A stretch of DNA of 64,000 nt from Chloroflexota bacterium (GCA_014360755.1 JACIWX010000002.1:269988-333987); one strand, 5' to 3'. Positions 1 through 64,000 are shown, counted from the first letter of the stretch. Notes: generated by a model not told the origin, from the sequence alone. Translations and numbers: made by a program.

Positions 1-405
1 GGCATCCGCGGACCGACCAAAGAAGTCGTAGGCGACGTACGTCGCGCCTGGCAGGCACAGCCCGAACGCTACGAAGCCCTGTTCGACCGCATGGGGAGCA
101 TTGCCAGGCAAGCCAGGGAAGCGATAGAGAGCGGCAAAGTGGAGGCACTGGGTAAACTGATGGATGAAAACCAGGAACTGCTGCGGGCCATCGGCGTTTC
201 CTCGCCAGAACTGGAGAAACTCATCTACGCCGCGCGCGCCGCAGGAGCGCTGGGTGCCAAACTGTGCGGGGCAGGACGCGGAGGAAACATGATTGCTCTG
301 GTGCGCCGCGGACAAGCGCAGCATGTCGCCAAAGCCCTGCGCGATGCCGGAGCTAGCCTTGTGATTGTCACCAAAGTGCAGTCCGCATCCGGAGATGGAC
401 CATAG
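1..405 (+). CDS. GHMP kinase family protein, C-terminal fragment (mevalonate/phosphomevalonate kinase-like). The gene continues upstream of the window.
   Basis: Frame 1 is open from nt 1 into the listed ORF. It contains the GHMP C-terminal motif KLCGAGRGGNMIAL. Confidence 0.55.
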   Translation, partial: GIRGPTKEVVGDVRRAWQAQPERYEALFDRMGSIARQAREAIESGKVEALGKLMDENQELLRAIGVSSPELEKLIYAARAAGALGAKLCGAGRGGNMIALVRRGQAQHVAKALRDAGASLVIVTKVQSASGDGP

Positions 406-423
406 TGAGCGGATATGCAACGC

Positions 424-678
424 TCAAGTAGAGGATAAGGAAGAGAATGCCGCTAACAAGGCACGCTCTGCTTCCTCAGGTAAGGCTATAGGCACAAAGT
501 AATCCGCTGGATAGAGATAATCTTCGCCTGATTCGTCAATCACCCGGATATAGCCATCACGAGCAGCGAGTTCGTCTGCGAGAACTCGATAAACCTTGCC
601 CACCTCCAAATCCTCGCAGCCGTCATTGCGAATGCAAACTGCAAATTGAGTTTTTGTCCCAAGCTTTTTCATATCCAT
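424..678 (-). CDS. Small acidic hypothetical protein, putative antitoxin or partner of the DUF4258-like gene.
   Basis: 84-aa ORF translationally coupled to the upstream gene (stop and start adjacent). No recognisable catalytic motif. Confidence 0.35.
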   Translation of the reverse strand: MDMKKLGTKTQFAVCIRNDGCEDLEVGKVYRVLADELAARDGYIRVIDESGEDYLYPADYFVPIALPEEAERALLAAFSSLSST

Positions 679-984
679 CTAATCCAAAAACCGCTTGATC
701 TTGAACCGCTTCTTGCCAATGCCATGCGCTTCATACCAATGGATCTCAGCCTGGCGTACTTTGCCACTCGCAAGCCGCACCATGGCAATCCCCTTCAGTT
801 TACGCCATCGCCCGGGGCCATAAAGCTTTTGCAAACGCTCTAGATCTCTGATCGCATCACCAACAGCGATGATTTCAATGTCAGTTATTTCGCCAATGAT
901 CTCAAAATACATCGTTGTTACCTGCGTTGCTGTGCACAATCTTACCATAGATACGTCTCTACAGCAAATGACAATAGAGAGCAT
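679..984 (-). CDS. DUF4258-like small protein, putative toxin component of a two-gene cassette. The true start is probably the internal Met at ~912.
   Basis: C-terminal motif AEIHWYEAHGIGKKRFKIKRFLD is characteristic of DUF4258. Its stop abuts the start of the downstream 84-aa gene. Confidence 0.45.
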   Translation of the reverse strand: MLSIVICCRDVSMVRLCTATQVTTMYFEIIGEITDIEIIAVGDAIRDLERLQKLYGPGRWRKLKGIAMVRLASGKVRQAEIHWYEAHGIGKKRFKIKRFLD

Positions 985-1124
985 AGGCGGATAAGCTCTG
1001 GGCTGTACGCAAACTAGCGGAACAATCGCCTACACGCAGAAGATGTCGGTACTAGAAGAATTGACCATAGTATCCTCTTAGGTTATAGTTAATAACCAGC
1101 CACACCAAAGCCAAGGAGTCGTGA

Positions 1125-2237
1125 ATGCTGATTGGTATTGACGCCAGCCGCGCCACTGCTCGCGAGAGAACGGGCACGGAGAACTATTCCCTGTTCCTCA
1201 TCCGCGCCTTGCTTGCGCTGGATGGACGAAACCGCTATCGTCTCTACTGCAATCAACCGCCAGCAGCCGACCTCTTCCCTCCCGCGGACAATATGGAAGT
1301 CAAAGTCAAGCCCTTTCCCAGGCTGTGGACGCACATGCGGCTTTCCTGGGAGATGGCAACCCATGCCCCGGACGTGCTCTTCGTCCCGGCGCATGTGCTC
1401 CCGCTGCTGCATCCGCGCCGCAGCGTAGTAACTGTGCACGACTTGGGTTACCTCTATTATCCGCAGGCATACACGCGCTGGACGAGATGGTACCTGCGGT
1501 GGTCCACCTCCTATAACGCCAGAGCCGCTGCCCATCTCATCGCAGACTCAGAAGCGACCAAACGCGATTTGCTCCAGCACTGCCAGATACCCACAGAGAA
1601 AGTAACAGTCATCTATCCAGGCTATGATCCGCTCTTTGCTCCTGTGCGCGATCCCGTTCAGTTGGCTGCCGTACGCGCCCGTTATGGCATCCCTACTCCG
1701 TACGTCTTATATGTAGGAACGCTGCAACCGCGCAAGAATTTGATAGGATTGCTCGATGCATTTGCAGCATTGGCAAAGGTGGATAAACAGAGCCACTTGG
1801 TCATTGCCGGGAAGAAGGGCTGGTTGTACCAACCCCTTTTCGCCCACGTAGGACAATTGGGTTTGGAAAAACGGGTTCACTTTATTGGCTATGTGCCCCA
1901 GGAAGACCTGCCCGCGCTCATCAGCGGCGCGCATGTCTTTGTGTTGCCCAGTTATTATGAAGGGTTCGGGCTGCCTGTCCTGGAAGCGATGGCGTGCGGC
2001 ACGCCGGTCATCTGTTCCAATGTTGCCTCCTTGCCCGAAGTCGCAGGAGATGCTGCCATTTTGATAGACCCGCAGGACACCGGGCAACTCGTGCGAGCGC
2101 TCTCCCGGGTACTGGCTGACCCGAACCTGCGGCATGACCTATCCGAGAGGGGCATGCGCCAGGTACGCCGCTTCTCCTGGGAAAAATGCGCGCAGCAAAC
2201 GCTCCAAATCCTGGAACACGTCAGCCAACTACCTTAG
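1125..2237 (+). CDS. Glycosyltransferase family 4 (GT-B fold).
   Basis: Sugar-donor-binding motif EGFGLPVLEAMACGTPVICSNVASLPEV. 370 aa, typical GT4 length. Confidence 0.85.
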   Translation: MLIGIDASRATARERTGTENYSLFLIRALLALDGRNRYRLYCNQPPAADLFPPADNMEVKVKPFPRLWTHMRLSWEMATHAPDVLFVPAHVLPLLHPRRSVVTVHDLGYLYYPQAYTRWTRWYLRWSTSYNARAAAHLIADSEATKRDLLQHCQIPTEKVTVIYPGYDPLFAPVRDPVQLAAVRARYGIPTPYVLYVGTLQPRKNLIGLLDAFAALAKVDKQSHLVIAGKKGWLYQPLFAHVGQLGLEKRVHFIGYVPQEDLPALISGAHVFVLPSYYEGFGLPVLEAMACGTPVICSNVASLPEVAGDAAILIDPQDTGQLVRALSRVLADPNLRHDLSERGMRQVRRFSWEKCAQQTLQILEHVSQLP

Positions 2238-2348
2238 CCCTGCCCTTTACGTTTTACGCTTTGCATTTCATTCCTCACTCATCACCTATCCCTCCTCCTC
2301 ATTTGGAATCACAGCCAGGATATGGTATATTCCTATCAAGGAGGGAAC

Positions 2349-4073
2349 GTGATCAAGAGAACACTTCTTGGGTTAGGGCTGCTCATCATTCTGTTTGCTT
2401 GGTGCGCCACAGCCATTCAGGCACAAGACCCGGTCACGCTGAACCGGTCAGAGTACTATATTACTGTCCTCCAGGATGGCCGGCTGCGAGTGAAGTACGA
2501 ACTGACCTTCACCGAACACGAAAGCGGCCGCGACCGCATCCAAGAACTCCCCCCATTGGAATCACCGCACACGCTGATTGAAGCGTATGGCACAGGGCCA
2601 GAGGGGCGCTTCAGGGTCTCTCTGCAACCCACGGGCAAAGCCGATGTCTATTCGGCAGTGTTCTCTCAGCGCACACAACGCAACGGCCAATACATCATCA
2701 CCATACGCTACACGGTGGACCGTTCCGTCTTTGACCCCACCACCATAGATGGCGAAGAGTACCGCGCGGTTGGCTGGGCTTCGGGGCAGTGGCAATTGCC
2801 CATCGAGGTGCTCGCCGCTACCTTCGTCCTGCCGATTGAGCTGCCCGCAGAAATCACGCAGCCAGAACAAGTTACCGATGAATTGGTCAACCGCGCAGGG
2901 GTGAAGGTTGGTAACCTGAGCGCTTTTAACCGTTGGGTGTATTTCCCGACTCCCGATACATCCACCGGCAAAAACTGGCTCTCTATTTATGTAGAGCAAA
3001 GGAATGTGCCCCCACGCGGCAAGATGCAGCCCCCCTTCTACCTGCGTGCCTCCACTATCCCGGTAACGCGCGAGACTGAAATCCCCCTCTACCCTACGCC
3101 ACAACCCACCCCGACGGCAGTCGGCTGGACCTCCGCCGCGCTGGCTTTGATCTTCTGCGTGGCACTGGGCACAATCCTCGCCGTAGTGCTGATCGTTGCC
3201 TTCATCGTGCGGCGACGTAAGAAGAAATCGGTTTACGAACCTCCCGAGATTGAACTGGAAACCTTTGAAACGCCCGGCGTGGTGCCGGATTTGAATGCCA
3301 TCGAAGCCGCCTTCTACATGGGCAATTCGGCGCGCACGATTACGCTGATTGTGCTCTCGCTCGCCAACCGCGGCGTGTTGACCATCATCAACCGCAATCC
3401 GCTGCAGTTGGAAGTTACCAATCCTAAAGCCCAACTGAACGCGTATGAACAGGCGCTGGTAGATGCCATCCAGGAAGACGGCACCATTGACCCAGCCCAA
3501 ATACCCACCATCTTGAACGCCATCGCCGCTACGCTGCAGCCCAAGATATGGAATGCTGACCCACAGGCGACGAAGGAAACCTACGAAAGGAAAATCCGTT
3601 CCGCCTGGGAGGAATTCGAGCGCGCGCCGCGCCCCGTGGCATCGGGACCAGAGGTCTGGCGACAACCATATACGCCCTGGATCATCATCAGCGATCGCTA
3701 CCGACCACGCCCATCTGCGGCACCGACGGGGCCCGCAGAACCCTCGCCCTTGATCCGCGCTGCAGAGGAAGCGGTAACGCCCATCGAGAGCCTCGCCCGC
3801 GATGTGAGCCGCAGCATCGAGACGGCCGTCTCGCGCGTGGCAACCGGGCTGGAAGCAGGGATGGCGCGCCTGACCGGCCGCGAACCATCGGCAGCGCCTG
3901 GCTATGACGCCTGCCATAGCGCATGTCACAGCGCTTGTCACAGCGCTTGCGTCCATGACGCTTGCCATAGCGCCTGTGTCCACGACGCCTGTCACAGCGC
4001 CTGCCACAGCGCCTGCGTCTGTCACAGCGCCTGCCACAGTGCCTGCCACAGCGCCTGCGTCGGCCGTTTCTAA
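2349..4073 (+). CDS. DUF2207-family membrane protein with a C-terminal (Ala-Cys-His-Ser)n Cys/His repeat tail. Start revised to GTG 2349, downstream of RBS AAGGAGGG.
   Basis: Signal peptide LLGLGLLIILFAWCATAIQAQD. DUF2207-like N-domain YYITVLQDGRLRVKYELTF. One TM followed by RRRKKK (positive-inside). The last ~55 aa read ACHSACHSACHSACVHDACHSACVHDACHSACHSACVCHSACHSACHSACVGRF. It is a paralog of the 9588..11474 protein. Confidence 0.7.
   Translation: MIKRTLLGLGLLIILFAWCATAIQAQDPVTLNRSEYYITVLQDGRLRVKYELTFTEHESGRDRIQELPPLESPHTLIEAYGTGPEGRFRVSLQPTGKADVYSAVFSQRTQRNGQYIITIRYTVDRSVFDPTTIDGEEYRAVGWASGQWQLPIEVLAATFVLPIELPAEITQPEQVTDELVNRAGVKVGNLSAFNRWVYFPTPDTSTGKNWLSIYVEQRNVPPRGKMQPPFYLRASTIPVTRETEIPLYPTPQPTPTAVGWTSAALALIFCVALGTILAVVLIVAFIVRRRKKKSVYEPPEIELETFETPGVVPDLNAIEAAFYMGNSARTITLIVLSLANRGVLTIINRNPLQLEVTNPKAQLNAYEQALVDAIQEDGTIDPAQIPTILNAIAATLQPKIWNADPQATKETYERKIRSAWEEFERAPRPVASGPEVWRQPYTPWIIISDRYRPRPSAAPTGPAEPSPLIRAAEEAVTPIESLARDVSRSIETAVSRVATGLEAGMARLTGREPSAAPGYDACHSACHSACHSACVHDACHSACVHDACHSACHSACVCHSACHSACHSACVGRF
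3909..4061 (+). repeat. Imperfect 12-bp tandem repeat (gcY tgY cac agc), ~12 units, encoding the ACHS/ACVHD tail.
   Basis: Direct reading of the sequence. The alternative frames encode low-complexity PATAPA/LSQRL strings, so only the CDS frame is meaningful. Confidence 0.85.
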
Positions 4074-4142
4074 ATATGGTCGGCTAGTTGGTTAGTCTGT
4101 TGGTTGTTTCAGCGGTTATCCGGAAAGAAGCAGAGGAAATCT

Positions 4143-5597
4143 ATGACTAGCCAACGGATGACTATAGGACAGCCATTGGACTTGCAGAGCTTTGCCAACG
4201 AACTCGTAACACAGACCAGGAATTACATCTACATCCGCCCCGAGGATGGCCTGTTCATCCTGCGTCCCAACCGCGTGCACCACCTGAACAAGACCGCTGT
4301 AGCACTGCTTTCGCGGCTGTACCGGAATGGCCAGGTGCCCGACGTGGACGCTGTGATCCACGAGGTGGCAACAGAATACGCGGTAGACGAAGAGCGCGTG
4401 CGCAACGACCTGTACAAACTGCTCTTGAGCGTCGCTGCCCTGCTGCGTGATGACGTCTGCGGCGCGCCAGCAGTGAGGGAAATACCCTTTGGCGCGCGCA
4501 AGCGCGAGTTGCCCGTGCTCTCTGAAATCGCCTTGACCTATCGCTGTCAGAACAAGTGCCTCTTCTGCTACGCAGCCTCCCCTGCCCGGGGCCAGCAAGT
4601 CCCGGAAATGGACACCGCACAGGTCAAGAAGGTCATTGACCGCATCTTTGACGAAGCACATTGCCCCACTGTCTCCTTCACCGGTGGCGAACCCACTTTG
4701 CGCGAAGACCTGCCAGAGTGCATCGCCTATGCCAAAGGCAAAGGGATGCGTGTCAATTTGATTACCAATGGCTTGCGCTGTGCGGATGCGGCATACGTCA
4801 CCATGCTGAAAGAGGCTGGGCTGGATTCCGCCCAGGTGAGCCTGGAGGGTCCCCGACCAGAGATCCACGACGCCATTGTGGGTCACCCAGGGGCATTTGT
4901 CAAGACTACCCGTGCCGTGCATGTGCTGCGCGCTGCCGGCATCCACACGCACACCAATACGACCATCTGCAGGAGCAACCGCGACTATCTCCTGGAACTG
5001 GTGGACTATATCGCGGATGAACTGCATTCCGAGTATTTCTCGATGAATGTGGTCATCAGCACTGGCACCGCCCTGCACCATACGGAAGAGGATGTAACCT
5101 ACTCCGAAGTCGGACCTATCATTGAGCAGGTTCAGCAGCGCGCAAAAGAAAAGGGGGTGAAACTGGTCTGGTATTCACCCACCCCGTATTGCCTTTTCAA
5201 TCCCGTGACGCACGGCTTGGGGTCCAAATCCTGTGCCTGTATAGACGGGCTTTTATCCGTAGCGCCTGACGGGGAACTGTTGCCCTGCTCTAGTTACGAA
5301 CGGGGCATTGGCAACCTGCTGCAACGACCGTTTGCTGATCTCTGGTACAGTGCCCAGGCGCGTTATTGGCGCGGCAAGCATTTCCTGCCCCCCACTTGTC
5401 AACGCTGCGAGATCAAACATATTTGCTGTGGGGCATGCCCGCTGTATTGGGAAGCCCATGGCGGATTCAGCGAGCTAGCAGGCGTTTCGCCGGGAGCCAA
5501 TTGGATGGACACGCTGCTCTGGAAGGTAAAGCGCCGCTTATGGGGGCAAGCCTATGGCGTAGGGCTGCGGGGATCGAGCAATCAGAGGGACAAGTAA
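4143..5597 (+). CDS. Radical SAM/SPASM-domain peptide-modifying enzyme with an N-terminal PqqD-like RiPP recognition element (RRE). Start revised to ATG 4143 after AGAGGAAA.
   Basis: CQNKCLFC (CX3CX2C) cluster and FTGGEPTL SAM-binding motif. C-terminal Cys-rich SPASM region CACIDG...PCSSYE...CQRCEIKHICCGACP. N-terminal ~110 aa resemble PqqD/RRE (LNKTAVALLSRL...VPDVDAVIHEVATEY). Confidence 0.85.
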   Translation: MTSQRMTIGQPLDLQSFANELVTQTRNYIYIRPEDGLFILRPNRVHHLNKTAVALLSRLYRNGQVPDVDAVIHEVATEYAVDEERVRNDLYKLLLSVAALLRDDVCGAPAVREIPFGARKRELPVLSEIALTYRCQNKCLFCYAASPARGQQVPEMDTAQVKKVIDRIFDEAHCPTVSFTGGEPTLREDLPECIAYAKGKGMRVNLITNGLRCADAAYVTMLKEAGLDSAQVSLEGPRPEIHDAIVGHPGAFVKTTRAVHVLRAAGIHTHTNTTICRSNRDYLLELVDYIADELHSEYFSMNVVISTGTALHHTEEDVTYSEVGPIIEQVQQRAKEKGVKLVWYSPTPYCLFNPVTHGLGSKSCACIDGLLSVAPDGELLPCSSYERGIGNLLQRPFADLWYSAQARYWRGKHFLPPTCQRCEIKHICCGACPLYWEAHGGFSELAGVSPGANWMDTLLWKVKRRLWGQAYGVGLRGSSNQRDK

Positions 5598-5607
5598 AGG
5601 GGAGAAC

Positions 5608-6771
5608 ATGGCAACAACGATGACATTGGGCAACTTTTATTCGTACATACGTAATAACCGCAAACGCATCGCTGACATCTACCGCGAGATCGAAGAAATC
5701 CAATACCAGTTCAACGACTTGCATGCCAGGCTCTTGCAAGGGCGGCAAAAGCTCATAGATACTTACGTCCCTCTTTTGCTGAAGACGGATGACCTGCCGG
5801 CAGATCTCGCACAGCTGCTGGCTACGCAAGAAAAGGTCGAGCGCGATGCCCTTCAGAAGGAAATCTCCGCGTTGGAGGAAGAAACCGCACTCAAGCGGCA
5901 AAAAGCGGATCAACTCATTAAGCAAGCACAAGAGCAAATCGCTCAACTGCGCCAGCAAAACCCTATTCTGAACGAACAAGAGGAGCAACTGAAAGCGCGT
6001 CGTGCCTCTATCGAGCGCGAGATCCAACGGCTGGACAACGAACTCAAACGGTTGGGGTGCTTCCCTATCGGTTGGTTGACCAACTACTTCCGACGTCGTC
6101 GCTTGCTCAAGCAGCGAAGAAAACTGGCGGAGAACCTGGAGGCAATCAACCGCGGGATTCGAGCAGTGCGCGCAAAGTGGCAGGAAGAAAAGAAACGCCT
6201 ACAGGAGAGCCAAGCCGAATTGCAGAGCCAATGGCAAGCGCTCAGCGTAGAAGTCGCACAGCTCCAAGCGAGGCTAGATGACCTCACGGCGAATATCGAG
6301 GAGTACAGCAAGCAGCGCGCGGTGCGGAATTGGCTGAGCAACCTGCAAGACCTGCCGGCAACCGATGAGCCTTGGCGCGAGCGCCTGGCACCATTGGTAG
6401 AACTGAACCGCAAAAAAGCCCAGTATGAAGCTGGCTTGACTTCGGTAGCCGAGATCCTGGGATTGCTGAAAGGCTTGGGCGAAGGCATGGACCGCTTTAT
6501 CCGCAGTGTGGCGACGGTATATGAGGAGCAACAGCGTTACAAACTCCCCAACCTTCGCCTCAACCTTTCCGACGCTGTTACTTCCTTCCATGCTATTTGG
6601 CCCGATTTCCAGGCCAAAGTCAAAGATGAAAAGTACTTGGGTGCTCACCCTCTGGAATTCAGCCAACGCATAAAGGAAGTGGTGCAACAAAAACTCCATG
6701 AATCCGCGATACAGAAGATGTTCGAGGATATGGGGAATGCTCTGACCGAAGCCACGAAAGCCTGGCGCTAA
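5608..6771 (+). CDS. Coiled-coil hypothetical protein, co-transcribed with the rSAM maturase (11-bp gap).
   Basis: Long heptad-rich Q/E/K/L segments. No enzymatic motif. Confidence 0.55.
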   Translation: MATTMTLGNFYSYIRNNRKRIADIYREIEEIQYQFNDLHARLLQGRQKLIDTYVPLLLKTDDLPADLAQLLATQEKVERDALQKEISALEEETALKRQKADQLIKQAQEQIAQLRQQNPILNEQEEQLKARRASIEREIQRLDNELKRLGCFPIGWLTNYFRRRRLLKQRRKLAENLEAINRGIRAVRAKWQEEKKRLQESQAELQSQWQALSVEVAQLQARLDDLTANIEEYSKQRAVRNWLSNLQDLPATDEPWRERLAPLVELNRKKAQYEAGLTSVAEILGLLKGLGEGMDRFIRSVATVYEEQQRYKLPNLRLNLSDAVTSFHAIWPDFQAKVKDEKYLGAHPLEFSQRIKEVVQQKLHESAIQKMFEDMGNALTEATKAWR

Positions 6772-6775
6772 CTGC

Positions 6776-6930
6776 GAGGGTGTTGAAAAATCTTGTCACC
6801 CTGAGCAAAGCAAAGAGCCTGCCCTGAGTATAACGAAGGGGTCTCGCGTAACTTTAGCCGTATTTTCCCAAGTACCGCGAGATGCTTCACTCCGTTCAGC
6901 ATGACCTTGGAAGAGTTTTTCAACACTCTC
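6776..6930. repeat. ~155-bp inverted-repeat-bounded element, copy 1 of 4. MITE-like or structured-RNA repeat.
   Basis: Termini GAG(G)GTGTTGAAAAATCTTGTCACCCTGAGC...GAGTTTTTCAACACTCTC. Near-identical copies at 43862-44013, 44275-44470 and 61161-61316. Confidence 0.8.
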
Positions 6931-7023
6931 TAACTGCAGCGCGAAAGGCTTCGGATGAGTTGGTAGTGCGCGCATCCAGCGCGCTAAATCTTACGATGAA
7001 CATGATGAGGAAGGGAGACATCG

Positions 7024-7515
7024 GTGAAAAAACTTTTAGCTATAGTGGCGATGATTGTTTCCATCCCACTGTTAGTCTTTGGGGTGATTTTTCTCATCGC
7101 GGCAGCAACAAATCCTAGCCGCCTCTTTGTCGCAGCCGTTTTGCTGCTCTTTGGCGGAGCGCTGCTCCTTGTAGGAGCGCTCACCCTGCGCCGGCTGGCT
7201 GAGATCAGCCCTGAAGCCCTGGCGACTGGCGTAATAGACCTGGCACGCCGTCTGGGTGGTGAAGTTACCGTTGCGCAGGTACAGGCAGAGTTCCGTATTC
7301 CCAGCGCATTAGCGCTCAGCACGCTCGAAAAACTGCGCGGGCGTGGGGAATGCCAGCGTGAGCAACGCACCGACCACGACGTATATGTCTTCAAGAGCGT
7401 TATGCCAGCCAAAGCCATCAAGCGCTGTCCGTACTGCGGCAGCGAATTCGCGGTCAAGAGCGCCCTGCGCGAGTGCCCTAACTGCGGTGCCATGCTGGAG
7501 ATTGTCAAGGAATAG
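7024..7515 (+). CDS. Membrane protein with a C-terminal zinc-ribbon.
   Basis: Two N-terminal hydrophobic helices. CPYCGSEF...CPNCGAML CxxC-N-CxxC motif. Confidence 0.55.
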   Translation: MKKLLAIVAMIVSIPLLVFGVIFLIAAATNPSRLFVAAVLLLFGGALLLVGALTLRRLAEISPEALATGVIDLARRLGGEVTVAQVQAEFRIPSALALSTLEKLRGRGECQREQRTDHDVYVFKSVMPAKAIKRCPYCGSEFAVKSALRECPNCGAMLEIVKE

Positions 7516-7524
7516 ACCAAAGGT

Positions 7525-9540
7525 TTGAAAAATCGGTTTGGTATAGCAACCCGGCTGGCTTGTCTGCTTGCCCTGATTCTCGCGTTTGGGGCAGTAGCAA
7601 GCTGGCTATGGCTCAAGCATACTCACCGTACGGCTACGCCCCAGATACCCGCGGTATCGCCCGCATGGATTGAACTGCGACGCGGAGCCACGGCTTCCAT
7701 GAGCGCTGGCAAAATGCCATGGGTCAACGTGTATATTCCTCCCGCTGACCCCTATGACCTAGCCCGGCGGCTGCGCCATATCCCTGGCCCCTTCCCTTTG
7801 CCAACGCCTGCCTCGCCTACCCTATATGCCGTGGGAGACCGTGAAACATTCTGGGTGCTCAACCTCGACACAGCGGAAAGCTTCCCCATCAGCGCTACAC
7901 TTTGCTATATCAGCCCACACCTGTATATGTGGGTACAGGATGATATTTCTGTCCCTCAAGATGCCTTAGAGCGGTCTGCGCTAGCCTTTGAAGAACGCAT
8001 ATACCCCACTGTACGGCACTACTTCGGCACAGAACCCAACCCAGGCATTGACAACGATGTGCGCCTGACTGTGCTGAACGCATATTTCCCCGGTGCCGCT
8101 GGCTACTTCTCCAGCAGCGACCAATACCCTTCTACCGTGATCACTACTAGCAATGAGCGTGAGATGTTCTACATCAACTTGGCTAGTGAATACCCTGGCA
8201 CCCTGTCCTATGAAGCCACGCTGGCACACGAATTTCAGCACATGGTGCACTGGTTTGCCGACCCGAACGAGGATGCCTGGGTGACCGAAGGCGCCTCGGA
8301 ACTAGCCATGTACCTGTGCGGATACCAGGGCTATCACCGCAGCCGCCTATTTGCCCGCAACCCCGACATCCAGTTGAACGATTGGGATTCAGATGTGGGT
8401 GCTACTGCAGCGCATTATGGCGCATCCTTCCTGTTCATGGCATATTTCACGGAACGCTTTGGCCCTCAGGTGCTTAGAGAACTGATATCAAATGTGGAAA
8501 ATGGCATCGCCGGCTTTGATGCAGTGTTACAGGCACATCCCATTGCCCTTGCAAAATCAGATACGTCAGCACGAAGCCTATCCTTCGATGACCTATTTGC
8601 CGACTGGGTAGTGGCGAACTACCTGGACGGGGAAAGCGGTTACCCGCTCACCAGCCCTTATGCCTATCAGACACTGGAGGTGCAAGTGCAGCCTGAACGG
8701 GTCATTTCTAGTTACCCTGCAAAAGGGGATGGCGACGTACACCAGTACGCCGCCGATTACCTTGTGCTGGAGCCATCTGGACAGGACCTGTGTTTGGATC
8801 TCACCCTGAGCACCACCACCAGATGGATCCCTAATCAGGCGCACAGCGGACGCTACCAATGGTGGTCTAACCGTGGGGACTGCAGTGATATGACCCTTAC
8901 GCGTGCCTTTGACCTGCGTGGTTTGAAAGAAGCCTCCTTACAGTTATGGCTGTGGTATGACATTGAAAAGGGCTGGGACTATGCTTACGTCGAAGTCTCT
9001 ACAGATGGCGGCGTGACCTGGCACATCCTGCCAGGCAGGTATACCACCGCCGAAAACCCCAGCGGCTACAGTTACGGGCCTGGCTATACCGGCATATCCA
9101 CCACGGACCACACAATATCTGAAAACGCTGCGTGGATAGAGGAAACCTTTGACCTCTCGCCCTTCGCTGGACAGCAAGTGCTCATCCGCTTTGAATACGT
9201 AACCGACGAGTCGGTCAATCACGCCGGCTTGTGCATAGATGACATCCGCATCCCCGAACTGGGCTATGTCCATGACGTGGAGGAAGGCGAGGATGGATGG
9301 GTGGCACAAGGCTTCGTGCGCACGGATAATGTCCTGCCTCAACGTTACATGATCCAGTTGCTTCACCTGGCAGACCGGATCACGATCGAACGGGTATTCC
9401 TGGAGCAGGAACAATGCACCACCCTAATGATCGCCGGATCCCATCCGCGCACACGCAAAGTAGTGGTAGTCATTTCCGCAGTGACTCCGGGTAGCACCGA
9501 CCCCGCCAGTTACCACTATGAGATATATCCCGTGAAATAA
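7525..9540 (+). CDS. Secreted/membrane-anchored zinc metalloprotease (HEXXH), possibly M6/InhA-like, with a C-terminal β-sandwich domain.
   Basis: LAHEFQHMVHW HEXXH motif with a downstream Glu. N-terminal hydrophobic signal. C-terminal YAYVEVSTDGGVTW...IRFEYVTDESVNHAGLCIDDI resembles the M6 C-terminal domain. Confidence 0.7.
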   Translation: MKNRFGIATRLACLLALILAFGAVASWLWLKHTHRTATPQIPAVSPAWIELRRGATASMSAGKMPWVNVYIPPADPYDLARRLRHIPGPFPLPTPASPTLYAVGDRETFWVLNLDTAESFPISATLCYISPHLYMWVQDDISVPQDALERSALAFEERIYPTVRHYFGTEPNPGIDNDVRLTVLNAYFPGAAGYFSSSDQYPSTVITTSNEREMFYINLASEYPGTLSYEATLAHEFQHMVHWFADPNEDAWVTEGASELAMYLCGYQGYHRSRLFARNPDIQLNDWDSDVGATAAHYGASFLFMAYFTERFGPQVLRELISNVENGIAGFDAVLQAHPIALAKSDTSARSLSFDDLFADWVVANYLDGESGYPLTSPYAYQTLEVQVQPERVISSYPAKGDGDVHQYAADYLVLEPSGQDLCLDLTLSTTTRWIPNQAHSGRYQWWSNRGDCSDMTLTRAFDLRGLKEASLQLWLWYDIEKGWDYAYVEVSTDGGVTWHILPGRYTTAENPSGYSYGPGYTGISTTDHTISENAAWIEETFDLSPFAGQQVLIRFEYVTDESVNHAGLCIDDIRIPELGYVHDVEEGEDGWVAQGFVRTDNVLPQRYMIQLLHLADRITIERVFLEQEQCTTLMIAGSHPRTRKVVVVISAVTPGSTDPASYHYEIYPVK

Positions 9541-9542
9541 AA

Positions 9543-9567
9543 AGCCCGGCACACATGCGCCGGGCTG
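9543..9567. terminator. GC-rich hairpin between convergent genes, likely a bidirectional terminator.
   Basis: AGCCCGGC-acacatgc-GCCGGGCT inverted repeat. Confidence 0.5.
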
Positions 9568-9587
9568 ACAAAGCGCCTACACGGTGG

Positions 9588-11474
9588 TTAGCCAGCACCG
9601 CCCCCACCGCCTCCGCCGCCACCGCCACCCCCGCCTCCACCTCCACTCCAGCCACCACTCCGGCCACCACTACCCGAGCTACGTGGCGCGCTAGCCAATG
9701 TGCTGGAGGCAGAATTCAGCATACTGAAGAGGCCATCGCTCATGCTCTGTAAGGAGGACATCATGCTGTCACTGGCGCCTTGCAGGGACGGCAGCCCTGT
9801 TCCCCCTTTGCCCATGTCTGGTAGACCCTGTCCTACCTCAGAAGGCTGGCTGGCCCTTCCACCCCTGTAGACAACCACAGGGCGATAGGGATGATACCAG
9901 GTTGGTCCTGGTGCGTCTACCTTGGCAAATCTAGCTACCCACTCCCGTTCTAGTCCAAAGACAATGGCATATGCCAAATACTTTTCAAAAATTTCCTTCG
10001 CTTGCGCGAGATCGGTATATTTTTCAATGTCTTTCAAGTAGCGTTGAAAGGCACGCCAACTGGCTGCAGCCTGTGCTCCTTTCTCTGTCTTCCGTGGCAT
10101 GACCTGTGCCAGGATAATCAGGATAGGGCCAACCAGGAAGATACCAAGACCGGGACAGAATGCCGTATCAGCGTAGGTGTGCAAAAACATGCCTGCAAAA
10201 ATGGCAAGCAGGATTCCCCCCGCAAGCAAAACTCCACCCAAGGCTACATATAGGCTCCGCGTCTTCTCCGGACTGCGCGGGAAAAGCCCCTCTTTCACCA
10301 CTTCTTTGTACATCTGCGCTGTGATCTCGGGCAAAGCAGAGTAGAACTTGTTCTTGAGCTCAGAAAGACGTACCTGTCGCCTCCGACCACGGAAAAGGCG
10401 ACGAAGCAGAGTGCGCTCATAGGAGCGCAGGCTGCCATCATCCGTTAGCAATTCAAAAATAAAGTCCCGTCGCTTGCCAATCCCCAGGAAACCCGGCTCC
10501 TCTTCTTCTGTGATGCTAATGACACCCCGGTGCGCCAGATCCACAATCGTAGCGACGATGTCTTTCATATCTGCCTTTTCGTCTACGAGCACACCTACCA
10601 AACCGGGCGGAAGTTCCGATGGGGGTTCTGGCAAATAGTCAGCGACCACTCCAACGGGGACATCACGCCCCCTCGTGTACCAGACCAGATATAGGCCAAC
10701 AGCGCCTGCGATGAGGATCAAGAGCCCCAGCACAGCGAAAACAAGGTTCACTAGGCTCCGGTAGCGTTCATTGTAGGCAACGAGGCGATCCTCTGCGATT
10801 TGCCAAGAGGGTGGCTGCCCTTGGACAATGCCATGAGGAAACTGCACCCGCACCTCAACTTCCTGGCCTGGCCAAATGTCACGGGCAGTGAAAACGATGG
10901 TATTGCCATCTATGATTTCGTACTCCGCGTCTGCGCCATAGGAGGCTACCTTCAGTTCCTCGCGTGAAATGCTACCAGGCAAATGCACCGTTATCCGCGC
11001 GGAGCGCACTACAAAATCCCTGTCGGGGAAAATGGCTTTCCACCAGAGCTGATCGCCACCTTCGTAGAAACGCAGTCCCCCTTTGACGGTATAGGCGATC
11101 GTAAAGGTACGTGCAGCATTGCTAGTGTAAGGGTAATACCAGGTAATGCGGAAATCCCCATCCTGGCGGGAGGTGGTAAATGTACCAGGCACCTCCTCGC
11201 CGGGGCGGTATTCCACCCCCTCTTCGCTCACGCTCACATCAGTAACCGATTCTAGGCGATTCATCGGAATGTTCCGATAAGCAAAGTGAAAACTCCCGCT
11301 CGTGAAAACAAACTTCTGGGTCTCCACCACGCGGATGTCCGAGTTCGCCAGGACAGTGATATCCACATTGATGAAATCCCAATAGTATTGCTTGCTCTGC
11401 GCAGAAACTGTATAGCCAATGGCGAGAAGCACAATACCAATGACGAGCCAACCAAACCATTTCTTTAACGACAT
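9588..11474 (-). CDS. DUF2207-family multi-pass membrane protein with the canonical Gly-rich C-terminal tail.
   Basis: N-terminal signal/TM. DUF2207-like N-domain FINVDITVLANSDIRVVETQKFVF. Several TM segments. The tail reads SGGWSGGGGGGGGGGGGGGGGAG. Confidence 0.8.
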   Translation of the reverse strand: MSLKKWFGWLVIGIVLLAIGYTVSAQSKQYYWDFINVDITVLANSDIRVVETQKFVFTSGSFHFAYRNIPMNRLESVTDVSVSEEGVEYRPGEEVPGTFTTSRQDGDFRITWYYPYTSNAARTFTIAYTVKGGLRFYEGGDQLWWKAIFPDRDFVVRSARITVHLPGSISREELKVASYGADAEYEIIDGNTIVFTARDIWPGQEVEVRVQFPHGIVQGQPPSWQIAEDRLVAYNERYRSLVNLVFAVLGLLILIAGAVGLYLVWYTRGRDVPVGVVADYLPEPPSELPPGLVGVLVDEKADMKDIVATIVDLAHRGVISITEEEEPGFLGIGKRRDFIFELLTDDGSLRSYERTLLRRLFRGRRRQVRLSELKNKFYSALPEITAQMYKEVVKEGLFPRSPEKTRSLYVALGGVLLAGGILLAIFAGMFLHTYADTAFCPGLGIFLVGPILIILAQVMPRKTEKGAQAAASWRAFQRYLKDIEKYTDLAQAKEIFEKYLAYAIVFGLEREWVARFAKVDAPGPTWYHPYRPVVVYRGGRASQPSEVGQGLPDMGKGGTGLPSLQGASDSMMSSLQSMSDGLFSMLNSASSTLASAPRSSGSGGRSGGWSGGGGGGGGGGGGGGGGAG

Positions 11475-11507
11475 CTTCGCTCCTTCCCCGCTCGCAAAGC
11501 CACAGCC

Positions 11508-11927
11508 TTATGCCCCAGTCCGCTTGGCTTCTACCCGCTGTTTGAATTTCGTCACATCAATGATCATACGCTCGTGGATGCCTTCGCCGATCTTCTCCCG
11601 CTCATCGAAAGCCTCCACCTGAAAAGTGAGCTTGCGGCCATCCACTGCGAGTAATTTTGCCTGGGCGCGCACGGTCATGCCCAAAGGCGTGGCAGCCAGA
11701 TGGCGCACATCCACTCGGATACCCACTGTACGGTATCCATCTGGCAATAGGTGGTCTACAGCACGCACAGCAGCCCCTTCCATCAGGCGCACCATCTCGG
11801 GCGTGGCGAGCACAGAAACATTGCCACTGCCCAAATGCTTGGCTGTGTTTTCTACCGCCACTTTCATCTCGCGTTCACCGACCAGGCCAGGTACTATTTG
11901 CTCGAACACTATCCCCTCCCAATACAA
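11508..11927 (-). CDS. Hotdog-fold thioesterase family protein.
   Basis: 139 aa. GSGNVSVLATPEMVRLMEGAA motif typical of 4HBT/FlK-like thioesterases. Confidence 0.6.
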   Translation of the reverse strand: MYWEGIVFEQIVPGLVGEREMKVAVENTAKHLGSGNVSVLATPEMVRLMEGAAVRAVDHLLPDGYRTVGIRVDVRHLAATPLGMTVRAQAKLLAVDGRKLTFQVEAFDEREKIGEGIHERMIIDVTKFKQRVEAKRTGA

Positions 11928-11944
11928 ACATGCCGGATCCTGAT

Positions 11945-11985
11945 CTAAACATCAGCACCCGGCATGGAAAAATCCGTCTCAGCAC
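11945..11985 (-). terminator. Nested palindromic hairpin downstream of ftsH.
   Basis: CATGCCGG...CTGATctaaacATCAG...CCGGCATG inverted repeats. Confidence 0.4.
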
Positions 11986-12020
11986 GCGTCGGGGGACTGC
12001 CCTCATCCCACCGCAATTTG

Positions 12021-13898
12021 CTAGGCAAGCAACGCCTGGAGTTCTGGACCCTCAATGGTCTCCACCTCAATGAGACGCTTGGCCAGTCTTTCCAACTTTT
12101 CGCGGTTTTCCTTCAGGATATTCATCGCGCGTTGATAAGCGGTCTCGATAATGCGCTTGACCTCCGCATCAATGAGTCGCGCGACTTCCTCGCTATAGTC
12201 CCTCTGCTCTGCGATCTCCCGGCCTAGGAAGATCAGCTCTTCCTTTTGCCCAAAGGTACGCGGACCCAGTACCTCGCTCATGCCGTACTGCGTAACCATC
12301 GCCCGCGCCAGCTTGGTGGCTTGCTCCAGGTCATTGCTGGCACCGGTTGTGATGTCCCCGAACACCAGCTCTTCAGCAGCGCGGCCAGCCAACAACCCGG
12401 TAATTTCGTCCTCAAATTTCGTCTTACTGCGTAGGTAGCGATCGTCCTCGGGCAGATGGATGGTGTAACCCAAAGCCATGCCGCGTGATACAATCGAGAC
12501 TTTGTTCACCGGATCCGCTTTTGGCAGATGGTGCATGACTAACGCATGACCAGCCTCATGGTGTGCGACGATATTTTTCTCCTCTGCACTAATCAGGCGG
12601 CTCTTTCGTTCCGGCCCGGCAACAACGCGCTCCACCGCTTCCTTAAATTCATCCATGCCGATAACCTTTTTGTTGCGCCGTGCAGCCAAAATCGCTGCCT
12701 CGTTGACCAGGTTTTCGATATCCGCACCCGAGAAGCCCGGCGTCTGCCTGGCCAGTTCCATCAAATCTACATCTTCAGCCAATGGCTTGCCACGCACGTG
12801 CACTTCCAAGATTGCCTTGCGCCCGTTCATATCAGGCCGATCAAGCACAACACGCCGGTCAAAGCGGCCGGGCCGCAGCAGTGCAGGGTCGAGGATGTCC
12901 GGACGGTTTGTCGCCGCCATGACAATGACCTGCGTATCGGTGTCGAAACCATCCATCTCCACGAGAATCTGGTTCAGCGTCTGTTCGCGCTCATCGTGAC
13001 TGCCGCCCAAGCCAGCACCCCGGTGCCGCCCAACAGCGTCAATCTCATCTACAAAGACAATGCATGGGCTATTCCGCTTTGCCTGGTCAAAGAGGTCGCG
13101 CACGCGGCTGGCACCAACGCCTACGAACATTTCAACGAATTCCGAGCCGCTGATGCTGAAGAAAGGCACGCCAGCCTCGCCTGCCACCGCCCGTGCGAGC
13201 AGCGTCTTGCCTGTCCCTGGCGCGCCCACCAGTAAGACACCCTTCGGGATACGTGCTCCCAGCATGGTGAACTTGGCTGGCTCCTTCAAGAATTCGACCA
13301 CTTCCTGGAGTTCCTGCTTGGCTTCGTCAACGCCCGCCACATCCTGGAAAGTAACCGTAGGCTTGTCTCCGGTGAACAGGCGCGCACGGCTTTTGCCAAA
13401 AGACAATGCCTGGTTGTTCCCACTCTGGGCTTGGCGCAACATGAGAAGTAGAATCAGCCCCAGCCCCAGCAGGGGCACATAGTTCACCAGCATGGGAACA
13501 ATATCCACCCAAGCGCTGGGCTTTTCTGGCACGATTTCCACCGCCGCAAATTCTTCCGGCGTTACCCCCAGGCTGGTCAGGGTCTCCGTAAGGCTAACCC
13601 CGGGTTCCTTGCGCGAGCGCAATTTGGCCGGTTGCTGCCCCTCATTCATCCAGATGGTCAAGTCATCACCTGAAATACTGATTTTCTTCACCGCACCGGC
13701 TTTCACATAGCTAGCTACCTTGTTGATAGACACCGAAGGGAGTTCTTCAGCCGGCACGACGAAGTTGAAATAGATCAAGGCGATGACCGCCAGCGTGATC
13801 AACAGATATACAAATCCGTTCTTCGACCAACTCGATCCCACTATACCTCCTAAAAACCGCAAAAAGCCGCCCGAAGCGGCACGACGGTACACAAACAT
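12021..13898 (-). CDS. ftsH: ATP-dependent zinc metalloprotease FtsH.
   Basis: AAA motifs [11 protein letters not shown] and [15 protein letters not shown] zinc site. N-terminal TM pair. Confidence 0.95.
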
Positions 13899-13916
13899 TG
13901 ATTCAGGCTACCCCTG

Positions 13917-13989
13917 TGGGCCCACCTGGATTCGAACCAGGGACGACCCGGTTATGAGCCGGGGGCTCTAACCACTGAGCTATGGGCCC
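13917..13989 (-). tRNA. tRNA-Met (CAU).
   Basis: Reverse complement GGGCCCATAGCTCAGTGGTTAGAGC...CTCATAACC...GGTTCGAATCC folds as a cloverleaf with anticodon CAT. Confidence 0.8.
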
Positions 13990-13994
13990 TTCAG

Positions 13995-14066
13995 AGCGGG
14001 TGACGGGACTCGAACCCGTGACAACCTACTTGGAAGGCAGGGGCTCTACCATCTGAGCTACACCCG
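13995..14066 (-). tRNA. tRNA-Gly (UCC).
   Basis: Reverse complement GCGGGTGTAGCTCAGATGGTAGAGC...CTTCCAA...GGTTCGAGTCC with anticodon TCC. Confidence 0.8.
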
Positions 14067-14102
14067 CATGGCCAGGCACCGCAGAACCCGTGCCTGGTGC
14101 TG

Positions 14103-14175
<73 letters not shown>

Positions 14176-14256
14176 CGTTATATTATTATAACCAATTTAT
14201 GGGGTCTCGTCAATTTGGACAGGTAACGAGTGCCAAGTGACGAGTGAACTACGCGA

Positions 14257-14775
14257 CTAGGTCTTGCGGTCAAAGTAGATGCTCTTACCTGTTGCTGACA
14301 AGGGGATACCCATGACATAATCCGCATCAATAAGCCCCATTTCGCGCGCCACAACACCTGCGCGGTACATGATGCGGTTATCCACATTCAGCATCGCAGC
14401 CGTTTTGACCGCCGAACCCAAAGCAATCCCCATATCCAGCAGGCGAAAAGCGCATTGTGGCCCCCGGAACTCGCCCTCGAGAGTATTTGGAACGATGCAT
14501 TTCTCGGCACCGCAGGCGCTGCAATTCAGCCCCATCGCCTTGGCATCTTTGATCCCAATCAATACCACAACCGGCGAATCTTTGACATTCTGCCCATCTC
14601 GGTCAAAGTTGCGCTTACCGGTCCGCTCTCCAAAGCGGATCATCGCTTCGCCCAACTCTCGGCAGGCTTCGCCCTCGATGATCTTCGTTACCACAAAATC
14701 TTGCCCTGCTGATTTGGGCGCCGTACGCGCGGCGATGCACATCAACTCTGCTACGGTACGCAAGCCACTAGACAT
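14257..14775 (-). CDS. Conserved hypothetical Cys-containing protein (DUF2148-like?).
   Basis: 172 aa. CSACGAEKC motif. No clear family signature beyond that. Confidence 0.45.
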   Translation of the reverse strand: MSSGLRTVAELMCIAARTAPKSAGQDFVVTKIIEGEACRELGEAMIRFGERTGKRNFDRDGQNVKDSPVVVLIGIKDAKAMGLNCSACGAEKCIVPNTLEGEFRGPQCAFRLLDMGIALGSAVKTAAMLNVDNRIMYRAGVVAREMGLIDADYVMGIPLSATGKSIYFDRKT

Positions 14776-14905
14776 GATGATTCCATTCTCCTCCCCAGGA
14801 AGTCAACACATTGCACTGGCTTTGTCGTGTTCGCCATTCAACAAAAGGCTTATAGCCTCCCATAGCCAAAGGCATGCAGGCTATGCCCCATACTAGGGAG
14901 CACAC

Positions 14906-15586
14906 CTAGACAATGGCCTCGGTCTCGGTCGTCGGCACGGAGGGCATTGCCCTGGAACGATACACCTGTCCAAGCAAATGGCTGCCAACCAGCGTAGCCC
15001 AGAACTCGGTAAAGATCACGCCAATGCAACACAGGATCGTGCCAAAGCCAGCGACAAATTGGGCTACGATGGCGAGGAGCACGGCAATGATATAGTTGCC
15101 GAGGTTAGCCTGGATGTATTGGAAAATGTCCCCAAAGCGGAAGAAAGCGCCAAAATCGCCGCTGAGGGCATAATGAGTATATGCCGAGGGCAATACCAGA
15201 CCCAGGAACAAGCCGTAAAGCGCGGAGAGACAACTCATACTCCAAATACACAAAACAATTGGCGCAGCGACGCGCCCAGGCTCTGCCGTGTCATACCCAG
15301 TGACGGCACTGACAAATGCTGCAAACATTGCCAACGCGATCAGTGGGATAGCCCAAATCAGCGCTCCCAGCGTGCTCATAAGCCCTTTGACAAAGTAATC
15401 CCCAAAGTCATCCCAGCCAGGCAAAGGTTGCTCAGCACCTTCTGCCACATTCTTCAGAACCCGCAATGCGTAGCCAACCACAGCCAGGTTAACAATGGGA
15501 ATGAGGCCCAAAATGCCACCGATAAGCACCTTGGTGACCCATTCCTTGTCATCGAAAACGTATGTAAATGATTTGCCCCAATCCAT
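14906..15586 (-). CDS. DUF4013-family integral membrane protein. Start revised to the Met after AGGAGG.
   Basis: MDWGKSFTYVFDDKEWVTKVLIGGILGLIPIVNLAVVGYALRV matches the DUF4013 N-terminal signature. Multiple TM helices. Confidence 0.6.
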   Translation of the reverse strand: MDWGKSFTYVFDDKEWVTKVLIGGILGLIPIVNLAVVGYALRVLKNVAEGAEQPLPGWDDFGDYFVKGLMSTLGALIWAIPLIALAMFAAFVSAVTGYDTAEPGRVAAPIVLCIWSMSCLSALYGLFLGLVLPSAYTHYALSGDFGAFFRFGDIFQYIQANLGNYIIAVLLAIVAQFVAGFGTILCCIGVIFTEFWATLVGSHLLGQVYRSRAMPSVPTTETEAIV

Positions 15587-15741
15587 ATTCCCGCCTCCTT
15601 GATGTAGTAGCAAATCGGTTGCAACCAGGAAAGACCTCGCAGGATAGCATACCTCACCTCCATGTGGTCTGAGCCTGGCGCCTGTCGATGCCCGAGATAA
15701 TTATAGCACAGAAGCGGATAATCAGCAAGCACAGCGATTGA

Positions 15742-15792
15742 TTTGACATTTCCTGGGATGTGGTTTAGAATTAAGGCAAGCCTAAAATTTTC
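15742..15792 (+). promoter_or_regulatory. Sigma-70-like promoter (TTGACA-17-TAGAAT) with an overlapping near-perfect inverted repeat TTAAGGC-AA-GCCTAAA, a putative metalloregulator operator.
   Basis: Read directly from the sequence. The inverted repeat sits just downstream of the -10, where DtxR/IdeR-type autorepression usually acts. Confidence 0.4.
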
Positions 15793-15819
15793 AACAGAAA
15801 TATTAAAGGTGAGGCTAAT

Positions 15820-16503
15820 ATGACAGACAACCCTTCGGCGTTAAGCGAGAACATCCAGATGTATCTGGTGCACATCCTGCGCCTAGGTGCAAAGGGCGAG
15901 CCGGTGCCTCTTTCCCAACTGGCTGCGGCGCTGGATGTTTCGCCTATCTCTGTCAACCAGATGTGCCGCAAGCTCCAAGATGAGGGCCTCGTGACCTATA
16001 TCCCTTACAAAGGAGTCTCCATCAATCCGGCTGGAGAACGGCTGGCAGCACGCATTCTGCGCCGCCATCGCTTATGGGAAGTCTTCTTGGTGGAACGCCT
16101 GCAGATGAAGTGGGAAGATGCCCATAAAACAGCTTGCCGGCTGGAGCACGATACACCAGATGAAGTCATCGAGCGCCTGGATGCTTTTCTTAACCGGCCC
16201 CGCTTCAATCCCCAAGGTGAACCCATCCCAACCAGTGCGGGAGAGTTCGCCTCGGCTATCGTAAGCCCACTGACAGAGATGAAGGCCGGGCAGAGGGGCT
16301 GCTATGTCCGCTGCACGGCGGATGCCGCAACCTGTGACTTCCTGGCTGCCCAGGGGATGCGCCCTGGGGCATCGTTACAGGTTTTGGCAGTCGCGCTGGA
16401 CAGTATCCTGGTAGAAGTCAACGGTAGGAGGATTGCCTTAGATCGCTCGGTAGCCGCAACCTTGCAAGTAGAGCAGGAACAAAAGACGGAAGGAGCCCAC
16501 TGA
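15820..16503 (+). CDS. DtxR/IdeR-family metal-dependent transcriptional regulator with a C-terminal FeoA/SH3-like domain.
   Basis: N-terminal wHTH VSPISVNQMCRKLQDEGLV. Metal-site region RRHRLWEVFLVERL...HKTACRLEHD. 1-nt start/stop overlap with feoA. Confidence 0.8.
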   Translation: MTDNPSALSENIQMYLVHILRLGAKGEPVPLSQLAAALDVSPISVNQMCRKLQDEGLVTYIPYKGVSINPAGERLAARILRRHRLWEVFLVERLQMKWEDAHKTACRLEHDTPDEVIERLDAFLNRPRFNPQGEPIPTSAGEFASAIVSPLTEMKAGQRGCYVRCTADAATCDFLAAQGMRPGASLQVLAVALDSILVEVNGRRIALDRSVAATLQVEQEQKTEGAH

Positions 16504-16784
16504 TGAACAACATATACCCTCTTAGCGAACTGAAAACAGGAGAAACCGCCCTTATCCAGGAGTTGTGCGGCGGTTATAGTTTTCGCAGCCGTCTGGCAGC
16601 GCTTGGCTTCACGCCAGGAGCAGAAATCAAGATGGTACAAAACCTGGGTCATGGACCCCTCATTGTTTCCCTACGGGATACGCGCATCGCCTTAGGACGG
16701 GGCGAGGCACAGAAAATTTTGATCCGCTTGGAAAAGGAGCCTCTATGTCACAGTCAGGTCAAGAGCGAAAACGCATCCGCATAG
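16503..16784 (+). CDS. feoA: Ferrous iron transport protein FeoA.
   Basis: 93 aa SH3-like protein: LSELKTGETALIQEL...GFTPGAEIKMVQN...GPLIVSLRDTRIALGRGEAQKILI. Confidence 0.8.
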   Translation: MNNIYPLSELKTGETALIQELCGGYSFRSRLAALGFTPGAEIKMVQNLGHGPLIVSLRDTRIALGRGEAQKILIRLEKEPLCHSQVKSENASA

Positions 16785-18751
16785 CTCTGGCTGGGCAACC
16801 GAATGTAGGCAAAAGCACAGTATTCAATCTGCTTACCGGTTTGAACCAGCACGTGGGTAATTGGCCCGGCAAGACCGTCGAACAAAAGACCGGCATATGC
16901 CACTGGCAAGACTGGACATTCGATGTGGTGGATTTGCCAGGCACATACAGCCTAAGCGCCAACTCACCGGAGGAACTGATCGCACGCGAGTACATCATTA
17001 AAGAAAGGCCAGACGTCGTCGTAGCCATCGTGGATGCAGCAGCCCTCGAACGCAATCTCTACCTGGTTTCCGAGTTATTGCCTCTGCCTGTGCCTATTGT
17101 CATTGGTTTGAACATGGTGGATGTGGCTGAACAGCAGGGGCTCAAAGTGGAACCTCACGTGCTGGAAGCAGCATTGGGCGTGCCTGTAGTGCCCATGATT
17201 GCCACAAAGGGACAGGGCGTCACAGAATTGCTAGCGCGTATCCAGGATATTGTGTGCAATGGTGCAAACTATACTCCCAATGTGCCGGACATCCGCACGG
17301 ATCATAAAGAAATTCTAGACCGCATCGAGGCACTTGTTGCTGACCATGTGCCTCCAGAGTATCCCCAGACATGGGTGGCACTCAAAATCCTGGAAGGCGA
17401 CAAACAACTGACGGAGATGATGCGCACGCGGCTGCCCCAGGAGGCTTGGGATGAAATCTACCGAATTATTAAGCAACACGAGGATGCCTGTGTGGCTGTC
17501 GCCAGCGGGCGATATGCTTGGATTGGGCGCATGGTGCGTGCCGCAGTGGTAAAACCCAAAGCAGGTCAGATTTCATTGACCGATCGGTTGGATCGCTGGG
17601 CAACACACCCCCTGTGGGGCCTGTTCATCCTCATTGGGATACTGGCATTGACCTTTTGGCTGACATATACTATTGCCTCACCTGTTACACAGCTTTTGGA
17701 GGCGTACGTCGTGCATAACCTAGCGAATTTGGCTACCACTGAGTTGGCCTCTGCTCCTGCCTGGCTGACAAGTTTGGTGGTAGATGGGATAATCGGGGGC
17801 GTGGGAACTGTGCTGACCTTTTTCCCCATCCTGCTCATCTTTTTTGCTATGCTAGGCATCCTAGAAGATATCGGCTACATGGCGCGAGGAGCCTATGTCA
17901 TGGACCGCTTTATGCACATGATAGGCTTACATGGCAAATCTTTCTTGCCCTTGTTCTTAGGATTTGGCTGCAACGTGCCGGCAGTGCTAGGCTCACGCGT
18001 CATTGAATCAGAGCGTGGTCGCCTCTTGACCATCCTCCTCGCTCCACTGGTTCCTTGCACAGCGCGCATGGCTGTCGTAGCTTTCCTGGCGCCTGTTTTC
18101 TTCACTGCCCCAACGCTTGTGTCTTGGGGCTTGCTCACCATCAATCTCATTGTGCTGGCTCTTTTGGGCGTGCTCCTGCACAAGTTCGTGCTGAAAGGAG
18201 AGCACATTGCATTCATCATGGAGCTCCCTTTGTACCACTTGCCCAATTGGCGCACGATTGCCTTGACAGTCTGGCAGCGGTTGCTGTCCTTCTTGACCAA
18301 AGCAGGCACTATCATCTTGATTGCCTCGGTCGTCATCTGGGCTCTCTCTACTCTGCCTCATGGGGACATTGAAACCAGCCTTTTGGCCGCCTTTGGGCGG
18401 CTTTTGGAGCCCGTTGGCCAACTCATGGGCTTGGATTGGCATATGATAGTCGCCCTGCTCAGCGGATTTGTGGCGAAAGAGAATGCTGTTGCCACACTGG
18501 GCGTGCTTTTTGCCACAGAAGGAAACGGGGCTGGCTTGGCAGCAATCTTACCCACTATTCTGACTCCGGCGGCAGCGTTGGCATTTTTGGTCGTAGAGAT
18601 GTTGTTCATTCCATGCATCGCCACGCTAAGCGCCATCAGGCAAGAGACCAATTCCTGGCGATGGACCCTTTTCAGTGTATTGCTCCTGTTCCTGGTCTCG
18701 CTGGCTGGTGGGCTGCTCACCTATCAGATCGCCCGCCTGCTCGGTGGGTAA
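16745..18751 (+). CDS. feoB: Ferrous iron transporter FeoB.
   Basis: G-domain motifs GQPNVGKST and DLPG. Gate motif-containing polytopic membrane domain. AAGGAG RBS precedes the ATG. Confidence 0.95.
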   Translation: MSQSGQERKRIRIALAGQPNVGKSTVFNLLTGLNQHVGNWPGKTVEQKTGICHWQDWTFDVVDLPGTYSLSANSPEELIAREYIIKERPDVVVAIVDAAALERNLYLVSELLPLPVPIVIGLNMVDVAEQQGLKVEPHVLEAALGVPVVPMIATKGQGVTELLARIQDIVCNGANYTPNVPDIRTDHKEILDRIEALVADHVPPEYPQTWVALKILEGDKQLTEMMRTRLPQEAWDEIYRIIKQHEDACVAVASGRYAWIGRMVRAAVVKPKAGQISLTDRLDRWATHPLWGLFILIGILALTFWLTYTIASPVTQLLEAYVVHNLANLATTELASAPAWLTSLVVDGIIGGVGTVLTFFPILLIFFAMLGILEDIGYMARGAYVMDRFMHMIGLHGKSFLPLFLGFGCNVPAVLGSRVIESERGRLLTILLAPLVPCTARMAVVAFLAPVFFTAPTLVSWGLLTINLIVLALLGVLLHKFVLKGEHIAFIMELPLYHLPNWRTIALTVWQRLLSFLTKAGTIILIASVVIWALSTLPHGDIETSLLAAFGRLLEPVGQLMGLDWHMIVALLSGFVAKENAVATLGVLFATEGNGAGLAAILPTILTPAAALAFLVVEMLFIPCIATLSAIRQETNSWRWTLFSVLLLFLVSLAGGLLTYQIARLLGG

Positions 18752-18811
18752 CCATACCCCCTGCCCTCTACACCAGCGACACCCTTATTCTGCAAGGAGG
18801 TTCGGAGATAG

Positions 18812-19069
18812 ATGTTGGAGAAACTCCTGCAAATCCTAGCCACTGGTGGTACCCACAACCTTAAGCACCTAGCCCAGCAATTGGACGTCAGCGAAGCGCT
18901 TTTGCAAAGCATGATCGAAGAGCTGGTTCGCCTAGGCTATTTGCAACCTCTGAATGCGAAATGTCGCGCTGACTGCAAGGCTTGCCCTATTGCCAGTGAC
19001 TGTGCCCTCGGAGCCGCCAATCATATATGGGTGTTGACCGAAGCCGGCAAAAAAGTGGCACAGTGTTAG
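18812..19069 (+). CDS. FeoC-like small winged-helix protein with a Cys cluster.
   Basis: 85 aa. LAQQLDVSEALLQSMIEELVRLGYL wHTH plus CRADCKACPIASDC. Position immediately after feoB. Confidence 0.5.
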   Translation: MLEKLLQILATGGTHNLKHLAQQLDVSEALLQSMIEELVRLGYLQPLNAKCRADCKACPIASDCALGAANHIWVLTEAGKKVAQC

Positions 19070-19096
19070 ACTTTTATATGAATTGCCGCAAAAATC

Positions 19097-19127
19097 TTGA
19101 CAACAATGCACTAGGGTTATAGAATGT
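19097..19127 (+). promoter_or_regulatory. Sigma-70-like promoter (TTGACA ... TATAGAAT) upstream of grpE.
   Basis: Read directly from the sequence. Confidence 0.4.
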
Positions 19128-19137
19128 CCTTGCAACG

Positions 19138-19677
19138 ATGGAACAGGAAGGGGTTAGTGCGATGGATGAGAAGGACATCTCCCAAGACACCGAGCAGCGA
19201 GGCGACTTGCAAGAACAACTCGCGGCAGCCCGAAAAGAGGCCGCCGAAAACCGCGATAAATATCTCCGTGCTTTGGCAGAATCCGAGAACATGCGCAAGC
19301 GTCTGGAGCGCCTGTGCGAAGAGCGCATGTGGCAGGAGAAAAAACGCTTACTGACCCATTTCATCGAACTGGGCGATCAATTAGAGGAAGCCCTGAAGTA
19401 TGCCGATGCAGACGATCCACTGGGCACCGGCATACGCCTGACCTACCAGCAATTACAGAACATCCTTGCTAAGGAAGGTGCTGAGATTTTGCCTACAGTG
19501 GGGCAGATTTTCGACCCTAATGTCCATGAAGCGGTGGAGCTGACCGACAGCGCGGGAAAGGAAAATGAGGTTACCTTTGAATACCGTAAGGGCTACATGC
19601 TCGACGGTAGGTTGCTGCGTCCGGCGCGCGTACAGGTCAGAAAAACCAACAATAAAAAAGAAGAAACAAACGCTTGA
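19138..19677 (+). CDS. grpE: Nucleotide exchange factor GrpE.
   Basis: RALAESENMRKRLER and C-terminal β-domain LDGRLLRPARVQV conserved GrpE features. Confidence 0.85.
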   Translation: MEQEGVSAMDEKDISQDTEQRGDLQEQLAAARKEAAENRDKYLRALAESENMRKRLERLCEERMWQEKKRLLTHFIELGDQLEEALKYADADDPLGTGIRLTYQQLQNILAKEGAEILPTVGQIFDPNVHEAVELTDSAGKENEVTFEYRKGYMLDGRLLRPARVQVRKTNNKKEETNA

Positions 19678-19711
19678 AATATTGCTTGGTTAGAGAACTG
19701 GGGTAAGCGGT

Positions 19712-20647
19712 ATGGAGTACAAGGACTATTACAAGATATTGGGCGTGGATAAGACAGCCAGCCAACAGGAGATCAGAAAAGCCTATCGGCGCCTGGCTCG
19801 CAAATACCACCCCGACGTGAACCCGGGGGACAAGACCGCGGAAGCCCGCTTCAAAGAGATCAACGAAGCCTATGAGGTGTTGAGTGATCCTGAGAAGCGC
19901 AAGAAATACGACGAGCTCGGTGCAAGCTGGCAGCAGTGGCAGCGCATGGGCGGAGATCCACGTGGCTTTGATTGGAGCCAGTGGTTTGCCGGTGGGCAAC
20001 CCGGAAGCGGCCCGCGTGTGCACGTGGAATATGGCGATCTCGGTGACCTTTTCGGGGGCGGATTTTCCGAGTTCTTCCGCACGATCTTTGGGGATATGGG
20101 CGGTGCTGAATACGTGCGGCAAACACGCAGCCGCCGCGGTAGCGATCTAGAGTATCCGGTGGAAATCACACTGGAGGAAGCCTACACAGGTACCACCCGC
20201 ATCCTGCAGCTAGACAACCGCAGGATTGAGGTCAAGATCCCCGCCGGCGTAGACAACGGTTCACGCGTGCGGATAGCAGGAGAAGGCGCTCCTGGCATTG
20301 GGGGCGGGCAGAAAGGCGACCTCTATCTCAAGATCTCGGTCCTCCCGCATAAAATCTTTGAGCGCAAGGGGGACGACCTATATTGCGAAGTGCCCATTGA
20401 CCTCTACACGGCAGTCCTCGGCGGCGAAGTCCCAGTGCCCACATTGAAGGGCCAGGTCATGCTCAAAGTCCCTCCGGAGACGCAGAGTGGCAAGCGTTTT
20501 CGTCTCAAGGGCTTGGGCATGCCCAATCTAAAGAATCCGGGGGTTAAGGGCGATCTCTATGCCGAAGCAAAGATCGTCCTGCCGCGTGGACTGACCAAGC
20601 AAGAGAAGGAACTCTTTGCTCAACTAGCAGCATTGCGTAGCCGTTAA
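19712..20647 (+). CDS. J-domain co-chaperone of the CbpA type (DnaJ without the zinc-finger domain).
   Basis: J-domain [34 protein letters not shown] with HPD. G/F region and CTD I/II present. No CxxCxGxG repeats. Confidence 0.8.
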
Positions 20648-20669
20648 ACCCATGCAAAGGAGTATAGAG

Positions 20670-21923
20670 ATGAGAAAAGTTATACAAAAATGGTGTCTGA
20701 TCGGCTTCATAGGCTTATTGCTGTTCAGTCTAACCGGCTGTGGACTCTGTGGGTTACCGGTCTGTGGGCGCTTGTCGCGTCCGGCGCCTACTCCGACTGC
20801 CGTTGGGCGCGCACTACCCGAGTTGGTAACCGCTACGCCCACAGCTTTGCCTGCTGAGGTCATTAAAGAAGCGGATGCTGAAGAACTGCTGCTTATCAAC
20901 ATCTACAAACGGGTGAACCCGTCGGTAGTTCATATCCGTGTGGTGCAGCGAGTTAGTTCTGAGGGATTCACTCTTCCCCAGATCCCAGGATTCCCGAATA
21001 TCCCGCAGAGCCCTGAAGAATTCTATCAGCAAGGCAGCGGGTCTGGATTTGTGCTAGACAAAGAAGGACATATCGTTACAAACAACCATGTGGTGGAGAA
21101 TGCTGAGGAGGTACAGGTTACCTTTCATGATGGCACGACCGTGCATGCCAAGGTTGTCGGAACTGATCCGGACAGCGATTTGGCCGTGATCAAGGTGGAT
21201 GTGCCAGAGGCAATGCTCTATCCTGTCGAATTGGGTGATTCGGATCGTTTGGAGGTTGGCCAGCGCGCCATCGCATTGGGTAATCCATTCGGGTTACGCG
21301 GGACCCTCACTACAGGGATCATCAGTGCACTGGGCCGCAGCCTACCCTTAGGGCGTGCCTCGGAGATCATCGGAGCGCGTTTCACCATACCTGAACTCAT
21401 TCAAACGGATGCTGCGATTAACCCTGGCAACTCCGGTGGCCCATTGCTTGATTCGCAAGGCCGCGTGATCGGTGTGAACACCGCTTATGAATCTAGTGCA
21501 TCGGGTATCGGCTTTGCTGTGCCGGTGAACACGGTAAAACGCGTCGTGCCTAAGCTAATCAAAGACGGCTACTATCCCTATCCCTGGCTTGGCATCAGTG
21601 GCACTGACCTTTCTCTGGACATCATTGAGGAAATGAACCTGCCGGTGCAACGTGGCGCGATCATCCTGGAAGTTACACCTGGCAGCCCTGCCGAGAAGGC
21701 AGGTTTGCGCGGCAGCACCAAGACGGTACAGAAAGCCGGCCGCCAGATTCAAATTGGCGGTGACGTGATCATTGCCATTGATGGGCAGAAGGTGACACAA
21801 TTCGAAGACCTCCTGGTTTACATCCTGCGCTATACCGAGGTAGGCCAGGAAGTAACATTGACCATTATCCGTGATGGCAAGGAGCGTTCCGTAACAGTGA
21901 AACTTGGCGAGAGGCCCAAGTAA
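20670..21923 (+). CDS. HtrA/DegP-family serine protease (trypsin-like domain plus PDZ). Start revised to the Met after AAAGGAG.
   Basis: Catalytic TNNHVV, DLAVIK and [20 protein letters not shown] motifs. C-terminal PDZ. N-terminal lipobox-like LTGC. Confidence 0.85.
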   Translation: MRKVIQKWCLIGFIGLLLFSLTGCGLCGLPVCGRLSRPAPTPTAVGRALPELVTATPTALPAEVIKEADAEELLLINIYKRVNPSVVHIRVVQRVSSEGFTLPQIPGFPNIPQSPEEFYQQGSGSGFVLDKEGHIVTNNHVVENAEEVQVTFHDGTTVHAKVVGTDPDSDLAVIKVDVPEAMLYPVELGDSDRLEVGQRAIALGNPFGLRGTLTTGIISALGRSLPLGRASEIIGARFTIPELIQTDAAINPGNSGGPLLDSQGRVIGVNTAYESSASGIGFAVPVNTVKRVVPKLIKDGYYPYPWLGISGTDLSLDIIEEMNLPVQRGAIILEVTPGSPAEKAGLRGSTKTVQKAGRQIQIGGDVIIAIDGQKVTQFEDLLVYILRYTEVGQEVTLTIIRDGKERSVTVKLGERPK

Positions 21924-21945
21924 TAAAAAGTTGGAGGGATAGGCT

Positions 21946-23109
21946 ATGAAGCGCATGGCAACTCTATGGATACTGATTGGTCTGTTGGCTGCAGCTTTGC
22001 TGGCTTGTGACATGTCACCCCGCATCAGCCCTACACCACAGCCTTCACCCACGCCTATTGTCATCGTGGTTACCTCCACCCCATTGCCGCCGACGGTGGT
22101 GCAGACTGCCGATGCAGCAGAACAAGTAGTGATTGACGTCTATGCCCGCGTCAGCCCTGCGGTTGTGTATATCACCAGCCGCGTGATCGTGCGAGATTTC
22201 TTCTGGGGCGCTATCCCCCAGGAAGGTACAGGGTCCGGGTTTGTGATTGACAAAGAAGGGCATATTGTGACGAACAACCATGTCGTGGAAAATGCAGAAA
22301 AGATCGTCGTAACCTTATCGGATGAAACCTCAGTCGAGGCGAAATTGGTCGGAACGGATCCAGCAAATGACTTGGCAGTGCTCAAGATTGATGTCCCGCC
22401 CGAAAAATTGCACCCGGTCGAATTGGGCACTTCGGCTGATTTGCGTGTGGGGCAACGGGCAATCGCTATTGGCAACCCCTTTGGCCTGGACCGTACGTTG
22501 ACCACCGGCGTGATCAGTTCATTGGGCAGGCCGCTGGATTTAGGCGGGGGCCGACGCCCGATTTACAACGTCATCCAGACCGATGCCGCCATTAACCCAG
22601 GGAACTCCGGTGGTCCACTGCTAGATTCGAAGGGCAGGGTGATTGGCGTCAACACCGCCATTTATTCACCCAGCGGCGGATCAGTGGGTATCGGTTTCGC
22701 CATCCCGGTGGATACGGTGCGCCGTGTGGTCAAATCCATCATTGAGAAGGGGTACTATCCGCATCCCTGGCTGGGGATCACGGGTTTGACCATAGTCCCA
22801 GAACTGGCGAAGGCACTTGATCTGCCAGTCGAGCGAGGCGTACTCATCGTTGAAGTAACACCTGGCCAGGCTGCCGCACGCGCAGGGTTGCGTGGCGGGC
22901 AGCGCCGTGTACAGGTGGGAAGCTATATCATCCGCGTTGGCGGTGACATCCTGATTGGCATTGATGGCAGAAAGATCAAGGAAATCGGAGATTTGATCAA
23001 ATATCTGGAAACAGAAACTGAGGTTGGACAACGGGTAACTCTGACCATCATTCGCGACGGTCGTGAAATGACCCTACAGGCCACATTAGGTGAACAACCC
23101 AGACAGTAG
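21946..23109 (+). CDS. HtrA/DegP-family serine protease, paralog of the upstream gene.
   Basis: Same catalytic triad motifs ([32 protein letters not shown]) plus PDZ. Confidence 0.85.
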
Positions 23110-23129
23110 TATCTGGAGGAAGCATAGCT

Positions 23130-23486
23130 ATGCAGTACCCAAGCCCTGATGAACCTTGCTATGTAATCAGCATTGCAGCGCAAATGGTCAATCTGCATCC
23201 GCAGACCTTGCGTTATTACGAACGCATTGGCTTGGTGGTGCCAGCGCGTTCTCGGGGGAATATCCGGCTCTACTCCCAACGGGATATCGAGCGTCTGCAG
23301 AAAATCTCTCGGCTAACCAACGAGTTAGGCGTCAACCTGGCAGGAGTAGAAGTGATTATGCACCTAACCGATACCATTGAACGCATGCAAGCCGAGATGG
23401 ACGCGCTACGGGCATCGCTCGAAGCAGAGATCGAACGGCTGCGGCAACGTCTGCGCAGCAGTGGCATAGCCGTTGACGAAGAATGA
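23130..23486 (+). CDS. hspR: MerR-family heat-shock regulator, HspR-like.
   Basis: N-terminal Mer[31 protein letters not shown]-terminal coiled coil. Located in the grpE/cbpA/clpB neighbourhood. Confidence 0.6.
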
Positions 23487-23523
23487 CTTGTCCCTTTTAC
23501 CAAATATTTGAGGAGGTCAACCA

Positions 23524-24612
23524 GTGATTACAGAAAAGGAACTTCAAGAACTAGCGGAATTCGTCAGCGAAGGCGCGCCAGCACTGAGTCTGTATCTTGA
23601 TACGGATCTCACCCAACAACCTAAAGAGAAATGCAAGCTCGTCCTACGCGATTTGTTGGACAAGGTGAGGGATTCGGCATCGGACAAGGATCTGGCGCAA
23701 ATCGAGCGTTTCTTTGACTTGGAATACGACTGGCAGGCAAGAGGAGTGGCGATATTCTCTGCCGCTGAGCAGGGATTTTGGCGCGTCTACCCATTGGCTG
23801 CTGGCATCGAAAGCGAAGCTCACATCGGGGACAGGCTGTACCTCAAGCCCCTCACCCATTTCCTGGATCACTACGACCGTTATGGCGTGGTGCTGGTTGA
23901 CCGCGAGAGTGCGCGCTTCTTCCTCCTGCACCTAGGGCAGATTGAGGAGAAGAGCGAATGGATTGGGCAGGATTTGAAGCGTCACAAACAAGGCGGATTT
24001 GCTGCTGCCCGCTATCAGCGCCACGTGGACAAACAAGCAGAGCAGAATTTGAAATTGGCGGCTGAAGCAGCTACTCGCTTCTGTCAAGAAAACCGCTGCA
24101 AGGGAGTTATCCTAGGCGGAGCGGAGGAGACATTAGCCCGCTTTCGCGAAATGCTGCCCAAAGCGCTGCAGAAACAAATCATCGGCACTCTAGTGCTGGA
24201 TGTGACCGCTCCCGCCAGCGAGGTGATGGAGCGTGCAACGGAACTCATCCGGTCTGAGGAAAACAAGCGGCAGCAAAAACTGGTCGAGGACCTCATCACC
24301 GCAGCAGCCAAAGGTGCAGGCGCGGTAACGGGCTTAGCCGATACTTTTTACGTCGCCCATCAAGGGCGTGCCCATATCTTAGTGGTGGAGAAAGACTTTG
24401 AAGCCGATGGTTACCTGTGTGATGGGTGTCAATATGTCAGCGCAGAGCCGGCCACCAAGTGTCCCTTCTGTGGCGGTAAACTGCACAAGATCCACGGGGC
24501 TGTAAACCGTGTAGTGCAGCGGGTTATCGAAGCGGGAGGCAAAGTAGAAACCGTAACGGATAACGAAGCCTTGGCCAAAGCAGGGCACATTGGTGCGATT
24601 TTGCGCTATTAA
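23524..24612 (+). CDS. Conserved hypothetical protein with a C-terminal zinc-ribbon, possibly an eRF1/Pelota-like (baeRF-type) fold.
   Basis: CDGC...CPFCGG zinc ribbon. Internal KQGGFAAARYQRH loop. Sits between hspR and clpB. Confidence 0.4.
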   Translation: MITEKELQELAEFVSEGAPALSLYLDTDLTQQPKEKCKLVLRDLLDKVRDSASDKDLAQIERFFDLEYDWQARGVAIFSAAEQGFWRVYPLAAGIESEAHIGDRLYLKPLTHFLDHYDRYGVVLVDRESARFFLLHLGQIEEKSEWIGQDLKRHKQGGFAAARYQRHVDKQAEQNLKLAAEAATRFCQENRCKGVILGGAEETLARFREMLPKALQKQIIGTLVLDVTAPASEVMERATELIRSEENKRQQKLVEDLITAAAKGAGAVTGLADTFYVAHQGRAHILVVEKDFEADGYLCDGCQYVSAEPATKCPFCGGKLHKIHGAVNRVVQRVIEAGGKVETVTDNEALAKAGHIGAILRY

Positions 24613-24706
24613 AAAGTGATGAGTAACGAGTAACGAGTGACAAGTGACGAGTAACGAGTGACGAATAAAAAATTACGTAGCACTCTAGCCCTCATGGAGG
24701 AGTAGT

Positions 24707-27298
24707 ATGAATTTGAATCGCTATACAGAAAAGGCGCAAGAAGCCCTGGTCCAAGCCCAGGAACTTGCGATGGAATATAATCACAGTCAAATTGATCCGG
24801 AGCATTTGCTCCTGGCGCTGCTGCAACAAGCAGATGGCGTGGTGCCGCAGATCATCGCGAAATTGGGCCTCACGCCAACACTGTTACAGCGTCCATTGGA
24901 AGAGGAATTGCAGCGGCGTCCCAAGGTCTATGGTGCGGCGGCGCGAGTTGGCATTGGGCCAACATTGCAAAATGTGCTCAACCGCGCCGAAGCGCAGGCG
25001 CAGTCCATGCGAGACGAATACGTATCCACCGAGCACCTGCTGATGGGCTTTGTGCTGGTGCCGAGCGGGCGTGCGGGTGAAATCCTGCAGCAGTATGGTA
25101 TCACGCTCAACCGCATTTATGAAGCCCTGACCAGTATCCGTGGCACCCAACGGGTGACAGACCAACACCCCGAAGGGAAATACCAGGCATTGGAGAAATA
25201 TGGGCGTGACCTGACCCAATTGGCGCGGCGCGGCAAGCTGGACCCGGTCATCGGGCGGGATGAGGAAATCCGCCGCGTTATCCAGGTGCTCTTACGGCGC
25301 ACGAAAAACAACCCGGTACTGGTGGGTGAGGCAGGCGTCGGTAAAACGGCCATTGTCGAGGGGCTTGCCCTACGCATTGTGCGCGGCGACGTACCCGAGG
25401 GATTGAAAAACAAACGCATCGTCGCCTTGGATTTGGGTGCTCTAGTGGCTGGAGCCAAATACCGCGGCGAATTTGAGGAGCGCTTGAAAGCAGTGCTCAA
25501 AGAAGTTACCGACTCTCAAGGCGAGATCATCCTCTTCATTGATGAACTGCACACGGTTGTTGGCGCTGGTGCAGCCGAAGGGGCGATGGATGCGAGCAAC
25601 ATGCTCAAGCCAATGCTGGCTCGTGGAGAGTTGCACTGCATCGGGGCAACCACCCTCGATGAATACCGCCAGCACATCGAGAAGGACGCTGCACTGGAAC
25701 GCCGCTTTCAGCCGGTCTATGTCAGCGAGCCTACGGTGGAAGAGACTATCAGTATCCTGCGCGGCTTGAAGGAGCGCTACGAGGTGCACCATGGCGTGCG
25801 TATCCAAGATGCTGCCTTGGTCGCTGCGGCCGTGCTTTCGCATCGCTATATCACGGACCGCTTCTTGCCTGATAAAGCCATTGACTTGATTGACGAGGCG
25901 GCTGCGCGGTTGCGCATGGAAATTGACAGCCTCCCAGCCGAACTCGACGAAGTCGAACGGCGCATCATGCAATTGCAAATTGAACAGCAAGCGCTCAAGA
26001 AGGAAAGCGATGAAGCATCCCAGGAACGCCTGAAGAAGATTGAGCAGGAACTCGCTGAACTTAAGGAAAAGAGCACCGCGATGAAGGGCCAATGGCAGCA
26101 AGAGAAAGAGGCTATTCAGGCCATCCAGCAACTCAAAACGCGCATTGAGGAAACCAAACAAGCCATTGAGCAAGCCGAGCGCCGTGCTGACCTAGAGCAG
26201 GCAGCAAAATTGCGCTACGGAGAATTGCCCAATCTGGAGCGAGAACTGCGCGCTCAGGAACAGCGCCTCCGGGAAATACAGCGTGGGCAACCCATGCTCA
26301 AGCAGGAGGTGGACGAGGAAGACGTCGCAGAGGTTGTCTCTAAATGGACGGGTATTCCTGTCTCGAAACTGCTGGAAGGCGAGAAAGCCAAATTATTGCG
26401 TATGGAAGAAAATCTGCGCATGCGCGTGGTGGGCCAGGACGAGGCGATTTCTGCCGTAGCGAACGCGGTACGACGGGCAAGAGCCGGCCTGCAGGACCCG
26501 AATCGGCCTATCGGTAGCTTCCTGTTTCTCGGCCCTACTGGCGTGGGCAAAACGGAACTGGCTCGCGCTTTGGCTGAGTTTCTCTTCGACGATGAAGACG
26601 CCATGATCCGCCTGGACATGAGCGAATACCAGGAGCGCCACACCGTTGCGCGCTTGATCGGTGCACCGCCAGGCTACGTTGGCTATGAAGAAGGCGGCCA
26701 GTTAACAGAAGCCGTGCGCCGGCGGCCGTATTCCGTGGTGTTATTCGATGAGATTGAAAAGGCGCACCCAGAGGTGTTCAACGCCCTCCTGCAGGTGCTG
26801 GACGATGGCCGGCTAACCGATGGCCATGGGCGTACAGTGAATTTCAAGAATACGGTGATCATCATGACCTCCAATGTCGGCAGCCACTGGATTAAGGAAT
26901 TGGGTGGCCGCGATGAGGCGGAGATGCGCCGCCGGGTGCTGGAAGCCTTGAGCCAGCAATTCCGACCAGAATTCCTGAACCGCATTGACGAGGTCATCAT
27001 CTTCCATTCACTAGGTATGGAACAATTGATACAAATTGTGGACATCCAGCTACGACGCTTGCAGGCTTTGCTCAATGACCGCAAGGTCAAACTAGAGCTA
27101 ACACCAGCCGCAAAGCAGCGTCTGGCGGAAGAAGGTTATGACCCCGTTTATGGGGCAAGGCCCCTCAAACGGGTCATCCAGCGACGGATACAGGATCCAC
27201 TCGCTTTGAAACTGCTGCAAGGCGAATTCAAAGAAGGGGATGAGATCGTGGTAGACGTCCAAGACGGTGAATTTGTCTTTAGAGCGAATAGGAAGTAA
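24707..27298 (+). CDS. clpB: Chaperone disaggregase ClpB.
   Basis: Two AAA modules (GEAGVGKT; GPTGVGKT). Long coiled-coil M-domain. Clp N-domain repeats. 863 aa. Confidence 0.9.
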
Positions 27299-27430
27299 AG
27301 TAATGGTGCAGAGAGCCGAGGATAGGTAAAGGGTAATGAGTGACGAGTGGGGAGTGAGGAGGCAAGACGGAGTACGCAACATGAAACAATCTCTTATGCT
27401 CGGTGCTCTCTAAATGAGAGGTGAACGAAT

Positions 27431-29917
27431 ATGATGATGTCTTTTGAGCGATTTACAGAAAAAGCGCAGGATGCTGCAGCCCGCGCTTATGAGATTATGC
27501 AACGCTACCGGCATGGCCAGTTGGATACAGAGCACATCCTGCTGGCACTGCTGGAGCAACCCGATGGGGTGATTCCCGAGATTCTGGAGCGACTGCACGT
27601 GAATGTCGAAGCGGTGAAGAGCCGTTTGGATGACGTGCTCCGCGCTAGCCCTAGGCTGCAGACCTTTGGCAGCACAGCCAGACCGATGCAAGTGTACATT
27701 ACCCCACGCGTCAAACGCGTTTTGGATTTGGCAAACGAAGAAGCCCATAGGATGAAGGATGAATACGTTTCGACGGAGCACATTTTCTTGGCTATTGTCA
27801 ATGAACGCGATGGTCCCGCAGCGCGGATACTCAACGATTATGGCGTAACCAGAAACAAGGTGCTGAATGTCCTCCCAGATGTCCGTGGCGGGCAACGGGT
27901 AACCAGCCCAGAAGCTGAGAGCCGCTATCGCACGCTGGAAAAGTACAGTCGTGATCTGACTGCCCTGGCTAGAGAAGGAAAATTAGACCCAGTCATCGGA
28001 CGCGACCGTGAGATTATGCGCGTTATCCAGGTGTTGTGCCGGCGCACCAAAAACAACCCAGTGCTGATTGGGGAAGCCGGTGTGGGCAAGACAGCAATCG
28101 TCGAAGGATTGGCACAAAAAATTGTCAACGGTGACGTGCCCGAATTACTGATGAACAAACGGCTGATCGCACTGGACCTGGGCGCTATGGTGGCTGGAAC
28201 ACGCTTCCGGGGCGAGTTCGAGGAGCGGATCAAAGCCGCATTGGACGAAATCAAGCGTGCTGAGGGCGAGATCATCCTGTTCATTGATGAATTGCACAAC
28301 GTGGTCGGTGCTGGCGCTGCCCAGGGAGCCATTGATGCTTCTAGCATGCTCAAACCAGCCTTGGCACGTGGTGAACTACGCTGTATCGGCGCCACCACCC
28401 TTGACGACTATCACCAACATATCGAGAAGGATTCCGCGCTGGAGCGGCGTTTTGCTCCTATCTTTGTCGAAGAGCCCACCGTAGAGGAAACCATCGAGAT
28501 GCTCAAAGGCTTGCGGCCACGCTATGAGGAGCACCACCAGGTCGCCATCAGCGATGAAGCGATTGAAGCGGCCGCCCGCTTATCCGACCGCTACGTCAAA
28601 GACCGCTTCCTGCCTGATAAGGCGATTGACCTCATTGACGAAGCCGCATCCAAGTTGCGCATTGCCATTTTCAGCCTGCCCGAAGATTTGAAGCAGATGA
28701 AATTGGAGATTGGCCAGTTGATGGCTGAGGAAGAAACAGCGTGGCAAAACCGCAACTACGAGCAGGCTGCCATTGTCAAGAGCAAGCGCCTGAAACTGGA
28801 AGAAGAATTCAAGACAAAAAAGGAAACATGGAAAGCGGAGCGAGGTCTGGACGAGGTCGTACGTGAGGCGGATATTGCCGCCATCATCTCTGACTGGACC
28901 GGCATTCCCGTAAGCCGTATGTTGGAGACCGAAGCCGAGAAATTGCTGCACATGGAAGAGCGCCTGCATGAGCGCATTGTCAGCCAAGATGAAGCCGTAT
29001 CCGCCATATCGGATGCGATCCGCCGCGCACGCTCTGGGTTGAAGGACCCGCGGCGCCCTATCGGGAGCTTTATCTTCCTTGGTCCAACTGGCGTTGGCAA
29101 GACCGAACTGGCAAAGGCTCTCGCCGAGTTCCTCTTTGACGACGAAGATGCCCTGTTGCGCGTGGATATGAGCGAATACCAGGAGCGGCACACCGTCTCC
29201 CGCCTGATTGGTGCACCCCCAGGATACGTGGGGTATGAAGAAGGCGGGCAGTTGACCGAGGCAGTACGGCGGCGCCCCTATCAGGTGATCCTTTTCGATG
29301 AGATCGAGAAGGCACATCCCGATGTATGGAATGCCCTGCTCCAGATTCTGGAGGATGGCAGGCTGACCGATGGGCAAGGCAATGTGGTAGACTTTCGCAA
29401 CACGGTCATCATCATGACCTCCAACATCGGCACGCAGTACATGCCCAAAGGCGGTGGCACTTTAGGCTTCCGCACACCCAGCGAGCCCGCTGAAACGGAA
29501 AAGATGCGCTCCAACATCGAAGAGGCGCTGAAAAAGACCTTCCGTCCAGAATTCCTGAACCGTATTGACGAAGTGATCATCTTCCAGCGCCTGAGCAAGG
29601 AAGACATGAAGCGCATCGTGGACTTACAGATGAAGGATATCCGCCAGCGTCTGCGCGAGCAGGGACTGGACATCCAACTCACAGAAGCGGCGCGGGATTG
29701 GTTAGCCGAAAAGGGCTACGACCCTGCCTTTGGCGCCCGTCCACTGCGCCGTACGCTGCAGCGTCTGGTGGAGAGCCCGCTTTCGAAGAAGCTCATCCGC
29801 GGCGAACTGAAACCCGGCGACGAACTACAAATTGACATCGAACACGACGAGGTGGTCTTCCGCAAAGTGAAGGAGAGGGAACCAGCAGAGGCTCCCGCAT
29901 CCTATATCACCAGTTGA
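27431..29917 (+). CDS. Clp/Hsp100 ATPase, ClpC-like (short middle domain).
   Basis: Two AAA modules. Clp N-domain. Short M-domain. 828 aa. Confidence 0.8.
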
Positions 29918-30834
29918 TCGTACAACCGTTCCAAACTGAGGTCCGGACAAACCGTATCGGGGCATTTGAGGGTGAGCGTAGCAGCAGAGACGCCCAGGCG
30001 CATCGCCTCATCGAGCGGGAATCCGTTGACCAAGCCGTAGACAATGGCAGCGGTCAGGGCATCGCCAGCGCCCGTGTAATCCACTACTTCACAGCGGATA
30101 GCAGGGATGTAACCGCTTTCACGGGCGCTGGCATAGCACAGCCCTTCCTCACCAAGAGTAATCACAGTAATCCCCACACCCTTTGCCACCAGCTCTTGGA
30201 CCGCTGCCATTGCTTCTTCGCGCCCATGGATAGGATGCCCACACAATAGCTCTGCTTCCGCCAAATTAGGCGTAATCATCGCTAGATCGGACAGATGTTT
30301 CCTCAAGCGCGGAGCCAGGGTAGTAGAGGTAGGGTCCACCGTGACGGGCACCCCATAGTGCTTGGCGGTGCGGATGGCTGAGGCAAGCGTTGGGGGCGAT
30401 AGGTTGGAGTCCAGCACCAGCATCGCGGCACCCTTGAAAAGGCCTCGTTGCGCGTAGATGTAGGCGGGTGTGATTAAGCGCATCGTCTCCATTTCATCCA
30501 CGGCAAAGGTCTTGCTGCCGGCTTCATCCAGGATGGCTAGGTACGCTGCAGAGTGACACTGGTCTGTGATGATCACTTTGCTGACGTCCACGCCGGCGCT
30601 AGCCGTGCGCTCCAGAATCTGCGCTCCAAAGGGGTCGTTGCCCACCACCGAAAGCAGGATTGTAGGCTGGCCCAGGCGCGCCAAATTCTCCGCCACATTG
30701 CGCCCCACGCCACCAAAACTGAGCGTGATATCGCCGGGCACCGACGTACCCAATTGCAGTGGCTTGTGTGCGCGGCCCTTGACATCCACACTTGCCGCGC
30801 CGATGACGAGGATGTGAGAAGAAGAAACGTTCAT
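29902..30834 (-). CDS. PfkB/ribokinase-family carbohydrate kinase.
   Basis: N-terminal [11 protein letters not shown]...FGGVGRNVA and C-terminal [17 protein letters not shown] anion-hole motif. Confidence 0.8.
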
Positions 30835-31381
30835 TGCATACTCGCTTTCGTGTTCTTTGCAGATGGGGAAACCACTCGCACTTTTGCTCCACCTTGTGTC
30901 AAAACTTTAGCAGATTATAACATGCATGGTGAAAAAGCTGTACTCCATGGGCAGCAAATCATAATTGACCGCTACATAATTCGATTTATAATATATTTTG
31001 AATCAACAGAACTACCTTTGCATTCTTAGGATCCTTATATGTTGGGTTATTAAGAGACCTTATATCACAATATCTGGGTGAGAAAGTACTCCAACTTGAG
31101 CGTAACAGTAAAACTGCAAAGATAGCAAATAGAATACTGCCTATTGAAAGTTGTCGCCATCATTTTTGTTGTAGTGCGCTGAATGGAATCAGCTCAGAGT
31201 AGGGAGAGCTTTATATAAACATTATACCTGTCAGTAGCTAGAAATAGAACAAGATCGGTTTGCAGATCCCAGCGTTCGTCAGCCTCGCTCTCGAGAAAGA
31301 GAGCCTTAGTCAAAACGCGTTAGAAGCTTAATGAAAATAAGATAGCGAAACAAAGAACTGCAAATTATTACTGCCTAGCAG

Positions 31382-32608
31382 ATGGAGGAAATGATGAGCA
31401 ACATTTTGATAATAGCTGCCATAACTGCTTTAATGTTTGTCGTAGGTATCCTCCTAGGGATTTTTTTTGGATACCCGTTCTTGGGGGCAATAACGGGCCT
31501 ACTAGCAGGCTTATCATTAAGTGCTTATTGGATAACGAGACGCCGCCGCTGGCTTGCTACTATAATTCTGCTCACGCTATTTGCACTAGCCTATGTCACA
31601 GGTGGTTGGTTGGGAACTATGTACGCTGCTGCAGTTAGTGGGCTTACGCTTTTCACTTCTGCTGCAATCCTGCGCGAATTCTATGGAGGCAATGAATTCG
31701 AAGCCTTTTTTCATCATCTACGCCTTCTGGTAGGTTTCATTCGGGGAATTCAGGTAATAGCGGATGGATCAATTGTTGCGCCTAGCGCCTCTCGATCAGA
31801 GCTAGGTCCATTCCTTATAGTCGTGGGTCCTGAGAATGCCATAATTATGCAACGTGGTCCGCAGCAAACGCGTATCTCAGGACCCGCAGTATTCACAAGC
31901 GCGCCGTTCGAATACGTGAAACGGGTATATGATTTACGTCCCCGGCAAAAAACTTTTACCTTTCAAGATGTCTTGACAAGCGATCTAATGGCCACAACAG
32001 TGACGGTTTCTGTTACTTATGGCATCAAGATACCTCCACGGATTAGACACGGTCAGGCATCATGGACAGATGCAGAGACACGTGTAATTGAGCGGATAGA
32101 TTCCTGGATGACAGACTGGGAGACACGCACAGCAGAAACGATCGAAGGGAGTGTAAGGCAAGCTGTAGGAAGGCTGGACCTGGCAACATTGCTGACACCT
32201 GGATACTTTGCTGATCTGGCTAGACAGATCCAAATCTTGGCAATTCGTACCCTGCGTCCTTGGGGTGTGAACATCCACCAAGTAATCGTTAGCAGCGTAC
32301 AGCCCGCGAATGGGGTCAAGACAGCTACAACGAATCGTTGGATCGCCAGTGCTGAGCTACAAACGACCATTACTATTGAACGCGCAAGGGCTTTAGCCTG
32401 GAAGGAGGCATTGTTGCTTCTGGCGGACGGCTATGCAATAGCCAAACAAAAGGGAATGTCAGAAGAGTCCATTCATAGGGAAGTGTTGCGTCGTACACTT
32501 GAGCAAATTGCGAAAGACCCTGCTACAAAGATAATCTTCACCCCCGAACTAAATAGCGCGCTTGCTGGACTATTTCGTTCCATAGGATTAATTTCAGACG
32601 CAAGCTAA
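31382..32608 (+). CDS. Membrane protein with an SPFH (band-7/flotillin-like) domain. First gene of the low-GC island.
   Basis: Three to four N-terminal TM helices, then an SPFH-like core (IVVGPENAIIMQRGPQ...FTFQDVLTSDLMATTVTVSVTYGI). AT-rich codon usage. Confidence 0.55.
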   Translation: MEEMMSNILIIAAITALMFVVGILLGIFFGYPFLGAITGLLAGLSLSAYWITRRRRWLATIILLTLFALAYVTGGWLGTMYAAAVSGLTLFTSAAILREFYGGNEFEAFFHHLRLLVGFIRGIQVIADGSIVAPSASRSELGPFLIVVGPENAIIMQRGPQQTRISGPAVFTSAPFEYVKRVYDLRPRQKTFTFQDVLTSDLMATTVTVSVTYGIKIPPRIRHGQASWTDAETRVIERIDSWMTDWETRTAETIEGSVRQAVGRLDLATLLTPGYFADLARQIQILAIRTLRPWGVNIHQVIVSSVQPANGVKTATTNRWIASAELQTTITIERARALAWKEALLLLADGYAIAKQKGMSEESIHREVLRRTLEQIAKDPATKIIFTPELNSALAGLFRSIGLISDAS

Positions 32609-32650
32609 GGGAAAGATATGGGGTTCGAATGATGCTATTTGCGCTAAAGA

Positions 32651-32896
32651 TTAACGCGTTGTCTCAATATCTATTGCATGTGATTCCAAAGCAGATTGGG
32701 CCGGCTGCGAATCCAAGACAACACCAAATGCTGTGGCCACGGCTTGCATGGCAGCACTAAAACCCGCTCGATATATGGCCACTTGTGTAATTGGTAAGTT
32801 TATCGCCAAAGAAGCGTTCGCTTTGTCAATGGCTTGAAGAATCTGCTGAATATCTTGTTTCAAGAATACTTCTGACTGAATTCGAAATAGGCTCAT
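32651..32896 (-). CDS. Small hypothetical protein (81 aa), divergent from the 33179 operon.
   Basis: ORF only. No motif. Confidence 0.3.
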   Translation of the reverse strand: MSLFRIQSEVFLKQDIQQILQAIDKANASLAINLPITQVAIYRAGFSAAMQAVATAFGVVLDSQPAQSALESHAIDIETTR

Positions 32897-33029
32897 GCTT
32901 ATTCACCTTTTGCAGAACTCATTTTGATGAGGAGTAATCTCCCTGTCCGTTAAGATATTGGAACATTTGTTCTAATACTAGCACAGAATTTGCTTAATGT
33001 CAAATGTGCTATCCATTGTATCCCAGTTT

Positions 33030-33062
33030 TTGACAGTTTTTCAGTTTTGTATAAACTATATA
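33030..33062 (+). promoter_or_regulatory. Sigma-70-like promoter (TTGACA ... TATAAA) ahead of the island operon.
   Basis: Read directly from the sequence. Confidence 0.35.
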
Positions 33063-33178
33063 TCGTTACTGAAGGAGAGTACAATACCTTGAGTAGCGGG
33101 CCTTGAAGGATTGAAACTCGTTCGCGGGATCGGTCTCTTGTTATCAAGATTATTTGCTAGTCTGTTATAGGCCGAAAT

Positions 33179-33568
33179 ATGGGCGGAATTTACGAAATCT
33201 TTCGTGAGGCATTGCCTGAAATCATTGCTGGGCTAGTCGTTGCAGCTATCCTTGCCCTTGTTGGTGTGGCGGTGCGTAAGCGTGCTAATAAGGTTGCCTC
33301 ATCCCATCAAAATGTACCCCCTTCTAGTCCACTCCCCTGTACAAAGCCCCAATCGAAGAAGAAAGAGAACGCAGAGTTGCTTGACCTAAAGCACCGTCGG
33401 CTGCATGAGCTCCAAAAGAAAAAAGCCCTTATGGGCATCAATACTCCACCCGAAGTGATGATCGAGATTGAGGAACTGGAGAAAGACATCCACGAGCTTG
33501 AAAGGATAGACCGCAATGGTTATGGGCGAAACGGGGAGCGAAGCACAAGAGCTCAAGGAGCTCATTGA
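33179..33568 (+). CDS. Small membrane-anchored protein carrying a copy of the shared ~50-aa helical module.
   Basis: N-terminal TM helix. C-terminal ELLDLKHRRLHELQKKKALMGINTPPEVMIEIEELEKDIHELE is homologous to the N-termini of the next two proteins. Overlaps the next gene by ~50 nt in another frame. Confidence 0.45.
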   Translation: MGGIYEIFREALPEIIAGLVVAAILALVGVAVRKRANKVASSHQNVPPSSPLPCTKPQSKKKENAELLDLKHRRLHELQKKKALMGINTPPEVMIEIEELEKDIHELERIDRNGYGRNGERSTRAQGAH

Positions 33569-35063
33569 GGCCTATCGCCGGCGGCTTCACAAGCTGCGTG
33601 TGCGTGTGGCTCTGATGGGCATAGATGCGCGGCCCGAGGATTTGATTGAGATCGAGGACATTGAAAAAAAACTCGCCGAGCTAGAAGAACAACTGAACCA
33701 TTTCGCAGCCATTCCGGTAGCGGGATGGAAAGTACCGGCAAAGGAGTTAGAGGGTCTCAGATACAAGCTAGACCGGCGCATTGGGGTCCTGGAGGCTTCC
33801 CTTCAGTATCTTACTGTTAGTTTACGCTTCTCGCCACGAGGAAAAGATAAGTATGAGGTCCTCTTGCAATCGGAAGTGGGCGATGTGGCCGATGAATTTG
33901 TCTTGCCCTTTACGGCTGATGAGGTTTTTCGTTTCAAATCCGAGGTGGAGAGGGCTATCCTGGCTCGTGGTAGCGGTTTCCGAGGGCAACTGCCTTCGGC
34001 TATGGAACGCCTCAAGGAGTTCGGCCTCAAGTTGTATAAAGGACTCCCCGAAGCTGTACGAGAGCGTTATCAGGCAGCTCGGGATAAGGCCGTTGCCGAG
34101 GGATATACTGGTGTGCGCTTGCGTTTGAATTTGACTGACTCACGTCTGGCAGCTGTCCCATGGGAGTTCCTATACGACCTCAAACGAGGAGAATTCCTCG
34201 GTCTCTCCGGGCAGACCCTTCTAGTGCGCTATGCCGAACTTCCTTACCCTCCTACACTGGGCCTTCACCCTCCTTTGAAGGTTCTGGTAGTAGCTCCTAA
34301 CCCAAGGGATTTGCCCCCTTTAGATGCGGAACAGGAGCACCAACGTGTTGAAGGGGCCTTGAAGGACCTGGAGGAAGCCGGACTGATTACTATCTATTGG
34401 TTAGGCTTGCCAAAACGACCTATCTCGCTGCAGACCCTGCATGATGCTTTATTCGCCTTTCGACCCCACCTGCTTCACTTTATTGGCCACGGCACGTTCG
34501 ATGAACAGCGCGGTGAGGGGGCTCTCTTTTTCGAGGACGAGAAGACTTTGCGAAAGGAACCGGTGAGCAGTTGGCGACTGGCCCAGTTGGCCACCAGTTC
34601 TGAGAGTTTGCGCCTGGTCTTTTTGAACGCTTGCAAAGGAGCCAAGACCTCGGAGGTTGAGAAACTGAGTAGCTTGGCTGCATCTTTGGCGCAGAAAGGC
34701 ATCCCGGCGGTTATTGGGATGCAGTTTACGGTCACTGACGAGGCAGCCATCGAGTTCTCCAGCAAATTCTACCAGCGGCTGGCCGAGGGGGCACCAGTCG
34801 ATGCCGCTGTGCAGGAGGGGCGTATCCATCTAGGAGTGGTGAGGGACAATCCTATGGAGTGGGCGGTACCGGTGCTTTACCTTCTGCCTAGCGACGGGAA
34901 ACTTTTTCAGATCTCAATGCTAGGAAAGGACAATGATGACAAAGAGCGTCTAGCCCGATTAATGATGGACATTGCAAGGGCTGCATGCGGCGCGGGCGTT
35001 CAGCTAGATTCTATGTTTTTTACAAAAATTATAGAGATTTTAGGCAGATGTCCTGAAAAATAA
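33516..35063 (+). CDS. CHAT-domain (caspase-like) protease with the N-terminal shared helical module.
   Basis: N-terminal ELKELIEAYRRRLHKLRVRVALMGIDARPEDLIEIEDIEKKLAELE. C-terminal caspase-like His/Cys dyad LLHFIGHGTF and LVFLNACKGA. CHAT-like block KVLVVAPNP. Confidence 0.7.
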   Translation: MVMGETGSEAQELKELIEAYRRRLHKLRVRVALMGIDARPEDLIEIEDIEKKLAELEEQLNHFAAIPVAGWKVPAKELEGLRYKLDRRIGVLEASLQYLTVSLRFSPRGKDKYEVLLQSEVGDVADEFVLPFTADEVFRFKSEVERAILARGSGFRGQLPSAMERLKEFGLKLYKGLPEAVRERYQAARDKAVAEGYTGVRLRLNLTDSRLAAVPWEFLYDLKRGEFLGLSGQTLLVRYAELPYPPTLGLHPPLKVLVVAPNPRDLPPLDAEQEHQRVEGALKDLEEAGLITIYWLGLPKRPISLQTLHDALFAFRPHLLHFIGHGTFDEQRGEGALFFEDEKTLRKEPVSSWRLAQLATSSESLRLVFLNACKGAKTSEVEKLSSLAASLAQKGIPAVIGMQFTVTDEAAIEFSSKFYQRLAEGAPVDAAVQEGRIHLGVVRDNPMEWAVPVLYLLPSDGKLFQISMLGKDNDDKERLARLMMDIARAACGAGVQLDSMFFTKIIEILGRCPEK

Positions 35064-35219
35064 CCCGTGTGCAACAGTGTACAGGTACTAGATCTAAATC
35101 TCATATTATACAAGGACTAAGGGCACATCAACTATAGAAGATAAAACCTCCTAACTGGACTCCTATAATTATCCTAACTTTTGCTCTTTGACCCTTGTCA
35201 AGGAAAGAGAGGACTGTAT

Positions 35220-36902
35220 ATGAGCGCAAATCAAAAGCCAGGGGAAGCAGAGCTAAAGAATTTGCAAGAGCTCATCGAAGCCCATAGGAAACGGCTACAC
35301 AAACTTCGTGTGCGCGTAGCTTTGCAAGGCATAGATGCCAAGCCTGAGGACTTAATTGAGGTCGAAAATATAGAGCGCCAACTCTCCGAGCTTGAGCGGA
35401 AAAAACAGATCCTCTATGAAACGATAAGCGGCCTGAGTAAAGATGAAATAAGCAAGGATACCACCGAGATAAAAGATTCATTAGCCACCCTTGAAGGGAA
35501 AATAGAGAACCTTGACAAGAGAACCTCCGAGCGAGGGGTGGGTTTCACCAATAGGCAATATGAATTGGATCAAATTCTTAGTCCTTTCAGCAAGCCGTTT
35601 ATTATCATTGATGCTCCCGCCAGCTATGGGAAGACCTACTTGCTTAGAGCTGTGGAGCGCAAGCTGCAGTCTGAGAGAAGAGAAGTGTGGATTTGCCGTT
35701 CAGTTGATTGCTATAGGTTTAACGATAAAACAGGGATTATGACGGAAATCACTGGCAGTACTGTGAATGACGTGAACAATCTCCTCCCATTGGTTGATAG
35801 GGCTATGGAAACTGCCAGGGCCAATGGCTTAATGTTACTCTTTGATTCCATTGAGCATCTTGACGATAAAGTTTCTCACTGGCTGAAGAAAAACCTAATA
35901 CCAGCGCTAAATAATTCCTCATCAAACAGGGGTCGCAAGTTTAGAGCTCTCTTCGCTGGCCGGTACGTTGGAACCTGGGAAGATGGTTTAGGTTTACCTC
36001 ATCTCACCTTAAGCCTCACACCCTTTAGCAAAAAGGTTGTACAAGCATTTGTTCAGGAAGTAGGAAAGCAATTACATTTTCACTGGTCTGATAGAGATCT
36101 CGACGTCTTTGTTGAAGAACTGCTTGATATAACGGGTGGGTATCCCAAGGCCATTGTGGACATAGTGGAACATCTGGGGGATGAGCAAAAATTCGACATG
36201 ATCCTAGATAGAGAGAGCCCTGACTACTATTTCCAGCTCAGTAGGAAGAAAGATTTCTATAACAGATTTGTCCGCGGAGAGATCCCAAAGATCCTACAGG
36301 AGGTCGATCTCGCCCTGCAAAGGGCATTTGAGGTCGTCAGCGTGTTCCGTGCTTTCAACGCGGATACTCTGAACGCTCTTATTATGAAAAGGCACATACG
36401 GGAGTGGAGCAATGGCTGGGAGCTCTTTGAGGCTATGCAAAAAAACCGCTTGATAGAGGAAAAAGCAAGGCATCCTCTTGCCTGCGACAAAATCCTCCAG
36501 CGTGTTCTGGCAGCCAAAATGAGATTTGAGGATCCTTCTCGCTATGAGGGGCTTCAGCATTTCGCTGTCGCCCTATACGATCGCTGGATTCAGGGATTGA
36601 AGTACCCAGACGGTGAGTTGCCCAATCCACCTACCGGGTCTGATCAAATAACTTTTATAATAGAAGCACTCTACCACTATCTTCATACAACTCAGGACGA
36701 AAGAGATATTTTGGGAAAGCTGGACAGTTACCTCAACTGGCTAAGATCCCCTTTTGACCCCCGTAGCGCGGCGCGAGCCTTGAAACGAGGCGTCGAGGAG
36801 GACGAACAGCTGCCGGGGATGCTTAAAAGAGCTATTGGAGATAACGGGTATGACAACTTTCTCAAACATATAGATCGCTTCGGGGAGGAGGGAAAGCGAT
36901 GA
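35220..36902 (+). CDS. STAND-type P-loop NTPase with the N-terminal shared helical module.
   Basis: N-terminal ELKNLQELIEAHRKRLHKLRVRVALQGIDAKPEDLIEVENIERQLSELE. Walker A DAPASYGKTYLL. Walker B LMLLFDS. GYPKAIV (GxP) motif. Confidence 0.65.
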   Translation: MSANQKPGEAELKNLQELIEAHRKRLHKLRVRVALQGIDAKPEDLIEVENIERQLSELERKKQILYETISGLSKDEISKDTTEIKDSLATLEGKIENLDKRTSERGVGFTNRQYELDQILSPFSKPFIIIDAPASYGKTYLLRAVERKLQSERREVWICRSVDCYRFNDKTGIMTEITGSTVNDVNNLLPLVDRAMETARANGLMLLFDSIEHLDDKVSHWLKKNLIPALNNSSSNRGRKFRALFAGRYVGTWEDGLGLPHLTLSLTPFSKKVVQAFVQEVGKQLHFHWSDRDLDVFVEELLDITGGYPKAIVDIVEHLGDEQKFDMILDRESPDYYFQLSRKKDFYNRFVRGEIPKILQEVDLALQRAFEVVSVFRAFNADTLNALIMKRHIREWSNGWELFEAMQKNRLIEEKARHPLACDKILQRVLAAKMRFEDPSRYEGLQHFAVALYDRWIQGLKYPDGELPNPPTGSDQITFIIEALYHYLHTTQDERDILGKLDSYLNWLRSPFDPRSAARALKRGVEEDEQLPGMLKRAIGDNGYDNFLKHIDRFGEEGKR

Positions 36903-39715
36903 ACGGCATCCATCCGTGGTTTGTTGACCGAGAGGAGGAACTGGAGCGTATCCGAGCGCATGTTGAGGCTTGGGATACCACTCGTATTCTGGTCATTGAT
37001 GGACCAGGCGGCGTTGGCAAAACCAGGCTTCTTGAAGAAGTCCATAGACAACGCCTAGCACATATAGAATTTCTGAGAGGTCAATCGATCACCACCGAGG
37101 TTATTAATCTTGCTGACGTTCGCTTCCAAATGCCCATGAACCTAGCGCGTCGGATTGCCCTGGAGCTTGATCCCCAGCGTTTCCAACACTACTTAGAAGA
37201 GACCGATCGCATCGTGCGCGAGGAGAGCAAGGGTCTTCTAACGTTGGAAGCCTTGGAGCGATATATACACGAAAGCGATAAACTCTTCCTCCAGGCTTAT
37301 AACGACATGGCCCGAGAGAAACGCGTTTTGCTCCTCATTGACACCGTGGAGGCTATCTTGTCCCTCCCCGTTGGGCGATATCTGGCAAAGATAGTGTCTC
37401 AACTGAAGAACACCTGTGTGCTGATAGCCGGCCGGGAAGGGATGAGGGCAAAAGAACTGATCGAACAAGCACTGAAGCGAACACAACAGCAGGCGAGCGT
37501 CATCCTTGATTACCTCCTTTTGAAAAACTTCAAACCTGAAACCTCGGCTGAATATCTGGATAAAACCCCTGTGAAAGGCTATTTGGAAGCGCATCCTCGC
37601 CTTCGCCAGAACCTTTTGTTTCTAACGGAAGGAAAACCATTGCTGCTGGCCCTTGCTGTGGAATGGCTCCTGCGCGATATGCCGTTGCCGGAGTTATTGA
37701 AACAAACCCCAAAGAAACTACAAGCCTTAGGAGACAAAGAGAAGAAAGACCTGAGGGAGCGTTTCGAGGCGGCTCTAATAACTCATATCCGCTATCTCAG
37801 AGATCCCGGCGGTGACTTGATCCTTGACATGGCCCATCTCTATTACCGCTTCGACCCCGAGGTACTGTCAGCCATTACAGGGTGGCCTGAGGAAAAGAGC
37901 CAAGAGCAACTTAGCAGGATGAGGAGAGACCTTTTCTTTGTCAAGGCTAAGCCAGGAGACATCCTGGTCTTGCACGATGAAGTGGCCAGATTGGTACGGG
38001 AATATGTCTGGCCGCAACTGGATCCTTTTGGCACCAGGCGGCAGGAACTCAGTCGGATGGCGGTTGAGCATTACCGGAATAGGCTGGAACGGCTGGAAAA
38101 GAGAATGCAAGAAGCACAGGAAGAGGCGTTGAAAGCAGAGGAGAAAGGAAACCTTGCTAAAGCCAGCGAGGCCTGGAGATGTTGGGCAGAAAAGCGGCGC
38201 GAGCAATGGGTGCTGGTCCAAGAACTCCTTCACTATACTTTGGAGGTGGATCTAAAGGCTGGATATAATCTCTTTGTAGAGAAATTCGATCAGGCTACAG
38301 ATAAATATCAGCTTCTTCTCCGTTCGCCTTTAGTAGAAGAGATTGCGAATTATGAGGAAAAGTTTGCAGGAGACGAGAAGTACGAGGTTGGTATTCGAAT
38401 TGCCAAGTGCCTCCTGGACGAGACAGAATATCAGGATGCCTATGAGAAAGCAAAAGCCCTATTAGAAGCCTTTCCCTATCAGGATCATCGTCGTGTGGAT
38501 ACCATCATCCAGTTAGCCAATAATGCTGCCCGCATGGGTCGTCTAGAGGAAGGGCGTCAATACTTTGAGGAAGCGTTAAGACTTTGTAAAGAATACCAAC
38601 TTCCGGACAAGAAATGGTGGGCTATGGCTGAAAATGGGCTGGGGTGGGCTTATCGCGTCCTTGGTCAGTGGGACGAAGCCATTCAGCATTGGCAAACAGC
38701 ATTGGATTATAGCGTTGAAGTTGGCGATCGCAAGCGGATGGCTAGCATTTTGAACAACCTTGGATACGTGTATCATCTTAAAGGGGGTAGCCGAAGCGGT
38801 CTGGCGCTCAGCCAGCAAGCATTGGAAATTGCCCAATCTCTAGGCTTTGGACGACAAATCGCCATGAATCACAGTACTTTAGGAGAGATCCATTTAGCTT
38901 TGGACCGGTACGAGGAAGCGTTTGCCCATTACAGAGAGGCACTGGCCCTCTTTGAAGGGGAAAGAGACGAGGAGTGGATGGCCATCGTATATCATGAACT
39001 CTCCCGCGCCAAACGCCACCAGGCTTTTGATGAAGAGGAAACACCAATCCGACAACAAAAAGAGCGGCTTGAAGAAGCCCTTCGATACGCTGAGCGAAGC
39101 TTACAGCTCTGTACAGATTACCATCTCTCGAAAGAGCTCCCAGCTGCATATTATGGAATAGGAAGCATAGAGGCAGATTTAGGTCAGATTGAGAAAGCGA
39201 AGAGCTATTTACAGGAAAGCTACAATCTAAATAAAGAACGAGGGGAACTTTTTGGTCTCATGGTCGATCTCGCTGCTTTGGCAGAGCTGGCCTATATGGA
39301 GCAAGACATGGAAAAAGTCAGAGAACTAGCACAAGAAGCCCGGCAATTGCAATCTACAGGGGGTGGAAAAGTTCCGGCTAATTATCCCCTGTTCTTTGGC
39401 AGAACGCTGCGTACCCTTGCTGAAGCCTATTTAGAGCAGAAAAATTACGAGCAAGCCTTGGATACCTACATTGAGGCTTTAACCCACATCGGGCGCCATG
39501 GTGGCTATGGGAAATATCGCTTCGACCGTGAGCTAAAGAAACTACGCAAAAGAATGAGCGAAGTTCCGTCAGAAATTAGGGCAAGTTGGTGCGAGCGCTT
39601 TATTAAACAATGGCAAGCTAAACCAGACCTAGCTAGGGAGCATCCTGAGGTAATCACAACTTGCTTGTTGGTCAAGTGGAGTGCCTGTCATAATATAGGC
39701 GCAGAAAGGGAATAG
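36899..39715 (+). CDS. STAND (NB-ARC-like) NTPase with C-terminal TPR repeats.
   Basis: FVDREEELERI...ILVIDGPGGVGKTRLL Walker A. VLLLIDTVEA Walker B. EGKPLLLAL motif. More than 8 TPR-like repeats in the C-terminal half. 4-nt overlap with the upstream gene. Confidence 0.8.
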   Translation: MNGIHPWFVDREEELERIRAHVEAWDTTRILVIDGPGGVGKTRLLEEVHRQRLAHIEFLRGQSITTEVINLADVRFQMPMNLARRIALELDPQRFQHYLEETDRIVREESKGLLTLEALERYIHESDKLFLQAYNDMAREKRVLLLIDTVEAILSLPVGRYLAKIVSQLKNTCVLIAGREGMRAKELIEQALKRTQQQASVILDYLLLKNFKPETSAEYLDKTPVKGYLEAHPRLRQNLLFLTEGKPLLLALAVEWLLRDMPLPELLKQTPKKLQALGDKEKKDLRERFEAALITHIRYLRDPGGDLILDMAHLYYRFDPEVLSAITGWPEEKSQEQLSRMRRDLFFVKAKPGDILVLHDEVARLVREYVWPQLDPFGTRRQELSRMAVEHYRNRLERLEKRMQEAQEEALKAEEKGNLAKASEAWRCWAEKRREQWVLVQELLHYTLEVDLKAGYNLFVEKFDQATDKYQLLLRSPLVEEIANYEEKFAGDEKYEVGIRIAKCLLDETEYQDAYEKAKALLEAFPYQDHRRVDTIIQLANNAARMGRLEEGRQYFEEALRLCKEYQLPDKKWWAMAENGLGWAYRVLGQWDEAIQHWQTALDYSVEVGDRKRMASILNNLGYVYHLKGGSRSGLALSQQALEIAQSLGFGRQIAMNHSTLGEIHLALDRYEEAFAHYREALALFEGERDEEWMAIVYHELSRAKRHQAFDEEETPIRQQKERLEEALRYAERSLQLCTDYHLSKELPAAYYGIGSIEADLGQIEKAKSYLQESYNLNKERGELFGLMVDLAALAELAYMEQDMEKVRELAQEARQLQSTGGGKVPANYPLFFGRTLRTLAEAYLEQKNYEQALDTYIEALTHIGRHGGYGKYRFDRELKKLRKRMSEVPSEIRASWCERFIKQWQAKPDLAREHPEVITTCLLVKWSACHNIGAERE

Positions 39716-39720
39716 CCTTC

Positions 39721-40851
39721 ATGATCCAAACTAATATTTCATCTCCATTCAAGGGAACACTTTCACAACAATTATTTACGGAAATCGATAGGCAATGCGA
39801 TTGTGCATGTCTCGAACCAGATCTGTTCATTTCCTGTCTCCCTGCCCATCCGATTTTCTGCTACGTTGAAGTTACCCCTGTTTGTAATAATCTTTGCCTT
39901 GGGTGCGGAAACATTTTCAGGGCCGATAGAACCTCGCCACCGCTTTCATCCGCAGAATGGCAAACTGTTTTGACTAGCTTACAACCTTTTGTTCATTATC
40001 TCAAACTCACTGGGGGCGAACCGACGCTGCACCCAGAGTTCGAAACCATTATCCGAACAGTTCAGGAAAAAGACATCCCCTTCGCGCTTTTCACCAACGC
40101 CAGATGGAATGCCCCAGAACGACTCATCGCGCTTCTGCAAAGTACCACACAATGTAGAGGCTTGCTTGTTTCTTTGCATGGCGCAACGGCTGCTTCTCAT
40201 GATGCTTTTACGGGAGTTATGGGCTCTTTTAGTGACACTTGCAGCAATATCAAACGAGCCGCCTTCGCTGGCCTGGATGTCAGAACGAGCACTGTCATCA
40301 CCAAATATAACTGGCAAGAGATCGACACAATCGCCACTCTAAGTCAGAGCTTAGGGGCTCACTGTGCTGTATTCAACCGCTACATAGGGCCTCCTTTGCC
40401 CGAGCTAGAACCTAGCAAAGAACAATTGCAGCATGCAATTGGAGTAATCGAATATATGAGGCGGAACCTAACAAATAACCAACAATCAATGGTCGAATTC
40501 GGAAATCATATTCCTTATTGCCTCTATCCTTCCTCTTCTGCTGCTTGCCTTGCAGGGATCGCTTATTGCACTGTTGACCCCTGGGGCAATGTGCGGCCTT
40601 GTAATCATGCTCCACTGATCTGTGGCAATTTACTAGTGCAGTCACTGGAGGAGATATGGCGTTCGGAGACAATGGAAGCATGGCGAAAAATGATCCCTAT
40701 GGAGTGCGCTGGGTGCGCATTATACCAGACTTGCCATGGAGGGTGTCGAGCTGAGGTGATGCTACGTAACGCCTCTAATTATTACTCACTAACCAACAAA
40801 TCACACCGGTCTACGCTGCCTACCGAAGCAAGAGTACTTCAAATTGGATAA
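39721..40851 (+). CDS. Radical SAM/SPASM-domain protein with no N-terminal RRE, last gene of the island operon.
   Basis: CNNLCLGC CX3CX2C cluster. LTGGEPTL. C-terminal SPASM Cys cluster CTVDPWGNVRPC...CAGCALYQTCHGGC. 5-nt gap after the STAND-TPR gene. Confidence 0.8.
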   Translation: MIQTNISSPFKGTLSQQLFTEIDRQCDCACLEPDLFISCLPAHPIFCYVEVTPVCNNLCLGCGNIFRADRTSPPLSSAEWQTVLTSLQPFVHYLKLTGGEPTLHPEFETIIRTVQEKDIPFALFTNARWNAPERLIALLQSTTQCRGLLVSLHGATAASHDAFTGVMGSFSDTCSNIKRAAFAGLDVRTSTVITKYNWQEIDTIATLSQSLGAHCAVFNRYIGPPLPELEPSKEQLQHAIGVIEYMRRNLTNNQQSMVEFGNHIPYCLYPSSSAACLAGIAYCTVDPWGNVRPCNHAPLICGNLLVQSLEEIWRSETMEAWRKMIPMECAGCALYQTCHGGCRAEVMLRNASNYYSLTNKSHRSTLPTEARVLQIG

Positions 40852-41384
40852 GGTTTGTAGCCAAAATGTTTCTTCTTAGTTATAGGGAACATTTTCACCT
40901 TCATCTCAAGACAGCGACACTCCAAAAATTCTTCTATCCGTTACGTGCGGTTTGATAATCTGTGAAAAGCCTTCAGCAAGTCATTGCATGTTGACAAACA
41001 TAAGCACAGTAAATCACCGGGATAGAAAATGTGCTAAATTTTTTCATCCACAGCTCGATAATGACACGCATCCGGCTGCTTGTTGAGCAAAGCGGAAAAG
41101 GAACTACGCTAGACGTAACTTGAGCATCCCACCCACGCAAGCTGGCCCGGGCTATGTGCTATAGGTAAGCCACAACGGTGTGCAATATGTGCCACAGGGC
41201 TACTCTGCAATTGAGCAAAAATGTGTGCCTAAACCCCCTACGGATACAGTGGCCAAACTGAACAGATGCACTTATTGGCAAAACAATGTTGGCATGCACA
41301 GCGTAGCATGCCTGCCAAAGCCTCTTGAACCAGAGCAGGTGTAAAATTAGATAACATAATACCCCGGAGCCAAATTCCCTACAT

Positions 41385-41753
41385 TTACATCCCCGTGCCT
41401 GTCGCGGCGCTGATGGCTGCCCCCAGTAATGTCTGCCAGCCCATGCCATAGGTAAAGACCATGGCGAATTGCACCAATTCTTCTTTCTGGCCGTTGAGTT
41501 TGTTGGCGTCAATTGCTCCAGGAAGCAGGACAATGCCCACGATGGCGGCAAACAGGATGGAGAGCGCGTTTGGACGCCACACTTGACCCGCGCGATAACT
41601 TTCGAGGAAACTGCTGGCAATATTGCCCAACATGAGGGTAGCATACAAAGCCAGTTGCCGGCTCAGGGTCAATTTGGGCACTTCCACATCCTTTGCCATC
41701 CCCTCACCTTCCGCCGCCCCCAACTGCAAGGGATTGAATACCCAGGCCGTCAT
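41385..41753 (-). CDS. Small hypothetical membrane protein. The ORF was trimmed to the Met so that it excludes the upstream repeat tract.
   Basis: Hydrophobic segments ALSILFAAIVGIVLLPG and GMGWQTLLGAAISAATG. Confidence 0.4.
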   Translation of the reverse strand: MTAWVFNPLQLGAAEGEGMAKDVEVPKLTLSRQLALYATLMLGNIASSFLESYRAGQVWRPNALSILFAAIVGIVLLPGAIDANKLNGQKEELVQFAMVFTYGMGWQTLLGAAISAATGTGM

Positions 41754-41819
41754 GCTTGTCCCCCTTTCGGATAAGTGCTGTAACTTTGGCAAAGTATACT
41801 GGATAAAAGGTGAAATAAC

Positions 41820-41995
41820 AAATGGTAAGTGATGAGTGATGAGTGATAAGTGAGGAGTGAGAAATACTGCGTATTGCGTGTTCCGTTTTTTACTCAGCAC
41901 TCCTCACTCGTTACTCATCACTCATCACTCCTCACTCGTTACTCATCACTCATCACTCGTTACTCATCACTCATTACTCCTCACTTACAACCGCT
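41820..41995. repeat. Heptanucleotide tandem-repeat palindrome. About 5 GAGTGAT/GAGTGAG units on one arm and about 13 TCACTCA/TTACTCA/TCACTCC units on the other.
   Basis: Read directly from the sequence. The arms are reverse complements around a ~33-nt loop. It lies between the uvrC 3' end and the start of the next gene. Confidence 0.8.
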
Positions 41996-43832
41996 CTTTG
42001 ATGCGTTCAGCCGCCTCCCTGGTTATGCCTTTTACGGCAGCCAATTCCTCTACAGAAGCCTCGCGGATCGCTTCCAGCGAGCCAAAATGCTTCAGCAATG
42101 CCTGACGACGTTTGGGACCCACGCCTGGTATCTGGTCCAGGGTGGAAGCCAGTCCGCTCCGTTCGCGCAGCCGGCGGTGGTAGCCGATGGCAAAGCGGTG
42201 CGCCTCGTCACGCACCCGCTGCAGCAGATACAAGGCTTCGGAATCGCGTGGCAGCAGGAGGGGGTCGGACCGTCCAGGGACAAACACTTCCTCGCGCTGC
42301 TTAGCCAGCCCGATGGCTGGGATGTTTCCCACCCCCATCTCACCCATGACCCCCAATGCGGCGCGCAACTGCCCCTTGCCCCCATCCACGATCACCAGGT
42401 CTGGCATTACGCCCCAGCCACCTTCTTCCTCAGAGACCTGCTTTTGTTCCACAGCCTGGCTTTTGGCCCTTTTGAACCGCCTTCGCAGCACTTCTTGCAG
42501 CATGGCATAGTCATCCGCCCCGCTCACTGTTTTGATGCGGAAACGGCGGTACTCGCTTTTGCGTGGCACGCCCTTGACAAAAACTACCATGCTGCCTGTA
42601 GCGGATGTACCTTGGATATTGGAGATGTCGTAGCATTCGATGCGCGTTGGGGCTTGTGCCAAATGCAGGTATTTCTGCAACTCATCCAACGCCGTAACCT
42701 GCCGTGCCTGATCCGCTGCCCATTGTGCACGCAGATGCGCGAGGGTCTCGGCAGCATTTTCGGCTGCCATCTGCACCAACGCGCGCCCTTTGCCGCGGCG
42801 CGGCACACGGATCGCCACCCTTGTCCCACGCTTCTGACGCAGCCACTCTTCAATGACCTGTGCTTCTTCTATATCGTGCTGCAGCAGGATGGTCGGAGGG
42901 ATGTACGCCGCTTCATCATAGAACTGCTTGACAAAGGAAGTCATGACCTCCAGGTCATCTTCATCCTGCGTGCCGGTGAGGATAAAATACTCCCGTCCGA
43001 TCAGCTTGCCCCCGCGGATGAAAAAGGTCTGCACGCAAGCCTGGCCATCCTCACGCGCGAAAGCAATGACGTCCTCGTCGCTGCGGGTTGCCGACACGAT
43101 CTTCTGTCGCTCGACCACCCTTTGCAACGCCTGCACTTGATCGCGCAAAACCGCCGCGCGTTCAAAATCCAATGCCTCTGCGGCTTTCTGCATCTCCTGC
43201 TCTAAATCGTGGATGATGCGCTCTTGCTTGCCTTCCAAGAAGAGGACAATCTGTTCAATCAACGCACGGTAATCCTCGCGCGAGATGGCGCCAATGCACG
43301 GCCCGGCGCAGCGGCCAATGTGGTAGTACAAGCAGGCTCGCTGATCCTTGCCCGTTATCTCGCGTTTGCAGGTCAGATAGGGGAAGAGCTTACGCAGCAA
43401 CTCCATAGTCTGCTGCACTGCTTTGGCTGAGGTGTAAGGCCCAAAATAGCGCGCACCGTCGTCCTGCATGTGGCGCACGGTGTAAATACGAGGGAATGGC
43501 TCCTGCAGACTGATTTTGATGTACGGATAGCGCTTGTCGTCCTTGAGCCGCACATTGTAGCGCGGGCGGTATTTCTTGATGAGATTGCATTCGAGGATAA
43601 GCGCTTCCAGTTCCGAACCGGTAACGATAAAGTCAAAATCGGCGATGTGATCCACCAGCCGGCGTATCTTGGGAGTTTGGCCATTGTAGGCATGAAAATA
43701 GGAACGCACGCGGTTGCGCAGATTGACTGCCTTGCCCACGTAAATGACCTGGCCCGCAGCATCTTTCATCAAGTATACGCCCGGCTTGGTCGGCAACGAA
43801 TTGAGACGCTCTTGCAGAAGTGCTTGCTCCAT
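41985..43832 (-). CDS. uvrC: Excinuclease ABC subunit C (UvrC).
   Basis: N-terminal GIY-YIG (GVYLMKDAAGQVIYVGKAVNLRNRVRSYF). UvrBC-interaction and RNase H-like/HhH C-terminus. 615 aa. Confidence 0.95.
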   Translation of the reverse strand: MEQALLQERLNSLPTKPGVYLMKDAAGQVIYVGKAVNLRNRVRSYFHAYNGQTPKIRRLVDHIADFDFIVTGSELEALILECNLIKKYRPRYNVRLKDDKRYPYIKISLQEPFPRIYTVRHMQDDGARYFGPYTSAKAVQQTMELLRKLFPYLTCKREITGKDQRACLYYHIGRCAGPCIGAISREDYRALIEQIVLFLEGKQERIIHDLEQEMQKAAEALDFERAAVLRDQVQALQRVVERQKIVSATRSDEDVIAFAREDGQACVQTFFIRGGKLIGREYFILTGTQDEDDLEVMTSFVKQFYDEAAYIPPTILLQHDIEEAQVIEEWLRQKRGTRVAIRVPRRGKGRALVQMAAENAAETLAHLRAQWAADQARQVTALDELQKYLHLAQAPTRIECYDISNIQGTSATGSMVVFVKGVPRKSEYRRFRIKTVSGADDYAMLQEVLRRRFKRAKSQAVEQKQVSEEEGGWGVMPDLVIVDGGKGQLRAALGVMGEMGVGNIPAIGLAKQREEVFVPGRSDPLLLPRDSEALYLLQRVRDEAHRFAIGYHRRLRERSGLASTLDQIPGVGPKRRQALLKHFGSLEAIREASVEELAAVKGITREAAERIKERL

Positions 43833-43861
43833 TACCCTCTCCGTATACAGATTATTTATAC

Positions 43862-44013
43862 GAGAGTTTTGAAAATCTTATCGCCCTGAGCGAAGCGAAG
43901 AGCCTGCCCTGAGTGCAACGAAGGGGTCTCGCGTAACTTTAGCCGTATTTTCAAGTACTGGGAGATGCTTCACTTCGTTCAGCATGACATTGGAAGGGCT
44001 TCTTAACACCCTC
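43862..44013. repeat. Inverted-repeat-bounded element, copy 2.
   Basis: Aligns along its whole length with copy 1 (6776-6930), with about 10 substitutions. Confidence 0.8.
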
Positions 44014-44274
44014 AATTATACCATGAGTTGCAACCGCGGGGTATTTCCTGCCCGGTGCTTTTTCATCGTCGTTCTGAAGAAGGAAGAAATTCGCTGCACA
44101 AGGCCAAGCCCTGCTACCGTCGTGTGAAGCCTTCGCTGTCCCCCTCCCTCTGGACAAGGCTCAAGGTAATACACCTGCATAACTTCGCAGCGACTTACCT
44201 GACTTGGCAAGGAACCAGCCGCCTTTTGGGAAAACAAGCCCTCTGATCAGCGTGGTTCACAGTCCACGCAAGGA

Positions 44275-44470
44275 TGAGAGTTTTGAAAATCTTGTCACCC
44301 TGAGCAAGCGAAGAGCCTGCCCTGAGTATAACGAAGGGGTCTCACGTAATTTTAGCCGTATTTTCCCAAGTACTGTGAGATGCTTCACTTCTCCTTCGCT
44401 TTCCCTTCGCTCAGGGCAAGGCTCAGGGCGAAGGTTCAGCATGACACTGAAAGGACTTTTTCAACACTCT
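44275..44470. repeat. Inverted-repeat-bounded element, copy 3, carrying a ~45-bp internal insertion or duplication (cttctccttcgctttcccttcgctcagggcaaggctcagggcgaaggt).
   Basis: Aligns with copies 1 and 2 outside the insertion. Confidence 0.8.
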
Positions 44471-44560
44471 CAAGGATGACGGCAGACTGTGGTACCTCTG
44501 AAGGAATTTTCTCCGCAGTCTCGGCGTGCTCGGCGGTAAAAGTTGCCCTTTTCGAGCTTT

Positions 44561-44573
44561 TTGTGCTATAATA
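44561..44573 (+). promoter_or_regulatory. Extended -10 (TGcTATAAT) promoter-like element ~200 nt upstream of the M50 protease gene.
   Basis: Read directly from the sequence. Confidence 0.3.
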
Positions 44574-44775
44574 GTAGCACTCTGCCATCGGCATCCTGGC
44601 AACCTCAATGCACGATCTCCAGCACTGGTGTTGCTGCCAGCTTTGTACGCCCCGCGCCTGGAGTAAGTACAAGATCGCCGTGCGCGGGGCAACCAGTTTG
44701 CCAAAATGCGATGGCGCTTTCATCCATTTGATTGAAGCCTAGTACCAAAGGGCAGAACTAAGAAGGGAAACATCG

Positions 44776-45423
44776 GTGGATACTCGTAGTCTGATCGCTG
44801 GCGCTTTGGGCATTCTACTCGCACTCGATGTACACGAATGCTTTCACGCCTGGGTCGCCGACCGACTGGGCGACCCGACGGCCCGCTATATGGGGCGGAT
44901 TTCATTGAATCCAATCGTACATTTGGATCCATTGGGCACTATGATGATGCTCTTTGCGGCGCTATCGGGCCGGGGCATTGGCTGGGGCAAACCGGTGCCC
45001 GTCAACCCGCGCAACTTGCGCTATGGGCCGCGCGTGGGCATGGGCATCGTATCCTTCGCCGGGCCATTTGCCAATCTCGTAACGGCATCGCTCATTGCCT
45101 TGCCGCTCCGGTTGCGCATCTCCCTGCCTGGCACGTTGTCCTTTCTGTTCATGCAGGTAATGTTCATCAACATTGGCTTGGCGATCTTTAACCTGATTCC
45201 CTTGCCACCGTTGGATGGCTATGGCGTCTTGCAAGGGATTTTGGCTAGCATCCGCGGGCCAACAAGCTATCGTCTATCCCGCAGCCTTACCGTTCTGGAG
45301 CAGCAGGGGCCTGTCCTTCTGCTCCTCCTGATCCTGTCCAGCCAATTTCTGGGCTTGAACTTGCTGTGGCGCTTTATGGACCCACTGGTGATGTTCTTTG
45401 CCAGATTGATGCTGGGTGTATGA
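44776..45423 (+). CDS. Site-2 protease (peptidase M50) family membrane metalloprotease.
   Basis: HECFHAW HExxH within a TM helix. Several TM segments. LDG motif region. Confidence 0.8.
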   Translation: MDTRSLIAGALGILLALDVHECFHAWVADRLGDPTARYMGRISLNPIVHLDPLGTMMMLFAALSGRGIGWGKPVPVNPRNLRYGPRVGMGIVSFAGPFANLVTASLIALPLRLRISLPGTLSFLFMQVMFINIGLAIFNLIPLPPLDGYGVLQGILASIRGPTSYRLSRSLTVLEQQGPVLLLLLILSSQFLGLNLLWRFMDPLVMFFARLMLGV

Positions 45424-45947
45424 CCTTGCGCGCTGGCTACCGTGTCCGGCAGTTTCTGGCTGCGCTGGGGCTCTTTCACGTGCCGGTTACTGAAGAGGCA
45501 TTGGCTAACTACCTGCGCGCAGCGCAGATAGAACTCTTTCGTCGCCTGAGTGCCGCAGAGCAAAGGCACGCCCTAGCAGTCCTGCGCACTCTGCAAGAGG
45601 CAGGACATCGGGAAACGGTATTGGCGCAGGCTGCCTTGCTCCACGATGTAGGGAAAGTGGGTGGGCACATTAGATTATGGCATCGGGTAGCAACTGTCTT
45701 GCTGCAAGCGATCCATCCAGCTTTACTGTACCGCCTTGCCCTGGACAATCCGCGCAGTTGGCGCTATCCCTTTTTCGTGCAACTATACCATGCGCAGCGC
45801 GGGGCAGAGATGGCCGCACAGGCTGGCACTCACCCACTGGTGGTAGCATTGATACGCTGGCATCACACGCCACCGGAAGAGAGCGATCTGGACGCAGCAG
45901 GACAGGCTTTGCTTGCTGCCTTGCGGGCAGCGGATGAAACAAATTGA
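45420..45947 (+). CDS. HD-domain phosphohydrolase.
   Basis: ALLHDVGK HD motif. Start chosen at the ATG overlapping the upstream stop (ATGA). Confidence 0.6.
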   Translation: MTLRAGYRVRQFLAALGLFHVPVTEEALANYLRAAQIELFRRLSAAEQRHALAVLRTLQEAGHRETVLAQAALLHDVGKVGGHIRLWHRVATVLLQAIHPALLYRLALDNPRSWRYPFFVQLYHAQRGAEMAAQAGTHPLVVALIRWHHTPPEESDLDAAGQALLAALRAADETN

Positions 45948-45999
45948 GTGATAAGTATGCGGGCGGAATCTCCGCCCAGAAGCATGAGAGGAGAATGGG

Positions 46000-46938
46000 A
46001 TGGCTTTTCGAACGACACTCATTGGATTAGGATTGGTTGGCAGTTCGATTGGACTGGCCCTGAAGGGGACAGGAGCCGACCTGGAAATCATTGGCCATGA
46101 CAAAGACAGCGACGCAGCCAGGCGCGCTTACAAAAGCGGCTGCGTGGACCGCACCGAATGGAACCTGATCAATGCCTGCGAGGGGGCTGATTTGATTATC
46201 ATCAGCACGCCACTGGCTGGTGTCAAAAGCACTTTGGTGGCGATTGCGCAGGATGTCAAAGCAGGCTGTGTTATCACCGATACAGCCAGTCTCAAAGTGC
46301 CTGTATTGGATTGGGCGCGCGAATCCCTGCCCAGCACGGTCCATTTCGTCGGCGGGCACCCCATCATCGCTAAACGGGATTTCGAGCCTATGACACCCGC
46401 CGCCGACCTCTTTGTCGGCGGCGTCTACTGTCTAACGCCGAGCACCAGCACACCTCCTGAGGCTCTGCAAAAAGTATCTGACCTGGCCGAGGCGGTGGGT
46501 GCCAAGCCCTACTATATGGATGCCGCCGAGCACGACGGCTTGATCGCCGCCGTGGAACAATTGCCCCTTCTCATGGCCCTCGCCTTGCAGACCACGGCTG
46601 GCCAAAGCCCAGCGCGCCGGGAGATGATCCAGCTATCTGGTGCGGACTTTGCCAGCGTAACGCGGCTGCTGGTAGGTGACGCGCAAGGATTGGCTGAATG
46701 GTGCACGTTGAATGCAACCAACCTTGCACGCTGGCTCGATGTGATCCTCCCGCAACTCTCTGCCCTTCGTGATCTGGTCGCCAACAAAGACAATGCAGCG
46801 CTCCAAAAATCTTTTGCGAGTGCTTTGGAGACACATGGAGGGTGGACACGAAAGGGCGAAGCGGGGGAACCAACTGATTACAGCGACTTTAGCATGACGC
46901 GCATGTTATTCGGTGGGGCTTTCAAGCCTCCCAAATAG
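46000..46938 (+). CDS. tyrA: Prephenate/arogenate dehydrogenase.
   Basis: N-terminal Rossmann LIGLGLVGSSIGLAL. Conserved HFVGGHPI catalytic His region. Confidence 0.75.
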   Translation: MAFRTTLIGLGLVGSSIGLALKGTGADLEIIGHDKDSDAARRAYKSGCVDRTEWNLINACEGADLIIISTPLAGVKSTLVAIAQDVKAGCVITDTASLKVPVLDWARESLPSTVHFVGGHPIIAKRDFEPMTPAADLFVGGVYCLTPSTSTPPEALQKVSDLAEAVGAKPYYMDAAEHDGLIAAVEQLPLLMALALQTTAGQSPARREMIQLSGADFASVTRLLVGDAQGLAEWCTLNATNLARWLDVILPQLSALRDLVANKDNAALQKSFASALETHGGWTRKGEAGEPTDYSDFSMTRMLFGGAFKPPK

Positions 46939-46965
46939 CAAATTACCACGCTAAAGCAGGGCACG

Positions 46966-48159
46966 ATGCGAAAGACTTACAAGGTGCTGATGATCGCACC
47001 CACATCCTTCTTCGCTGACTATGGATGCCATGTGCGCATCCGAGAGGAGGCTACTGTTTTGCGCCAATTGGGCAACCAGGTCACGATCTGCACCTATCAT
47101 AACGGGCGAGACGTGGCAGGCTTGGACATCCGCCGCACTATACCCATCCCATGGCGCACACGCTATGAGGTCGGGTCTTCACGGCACAAAATTGCTTTTG
47201 ATGCCCTGCTGGAATGGACAGCGCTTTGCACTGCCTTGCAGATCAAACCAGATATCATCCATGGCCACCTACATGAAGGCGCCTTTATTGGCTATCCATT
47301 GAGCAAGTTGCTAGGCGTGCCACTGGTTTTTGACTTCCAGGGAAGCATGACCGGTGAAATGATTGACCATCGCTTCCTGAATCCACAAGGACCTTTCTAC
47401 CGCCCAGCGCGCTGGTTGGAGGAAAAGATCGTCCGCTTGCCATCCGCCATTATCACCAGTTCACGCCATGCAGCAAACCTGCTGACCAATGATTTTCACT
47501 GTAAGCCAGACAAGATCATCGCTATCCCCGATTGCGTCAATACAGATTTCTTCGCTCCCAGCCAATCGGAGGAATCGGTGGCGGCGCTCAAAGCCAGCCT
47601 GGGCATTCCGCCCGAACGGCGGGTAGTCGTCTACCTGGGGCTACTGGCAGAATGGCAGGGCACGGGCTTGCTTTTGCACGCCGCAGCCCAGTTGGTTGCC
47701 CGCCGGCGAGATGTGCATTTCCTGATCATGGGCTTTCCCTCTGTGGAGCTCTATCGTGCGCAAGCCAACCAACTCGGTTTGGAAAACCACGTTACCTTTA
47801 CTGGGAAAATCCCCTACGAACAGGCTCCAAGCTTTCTATCCATAGGCGATGTAGCAGTCGCGCCCAAGATTTCGAGCACGGAGGGCAGCGGCAAATTGCT
47901 CAATTACATGGCAATGGGCTTGCCCGTCGTGTCTTTCGACGTGCCTGTCAGCCGGGAGTATCTAGATAGCCTGGGCGTTTATGCGCGCCCTGGCGATGCT
48001 ACCTCGCTGGCAGAGGCACTGGAAGCCGTACTGGCAGACCGTGAACAAGCCCGGGCTTTAGGACAGCGCCTACGCCAGCGTGCTATCACACAGTACACCT
48101 GGCTTGAGGCAGGCCAGAAAATTATGGATGTCTATGACTGGGTAAGCAGCAGAAGATAG
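46966..48159 (+). CDS. Glycosyltransferase family 4.
   Basis: EGSGKLLNYMAMGLPVVSFDVP donor-binding motif. Confidence 0.8.
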   Translation: MRKTYKVLMIAPTSFFADYGCHVRIREEATVLRQLGNQVTICTYHNGRDVAGLDIRRTIPIPWRTRYEVGSSRHKIAFDALLEWTALCTALQIKPDIIHGHLHEGAFIGYPLSKLLGVPLVFDFQGSMTGEMIDHRFLNPQGPFYRPARWLEEKIVRLPSAIITSSRHAANLLTNDFHCKPDKIIAIPDCVNTDFFAPSQSEESVAALKASLGIPPERRVVVYLGLLAEWQGTGLLLHAAAQLVARRRDVHFLIMGFPSVELYRAQANQLGLENHVTFTGKIPYEQAPSFLSIGDVAVAPKISSTEGSGKLLNYMAMGLPVVSFDVPVSREYLDSLGVYARPGDATSLAEALEAVLADREQARALGQRLRQRAITQYTWLEAGQKIMDVYDWVSSRR

Positions 48160-48199
48160 GAAACACTGGCGCTCGTTTGTGATTTTCTAGGGAGGTGAC

Positions 48200-48802
48200 G
48201 TGCCCATAACAGACGTGCAAATTCATCCCACCGCCGAGGTTTCGCCCCAAGCCGAAATTGGCGCGGGGACAAAGATCTGGCATCAAGCACAAATCAGAGA
48301 GGGCGCGCGGATTGGCCAGTCGTGCATTATCGGCAAGGGGGTTTACATAGATTTCAATGTCGTTATCGGCGACCGGGTCAAAATCCAAAACGGCGCCTCC
48401 ATTTACCACGGAGTGACGATCGAGGACGGTGTCTTCATTGGCCCTCACGCCTGCCTGACCAATGACAAGCTCCCCCGCGCGATCACTCTGGAGGGGCAAC
48501 TGAAGCGTGATGCGGATTGGGAGGTGGGCAAAATTCTCATCCAATACGGCGCTTCCATTGGAGCCGGCGCGATCATCTTGCCCGGGGTAACTGTGGGCCG
48601 CTTTGCCATGGTTGGAGCGGGTGCGGTTGTGACCAAAGATGTCATTGCCCATGGCTTAGTCATAGGCAATCCGGCTCGGCTGGTGGGTTTTGTCTGCCAG
48701 TGTGGGCACAGGCTCGTGCCGGTGAGTGATGAAGAGCAACCGGGCGAGAAAAGACGCTTCTCTTGCCCGGCATGTGGACGTGAGTATACTTTCCCTGCAT
48801 AG
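48200..48802 (+). CDS. Hexapeptide-repeat (LβH) sugar N-/O-acetyltransferase with a C-terminal zinc-ribbon.
   Basis: Multiple [LIV]G-x4 hexapeptide repeats. CQCGH...CPACG at the C-terminus. Confidence 0.8.
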   Translation: MPITDVQIHPTAEVSPQAEIGAGTKIWHQAQIREGARIGQSCIIGKGVYIDFNVVIGDRVKIQNGASIYHGVTIEDGVFIGPHACLTNDKLPRAITLEGQLKRDADWEVGKILIQYGASIGAGAIILPGVTVGRFAMVGAGAVVTKDVIAHGLVIGNPARLVGFVCQCGHRLVPVSDEEQPGEKRRFSCPACGREYTFPA

Positions 48803-48828
48803 AAGATGACATTCCAGGAGGTTACAGC

Positions 48829-50262
48829 ATGCCCATTCGATTCGGCACAGATGGCTGGCGAGCAGTAATCAGCGATGAATTTACCTTTGAGAATGTGCGC
48901 CATGTAGCACAAGCCATCGCCGACTATGTCTTGGAAACGAGAGGGGATTCGCAAGCGCCTCTGGTCATTGGTTTCGACACGCGGTTCCTCTCTGACCGTT
49001 ACGCGCGCGAAGTAGCGCGAGTCCTGGCTGATGAAGGCCTGACCGTGTACTTATCCAAATCAGATTGCCCCACTCCAGCATTGGCTTATGCCATCCGGTA
49101 TCTGGGTGCGCTGGGCGGCATCATGATTACAGCCAGCCATAACCCACCACGCTACAACGGCATCAAATTCAAAGCCCATCACACCGGCCCAGCCCTTCCA
49201 GATGAAACACGCCGGATTGAGGAGATCCTTGCGCGAAACCAGGCTAGTGGACGAGCACCTGCAGCCAGTCTCTGGGCTCTCTCCAACGCCGATGCAGATT
49301 ATCCAAGGATTGTGCGTTTTGATCCCATGCCTCCTTACCTGGATCATCTGCGCAAACTCGTTGATTTTCAAGCCATCGCATCATCTGGCTTGCGTGTAGC
49401 TGTTGATCCCATGTACGGTGCGGGGCGGGGCTACATTGCCTCTTTTCTGCGCGAAGCAGGCTGTGAAGTCACAGAGCTGCACAGCGTGATGAACCCCGGC
49501 TTTGGCGGCATTCACCCAGAACCCATCGAACGAAACCTGAGTGACCTGCTCGCAACCATGCGCAGCGGCAACTACGATCTCGGGCTAGCCACGGATGGCG
49601 ACGCCGATCGCATTGGCGCAGTGGATGCCAAGGGCAATTTCGTTGACCCCCACCGCATCTTCTCGCTCATCCTGCGCCATCTGGTGGAGGAAAGGCAAGG
49701 GCGTGGGGCAGTGGTCAAAACTGTCTCGACCACACAATTGCTCAACAGACTCTCGCGACACTATGGCTTGCCGTTATATGAAACCCCCGTCGGTTTCAAT
49801 CACATTTGCGCCCTGATGATTAAAGAGGATGTGCTGATGGGTGGCGAAGAGAGCGGGGGCATGACCATCAAAGGGCATGTATTGGATGGCGATGGCATCC
49901 TCATGGGCTTGTTGCTGGCTGAATTGCTTGCTTATCGGCGCAAGCCCTTGCATCAAATTATCACGGAACTGATGGAGGAATTCGGCCCATTCTACTATGG
50001 GCGAAACGATGTCCATACGCAAAGCTTCGACAAGAAGGAACTAACCCAGAGGTTGACAGCGGAGGCTCCGGAGAGAATCTTGCACCATAGAGTAGTTCAA
50101 GTAAATAACAGTGATGGTGTAAAATATCTCCTGGACGACGACAGCTGGCTACTGATCCGCCCTTCTGGAACGGAACCGCTGTTGCGCATTTATGCCGAAG
50201 CACGGGAGCGCCCAGAAGTAGAGCAGCTGTTGGAAGCTGGCGCGAACCTCGCGCATGTATGA
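48829..50262 (+). CDS. Phosphoglucomutase/phosphomannomutase family protein.
   Basis: Catalytic TASHNPPRYNGIK. Metal loop DGDADR. Sugar-binding GGEESGG. Confidence 0.85.
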   Translation: MPIRFGTDGWRAVISDEFTFENVRHVAQAIADYVLETRGDSQAPLVIGFDTRFLSDRYAREVARVLADEGLTVYLSKSDCPTPALAYAIRYLGALGGIMITASHNPPRYNGIKFKAHHTGPALPDETRRIEEILARNQASGRAPAASLWALSNADADYPRIVRFDPMPPYLDHLRKLVDFQAIASSGLRVAVDPMYGAGRGYIASFLREAGCEVTELHSVMNPGFGGIHPEPIERNLSDLLATMRSGNYDLGLATDGDADRIGAVDAKGNFVDPHRIFSLILRHLVEERQGRGAVVKTVSTTQLLNRLSRHYGLPLYETPVGFNHICALMIKEDVLMGGEESGGMTIKGHVLDGDGILMGLLLAELLAYRRKPLHQIITELMEEFGPFYYGRNDVHTQSFDKKELTQRLTAEAPERILHHRVVQVNNSDGVKYLLDDDSWLLIRPSGTEPLLRIYAEARERPEVEQLLEAGANLAHV

Positions 50263-50325
50263 ATGGCTAATAAGCAATGACCAATGGGCAATGGCTGATA
50301 ACCAAGGACTAACGCCTGAGTTCCA

Positions 50326-53300
50326 ATGAGTAAGGGGGAGACGGTGGGGTCTTCGTTCGCGCACTTACATGTGCATACGGAGTATTCTCTCCTTGATGGC
50401 ATGTGCAAGATCAAGGACCTCGTTGCCCGCGCCAAAGAGTTGGGCATGGAGGCACTAGCGATCACCGATCATGGCGCGATGTATGGTGCAATAGAATTCT
50501 ACCAGGAAGCACAGCAAGCCGGCATCAAACCAATTATCGGCTGCGAAGTGTACCTGGCACCAAAAAGCAGGCTTAAGCATACTCCGCGGGCAGAAGCCCG
50601 GCTGTTCCATTTGATCCTCCTAGCCAAGAACGAAACTGGTTACAAGAACCTGATTCAGTTGACGACCAAAGCCCATTTAGAAGGGTTCTATTACAAGCCT
50701 CGGGTCGACAAAGAGCTTTTACAGGAACATCGTGACGGGCTCATTGCCCTCTCTGCTTGCGTTTCAGGAGAGATCCCTCGCTTAATCCAAGACGGCCAAA
50801 TAGACGCTGCACGAGATGCCATACGCTGGTATCAAGATGTCTTTGGCCCAGAAAATTTCTATCTCGAATTGCAGCGGCATGTAGCCATGCCCGAAATAGA
50901 AACGACAAACCAAGCTTTGTTGGCATTAAGCCGTGAACTGGGTGCAAAAATCGTCGCCACAAATGACGTCCATTATATCCGCCAGGACGATGCTGCTGCC
51001 CATGAAGTCCTGCTGTGCATTCAGACCAACACGACAATGGATGACCCAGACCGCTTACGCATGGGGGGTGACGATTTCTACTTGAAAAGCGAACAGGAAA
51101 TGGCTGCGTTGTTCGCCGACGTACCGGAGGCACTCACCAATACCCTACGCGTCGTATCCGAATGCACATTCGAACTGAAGAATGAGGGCTTCCATCTACC
51201 CGCTTTTGAGGTGCCCCCGGGCTACACCGCCCAGACCTATCTCGCGCACCTCTGCGAAGAAGGCCTGCAAAAACGGTATTCACTGATTACCCCGGAATTG
51301 CGCGCGCGGCTGGACCACGAACTGAAAATCATCCATGAAATGAATTTTGACATCTACTTCCTGATCGTCTGGGATTTGATTCGCTTTGCCAAGAGCCGAG
51401 ATATCCCCTGGAATGTGCGCGGCTCCGCTGCTGCCAGTATCGTGGCGTATTCCTTGGGACTGACCAATCTGGAACCACTTCGCCATGGCCTTATTTTTGA
51501 GCGGTTTCTCAACCCTGGCCGCATCACAATGCCGGATATTGACCTGGATTTCCCGGATGATCGCCGCAATGAGATGATTGAATACGTCATCCAAAAGTAT
51601 GGCAGCGACCGGGTTGCGCAGATCATCACCTTTGGCACCATGGCTGCACGCGCCGCCATTCACCATGTAGGGCGAGCACTAGGCCTTCCACCGGGAGAAG
51701 TCGTGCGTCTGGCTAAGCTGGTGCCTCCTGGCATAAAGATCAAAATACAGGATGCCCTAGAAGCTTCACAAGACTTGCGTGTCATTTACGAACAAGATGA
51801 CTATATACGCAACCTGATTGACAAAGCCCGTCAGCTTGAGGGGGTTGCACACCATATTTCCACGCATGCGGCTGGCATTGTCATCGCGGATAAGCCGTTG
51901 GTGGAATATGTGCCTGTGCAACATATCCCGAGAGGCAAAGAAATTATCACGCAGTATCCTATGGGGGCTCTGGAAGACATCGGCTTGTTGAAAATAGATT
52001 TCCTGGGCCTCTCTACCCTGACGATCATGCGACGCGCGGTGGATTTGATCAACGCTCGTCACGGCACTGCTTTTCGCTTGGATAACATCCCTACGGACGA
52101 TCCCGCTATCTATGAATTGCTCTCGACTGGCAACGTGATCGGTCTGTTCCAGGTCGAAGGAGCAGGGATGCGCCGCGTACTACAAGAGTTGCAACCTTCC
52201 AATTTTGAGGACGTAGTTGCTCTCCTTTCCCTTTACCGCCCTGGGCCCATGCAGTTTATAGACAGCTATGTGGCGCGCAAATACGGCCGAGAAAAAGTGG
52301 AATACATCCACCCTAGCCTGGAACCCATACTGCGCGAGACGTATGGCATTATCGTCTATCAAGAGCAAATTATCCGCATCGCAACAGATATCGCGGGTTA
52401 CACCAGCGCTGAAGCCGATTTGATGCGTCGAGCCGTGGGCAAGAAAAAGGAGAAGGAGCTCAAGGAACAGCGGGACAAATTTGTGCAGGGTGCCGTGGAA
52501 CGCGGCTTGCCCAGAGACAAGGCTGAGGAGATCTTCTCAGCCATTGAGTACTTTGCCAACTATGGCTTCAACAAAGCCCATAGCGCAGCCTATGCCGTGA
52601 TCACCTGCCAGACAGCTTACCTCAAGGCGCATTACCCTGTTGAGTATATGACCGCCTTGCTCTCGGTGGAGCGCAATAATAGCGAGAAAATTGCCACCCT
52701 TGTGGCAGAATGCCGCCGTCTGGGCATTGAGGTACTCCCTCCAGATATAAACCGCAGTGAGCTCGATTTTACAATAGAAGATATCCCTGTCCCCAAAGGG
52801 CAGCCACAAGATCAGGCGCAAACCCACCGCCCAGCAATCCGCTTTGGCTTAGGGGCGATCAAAAATGTGGGTGAAGGTCCGGTGCAAACCATCTTGCAGG
52901 CACGCGCTGCTCAGGGACCTTTCACCAGCGTGGCTGACTTTTGCCGACGTGTGGACCTGCGACAGATCAACAAACGCGCTTTGGAATGCCTCATCAAAGC
53001 AGGAGCGATGGATTCCCTGGCGGAAAGAGCTCGCCTGCTAGCCATCATTGATCGTATGCTGGGGCTCAGCCATCTGCACCACCAAGCCAGCGCGGTTGGG
53101 CAACTGGCATTCGATGCCTTATATACACGCTCTTCTGGTGATGCTGACCTCATGGCAGATCATGTGTTTGTCCCACCCGTTTCGCAAAAGGAAAAACTTG
53201 CCTGGGAGAAAGAACTCCTGGGAACCTATGTATCCGATCATCCACTACAACGCCTTGTGCAAAATGCCTGGGAGCCCCGCCAGAACAAGTTGTACACACC

Positions 53301-53862
53301 GCTCGATCAAATTGATGAATCGCTCAAAGGTCATACGGCCATCGTAGCGGGTAGGGTGATTAGATCTCGCCCGACAACAACGCGCAAAGGCGAAGAAATG
53401 GCGTTTGTCGAACTGGAAGACTTGAGCGGCAGCATAGATGTTGTCATTTTCCCCAAGGCATACAAGCAATGCAAAGAATTGCTGGTGGAGGACCAGTTGC
53501 TCGAAGTAGAGGGGAAGGTAGATATACGCAACGGAAAGGCTCAGATTGTTGGAGATACGGTACTGGATTACGCTCTGGCAAATTCGCGCAAGAACAATGT
53601 AGCACCTCGTGCGCATCTACTCGAAATCAACCTCCACTGCAGTGGTAATCGTGAACATGATATACAGTTGTTGCGGAAAGTGTACCAGATTTTGGAAGGA
53701 CACCCGGGCCCAGATCGCTTTCGCTTCAACATTATCAGCGAACAAGGACGCGTACAACTGGAATTTCCCAATGCGACCACGAATTTTGTACCGGAGTTGG
53801 AAGCACAGCTTAAGGAAACACTGGGTGAAAACGCACTCTATGTGCAATGGATAGAAGCATGA
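50326..53862 (+). CDS. dnaE: DNA polymerase III alpha subunit.
   Basis: PHP domain FAHLHVHTEYSLLDG. 1178 aa. Polymerase core and OB-fold C-terminus. Confidence 0.95.
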   Translation: MSKGETVGSSFAHLHVHTEYSLLDGMCKIKDLVARAKELGMEALAITDHGAMYGAIEFYQEAQQAGIKPIIGCEVYLAPKSRLKHTPRAEARLFHLILLAKNETGYKNLIQLTTKAHLEGFYYKPRVDKELLQEHRDGLIALSACVSGEIPRLIQDGQIDAARDAIRWYQDVFGPENFYLELQRHVAMPEIETTNQALLALSRELGAKIVATNDVHYIRQDDAAAHEVLLCIQTNTTMDDPDRLRMGGDDFYLKSEQEMAALFADVPEALTNTLRVVSECTFELKNEGFHLPAFEVPPGYTAQTYLAHLCEEGLQKRYSLITPELRARLDHELKIIHEMNFDIYFLIVWDLIRFAKSRDIPWNVRGSAAASIVAYSLGLTNLEPLRHGLIFERFLNPGRITMPDIDLDFPDDRRNEMIEYVIQKYGSDRVAQIITFGTMAARAAIHHVGRALGLPPGEVVRLAKLVPPGIKIKIQDALEASQDLRVIYEQDDYIRNLIDKARQLEGVAHHISTHAAGIVIADKPLVEYVPVQHIPRGKEIITQYPMGALEDIGLLKIDFLGLSTLTIMRRAVDLINARHGTAFRLDNIPTDDPAIYELLSTGNVIGLFQVEGAGMRRVLQELQPSNFEDVVALLSLYRPGPMQFIDSYVARKYGREKVEYIHPSLEPILRETYGIIVYQEQIIRIATDIAGYTSAEADLMRRAVGKKKEKELKEQRDKFVQGAVERGLPRDKAEEIFSAIEYFANYGFNKAHSAAYAVITCQTAYLKAHYPVEYMTALLSVERNNSEKIATLVAECRRLGIEVLPPDINRSELDFTIEDIPVPKGQPQDQAQTHRPAIRFGLGAIKNVGEGPVQTILQARAAQGPFTSVADFCRRVDLRQINKRALECLIKAGAMDSLAERARLLAIIDRMLGLSHLHHQASAVGQLAFDALYTRSSGDADLMADHVFVPPVSQKEKLAWEKELLGTYVSDHPLQRLVQNAWEPRQNKLYTPLDQIDESLKGHTAIVAGRVIRSRPTTTRKGEEMAFVELEDLSGSIDVVIFPKAYKQCKELLVEDQLLEVEGKVDIRNGKAQIVGDTVLDYALANSRKNNVAPRAHLLEINLHCSGNREHDIQLLRKVYQILEGHPGPDRFRFNIISEQGRVQLEFPNATTNFVPELEAQLKETLGENALYVQWIEA

Positions 53863-56800
53863 CGAATCAACAAGCGCTGCATAAAGCCGTCGCGATATTG
53901 CTGCCCATTGCCATAGCCCTCCTACTGGTCGGGTTTGCTATTACCCTATGCATGCCTAATGAGCAAACTTCCACCATTGCCACCTGGAAACAGACGCAGG
54001 GACCAAGCGGCGGCAAGATCAACGCGTTATTGCTTGATGAGCGCAATCCTGGCCTGATTTATGCCGCTACAGATGGCGGCATCTATGTCAGCCAGGATGG
54101 GGGAAACGAATGGAAGCACACAAGCAAAGATTTGCCCGCAGGTCAAGAGATCATGACATTGGCTATGGCTCAACACCCCACACAGACCATATATGCTGGT
54201 ACTTATAACGGTGTGTATCACAGCACCGATGGCGGTCAAACTTGGTTGCCGCCTACTGCAGGCCTAACCCATAGCCCTGTTTTTTCCTTGGCAGTTGACC
54301 CTGAAAACAGCGCCAATGTATATGCAGGTACAGATAGACAAGTTTTCAAGAGCCTGGACGGGGGCAATACCTGGGCTGCGAGCAGCGAAGGGCTGCCTGA
54401 AGAAACGATCTGGGCTTTGGCCATAGACCATGCCTCGCCGAATATCCTGTACGCGGGCACGGACAGCGGCGTATTTAAAAGCACAGACTATGGTGAGCAT
54501 TGGCAACACGCCAGCACCAACATGCCAGCCAGGTTGCGTGTACAGGCTCTGGCTATTGATCCCATTGTCCCAACTATCCTCTACGCAGCCACGGAGGCAG
54601 GCGTTTATCGCAGCAACGACGGCGCAGCGACCTGGCAGGTTGCTACCGGGGGCATCGGTGAGATGATCGTCCACGCCTTAGTGATTGACCCTAACAATCC
54701 CCGCACTTTGTACGCAGCAGTGGGTGCGCAAGGCATATGGCAAAGCACCAACAGCGGGGAAACTTGGGCACCTGTCCCTGGCAACATAGAGGAGTTGGTC
54801 CTTGCGCTGGCTATCCATCCTGTGCACTCCGAGGTCATGTATGCAGGCACTGGGCGCGGTGTGTATTACACGAGCACAGGGGGTCAGCATTGGGAACCCA
54901 AAAATAAAGGTTTAATCAGCACCAATGTCTTATTGCTAGTAACGGTTCCAGAACGCCCAGGACATCTGTATGCCATCACGGGACTGGATGTATTCAAGAC
55001 AACCGATGATGGCAACACCTGGGTCTCTCTGAATCAGGGCTTGGCTAACCCCAATGTGCTAGCGCTGGCTGTAGACCCTGCTTCTCCTGATACCCTGTAC
55101 GCAGGCACTTGGTATGGCGAAATCTACCGCAGTGCTGACGGCGGCCAAAGCTGGTGGCGAGTGAACGCTGGCTTGGCTCGTGACGCACCTATTAGTGCAC
55201 TGGTCATCCATCACTCAGGCAGGACGAACCCTGGTGATCAGCCTTCGAGTGTGCTCTACGCAGGCACCAATGGAGCAGGGGTTTTCTATAGTACTGATGG
55301 TGGCATCCATTGGACGAGCGCCAGCGATGGATTGGCAAATCTTTACGTGCAGACACTGGCTTTTGCGCCTACTAAGGAAGGAATCCTCTACGCTGGAACA
55401 AGCAAAGGCCTTTACCGTGTAAAGTTAACCGGCAGATTGTCCCCCGATGGACTTCGTTGGGAAGCCTTGCAAAATGGGTTTGCCCAAGATGAAGTGCACA
55501 GCATCGTCATTGATGGGCGCTCCCCTAACGTGATTTATGCAGCAACGGCGATGGGAATTGGTGAAGTGTACTGTTCAACGGATGGGGGAGACCATTGGAC
55601 TGCGATAGGCAGGGGTTCGTTGCCCACCAACATCAAGATCCAAGCATTAGCACTCAACTCTTATCGTGGAAAGCCGCGCATTGTGTATGCTAGCACAGAT
55701 GGGGGGATATTTCGCAGTGAGGATGGCGGATTCAACTGGCGCGCCATTAACGAGGGCCTGCCGCCACGCGCCAATGTGCTGGCACTGCTAGTAGATGCCA
55801 AACGTTGCTACCTATACGCCAGTATCAAGAACAATGGCATTTACAGCACATTAGATAAAGGTTCAGGCCTTGCCACCTGGCGCCTTATCGTGGCGGGGAT
55901 ATTGAGTGCAGCCGCACTGGCGATTATCCTCTTTACCATTCAGGGACAGATCCAGGTCGCTAAGCAAACTCAAGACCAACTTTTCGAGCGCAACTGGCCA
56001 TTGTGGAGAGAGGAAATTGAACGCATTCTGCGCGACCAAAACGCCGTCACGATGGAAACACTAGCCCAAGTGCCTAGCCCCTTTAGGCTTCGCGCTATGC
56101 AACAATACATGCAAGAACAAGGGGAGGACAACCTTGTGCTACGTTTGAATCCTCCTGTGCTGGAGCCAGCCAACTCAATGCTGGTGGGTAATTTCTTGCG
56201 CAATTGGCGCGCTGCGCAGAGGAGGGCAAAGAATGCGATCGCTTTCAAGCCGATCGTCTCACGTATCACCGATCAGTTATGCCAGTTGCTCGGATTTACC
56301 CTCCTAGAGACCCGCTCTTACAAAGAACTTCATGCTTATGTAATCAAAGCGCCTGCTTTGCGTCTGAAAATGCCTCCCATGTTTCCTCTTATCTTCCTCC
56401 AAAAGCCCAACCTCACCGAGCAGGATATCCACGATCTGCATGATTTAATGAGCATTCTCAATGTTGCCAGTTATCTCGCCTTGCTCGTGCTCCCAGATAG
56501 CCGTACTAGCCAAGAACCCTCTGAGGCAAAGATGTTGCTCAAGAAATTGACCCATGGGACTGCCTATGATTTCATCGCGATGGATTTTGACGACCTGCAC
56601 CGTATCTTTGTGGCAAAGAATCCAGAAAAGAGATTTATCCGCATCCTGCTTTCACAGGTAGATTTGACTGTGGTGTCGCCTTACGTGATATCGGGCCCCG
56701 TGCCCGAAAACATGTTCTTCGGTCGAGACCATGAATTAAAGACTATTACACGCATGATCAAGGACAATAACTTTGCCATTGTCGGTGGACGGAAAATCGG

Positions 56801-57755
56801 CAAGAGTTCCATCCTACACAAACTCCACCGCTTCTTTACAGATGCACCAGAGCACTATTCCCTATACCTGGATTGCCAAGCAGTACAAGATTATCAAGAC
56901 CTATGTAACACCATAGAGGCCATGTGGCAGGTCGCTCTACCTGATCGCTCGCCAGAAGCCTTGATGCGCTTAATGGCACGGATAAAGCGAGAGCACGAGG
57001 AACAAATCATCGTCATCCTACTGGATGAAGTAGATGCCCTCCTTCAGTATGATGCCCTGAACCAGGAACGGCTCTTCAAAGTATTCCGAGCCCTTACTCA
57101 AGAGCAATACTGCCGCTTTGTACTCTGTGGTGGCAAGGTCCTTTATGCAAGCTTGCATAATCCCAACTCGGCCCTTTTCAACTTCTGCAATGCGATCCGC
57201 CTAAGTTATCTGACCCCTCGAGACACAGGCCGTATTGTTATGGAGCCCATGCAAGAAATGGGCATTGGCTTCGAGGATGCTAGCAAATTGGTACAAGGCG
57301 TCATCAATCTCTCCGCCTGCCACCCCAATCTCGTACAGTATATCTGCCAGGAATTGATCATCCGCATCAATGCACGCGGTAATCGCTTTATCACCCTCGC
57401 GGATTTGGAAGCCATTGGGAATTCAAGGCAGTTCAATGAGTACTTGATCGAGGTCATGTGGGGCAATACAACAGCGCTGGAACGCCTGATCACGCTGCTA
57501 ATCATGGTAGACACACCTCATGCAACGCTCACTGAGATTGAGGCAGCACTACACGCGAGGGGAGTACAGGTTCCTTCGGCTGCAGTGGAAAAGGCATTGG
57601 AAACCTTGGTTCTCTATTCGATCCTTCACCAAGAAGGAGAAGAATACTGCTTCACCGCCCCAGCGTTTCCTTCTATTGTCGCTGCTACACAGGACATGGA
57701 TTCGCTGGTGGAAAGGACGATTCAATATCTCAGCACTGAGACGATAACTACCTAA
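53859..57755 (+). CDS. Large single-pass membrane protein. Extracellular multi-blade BNR/Ycf48-like β-propeller repeats, one TM, and a cytoplasmic STAND/AAA-type P-loop NTPase.
   Basis: About 14 repeats of YAGT..G[VI][YF].S.DGG..W. TM LIVAGILSAAALAIILFTI at ~aa 680. FFGRDHELKTI...FAIVGGRKIGKSSILHKL Walker A. IIVILLDEVDAL Walker B. ATGA overlap with the dnaE stop. Confidence 0.7.
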   Translation: MTNQQALHKAVAILLPIAIALLLVGFAITLCMPNEQTSTIATWKQTQGPSGGKINALLLDERNPGLIYAATDGGIYVSQDGGNEWKHTSKDLPAGQEIMTLAMAQHPTQTIYAGTYNGVYHSTDGGQTWLPPTAGLTHSPVFSLAVDPENSANVYAGTDRQVFKSLDGGNTWAASSEGLPEETIWALAIDHASPNILYAGTDSGVFKSTDYGEHWQHASTNMPARLRVQALAIDPIVPTILYAATEAGVYRSNDGAATWQVATGGIGEMIVHALVIDPNNPRTLYAAVGAQGIWQSTNSGETWAPVPGNIEELVLALAIHPVHSEVMYAGTGRGVYYTSTGGQHWEPKNKGLISTNVLLLVTVPERPGHLYAITGLDVFKTTDDGNTWVSLNQGLANPNVLALAVDPASPDTLYAGTWYGEIYRSADGGQSWWRVNAGLARDAPISALVIHHSGRTNPGDQPSSVLYAGTNGAGVFYSTDGGIHWTSASDGLANLYVQTLAFAPTKEGILYAGTSKGLYRVKLTGRLSPDGLRWEALQNGFAQDEVHSIVIDGRSPNVIYAATAMGIGEVYCSTDGGDHWTAIGRGSLPTNIKIQALALNSYRGKPRIVYASTDGGIFRSEDGGFNWRAINEGLPPRANVLALLVDAKRCYLYASIKNNGIYSTLDKGSGLATWRLIVAGILSAAALAIILFTIQGQIQVAKQTQDQLFERNWPLWREEIERILRDQNAVTMETLAQVPSPFRLRAMQQYMQEQGEDNLVLRLNPPVLEPANSMLVGNFLRNWRAAQRRAKNAIAFKPIVSRITDQLCQLLGFTLLETRSYKELHAYVIKAPALRLKMPPMFPLIFLQKPNLTEQDIHDLHDLMSILNVASYLALLVLPDSRTSQEPSEAKMLLKKLTHGTAYDFIAMDFDDLHRIFVAKNPEKRFIRILLSQVDLTVVSPYVISGPVPENMFFGRDHELKTITRMIKDNNFAIVGGRKIGKSSILHKLHRFFTDAPEHYSLYLDCQAVQDYQDLCNTIEAMWQVALPDRSPEALMRLMARIKREHEEQIIVILLDEVDALLQYDALNQERLFKVFRALTQEQYCRFVLCGGKVLYASLHNPNSALFNFCNAIRLSYLTPRDTGRIVMEPMQEMGIGFEDASKLVQGVINLSACHPNLVQYICQELIIRINARGNRFITLADLEAIGNSRQFNEYLIEVMWGNTTALERLITLLIMVDTPHATLTEIEAALHARGVQVPSAAVEKALETLVLYSILHQEGEEYCFTAPAFPSIVAATQDMDSLVERTIQYLSTETITT

Positions 57756-57773
57756 GAAGCGGGAGGAAAAGGC

Positions 57774-58559
57774 ATGGATTACCAAAACATTCTCGTAACG
57801 CGCGAAGAGGACATTGCCATTATCACTTTCAACCGACCCAAAGTCCTCAATGCACTGAACCGTGCGACGATGGCTGAGCTATCGGCGGCTATAGATGAAC
57901 TGGCGAGCGACGAGAACGTGCGGTGTATCATCCTCACTGGTGCCGGGGAGAAGGCTTTTGTTGCCGGAGCGGATATCCGTGAATTACAGGCTATCGAGAG
58001 CGCGGCGGAGGGGGCCGCATTTGCCGCCCAAGGCCAGAGTATCCTGTTCAAGATCGAGAACCTCAGCAAACCCGTCCTCGCTGCCATCAATGGCTACGCA
58101 TTAGGTGGCGGATGTGAACTAGCCATGGCGTGCGATATCCGCATTGCCGCAGACACAGCAAAACTTGGACAGCCTGAGATTAACCTGGGCATCATACCGG
58201 GCTATGGTGGCACACAAAGGCTCCCCCGGCTGGTGGGAAAAGGATATGCCAAGTGGTTAATCCTCAGTGGCGATATGATCTCTGCTCAGGAGGCTTTGCG
58301 CATCGGCTTGGTCGAGATGGTGGTCCCAGCAGAGGAACTGATGGCCAAAGCACGGGAATTAGCCCATAGGATCGCGCGCAAAGCTCCGCTGGCAGTTGCC
58401 TGCGCCAAGACAAGTATCAATGTGGGTTCAGAGACCGATTTGGGTACAGGTTGTGCGTACGAAGCCAGCCAATTTGGCTTGGTCTGTGCCACGGAGGACC
58501 GCGTTGAGGGCACAACGGCTTTCCTGGAGAAGCGCCCGGCGCAGTTCAAAGGCAAGTAA
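57774..58559 (+). CDS. Enoyl-CoA hydratase/isomerase (crotonase) family protein.
   Basis: FVAGADI and oxyanion-hole GGGCELAMACD motifs. Confidence 0.85.
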   Translation: MDYQNILVTREEDIAIITFNRPKVLNALNRATMAELSAAIDELASDENVRCIILTGAGEKAFVAGADIRELQAIESAAEGAAFAAQGQSILFKIENLSKPVLAAINGYALGGGCELAMACDIRIAADTAKLGQPEINLGIIPGYGGTQRLPRLVGKGYAKWLILSGDMISAQEALRIGLVEMVVPAEELMAKARELAHRIARKAPLAVACAKTSINVGSETDLGTGCAYEASQFGLVCATEDRVEGTTAFLEKRPAQFKGK

Positions 58560-58580
58560 CCCATCATGGAATGGTGCTGA

Positions 58581-61052
58581 ATGCCATACGAGCAGAAAAG
58601 CCAGCGGATTCTAGTCCATGGGTTGCTCGTCTTGATACTGCTGCTGGCATCGCTCCTGCGTTGGTACCGCATCGAAGCACAAAGCCTGTGGAATGATGAG
58701 GGCACCAGTGTTGCCCTGGCCGCAAGAGACCTGGCAGCCATCACCAGAGGCGCAGCGAACGACATCCATCCACCCCTATACTACTATGCCCTCCACTTTT
58801 GGATAAGGTGTTTTGGCAACAGTGAGCTAGCCGTGCGCTCCTTATCTGCATTATTGGGCACAATGTTGGTATTGATGGCCTTTGTCCTCGGGCGCTCCCT
58901 CGCTGGTGGCGAAGTGGGCTTGATTGCTGCGCTGCTCGCTGCTTTATCCCCTTTTCAAATCTATTATTCCCAGGAAACGCGGATGTACATCCTCAGCGCT
59001 TTTTTAGCGGCATTGTCTGCCTATGCCTGGGTTCGCCTTTTGTCCACATGGCTGGACGTTGAGGCTAATAGCAGGAGGATTTTCGTTGCCGTCATTGTTT
59101 ACATTTTGGCATCTATCTTACTGCTATACACTCACTACTTTGCGGTTACCCTCCTCATCGCGCAGAACCTGGCTTTCCTGTGGTGGCTGAAAACAACCAC
59201 AGCGCGCCGATTACCCATTGTATTACGCTGGGTCCTGGTACAATGTATTATCGTGGCTATATACTTGCCGTGGTTATTCCTGGTAAGAGAACAGTTGCGT
59301 GTATGGCCAGCCATCAGCGAACCTTTGCCGCTTACTACGCTGTTGTGGAACCTGCTCTGCGTCTTCAGCCTAGGCCTGTCTGTCAAGTCGTGTCCCAGTG
59401 CTATCGTGTTGGGTTTTGCAATGCTATGTTTGGCAGGCGTACTGGTGCCGCGACCTCGTCAAGAGAGCAACATGTACCCTCCCACGAGTCTCATGCTCTA
59501 TCGCTTGTCCTTGTTGTACCTGCTCGTTCCGATTGGCACCATGTATGTACTTTCACTGCAACGGCCGATGTACAATCCCAAATTTCTTCTGCCATGCACT
59601 GTTCCGTTCCTCCTTTTCTTGGCGCAAGGAATCAATTGGCTCGCCAGCCGCGCAGGCAGTTTGTGGCAATCCGCTGCGGCGAAGAAGATCAGCACGGAGA
59701 AGCAAGTTGCTGAGATTGCACCCTGGCTGCGTTATTTATTCTTATCACTCGCTATTGCCTTTGTAGCGATTGCATCAGCCAGTTCACTCAAGGCGTATTA
59801 CTTCGATGCACGCTATGCTCGTGATGATTACCGCAGCATCGCCCGCTACATTGAAACGGTGGGAGAAGAAGGCGACGCTGTTTTAATCAATGCCCCAGGG
59901 CAAATCGAGACATTCACCTATTACTACCAGGGGCATCTTCCCCTCTACCCACTCCCTCGTCAGCGCCCTCCTGATAAGGTACAGACAGAAGCAGAGTTAG
60001 CACAAATGGTCAAAGAACACAAGCGGATATTTGCCATCCTGTGGGCAACTGACGAAAGCGACCCGGAGCGTTTCGTAGAAGGCTGGCTCGATCAACACTG
60101 CTACAAAGCGATCGATTCATGGTATGGCAATGTGAGGCTCGTGATTTACGCGGTACCAGCCGTGCTTGTCGAACAGCGCATCGAGCAGCCCTTATCTGTG
60201 AACCTGGGGAACAAGGTCCAACTTTTGGGATACAGTCTGCTTACACAGGAAGTGCGGCCAGGAGATATCCTGCAATTAACTTTGTTCTGGCAGGCTATCG
60301 CTCCAATGAACGAGCGCTACAAGGTTTTTACCCATGTCATAGACCCATACGGACACCTCGTCGGGCAACGGGATGCTGAACCTGGTGGTGGAGCCAAGAT
60401 CACGACCATCTGGCAAGAAGGAGAACAGGTGATAGACAACTATGGGTTGCTCATCCTTCCTGCTACACCACCTGGTGAATATGCCATTGAGATTGGCATG
60501 TATCATCTTGAAACTGGGCAGAGATTGTCTGTGATAGAGCATGGACAGGAGATAGGAGATCATGTCCTCCTGCAATCTGTACGTGTCTTGCCTGCTCTAG
60601 CCCCGCCATCGGTATCCGTACTCGGCATGAAAAGGCAACTGAATGCCCGCTTTGGGGAATTGACATTGTTGGGCTATGATTTGAGCAAACTAGGCTACGA
60701 GCATCAGCCTGATGCACCCATTGCACCGGGTGATGTCGTACACCTCACTCTATTTTGGCAAGCAAACCAGGCGCCTACGACAGATGTCACATTGCTACTG
60801 CAACTGCGGGACAAAAAGGGCAAGGTTTGGGCTGAGCGACGAGCTCAACCTACCGATGGCTTATATCCCCCAAAACGATGGCACACCGGCGAAATCATCC
60901 GCGATCAGCATCATTGGTTTCTGCCCCCCGATTTACCGGCGCAGCGTTACCAGATCCACTTGTCCGTGCATCGCTCGCCCGATGACCAGCCCACTGGGGC
61001 ACCGTTGGTGTTGACCAGTCTGGTGATAGCCAGCGCATCGAATACCCCTTGA
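58581..61052 (+). CDS. GT39/ArnT-PMT-like membrane glycosyltransferase with a large C-terminal duplicated extracytoplasmic domain.
   Basis: N-terminal polytopic region with WNDEGT and PPLYYY motifs. Internally duplicated C-terminal segments: GDILQLTLFWQAIAPMNERYKV..PYGHLVGQRDAEPGGG and GDVVHLTLFWQANQAPTTDV..KGKVWAERRAQPTDG. Confidence 0.6.
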   Translation: MPYEQKSQRILVHGLLVLILLLASLLRWYRIEAQSLWNDEGTSVALAARDLAAITRGAANDIHPPLYYYALHFWIRCFGNSELAVRSLSALLGTMLVLMAFVLGRSLAGGEVGLIAALLAALSPFQIYYSQETRMYILSAFLAALSAYAWVRLLSTWLDVEANSRRIFVAVIVYILASILLLYTHYFAVTLLIAQNLAFLWWLKTTTARRLPIVLRWVLVQCIIVAIYLPWLFLVREQLRVWPAISEPLPLTTLLWNLLCVFSLGLSVKSCPSAIVLGFAMLCLAGVLVPRPRQESNMYPPTSLMLYRLSLLYLLVPIGTMYVLSLQRPMYNPKFLLPCTVPFLLFLAQGINWLASRAGSLWQSAAAKKISTEKQVAEIAPWLRYLFLSLAIAFVAIASASSLKAYYFDARYARDDYRSIARYIETVGEEGDAVLINAPGQIETFTYYYQGHLPLYPLPRQRPPDKVQTEAELAQMVKEHKRIFAILWATDESDPERFVEGWLDQHCYKAIDSWYGNVRLVIYAVPAVLVEQRIEQPLSVNLGNKVQLLGYSLLTQEVRPGDILQLTLFWQAIAPMNERYKVFTHVIDPYGHLVGQRDAEPGGGAKITTIWQEGEQVIDNYGLLILPATPPGEYAIEIGMYHLETGQRLSVIEHGQEIGDHVLLQSVRVLPALAPPSVSVLGMKRQLNARFGELTLLGYDLSKLGYEHQPDAPIAPGDVVHLTLFWQANQAPTTDVTLLLQLRDKKGKVWAERRAQPTDGLYPPKRWHTGEIIRDQHHWFLPPDLPAQRYQIHLSVHRSPDDQPTGAPLVLTSLVIASASNTP

Positions 61053-61160
61053 GCTGAAAACACGCGCTACTGTCCAGTTGGCCTCTGCCAACTTGCCTCT
61101 ATTCAGCCAGGGAACGTTCCTGTCAATGTTTGCCTCGGCACTGCGCTCATCGAGGTGTCA

Positions 61161-61316
61161 GAGAGTGTTGAAAAAGTCCTTCCAATGTCATGCTGAACGG
61201 AGTGAAGCATCTCGCAGTACTTGGGAAAATAGGCTAAAGTTACGCGAGACCCCTTCGTTATACTCAGGGCAGGCTCTTCGCTTTGCTCAGGGTGACAAGA
61301 TTTTCAACACTCTCAT
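61161..61316. repeat. Inverted-repeat-bounded element, copy 4, inverted relative to copy 1.
   Basis: Reverse complement aligns with 6776-6930. Confidence 0.8.
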
Positions 61317-61456
61317 GTCATAAATTTTGCATTTCTAGCATTTCATGCTAAAATAAGCATCTCAAAGGTTTGCTTTTAGCAACCTTTCCGCCCCAGGCTG
61401 TCCTGTTCGCCCAACAGGGCATACCTGCGGCAATCCCAAGGAAAGGAGGTGTGGCG

Positions 61457-61753
61457 ATGCCCGAATACGAGTTGGTCTTCGTCGTCCAACCTGGACTGGA
61501 AGAAGAGCCCCTCACTGCGCTGGTAAACAAGATTTCTCAGACCATCAGCGACCTTCAAGGCCAAGTTCGCCAAATTGAGCCGTGGGGCAAACGCAGGTTG
61601 GCGTATCCCATCAAAAAGTACCGGGAAGGCTTTTATTACCTAATGCTTCTAGAGTTGCCTGCATCTGCTGTGCGCAGCTTGGACAGGACGCTGCGTTTGA
61701 CGGAAGATGTGATCCGGCACTTGATTGTACGCAAAGACGAAACGACAGAATGA
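61457..61753 (+). CDS. rpsF: 30S ribosomal protein S6.
   Basis: MPEYELVFVVQP...IEPWGKRRLAYPI signature. AGGAGG RBS. Confidence 0.85.
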   Translation: MPEYELVFVVQPGLEEEPLTALVNKISQTISDLQGQVRQIEPWGKRRLAYPIKKYREGFYYLMLLELPASAVRSLDRTLRLTEDVIRHLIVRKDETTE

Positions 61754-61777
61754 CAGATATTCCTTAAGGAGGTCCAT

Positions 61778-62113
61778 TTGACTACAGATACGGAAGGACA
61801 ACAGCGCGCCGCGCGTACACAGCGTGGTGTGCCTGGACAACAAAATAGTAATAATGCAGAAAGAGAACAACGGCCAAGGTTCTACCGGCCAAGCCCGCGT
61901 CGGCAATGCCCTTTCTGCGCGAACAAATCTCTGACTATTGACTACAAAAAAGTTGATTTGCTGCAGAACTATATCACAGAGCGAGGTAAGATCACCCCGA
62001 GACGTAGCACTGGGCTCTGTGCAAAGCACCAGCGCCGCTTGGCGGTAGCGATCAAGCGTGCACGCCATTTAGCGCTGCTTCCTTTCACTGCGGAGCAAGC
62101 TCGCAAAGGCTAA
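61778..62113 (+). CDS. rpsR: 30S ribosomal protein S18 with an N-terminal extension. TTG start after AGGAGG.
   Basis: CPFCANK...[50 protein letters not shown]. Confidence 0.8.
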
Positions 62114-62200
62114 CGCCTTTGCGAGCTTACCTCCCCAGTTTGAAGCGGGATTGCTGTTATCGCAAACCCAGCCTATTCTTACAGGAATTTGAGGCAATCA

Positions 62201-63352
62201 ATGGTCAAAAAAGGCAAGCCGACAGAACCCCTTACCAGAAAGCAAATATCCAGGCGAGAACGCGAAGCTCAACAACGGCGAATTCTGTACGCCATCGTGG
62301 CGGTAACGGCGCTGGCAGTAGTTTCGGTGCTGGGCTATGGGTTCTACCAGGAATATGTGGTGAAACCTTCCGCACCGATTGCGGTGGTGAACGATAAGCC
62401 TATCTCGACCAGGGACTACCAGACAATGGTCAAATACCGGCGTTTTGAACTGGCGAGCATGATCGCCAGAGTACAAAATCAACTAGCCATTCTGGACCCG
62501 ACGATAGAGGAACAGCAATTCCTTGTACAGTACTTCCAACAGCAGCTTCAGCAACTCCAGTTACAGCAGATGAACCTGCCAATGGATGTCCTGGATAGCA
62601 TGATTGACGATGAACTGATCCGCCAAGAGGCAGCCCGGCGCAACATCACGGTAACCCCCGAAGAAGTGCAGGAAGAAATCGAACTGCAGTTTGGCTACCA
62701 GCGCAATCCTCCTACACCAACGCCAACTCCGATTACGGCAACCGTTGCCATCACATTGACCCCAACACCTACAGAAGCGCCAATGACCTTGGAGGAATTC
62801 CAAAGGAACTACAGCGAGTATGTTATTGCGATGCGTAAGAACGCCGGTGTCAGTGAGGCAACTTTCCGCCGCCTGTTTGAATCAAACATATACCGCCGCA
62901 AACTGCAGGAAGCGCTGGCTGCCGAAGTACCTACCACTGCCGAACAAGTCCACGCGCGTCATATCCTGGTGGATACAGAGGAAGAGGCTCAAAAAGTAAA
63001 GGAACGTTTACAGGCTGGTGAGGATTTTGCCGCGTTGGCCAAGGAACTGTCAAAGGACCCCGGTTCGGCGAGTGAAGGTGGAGACCTGGGTTGGTTTCCA
63101 CGGGGCATGATGGTCACCGAATTCGAGGAAGCCGCTTTTGCCCTTCAGCCGGGGCAAATCAGTGACATCGTCAAGACAAGTTACGGATACCATATTATCC
63201 AGCTCATCGAGCGCGATCCGAATCGCCCTCTGGATGAGGACTTTCTAGCTCAGAAAAAGGCATCTGCCTTGGACGATTGGCTTGCAGAGCAACGGCAATC
63301 AGAGGCGGTGAAACGCTATTGGTCTTCCGACAAAGTGCCTCCCGTGAAGTAG
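62201..63352 (+). CDS. Membrane-anchored parvulin-type peptidyl-prolyl isomerase (SurA/PrsA-like).
   Basis: N-terminal TM. Parvulin domain HARHILV...GGDLGWF...GYHIIQLI. Confidence 0.8.
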   Translation: MVKKGKPTEPLTRKQISRREREAQQRRILYAIVAVTALAVVSVLGYGFYQEYVVKPSAPIAVVNDKPISTRDYQTMVKYRRFELASMIARVQNQLAILDPTIEEQQFLVQYFQQQLQQLQLQQMNLPMDVLDSMIDDELIRQEAARRNITVTPEEVQEEIELQFGYQRNPPTPTPTPITATVAITLTPTPTEAPMTLEEFQRNYSEYVIAMRKNAGVSEATFRRLFESNIYRRKLQEALAAEVPTTAEQVHARHILVDTEEEAQKVKERLQAGEDFAALAKELSKDPGSASEGGDLGWFPRGMMVTEFEEAAFALQPGQISDIVKTSYGYHIIQLIERDPNRPLDEDFLAQKKASALDDWLAEQRQSEAVKRYWSSDKVPPVK

Positions 63353-63450
63353 CACTCCAGACGGTTGAGAAATAAGGGACAAGAAACCGAGGACAACTTA
63401 ACTAGCGGTCAAAAGAGGAAAATCTCTGGCAGAATAAACTCTTGCCATTT

Positions 63451-63478
63451 TTGACAATATGAGCAACTTGGTATAAAA
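63451..63478 (+). promoter_or_regulatory. Sigma-70-like promoter (TTGACA ... TATAAAAT) upstream of the tRNA cluster.
   Basis: Read directly from the sequence. Confidence 0.35.
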
Positions 63479-63496
63479 TAATGTTACCAATGGGAC

Positions 63497-63569
<73 letters not shown>

Positions 63570-63574
63570 TGTGG

Positions 63575-63646
63575 GCGGAAGTGGCTCAGCGGTAGAGCAT
63601 CTCCTTGCCAAGGAGAGGGTCGCGGGTTCGAATCCCGTCTTCCGCT
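63575..63646 (+). tRNA. tRNA-Gly (GCC).
   Basis: GCGGAAGTGGCTCAGCGGTAGAGC...TTGCCAA...GGTTCGAATCC. Confidence 0.8.
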
Positions 63647-63725
63647 TCAGCACGATGCAGAGCGCCAAGTGAGGGCAGTATATATCCCTCCGCGTTCTCG
63701 GCGTGCTCTGCGGTAAGATTTTCCA

Positions 63726-63797
63726 GGCGACGTAGCCAAGTGGTTAAGGCAGGGGTCTGCAAAATCCCGATCGTCGGTTCAATTCCGACCGTCGCCT
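63726..63797 (+). tRNA. tRNA-Cys (GCA).
   Basis: GGCGACGTAGCCAAGTGGTTAAGGC...CTGCAAA...GGTTCAATTCC. Confidence 0.75.
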
Positions 63798-63841
63798 CTC
63801 TGTGCGGTGGCTGATAGCATACGCTATCAGCCCTTTGCTTT

Positions 63842-63925
63842 GGGGCGGTGGCGAAACGGCAGACGCTGCGGACTTAAAATCCGCTGGACGTTGAGTCCAT
63901 GAGGGTTCGATTCCCTCCCGCCCTA
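63842..63925 (+). tRNA. tRNA-Leu (UAA), long variable arm.
   Basis: GGGGCGGTGGCGAAACGGCAGACGC...CTTAAAA...extended variable arm...GGTTCGATTCC. Confidence 0.7.
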
Positions 63926-64000
63926 TGGAACATTTCCGCCTGATGGCACATTCTTGATCAAGCCCAAATCACCGGTGCGGGCTGCCTCCAGAATGGGTGC

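Follow-up and report, generated by a model that had tools for sequence, protein, structure and literature searches.

A radical SAM gene at the end of an NTPase/CHAT island

We analyzed a window of 64,000 nt from a Chloroflexota bacterium (GCA_014360755.1, JACIWX010000002.1:269988-333987), where the window is the whole stretch of DNA and all positions are counted from its first letter. Between about 31.0 and 41.4 kb lies an island with a GC content of 0.478, compared to 0.552 and 0.535 in its flanks, which is bounded by a pfkB-family kinase gene and uvrC. The island encodes, in this order, a Band_7 protein, a 129-aa protein, a CHAT protease, a 573-aa NTPase, a STAND NTPase with a TPR array (STAND-TPR) and a radical SAM/SPASM enzyme (rSAM; Table 1). 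The rSAM ORF begins with ATG and 5 nt separate it from the end of the STAND-TPR ORF at 39715. An earlier note on this DNA had reported this spacing and had placed the gene in an NTPase/CHAT operon, and the gene is indeed a genuine co-oriented member of the island. Related loci from other genomes and metagenomes are referred to below by L numbers.

Table 1. Features of the island and of the rSAM gene, with positions in the window
Feature	Position	Strand	Basis or remark
Band_7/SPFH protein, recurrent accessory	31382..32608	+	PF01145; also in L001, L002, L086, L175
129-aa protein, hydrophobic N-terminal segment and helical adaptor	33179..33568	+	Translation; homolog in L001; no Pfam match
CHAT (caspase-like) protease with N-terminal helical adaptor	33516..35063	+	PF12770, E = 2e-30; adaptor motif aa 12-60
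Second NTPase, 573 aa, N-terminal helical adaptor; likely start ATG 35220	35181..36902	+	Weak AAA_22 match
STAND NTPase with C-terminal TPR array, 938 aa	36899..39715	+	Pfam ATPase_2/AAA_16 and TPR_12
Radical SAM/SPASM enzyme, 376 aa, lineage 1, without RRE	39721..40851	+	ORF, translation, Pfam/NCBIfam, AF2 model
N-terminal extension, aa 1-44, precursor-like tail fused in frame	39721..39852	+	Unfused homologs start ~17 aa before the cluster motif
QCDCAC putative core motif, aa 25-30	39793..39810	+	Invariant in 7 window-clade members; ends free ORFs; heads lineage-2 rSAMs
CX3CX2C radical SAM cluster motif, C55-x3-C59-x2-C62	39883..39906	+	Translation; invariant across 115 sequences
SPASM auxiliary-cluster cysteines, C267 to C342	40519..40746	+	PF13186 and TIGR04085 above cutoffs; columns invariant
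Downstream spacer, no precursor gene, no known RNA	40852..41384	.	ORF list, Rfam, GC 0.45

A helical motif (RLHKLRVRVAL-GIDA-PEDLIEIE) is common to the 129-aa protein, the CHAT protease and the 573-aa NTPase, and the N-terminus of the CHAT protein is 63% identical to the N-terminus of the NTPase in L001. One small adaptor is thus found on an NTPase and on separately encoded effectors, which is the arrangement of a conflict system coupled by effector-associated domains (EADs), with an adaptor that matches no Pfam EAD model. The N-terminal segment of the 129-aa protein, read by eye, is a probable TM helix. A common integration hot-spot next to pfkB in the window and in L176 was considered and rejected, since the two kinases are just 29% identical.

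The spacer downstream of the rSAM gene had been described as AT-rich and as a possible hiding place for a short precursor gene. Its GC content of 45% is near the 47.8% of the island, so that the spacer is not particularly rich in AT, and a small-ORF search of 40852-41384 and 32609-33178 found no peptide of the family described below: none of the ORFs has a Cys motif at its C-terminus or an LxLxLF leader. Rfam gave no match in either region, and when the downstream spacer was scanned for RNA families, promoters and terminators, chance hairpin matches alone were returned, which are due to a heptamer repeat array.

The enzyme is a SPASM protein outside the curated families

The assignment to the radical SAM superfamily is based on the CX3CX2C motif, on a match to Radical_SAM (PF04055, 56.8 bits compared to a gathering cutoff of 29.5) and on matches to rSAM structures at E = 1e-15. 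The SPASM models PF13186 (36.5 bits, cutoff 21.5) and TIGR04085 (45.9, cutoff 27) were likewise exceeded; the SPASM motif reads C329-x2-C332-x5-C338-x3-C342, and together with further cysteines at 267, 276 and 294 it is invariant in the family alignment. Both cysteine clusters that had been read from the DNA are therefore present. The AF2 model of the protein has a pLDDT of 86.6, and its best fold matches in the PDB are the peptide maturases SuiB, SkfB and PqqE. The protein stops 34 aa past the SPASM motif. Pfam, NCBIfam and the structure model agree with the earlier note that the enzyme lacks an RRE (the domain that recognises RiPP leader peptides), with no PqqD-like domain at its N- or C-terminus, and we found no stand-alone RRE gene in the island. 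An identical protein in a Chloroflexi MAG is annotated as "radical SAM protein". At E <= 1e-5 the enzyme has at least 1038 homologs with 36–71% identity, which we call lineage 1.

No curated NCBIfam equivalog cutoff was reached, the best match being AhbD with 106 bits compared to 500, followed by MftC (89 compared to 265) and PqqE (87 compared to 381). AhbD, MftC and PqqE are enzymes that do not form thioethers; as the best curated matches they count against thioether chemistry. Across the peptide, rSAM and adaptor sequences, searches of NCBIfam, Pfam and PADLOC passed no family cutoff except those of generic domains.

These matches, together with an anaerobic sulfatase-maturating enzyme (anSME) among the fold matches, could be taken to mean that a housekeeping SPASM enzyme of the heme, PQQ or mycofactocin pathway, or an anSME, lies beside the island by chance. 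However, an identity as AhbD, PqqE or MftC is contradicted by scores far below the family cutoffs and by a context that does not fit, as we found no sulfatase, heme, pqq or mft genes near the rSAM gene. For anSME, TIGR03942 is not among the best 25 NCBIfam matches, and we saw no sulfatase gene either in the window or in the 26 related loci. Moreover, the rSAM stays linked to STAND-TPR across phyla. The context survey has effectively refuted this explanation, to which we assign a negligible probability. The same survey answers two doubts raised at the outset: the closest homologs occur in STAND-TPR context and never beside a sulfatase, and the gene is retained across syntenic loci.

A precursor-like tail precedes the catalytic domain

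The CDCAC motif had rightly been flagged as unusual. It comprises C26-D-C-A-C30, 25 residues ahead of the radical SAM cluster motif, within the sequence IDRQCDCACLEP. Since no second in-frame start is available to the ORF, translation must include the tail. The tail was modelled with moderate confidence (pLDDT 64–71) and a helix at residues 10–23. A short linker of about 15 residues joins C30 to strand beta-1; a modification in cis would be geometrically feasible.

In the family alignment an N-terminal (D)CDCAC occurs in a subset of the sequences, and many have an extra C-terminal stretch of ~80 aa, which is absent from the window protein. The rSAM of L003 has no motif; there, a separate ORF in another frame overlaps the rSAM start and ends in ...AYQAECACDCACA followed by a stop codon. 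In the surveyed genome and metagenome loci we repeatedly observed such free ORFs of 55–75 aa between the STAND-TPR gene and the rSAM gene, directly upstream of the rSAM start or overlapping it (L003, L009, L013, L017-L019 and others). Immediately before the stop codon these ORFs read ...ECACDCACA, ...DSDCACT, ...DSDCACE, ...DNDCACE, ...LDCDCACLGRK, ...QCNCACK, ...DADCACE, ...DDNQCACE or ...QCDCDCACDC, with ...SECEV, ...LQCEV and ...ADACR as variant or one-Cys ends. An LxLxLF leader element 30–40 residues before the core is common to the free peptides. In L018 a GNAT acetyltransferase carries the peptide as a fusion at its C-terminus. In-frame fusions of the motif to the rSAM were found in the window, in L001, L002, L006, L014 and L016, and in a large clade whose proteins start with MGDCAC. 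No recognisable peptide ORF was found in the examined flanks of the RRE-bearing loci L007, L010, L070 and L021-L024.

Judged by these sequences, the CDCAC motif of the window is homologous to the C-terminal core of the free precursor-like ORFs. The impression that no precursor is present would thus have to be revised, the precursor being there, fused to the enzyme. The two parts of a RiPP system, precursor and maturase, are found as free precursors in related loci and as a fused core in the window; the modification itself is predicted. In the fused proteins 22–28 aa lie between the last motif Cys and the first cluster Cys. If the L019 peptide were read through its stop codon, the spacing would be 25 aa, and because of this fit the fusions look like repeated losses of stop codons or frame between neighbouring genes.

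Fusion of the motif goes along with loss of a C-terminal RRE

The C-terminal extension of the homologs was modelled with a pLDDT of 92 as four strands followed by three helices. Its best fold matches in the PDB are PbtF-RRE (best TM-score 0.70), TruD, LynD, PqqD, ThcOx, McbB and MccB; among the top 13 fold matches, PbtF-RRE, TruD, LynD, PqqD, ThcOx and McbB are what we take to be RRE-containing proteins. A sequence profile of the extension compared to the whole PDB found PqqD alone and weakly (E = 0.37 and 0.68), and a Pfam search of the extension gave no match. Since detection by sequence was weak, the identity was settled by structure prediction and fold search, and the predicted fold confirms that most homologs bear a C-terminal RRE.

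We sorted 117 classifiable lineage-1 proteins by the N-terminal motif and by a C-terminal tail of RRE length. The motif was absent and the tail present in 63 of them, while 38 had the fused motif and no tail; both features occurred together in 13, and neither in 3, two of which are apparently truncated. Thus, 38 of the 41 members without RRE have a fused motif (Fisher's exact p = 3.5e-16). On a rough neighbour-joining tree each of the two characters changes about 10 times, and RRE loss occurs almost only in fused backgrounds. Taken together, the sequences suggest that RRE and leader become dispensable once the peptide is fused and that the window protein was derived in this way. Its lack of an RRE would be a derived state in a family with C-terminal RRE and gives no sign of a non-peptide substrate.

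These observations also bear on the idea that the rSAM, like viperin, produces a small molecule or nucleotide, and that this signal or antiviral activates or complements the STAND NTPases. PADLOC pVip models match weakly (36.9 and 30.4 bits), and viperin structures appear among the fold matches at ranks 15 and lower. However, the pVip matches are confined to the generic rSAM core (aa 50–200), the protein has a full SPASM domain and its best fold matches are peptide maturases, for which reasons an identity as pVip was rejected; the homologs, in addition, have an RRE and adjoining precursor peptides. We regard a small-molecule product as very improbable.

The rSAM is linked to STAND-TPR across phyla

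Using tblastn we found a STAND-TPR homolog upstream of the rSAM in 21 of 26 lineage-1 loci; four of the five others have less than 2 kb of upstream DNA, and among the 22 loci with enough upstream DNA the count is 21. The hosts are mostly Anaerolineae/Chloroflexota, and include Candidatus Electrothrix, Pirellulales, Cytophagia and UASB270 as well. Homologs of the second NTPase occur in 11 lineage-1 loci. This protein is usually encoded ahead of STAND-TPR and has a variable N-terminus: none was recognised in L001, and we found SIR2 in L002 and L086, TIR in L003, TIR-SIR2 in L088 and a bacterial Death-like domain (bDLD1) with GNAT in L090. Overall, homologs of the second NTPase carry SIR2, TIR, bDLD1, EAD7, trypsin or CHAT at the position of the adaptor. 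The CHAT protease and the 129-aa adaptor protein are replaced elsewhere by SIR2, TIR, trypsin or Death-like modules and the CDCAC motif stays. The suggestion of the earlier note that the enzyme may act on the adaptor protein or the CHAT protease or make a small molecule is not supported. The rSAM is the conserved third gene of a widespread NLR-like operon of immune type. The statement that rSAM/SPASM enzymes are not standard parts of STAND/CHAT conflict systems was too strong: STAND-TPR is a constant partner here, and a module of peptide, rSAM-SPASM and AP-ATPase-TPR is described in a section of a published survey (PMC7159879).

A second rSAM lineage carries the same motif

Homologs of the window STAND-TPR at 29–36% identity are found in loci with a SIR2-, TIR-, CHAT- or unknown-NTPase, followed by STAND-TPR and an rSAM. 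This rSAM (lineage 2) has about 500 aa, is 23–27% identical to the window enzyme and is preceded by a STAND-TPR homolog in 6 of 6 loci. A segment between its N-terminus and the catalytic domain appears RRE-like by sequence. The lineage-2 enzymes of L172, L174 and L175 begin with ...GQCDCAC...; in this lineage ~110 aa, the RRE-like segment among them, lie between the motif and the catalytic domain, and in L173 the motif and the RRE-like part form a separate ORF of 135 aa. At E <= 1e-30 the lineage comprises at least 3661 proteins. Among the best 120 matches of these 3661, 106 have complete N-termini, 85 of which contain C-x-C (exactly CDCAC in 56), and most others have GQCDAC. Two lineage-2 members chosen from the rSAM side lie behind EAD7-NTPase/STAND-TPR (L176) and behind trypsin-NTPase/STAND-TPR in a gammaproteobacterium. 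The window STAND-TPR is 34–36% identical to STAND-TPRs associated with lineage 2, compared to 22–30% for most of those associated with lineage 1. Because of this closer relationship, the rSAM lineage appears to have been exchanged within one family of systems while the motif was kept. We count lineage 2, with its matching layout and motif, as an independent replicate in favour of a peptide maturase in this system.

The best curated relatives of lineage 2, all below cutoff, are the PapB, nif11-like, QhpD, DynA and SCIFF maturases, with PapB (119–127 compared to 340) and QhpD (94–105 compared to 453) ranking best; PapB, ScfB and QhpD models are not among the top matches of the window lineage. 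PapB, QhpD and the SCIFF maturases form thioethers from Cys to Asp or Glu. By analogy, this kinship of lineage 2 may serve as a hint at the chemistry, that is, as a pointer and not as a test.

The second lineage bears on another explanation, by which CDCAC is a metal-binding, extra Fe-S-binding or redox-sensing element and the real substrate is STAND-TPR, the second NTPase, the adaptor or CHAT. In its favour, the motif is rich in Cys and lies within a narrow range of 22–28 aa from the cluster motif, the MGDCAC clade has it without any leader, and several RRE-bearing loci have no detected peptide ORF. As opposed to this, the motif also stands at the extreme C-terminus of free, leader-bearing ORFs of 55–75 aa paired with RRE enzymes; its number of Cys varies between 1 and 5, as is expected of repeated substrate sites but not of a fixed set of ligands; in lineage 2 it is far (~110 aa) from the catalytic domain; and its constrained spacing is explained by an origin through loss of a stop codon. 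As a substrate, CHAT and the adaptor proteins are disfavoured because they are not conserved across loci. We consider a ligand role of the motif unlikely.

A RiPP natural-product cluster that makes an antibiotic or signal peptide, in which STAND-TPR is merely a MalT/LAL-like regulator, would account for a leader-core precursor next to an rSAM/SPASM enzyme with RRE, for the TPR_MalT-like repeats that Pfam recognises in the window STAND-TPR and for the tailoring-like GNAT gene in some loci. However, no domain match for a leader peptidase or an exporter was found among the called genes of the loci examined, Pfam found no DNA-binding domain in the window STAND-TPR, and the partner NTPase bears effector modules typical of conflict systems (SIR2, TIR, trypsin, CHAT, Death-like or EAD). 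The core is also fused to an enzyme of 40–55 kDa in 51 of the 117 lineage-1 proteins, and among the best 120 lineage-2 matches nearly every full-length one has this fusion. Both the fusion and the missing genes for a protease and an exporter speak against secretion of the product, and we judge a natural-product cluster to be quite improbable.

A probable peptide maturase as part of the STAND-TPR system

The enzyme is probably a peptide maturase that modifies the QCDCAC motif and belongs integrally to the STAND-TPR system. The window enzyme would be a RiPP-type radical SAM/SPASM maturase whose substrate is the QCDCAC on its own N-terminal tail. In the ancestral form a free peptide of ~60 aa with an LxLxLF leader and a C-terminal DxDCAC core would be recruited by the C-terminal RRE of the enzyme; in the window the peptide gene would have been fused in frame and the RRE lost, and because of the fusion the substrate would be delivered in cis or within an oligomer. 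The enzyme–peptide unit would then be the third of the constant parts that make up a three-gene conflict system, in which the STAND-TPR NTPase would be the switch and the second NTPase would carry or recruit the effectors. In the window the effectors would be the CHAT protease and the membrane protein, recruited through the common helical adaptor, together with Band_7.

We infer the role of the rSAM in signalling, its chemistry and any function beyond that of a peptide maturase coupled to STAND-TPR. The modification may be a Cys-based crosslink, for which a thioether to a neighbouring Asp or Ala would be the first candidate; by analogy to related maturases, thioether chemistry on QCDCAC is a tentative proposal and, taken by itself, rather unlikely. 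The modified tail might be an endogenous ligand that is read by the TPR array and gates NTP-dependent assembly and firing of the effectors; that the TPR array reads the mark is possible, yet we would not expect it with any confidence. The widest form of the model, in which a pair of NLR-like receptors has an rSAM-installed mark on a free or tethered Cys peptide as its inherent ligand or licence, is speculative and improbable as a whole. Since writing such a mark takes SAM, reducing power and intact Fe-S clusters, the system would serve as a gauge of the SAM and redox state of the cell, and it could fire when a SAM-degrading phage enzyme or a metabolic takeover stops the modification. If so, an immune receptor would read a RiPP-type post-translational mark instead of a pathogen molecule, and two distantly related rSAM lineages would have been recruited to write one mark.

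For RiPP enzymology, the family offers natural fusions of precursor and radical SAM enzyme that have arisen repeatedly with repeated loss of the RRE, and a Cys/Asp core motif, so far uncharacterised, on which two rSAM lineages would act. To the study of bacterial immunity it adds a widespread three-gene NLR-like system with a predicted peptide modification as constant component, in hosts that, taken over the two lineages, include Chloroflexota, cable bacteria, Planctomycetota, Bacteroidota and Gammaproteobacteria. Database annotation of these genes goes no further than "radical SAM protein" or "ATP-binding protein", and full-text literature searches returned no description of the QCDCAC motif, the rSAM family or the three-gene layout. 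In the fused form one purified protein holds both the enzyme and its putative substrate, so that the question is directly testable.

Comparison with known systems

With the RRE-dependent rSAM/SPASM maturases (SuiB, SkfB, PqqE/PqqD, CteB, PapB and QhpD) the family shares the fold and the three-cluster SPASM architecture, in most members the logic of leader and RRE, and a Cys-/Asp-rich core as in thioether-forming systems. It differs in that the RRE of lineage 1 is C-terminal instead of N-terminal as usual, that the window member has no RRE, that no family cutoff is reached and that the context consists of immune-type NTPases instead of transport and protease genes. In borosins, the OphMA-type autocatalytic precursor-methyltransferases, the core is fused to its own enzyme, and fused as well as split (bacterial) forms exist; the enzyme is a SAM N-methyltransferase, and the core stands at the C-terminus, from which it is set free later as a natural product. 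The window family resembles them in the natural fusion of core peptide and modifying enzyme and in the coexistence of fused and split versions, whereas its enzyme is a radical SAM protein, its putative core is N-terminal and no release machinery was seen.

The adaptor-coupling logic of effector-associated domains is treated in section 30 of PMC7159879. As in the STAND conflict systems coupled by EAD or Death-like adaptors (Kaur et al. 2020, 2021; PMC7159879, PMC8195603), effector and NTPase share a helical adaptor and effectors are swapped, and the partner NTPase bears bDLD1 in L090 and EAD7 in L176; the window adaptor, however, is outside the Pfam EAD models. A term search of the text of these two articles returned no passage on an rSAM-bearing three-gene layout.

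The closest known analogue is the FxSxx-COOH module (FxsA/FxsB/FxsC/FxsT of Haft; Kaur, Burroughs, Iyer and Aravind 2020), which section 24 of PMC7159879 describes as peptide, rSAM-SPASM and AP-ATPase-TPR in actinobacterial conflict systems, with the peptide proposed as a signal or toxin. According to that section, the likeness extends to a small, fast-diverging peptide with a conserved C-terminal motif, an rSAM-SPASM enzyme, a STAND (AP-ATPase) protein with C-terminal TPRs, frequent TIR-type effectors and multicellular or filamentous hosts. Compared to the module as described there, the motif of the window family is DxDCAC and not FxSxx, and the zincin peptidase and the vWA-MoxR core are missing; furthermore, the enzyme has either a C-terminal RRE or a fused peptide, and the effectors are borne by a second, paired NTPase. 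The best 25 NCBIfam matches of the window rSAM do not include FxsB, for which lineage 2 scores 53–73 compared to a cutoff of 370; the window TPR protein reaches 56.9 compared to 300 for FxsT; and Pfam and the ORF lists revealed neither an FxSxx peptide nor a metallopeptidase in the window. The window family is therefore outside the FxSxx-COOH module.

Radical SAM lineages and accessory genes in related loci

The three-gene layout with the STAND-TPR NTPase that houses the island radical SAM/SPASM (rSAM) enzyme, a member of lineage 1, is occupied in the same way by a second rSAM lineage in related loci of other contigs (L172, L174-L177). These enzymes of ~500 aa carry GQCDCAC or GQCDAC at the N-terminus, followed by a segment resembling the RRE (RiPP leader-peptide recognition domain), and they form a very large family whose annotation goes no further than "radical SAM" or "uncharacterised protein". 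In three further loci (L007, L010 and L070) we observed the gene order STAND-TPR, second NTPase, rSAM; here the rSAM retains the RRE, and no precursor-like ORF was found in the flanks of the rSAM genes. Several of the related loci (L009, L018, L070 and L090) also encode a GNAT acetyltransferase, which thus recurs as an accessory. The surroundings of the three-gene system in L090 are a dense conflict island, in which KAP-NTPase and NACHT proteins are fused to FGE-sulfatase domains.

Features of the window and of related loci (each locus has its own coordinates)
Feature	Location	Strand	Description
Second-lineage rSAM	L172 10747-12255
Second-lineage rSAM	L174 10743-12251
Second-lineage rSAM	L175 6413-7897
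Second-lineage rSAM	L176 8001-9485
Second-lineage rSAM	L177 6727-8250
RRE-bearing rSAM	L007 8007-9269
RRE-bearing rSAM	L010 10013-11248
RRE-bearing rSAM	L070 10013-11257
GNAT acetyltransferase	L009 3851-4369		free-standing
GNAT acetyltransferase	L070 4569-5132		free-standing
GNAT acetyltransferase	L018 9255-9968		joined to precursor peptide
GNAT acetyltransferase	L090 1538-4504		joined to effector NTPase C-terminus
Genes adjoining three-gene system	L090 9740-15629		integrase; KAP-NTPase and NACHT proteins; bDLD1-EAD7-caspase protein
Other rSAM/SPASM gene	window 4104-5597	+	497 aa, N-terminal extension ~135 aa
81-aa ORF	window 32651-32896	-	adjoins Band_7 gene
129-aa protein	window 33179-33568		hydrophobic N-terminal segment (probable TM helix), helical adaptor
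CHAT protease	window 33516-35063		helical adaptor
573-aa NTPase	window 35181-36902		helical adaptor
7-nt repeat array	window 41816-41999		dense; TCACTCA / TTACTCA and complements

Other features of the window

The other rSAM/SPASM gene of the window has no relation to the island: it belongs to a different family from the island rSAM, lacks the CDCAC motif and has neighbours that encode a coiled-coil protein and a membrane protein with a TIGR04222 domain. The heptamers of the repeat array form a long imperfect inverted repeat, with a small minus-strand ORF on one side and uvrC on the other; weak Rfam miRNA matches there were rejected as spurious products of the array. The 81-aa ORF matched no family, and its counterpart in L002 (9558-9797, 41% identity) has the same position and orientation beside Band_7.

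Three window proteins share a helical adaptor of ~45 aa (RLHKLRVRVAL-GIDA-PEDLIEIE-IE--L-ELE). Since none of the Pfam models for effector-associated domains (EADs) matches it, this adaptor is probably an undescribed effector-associated domain.
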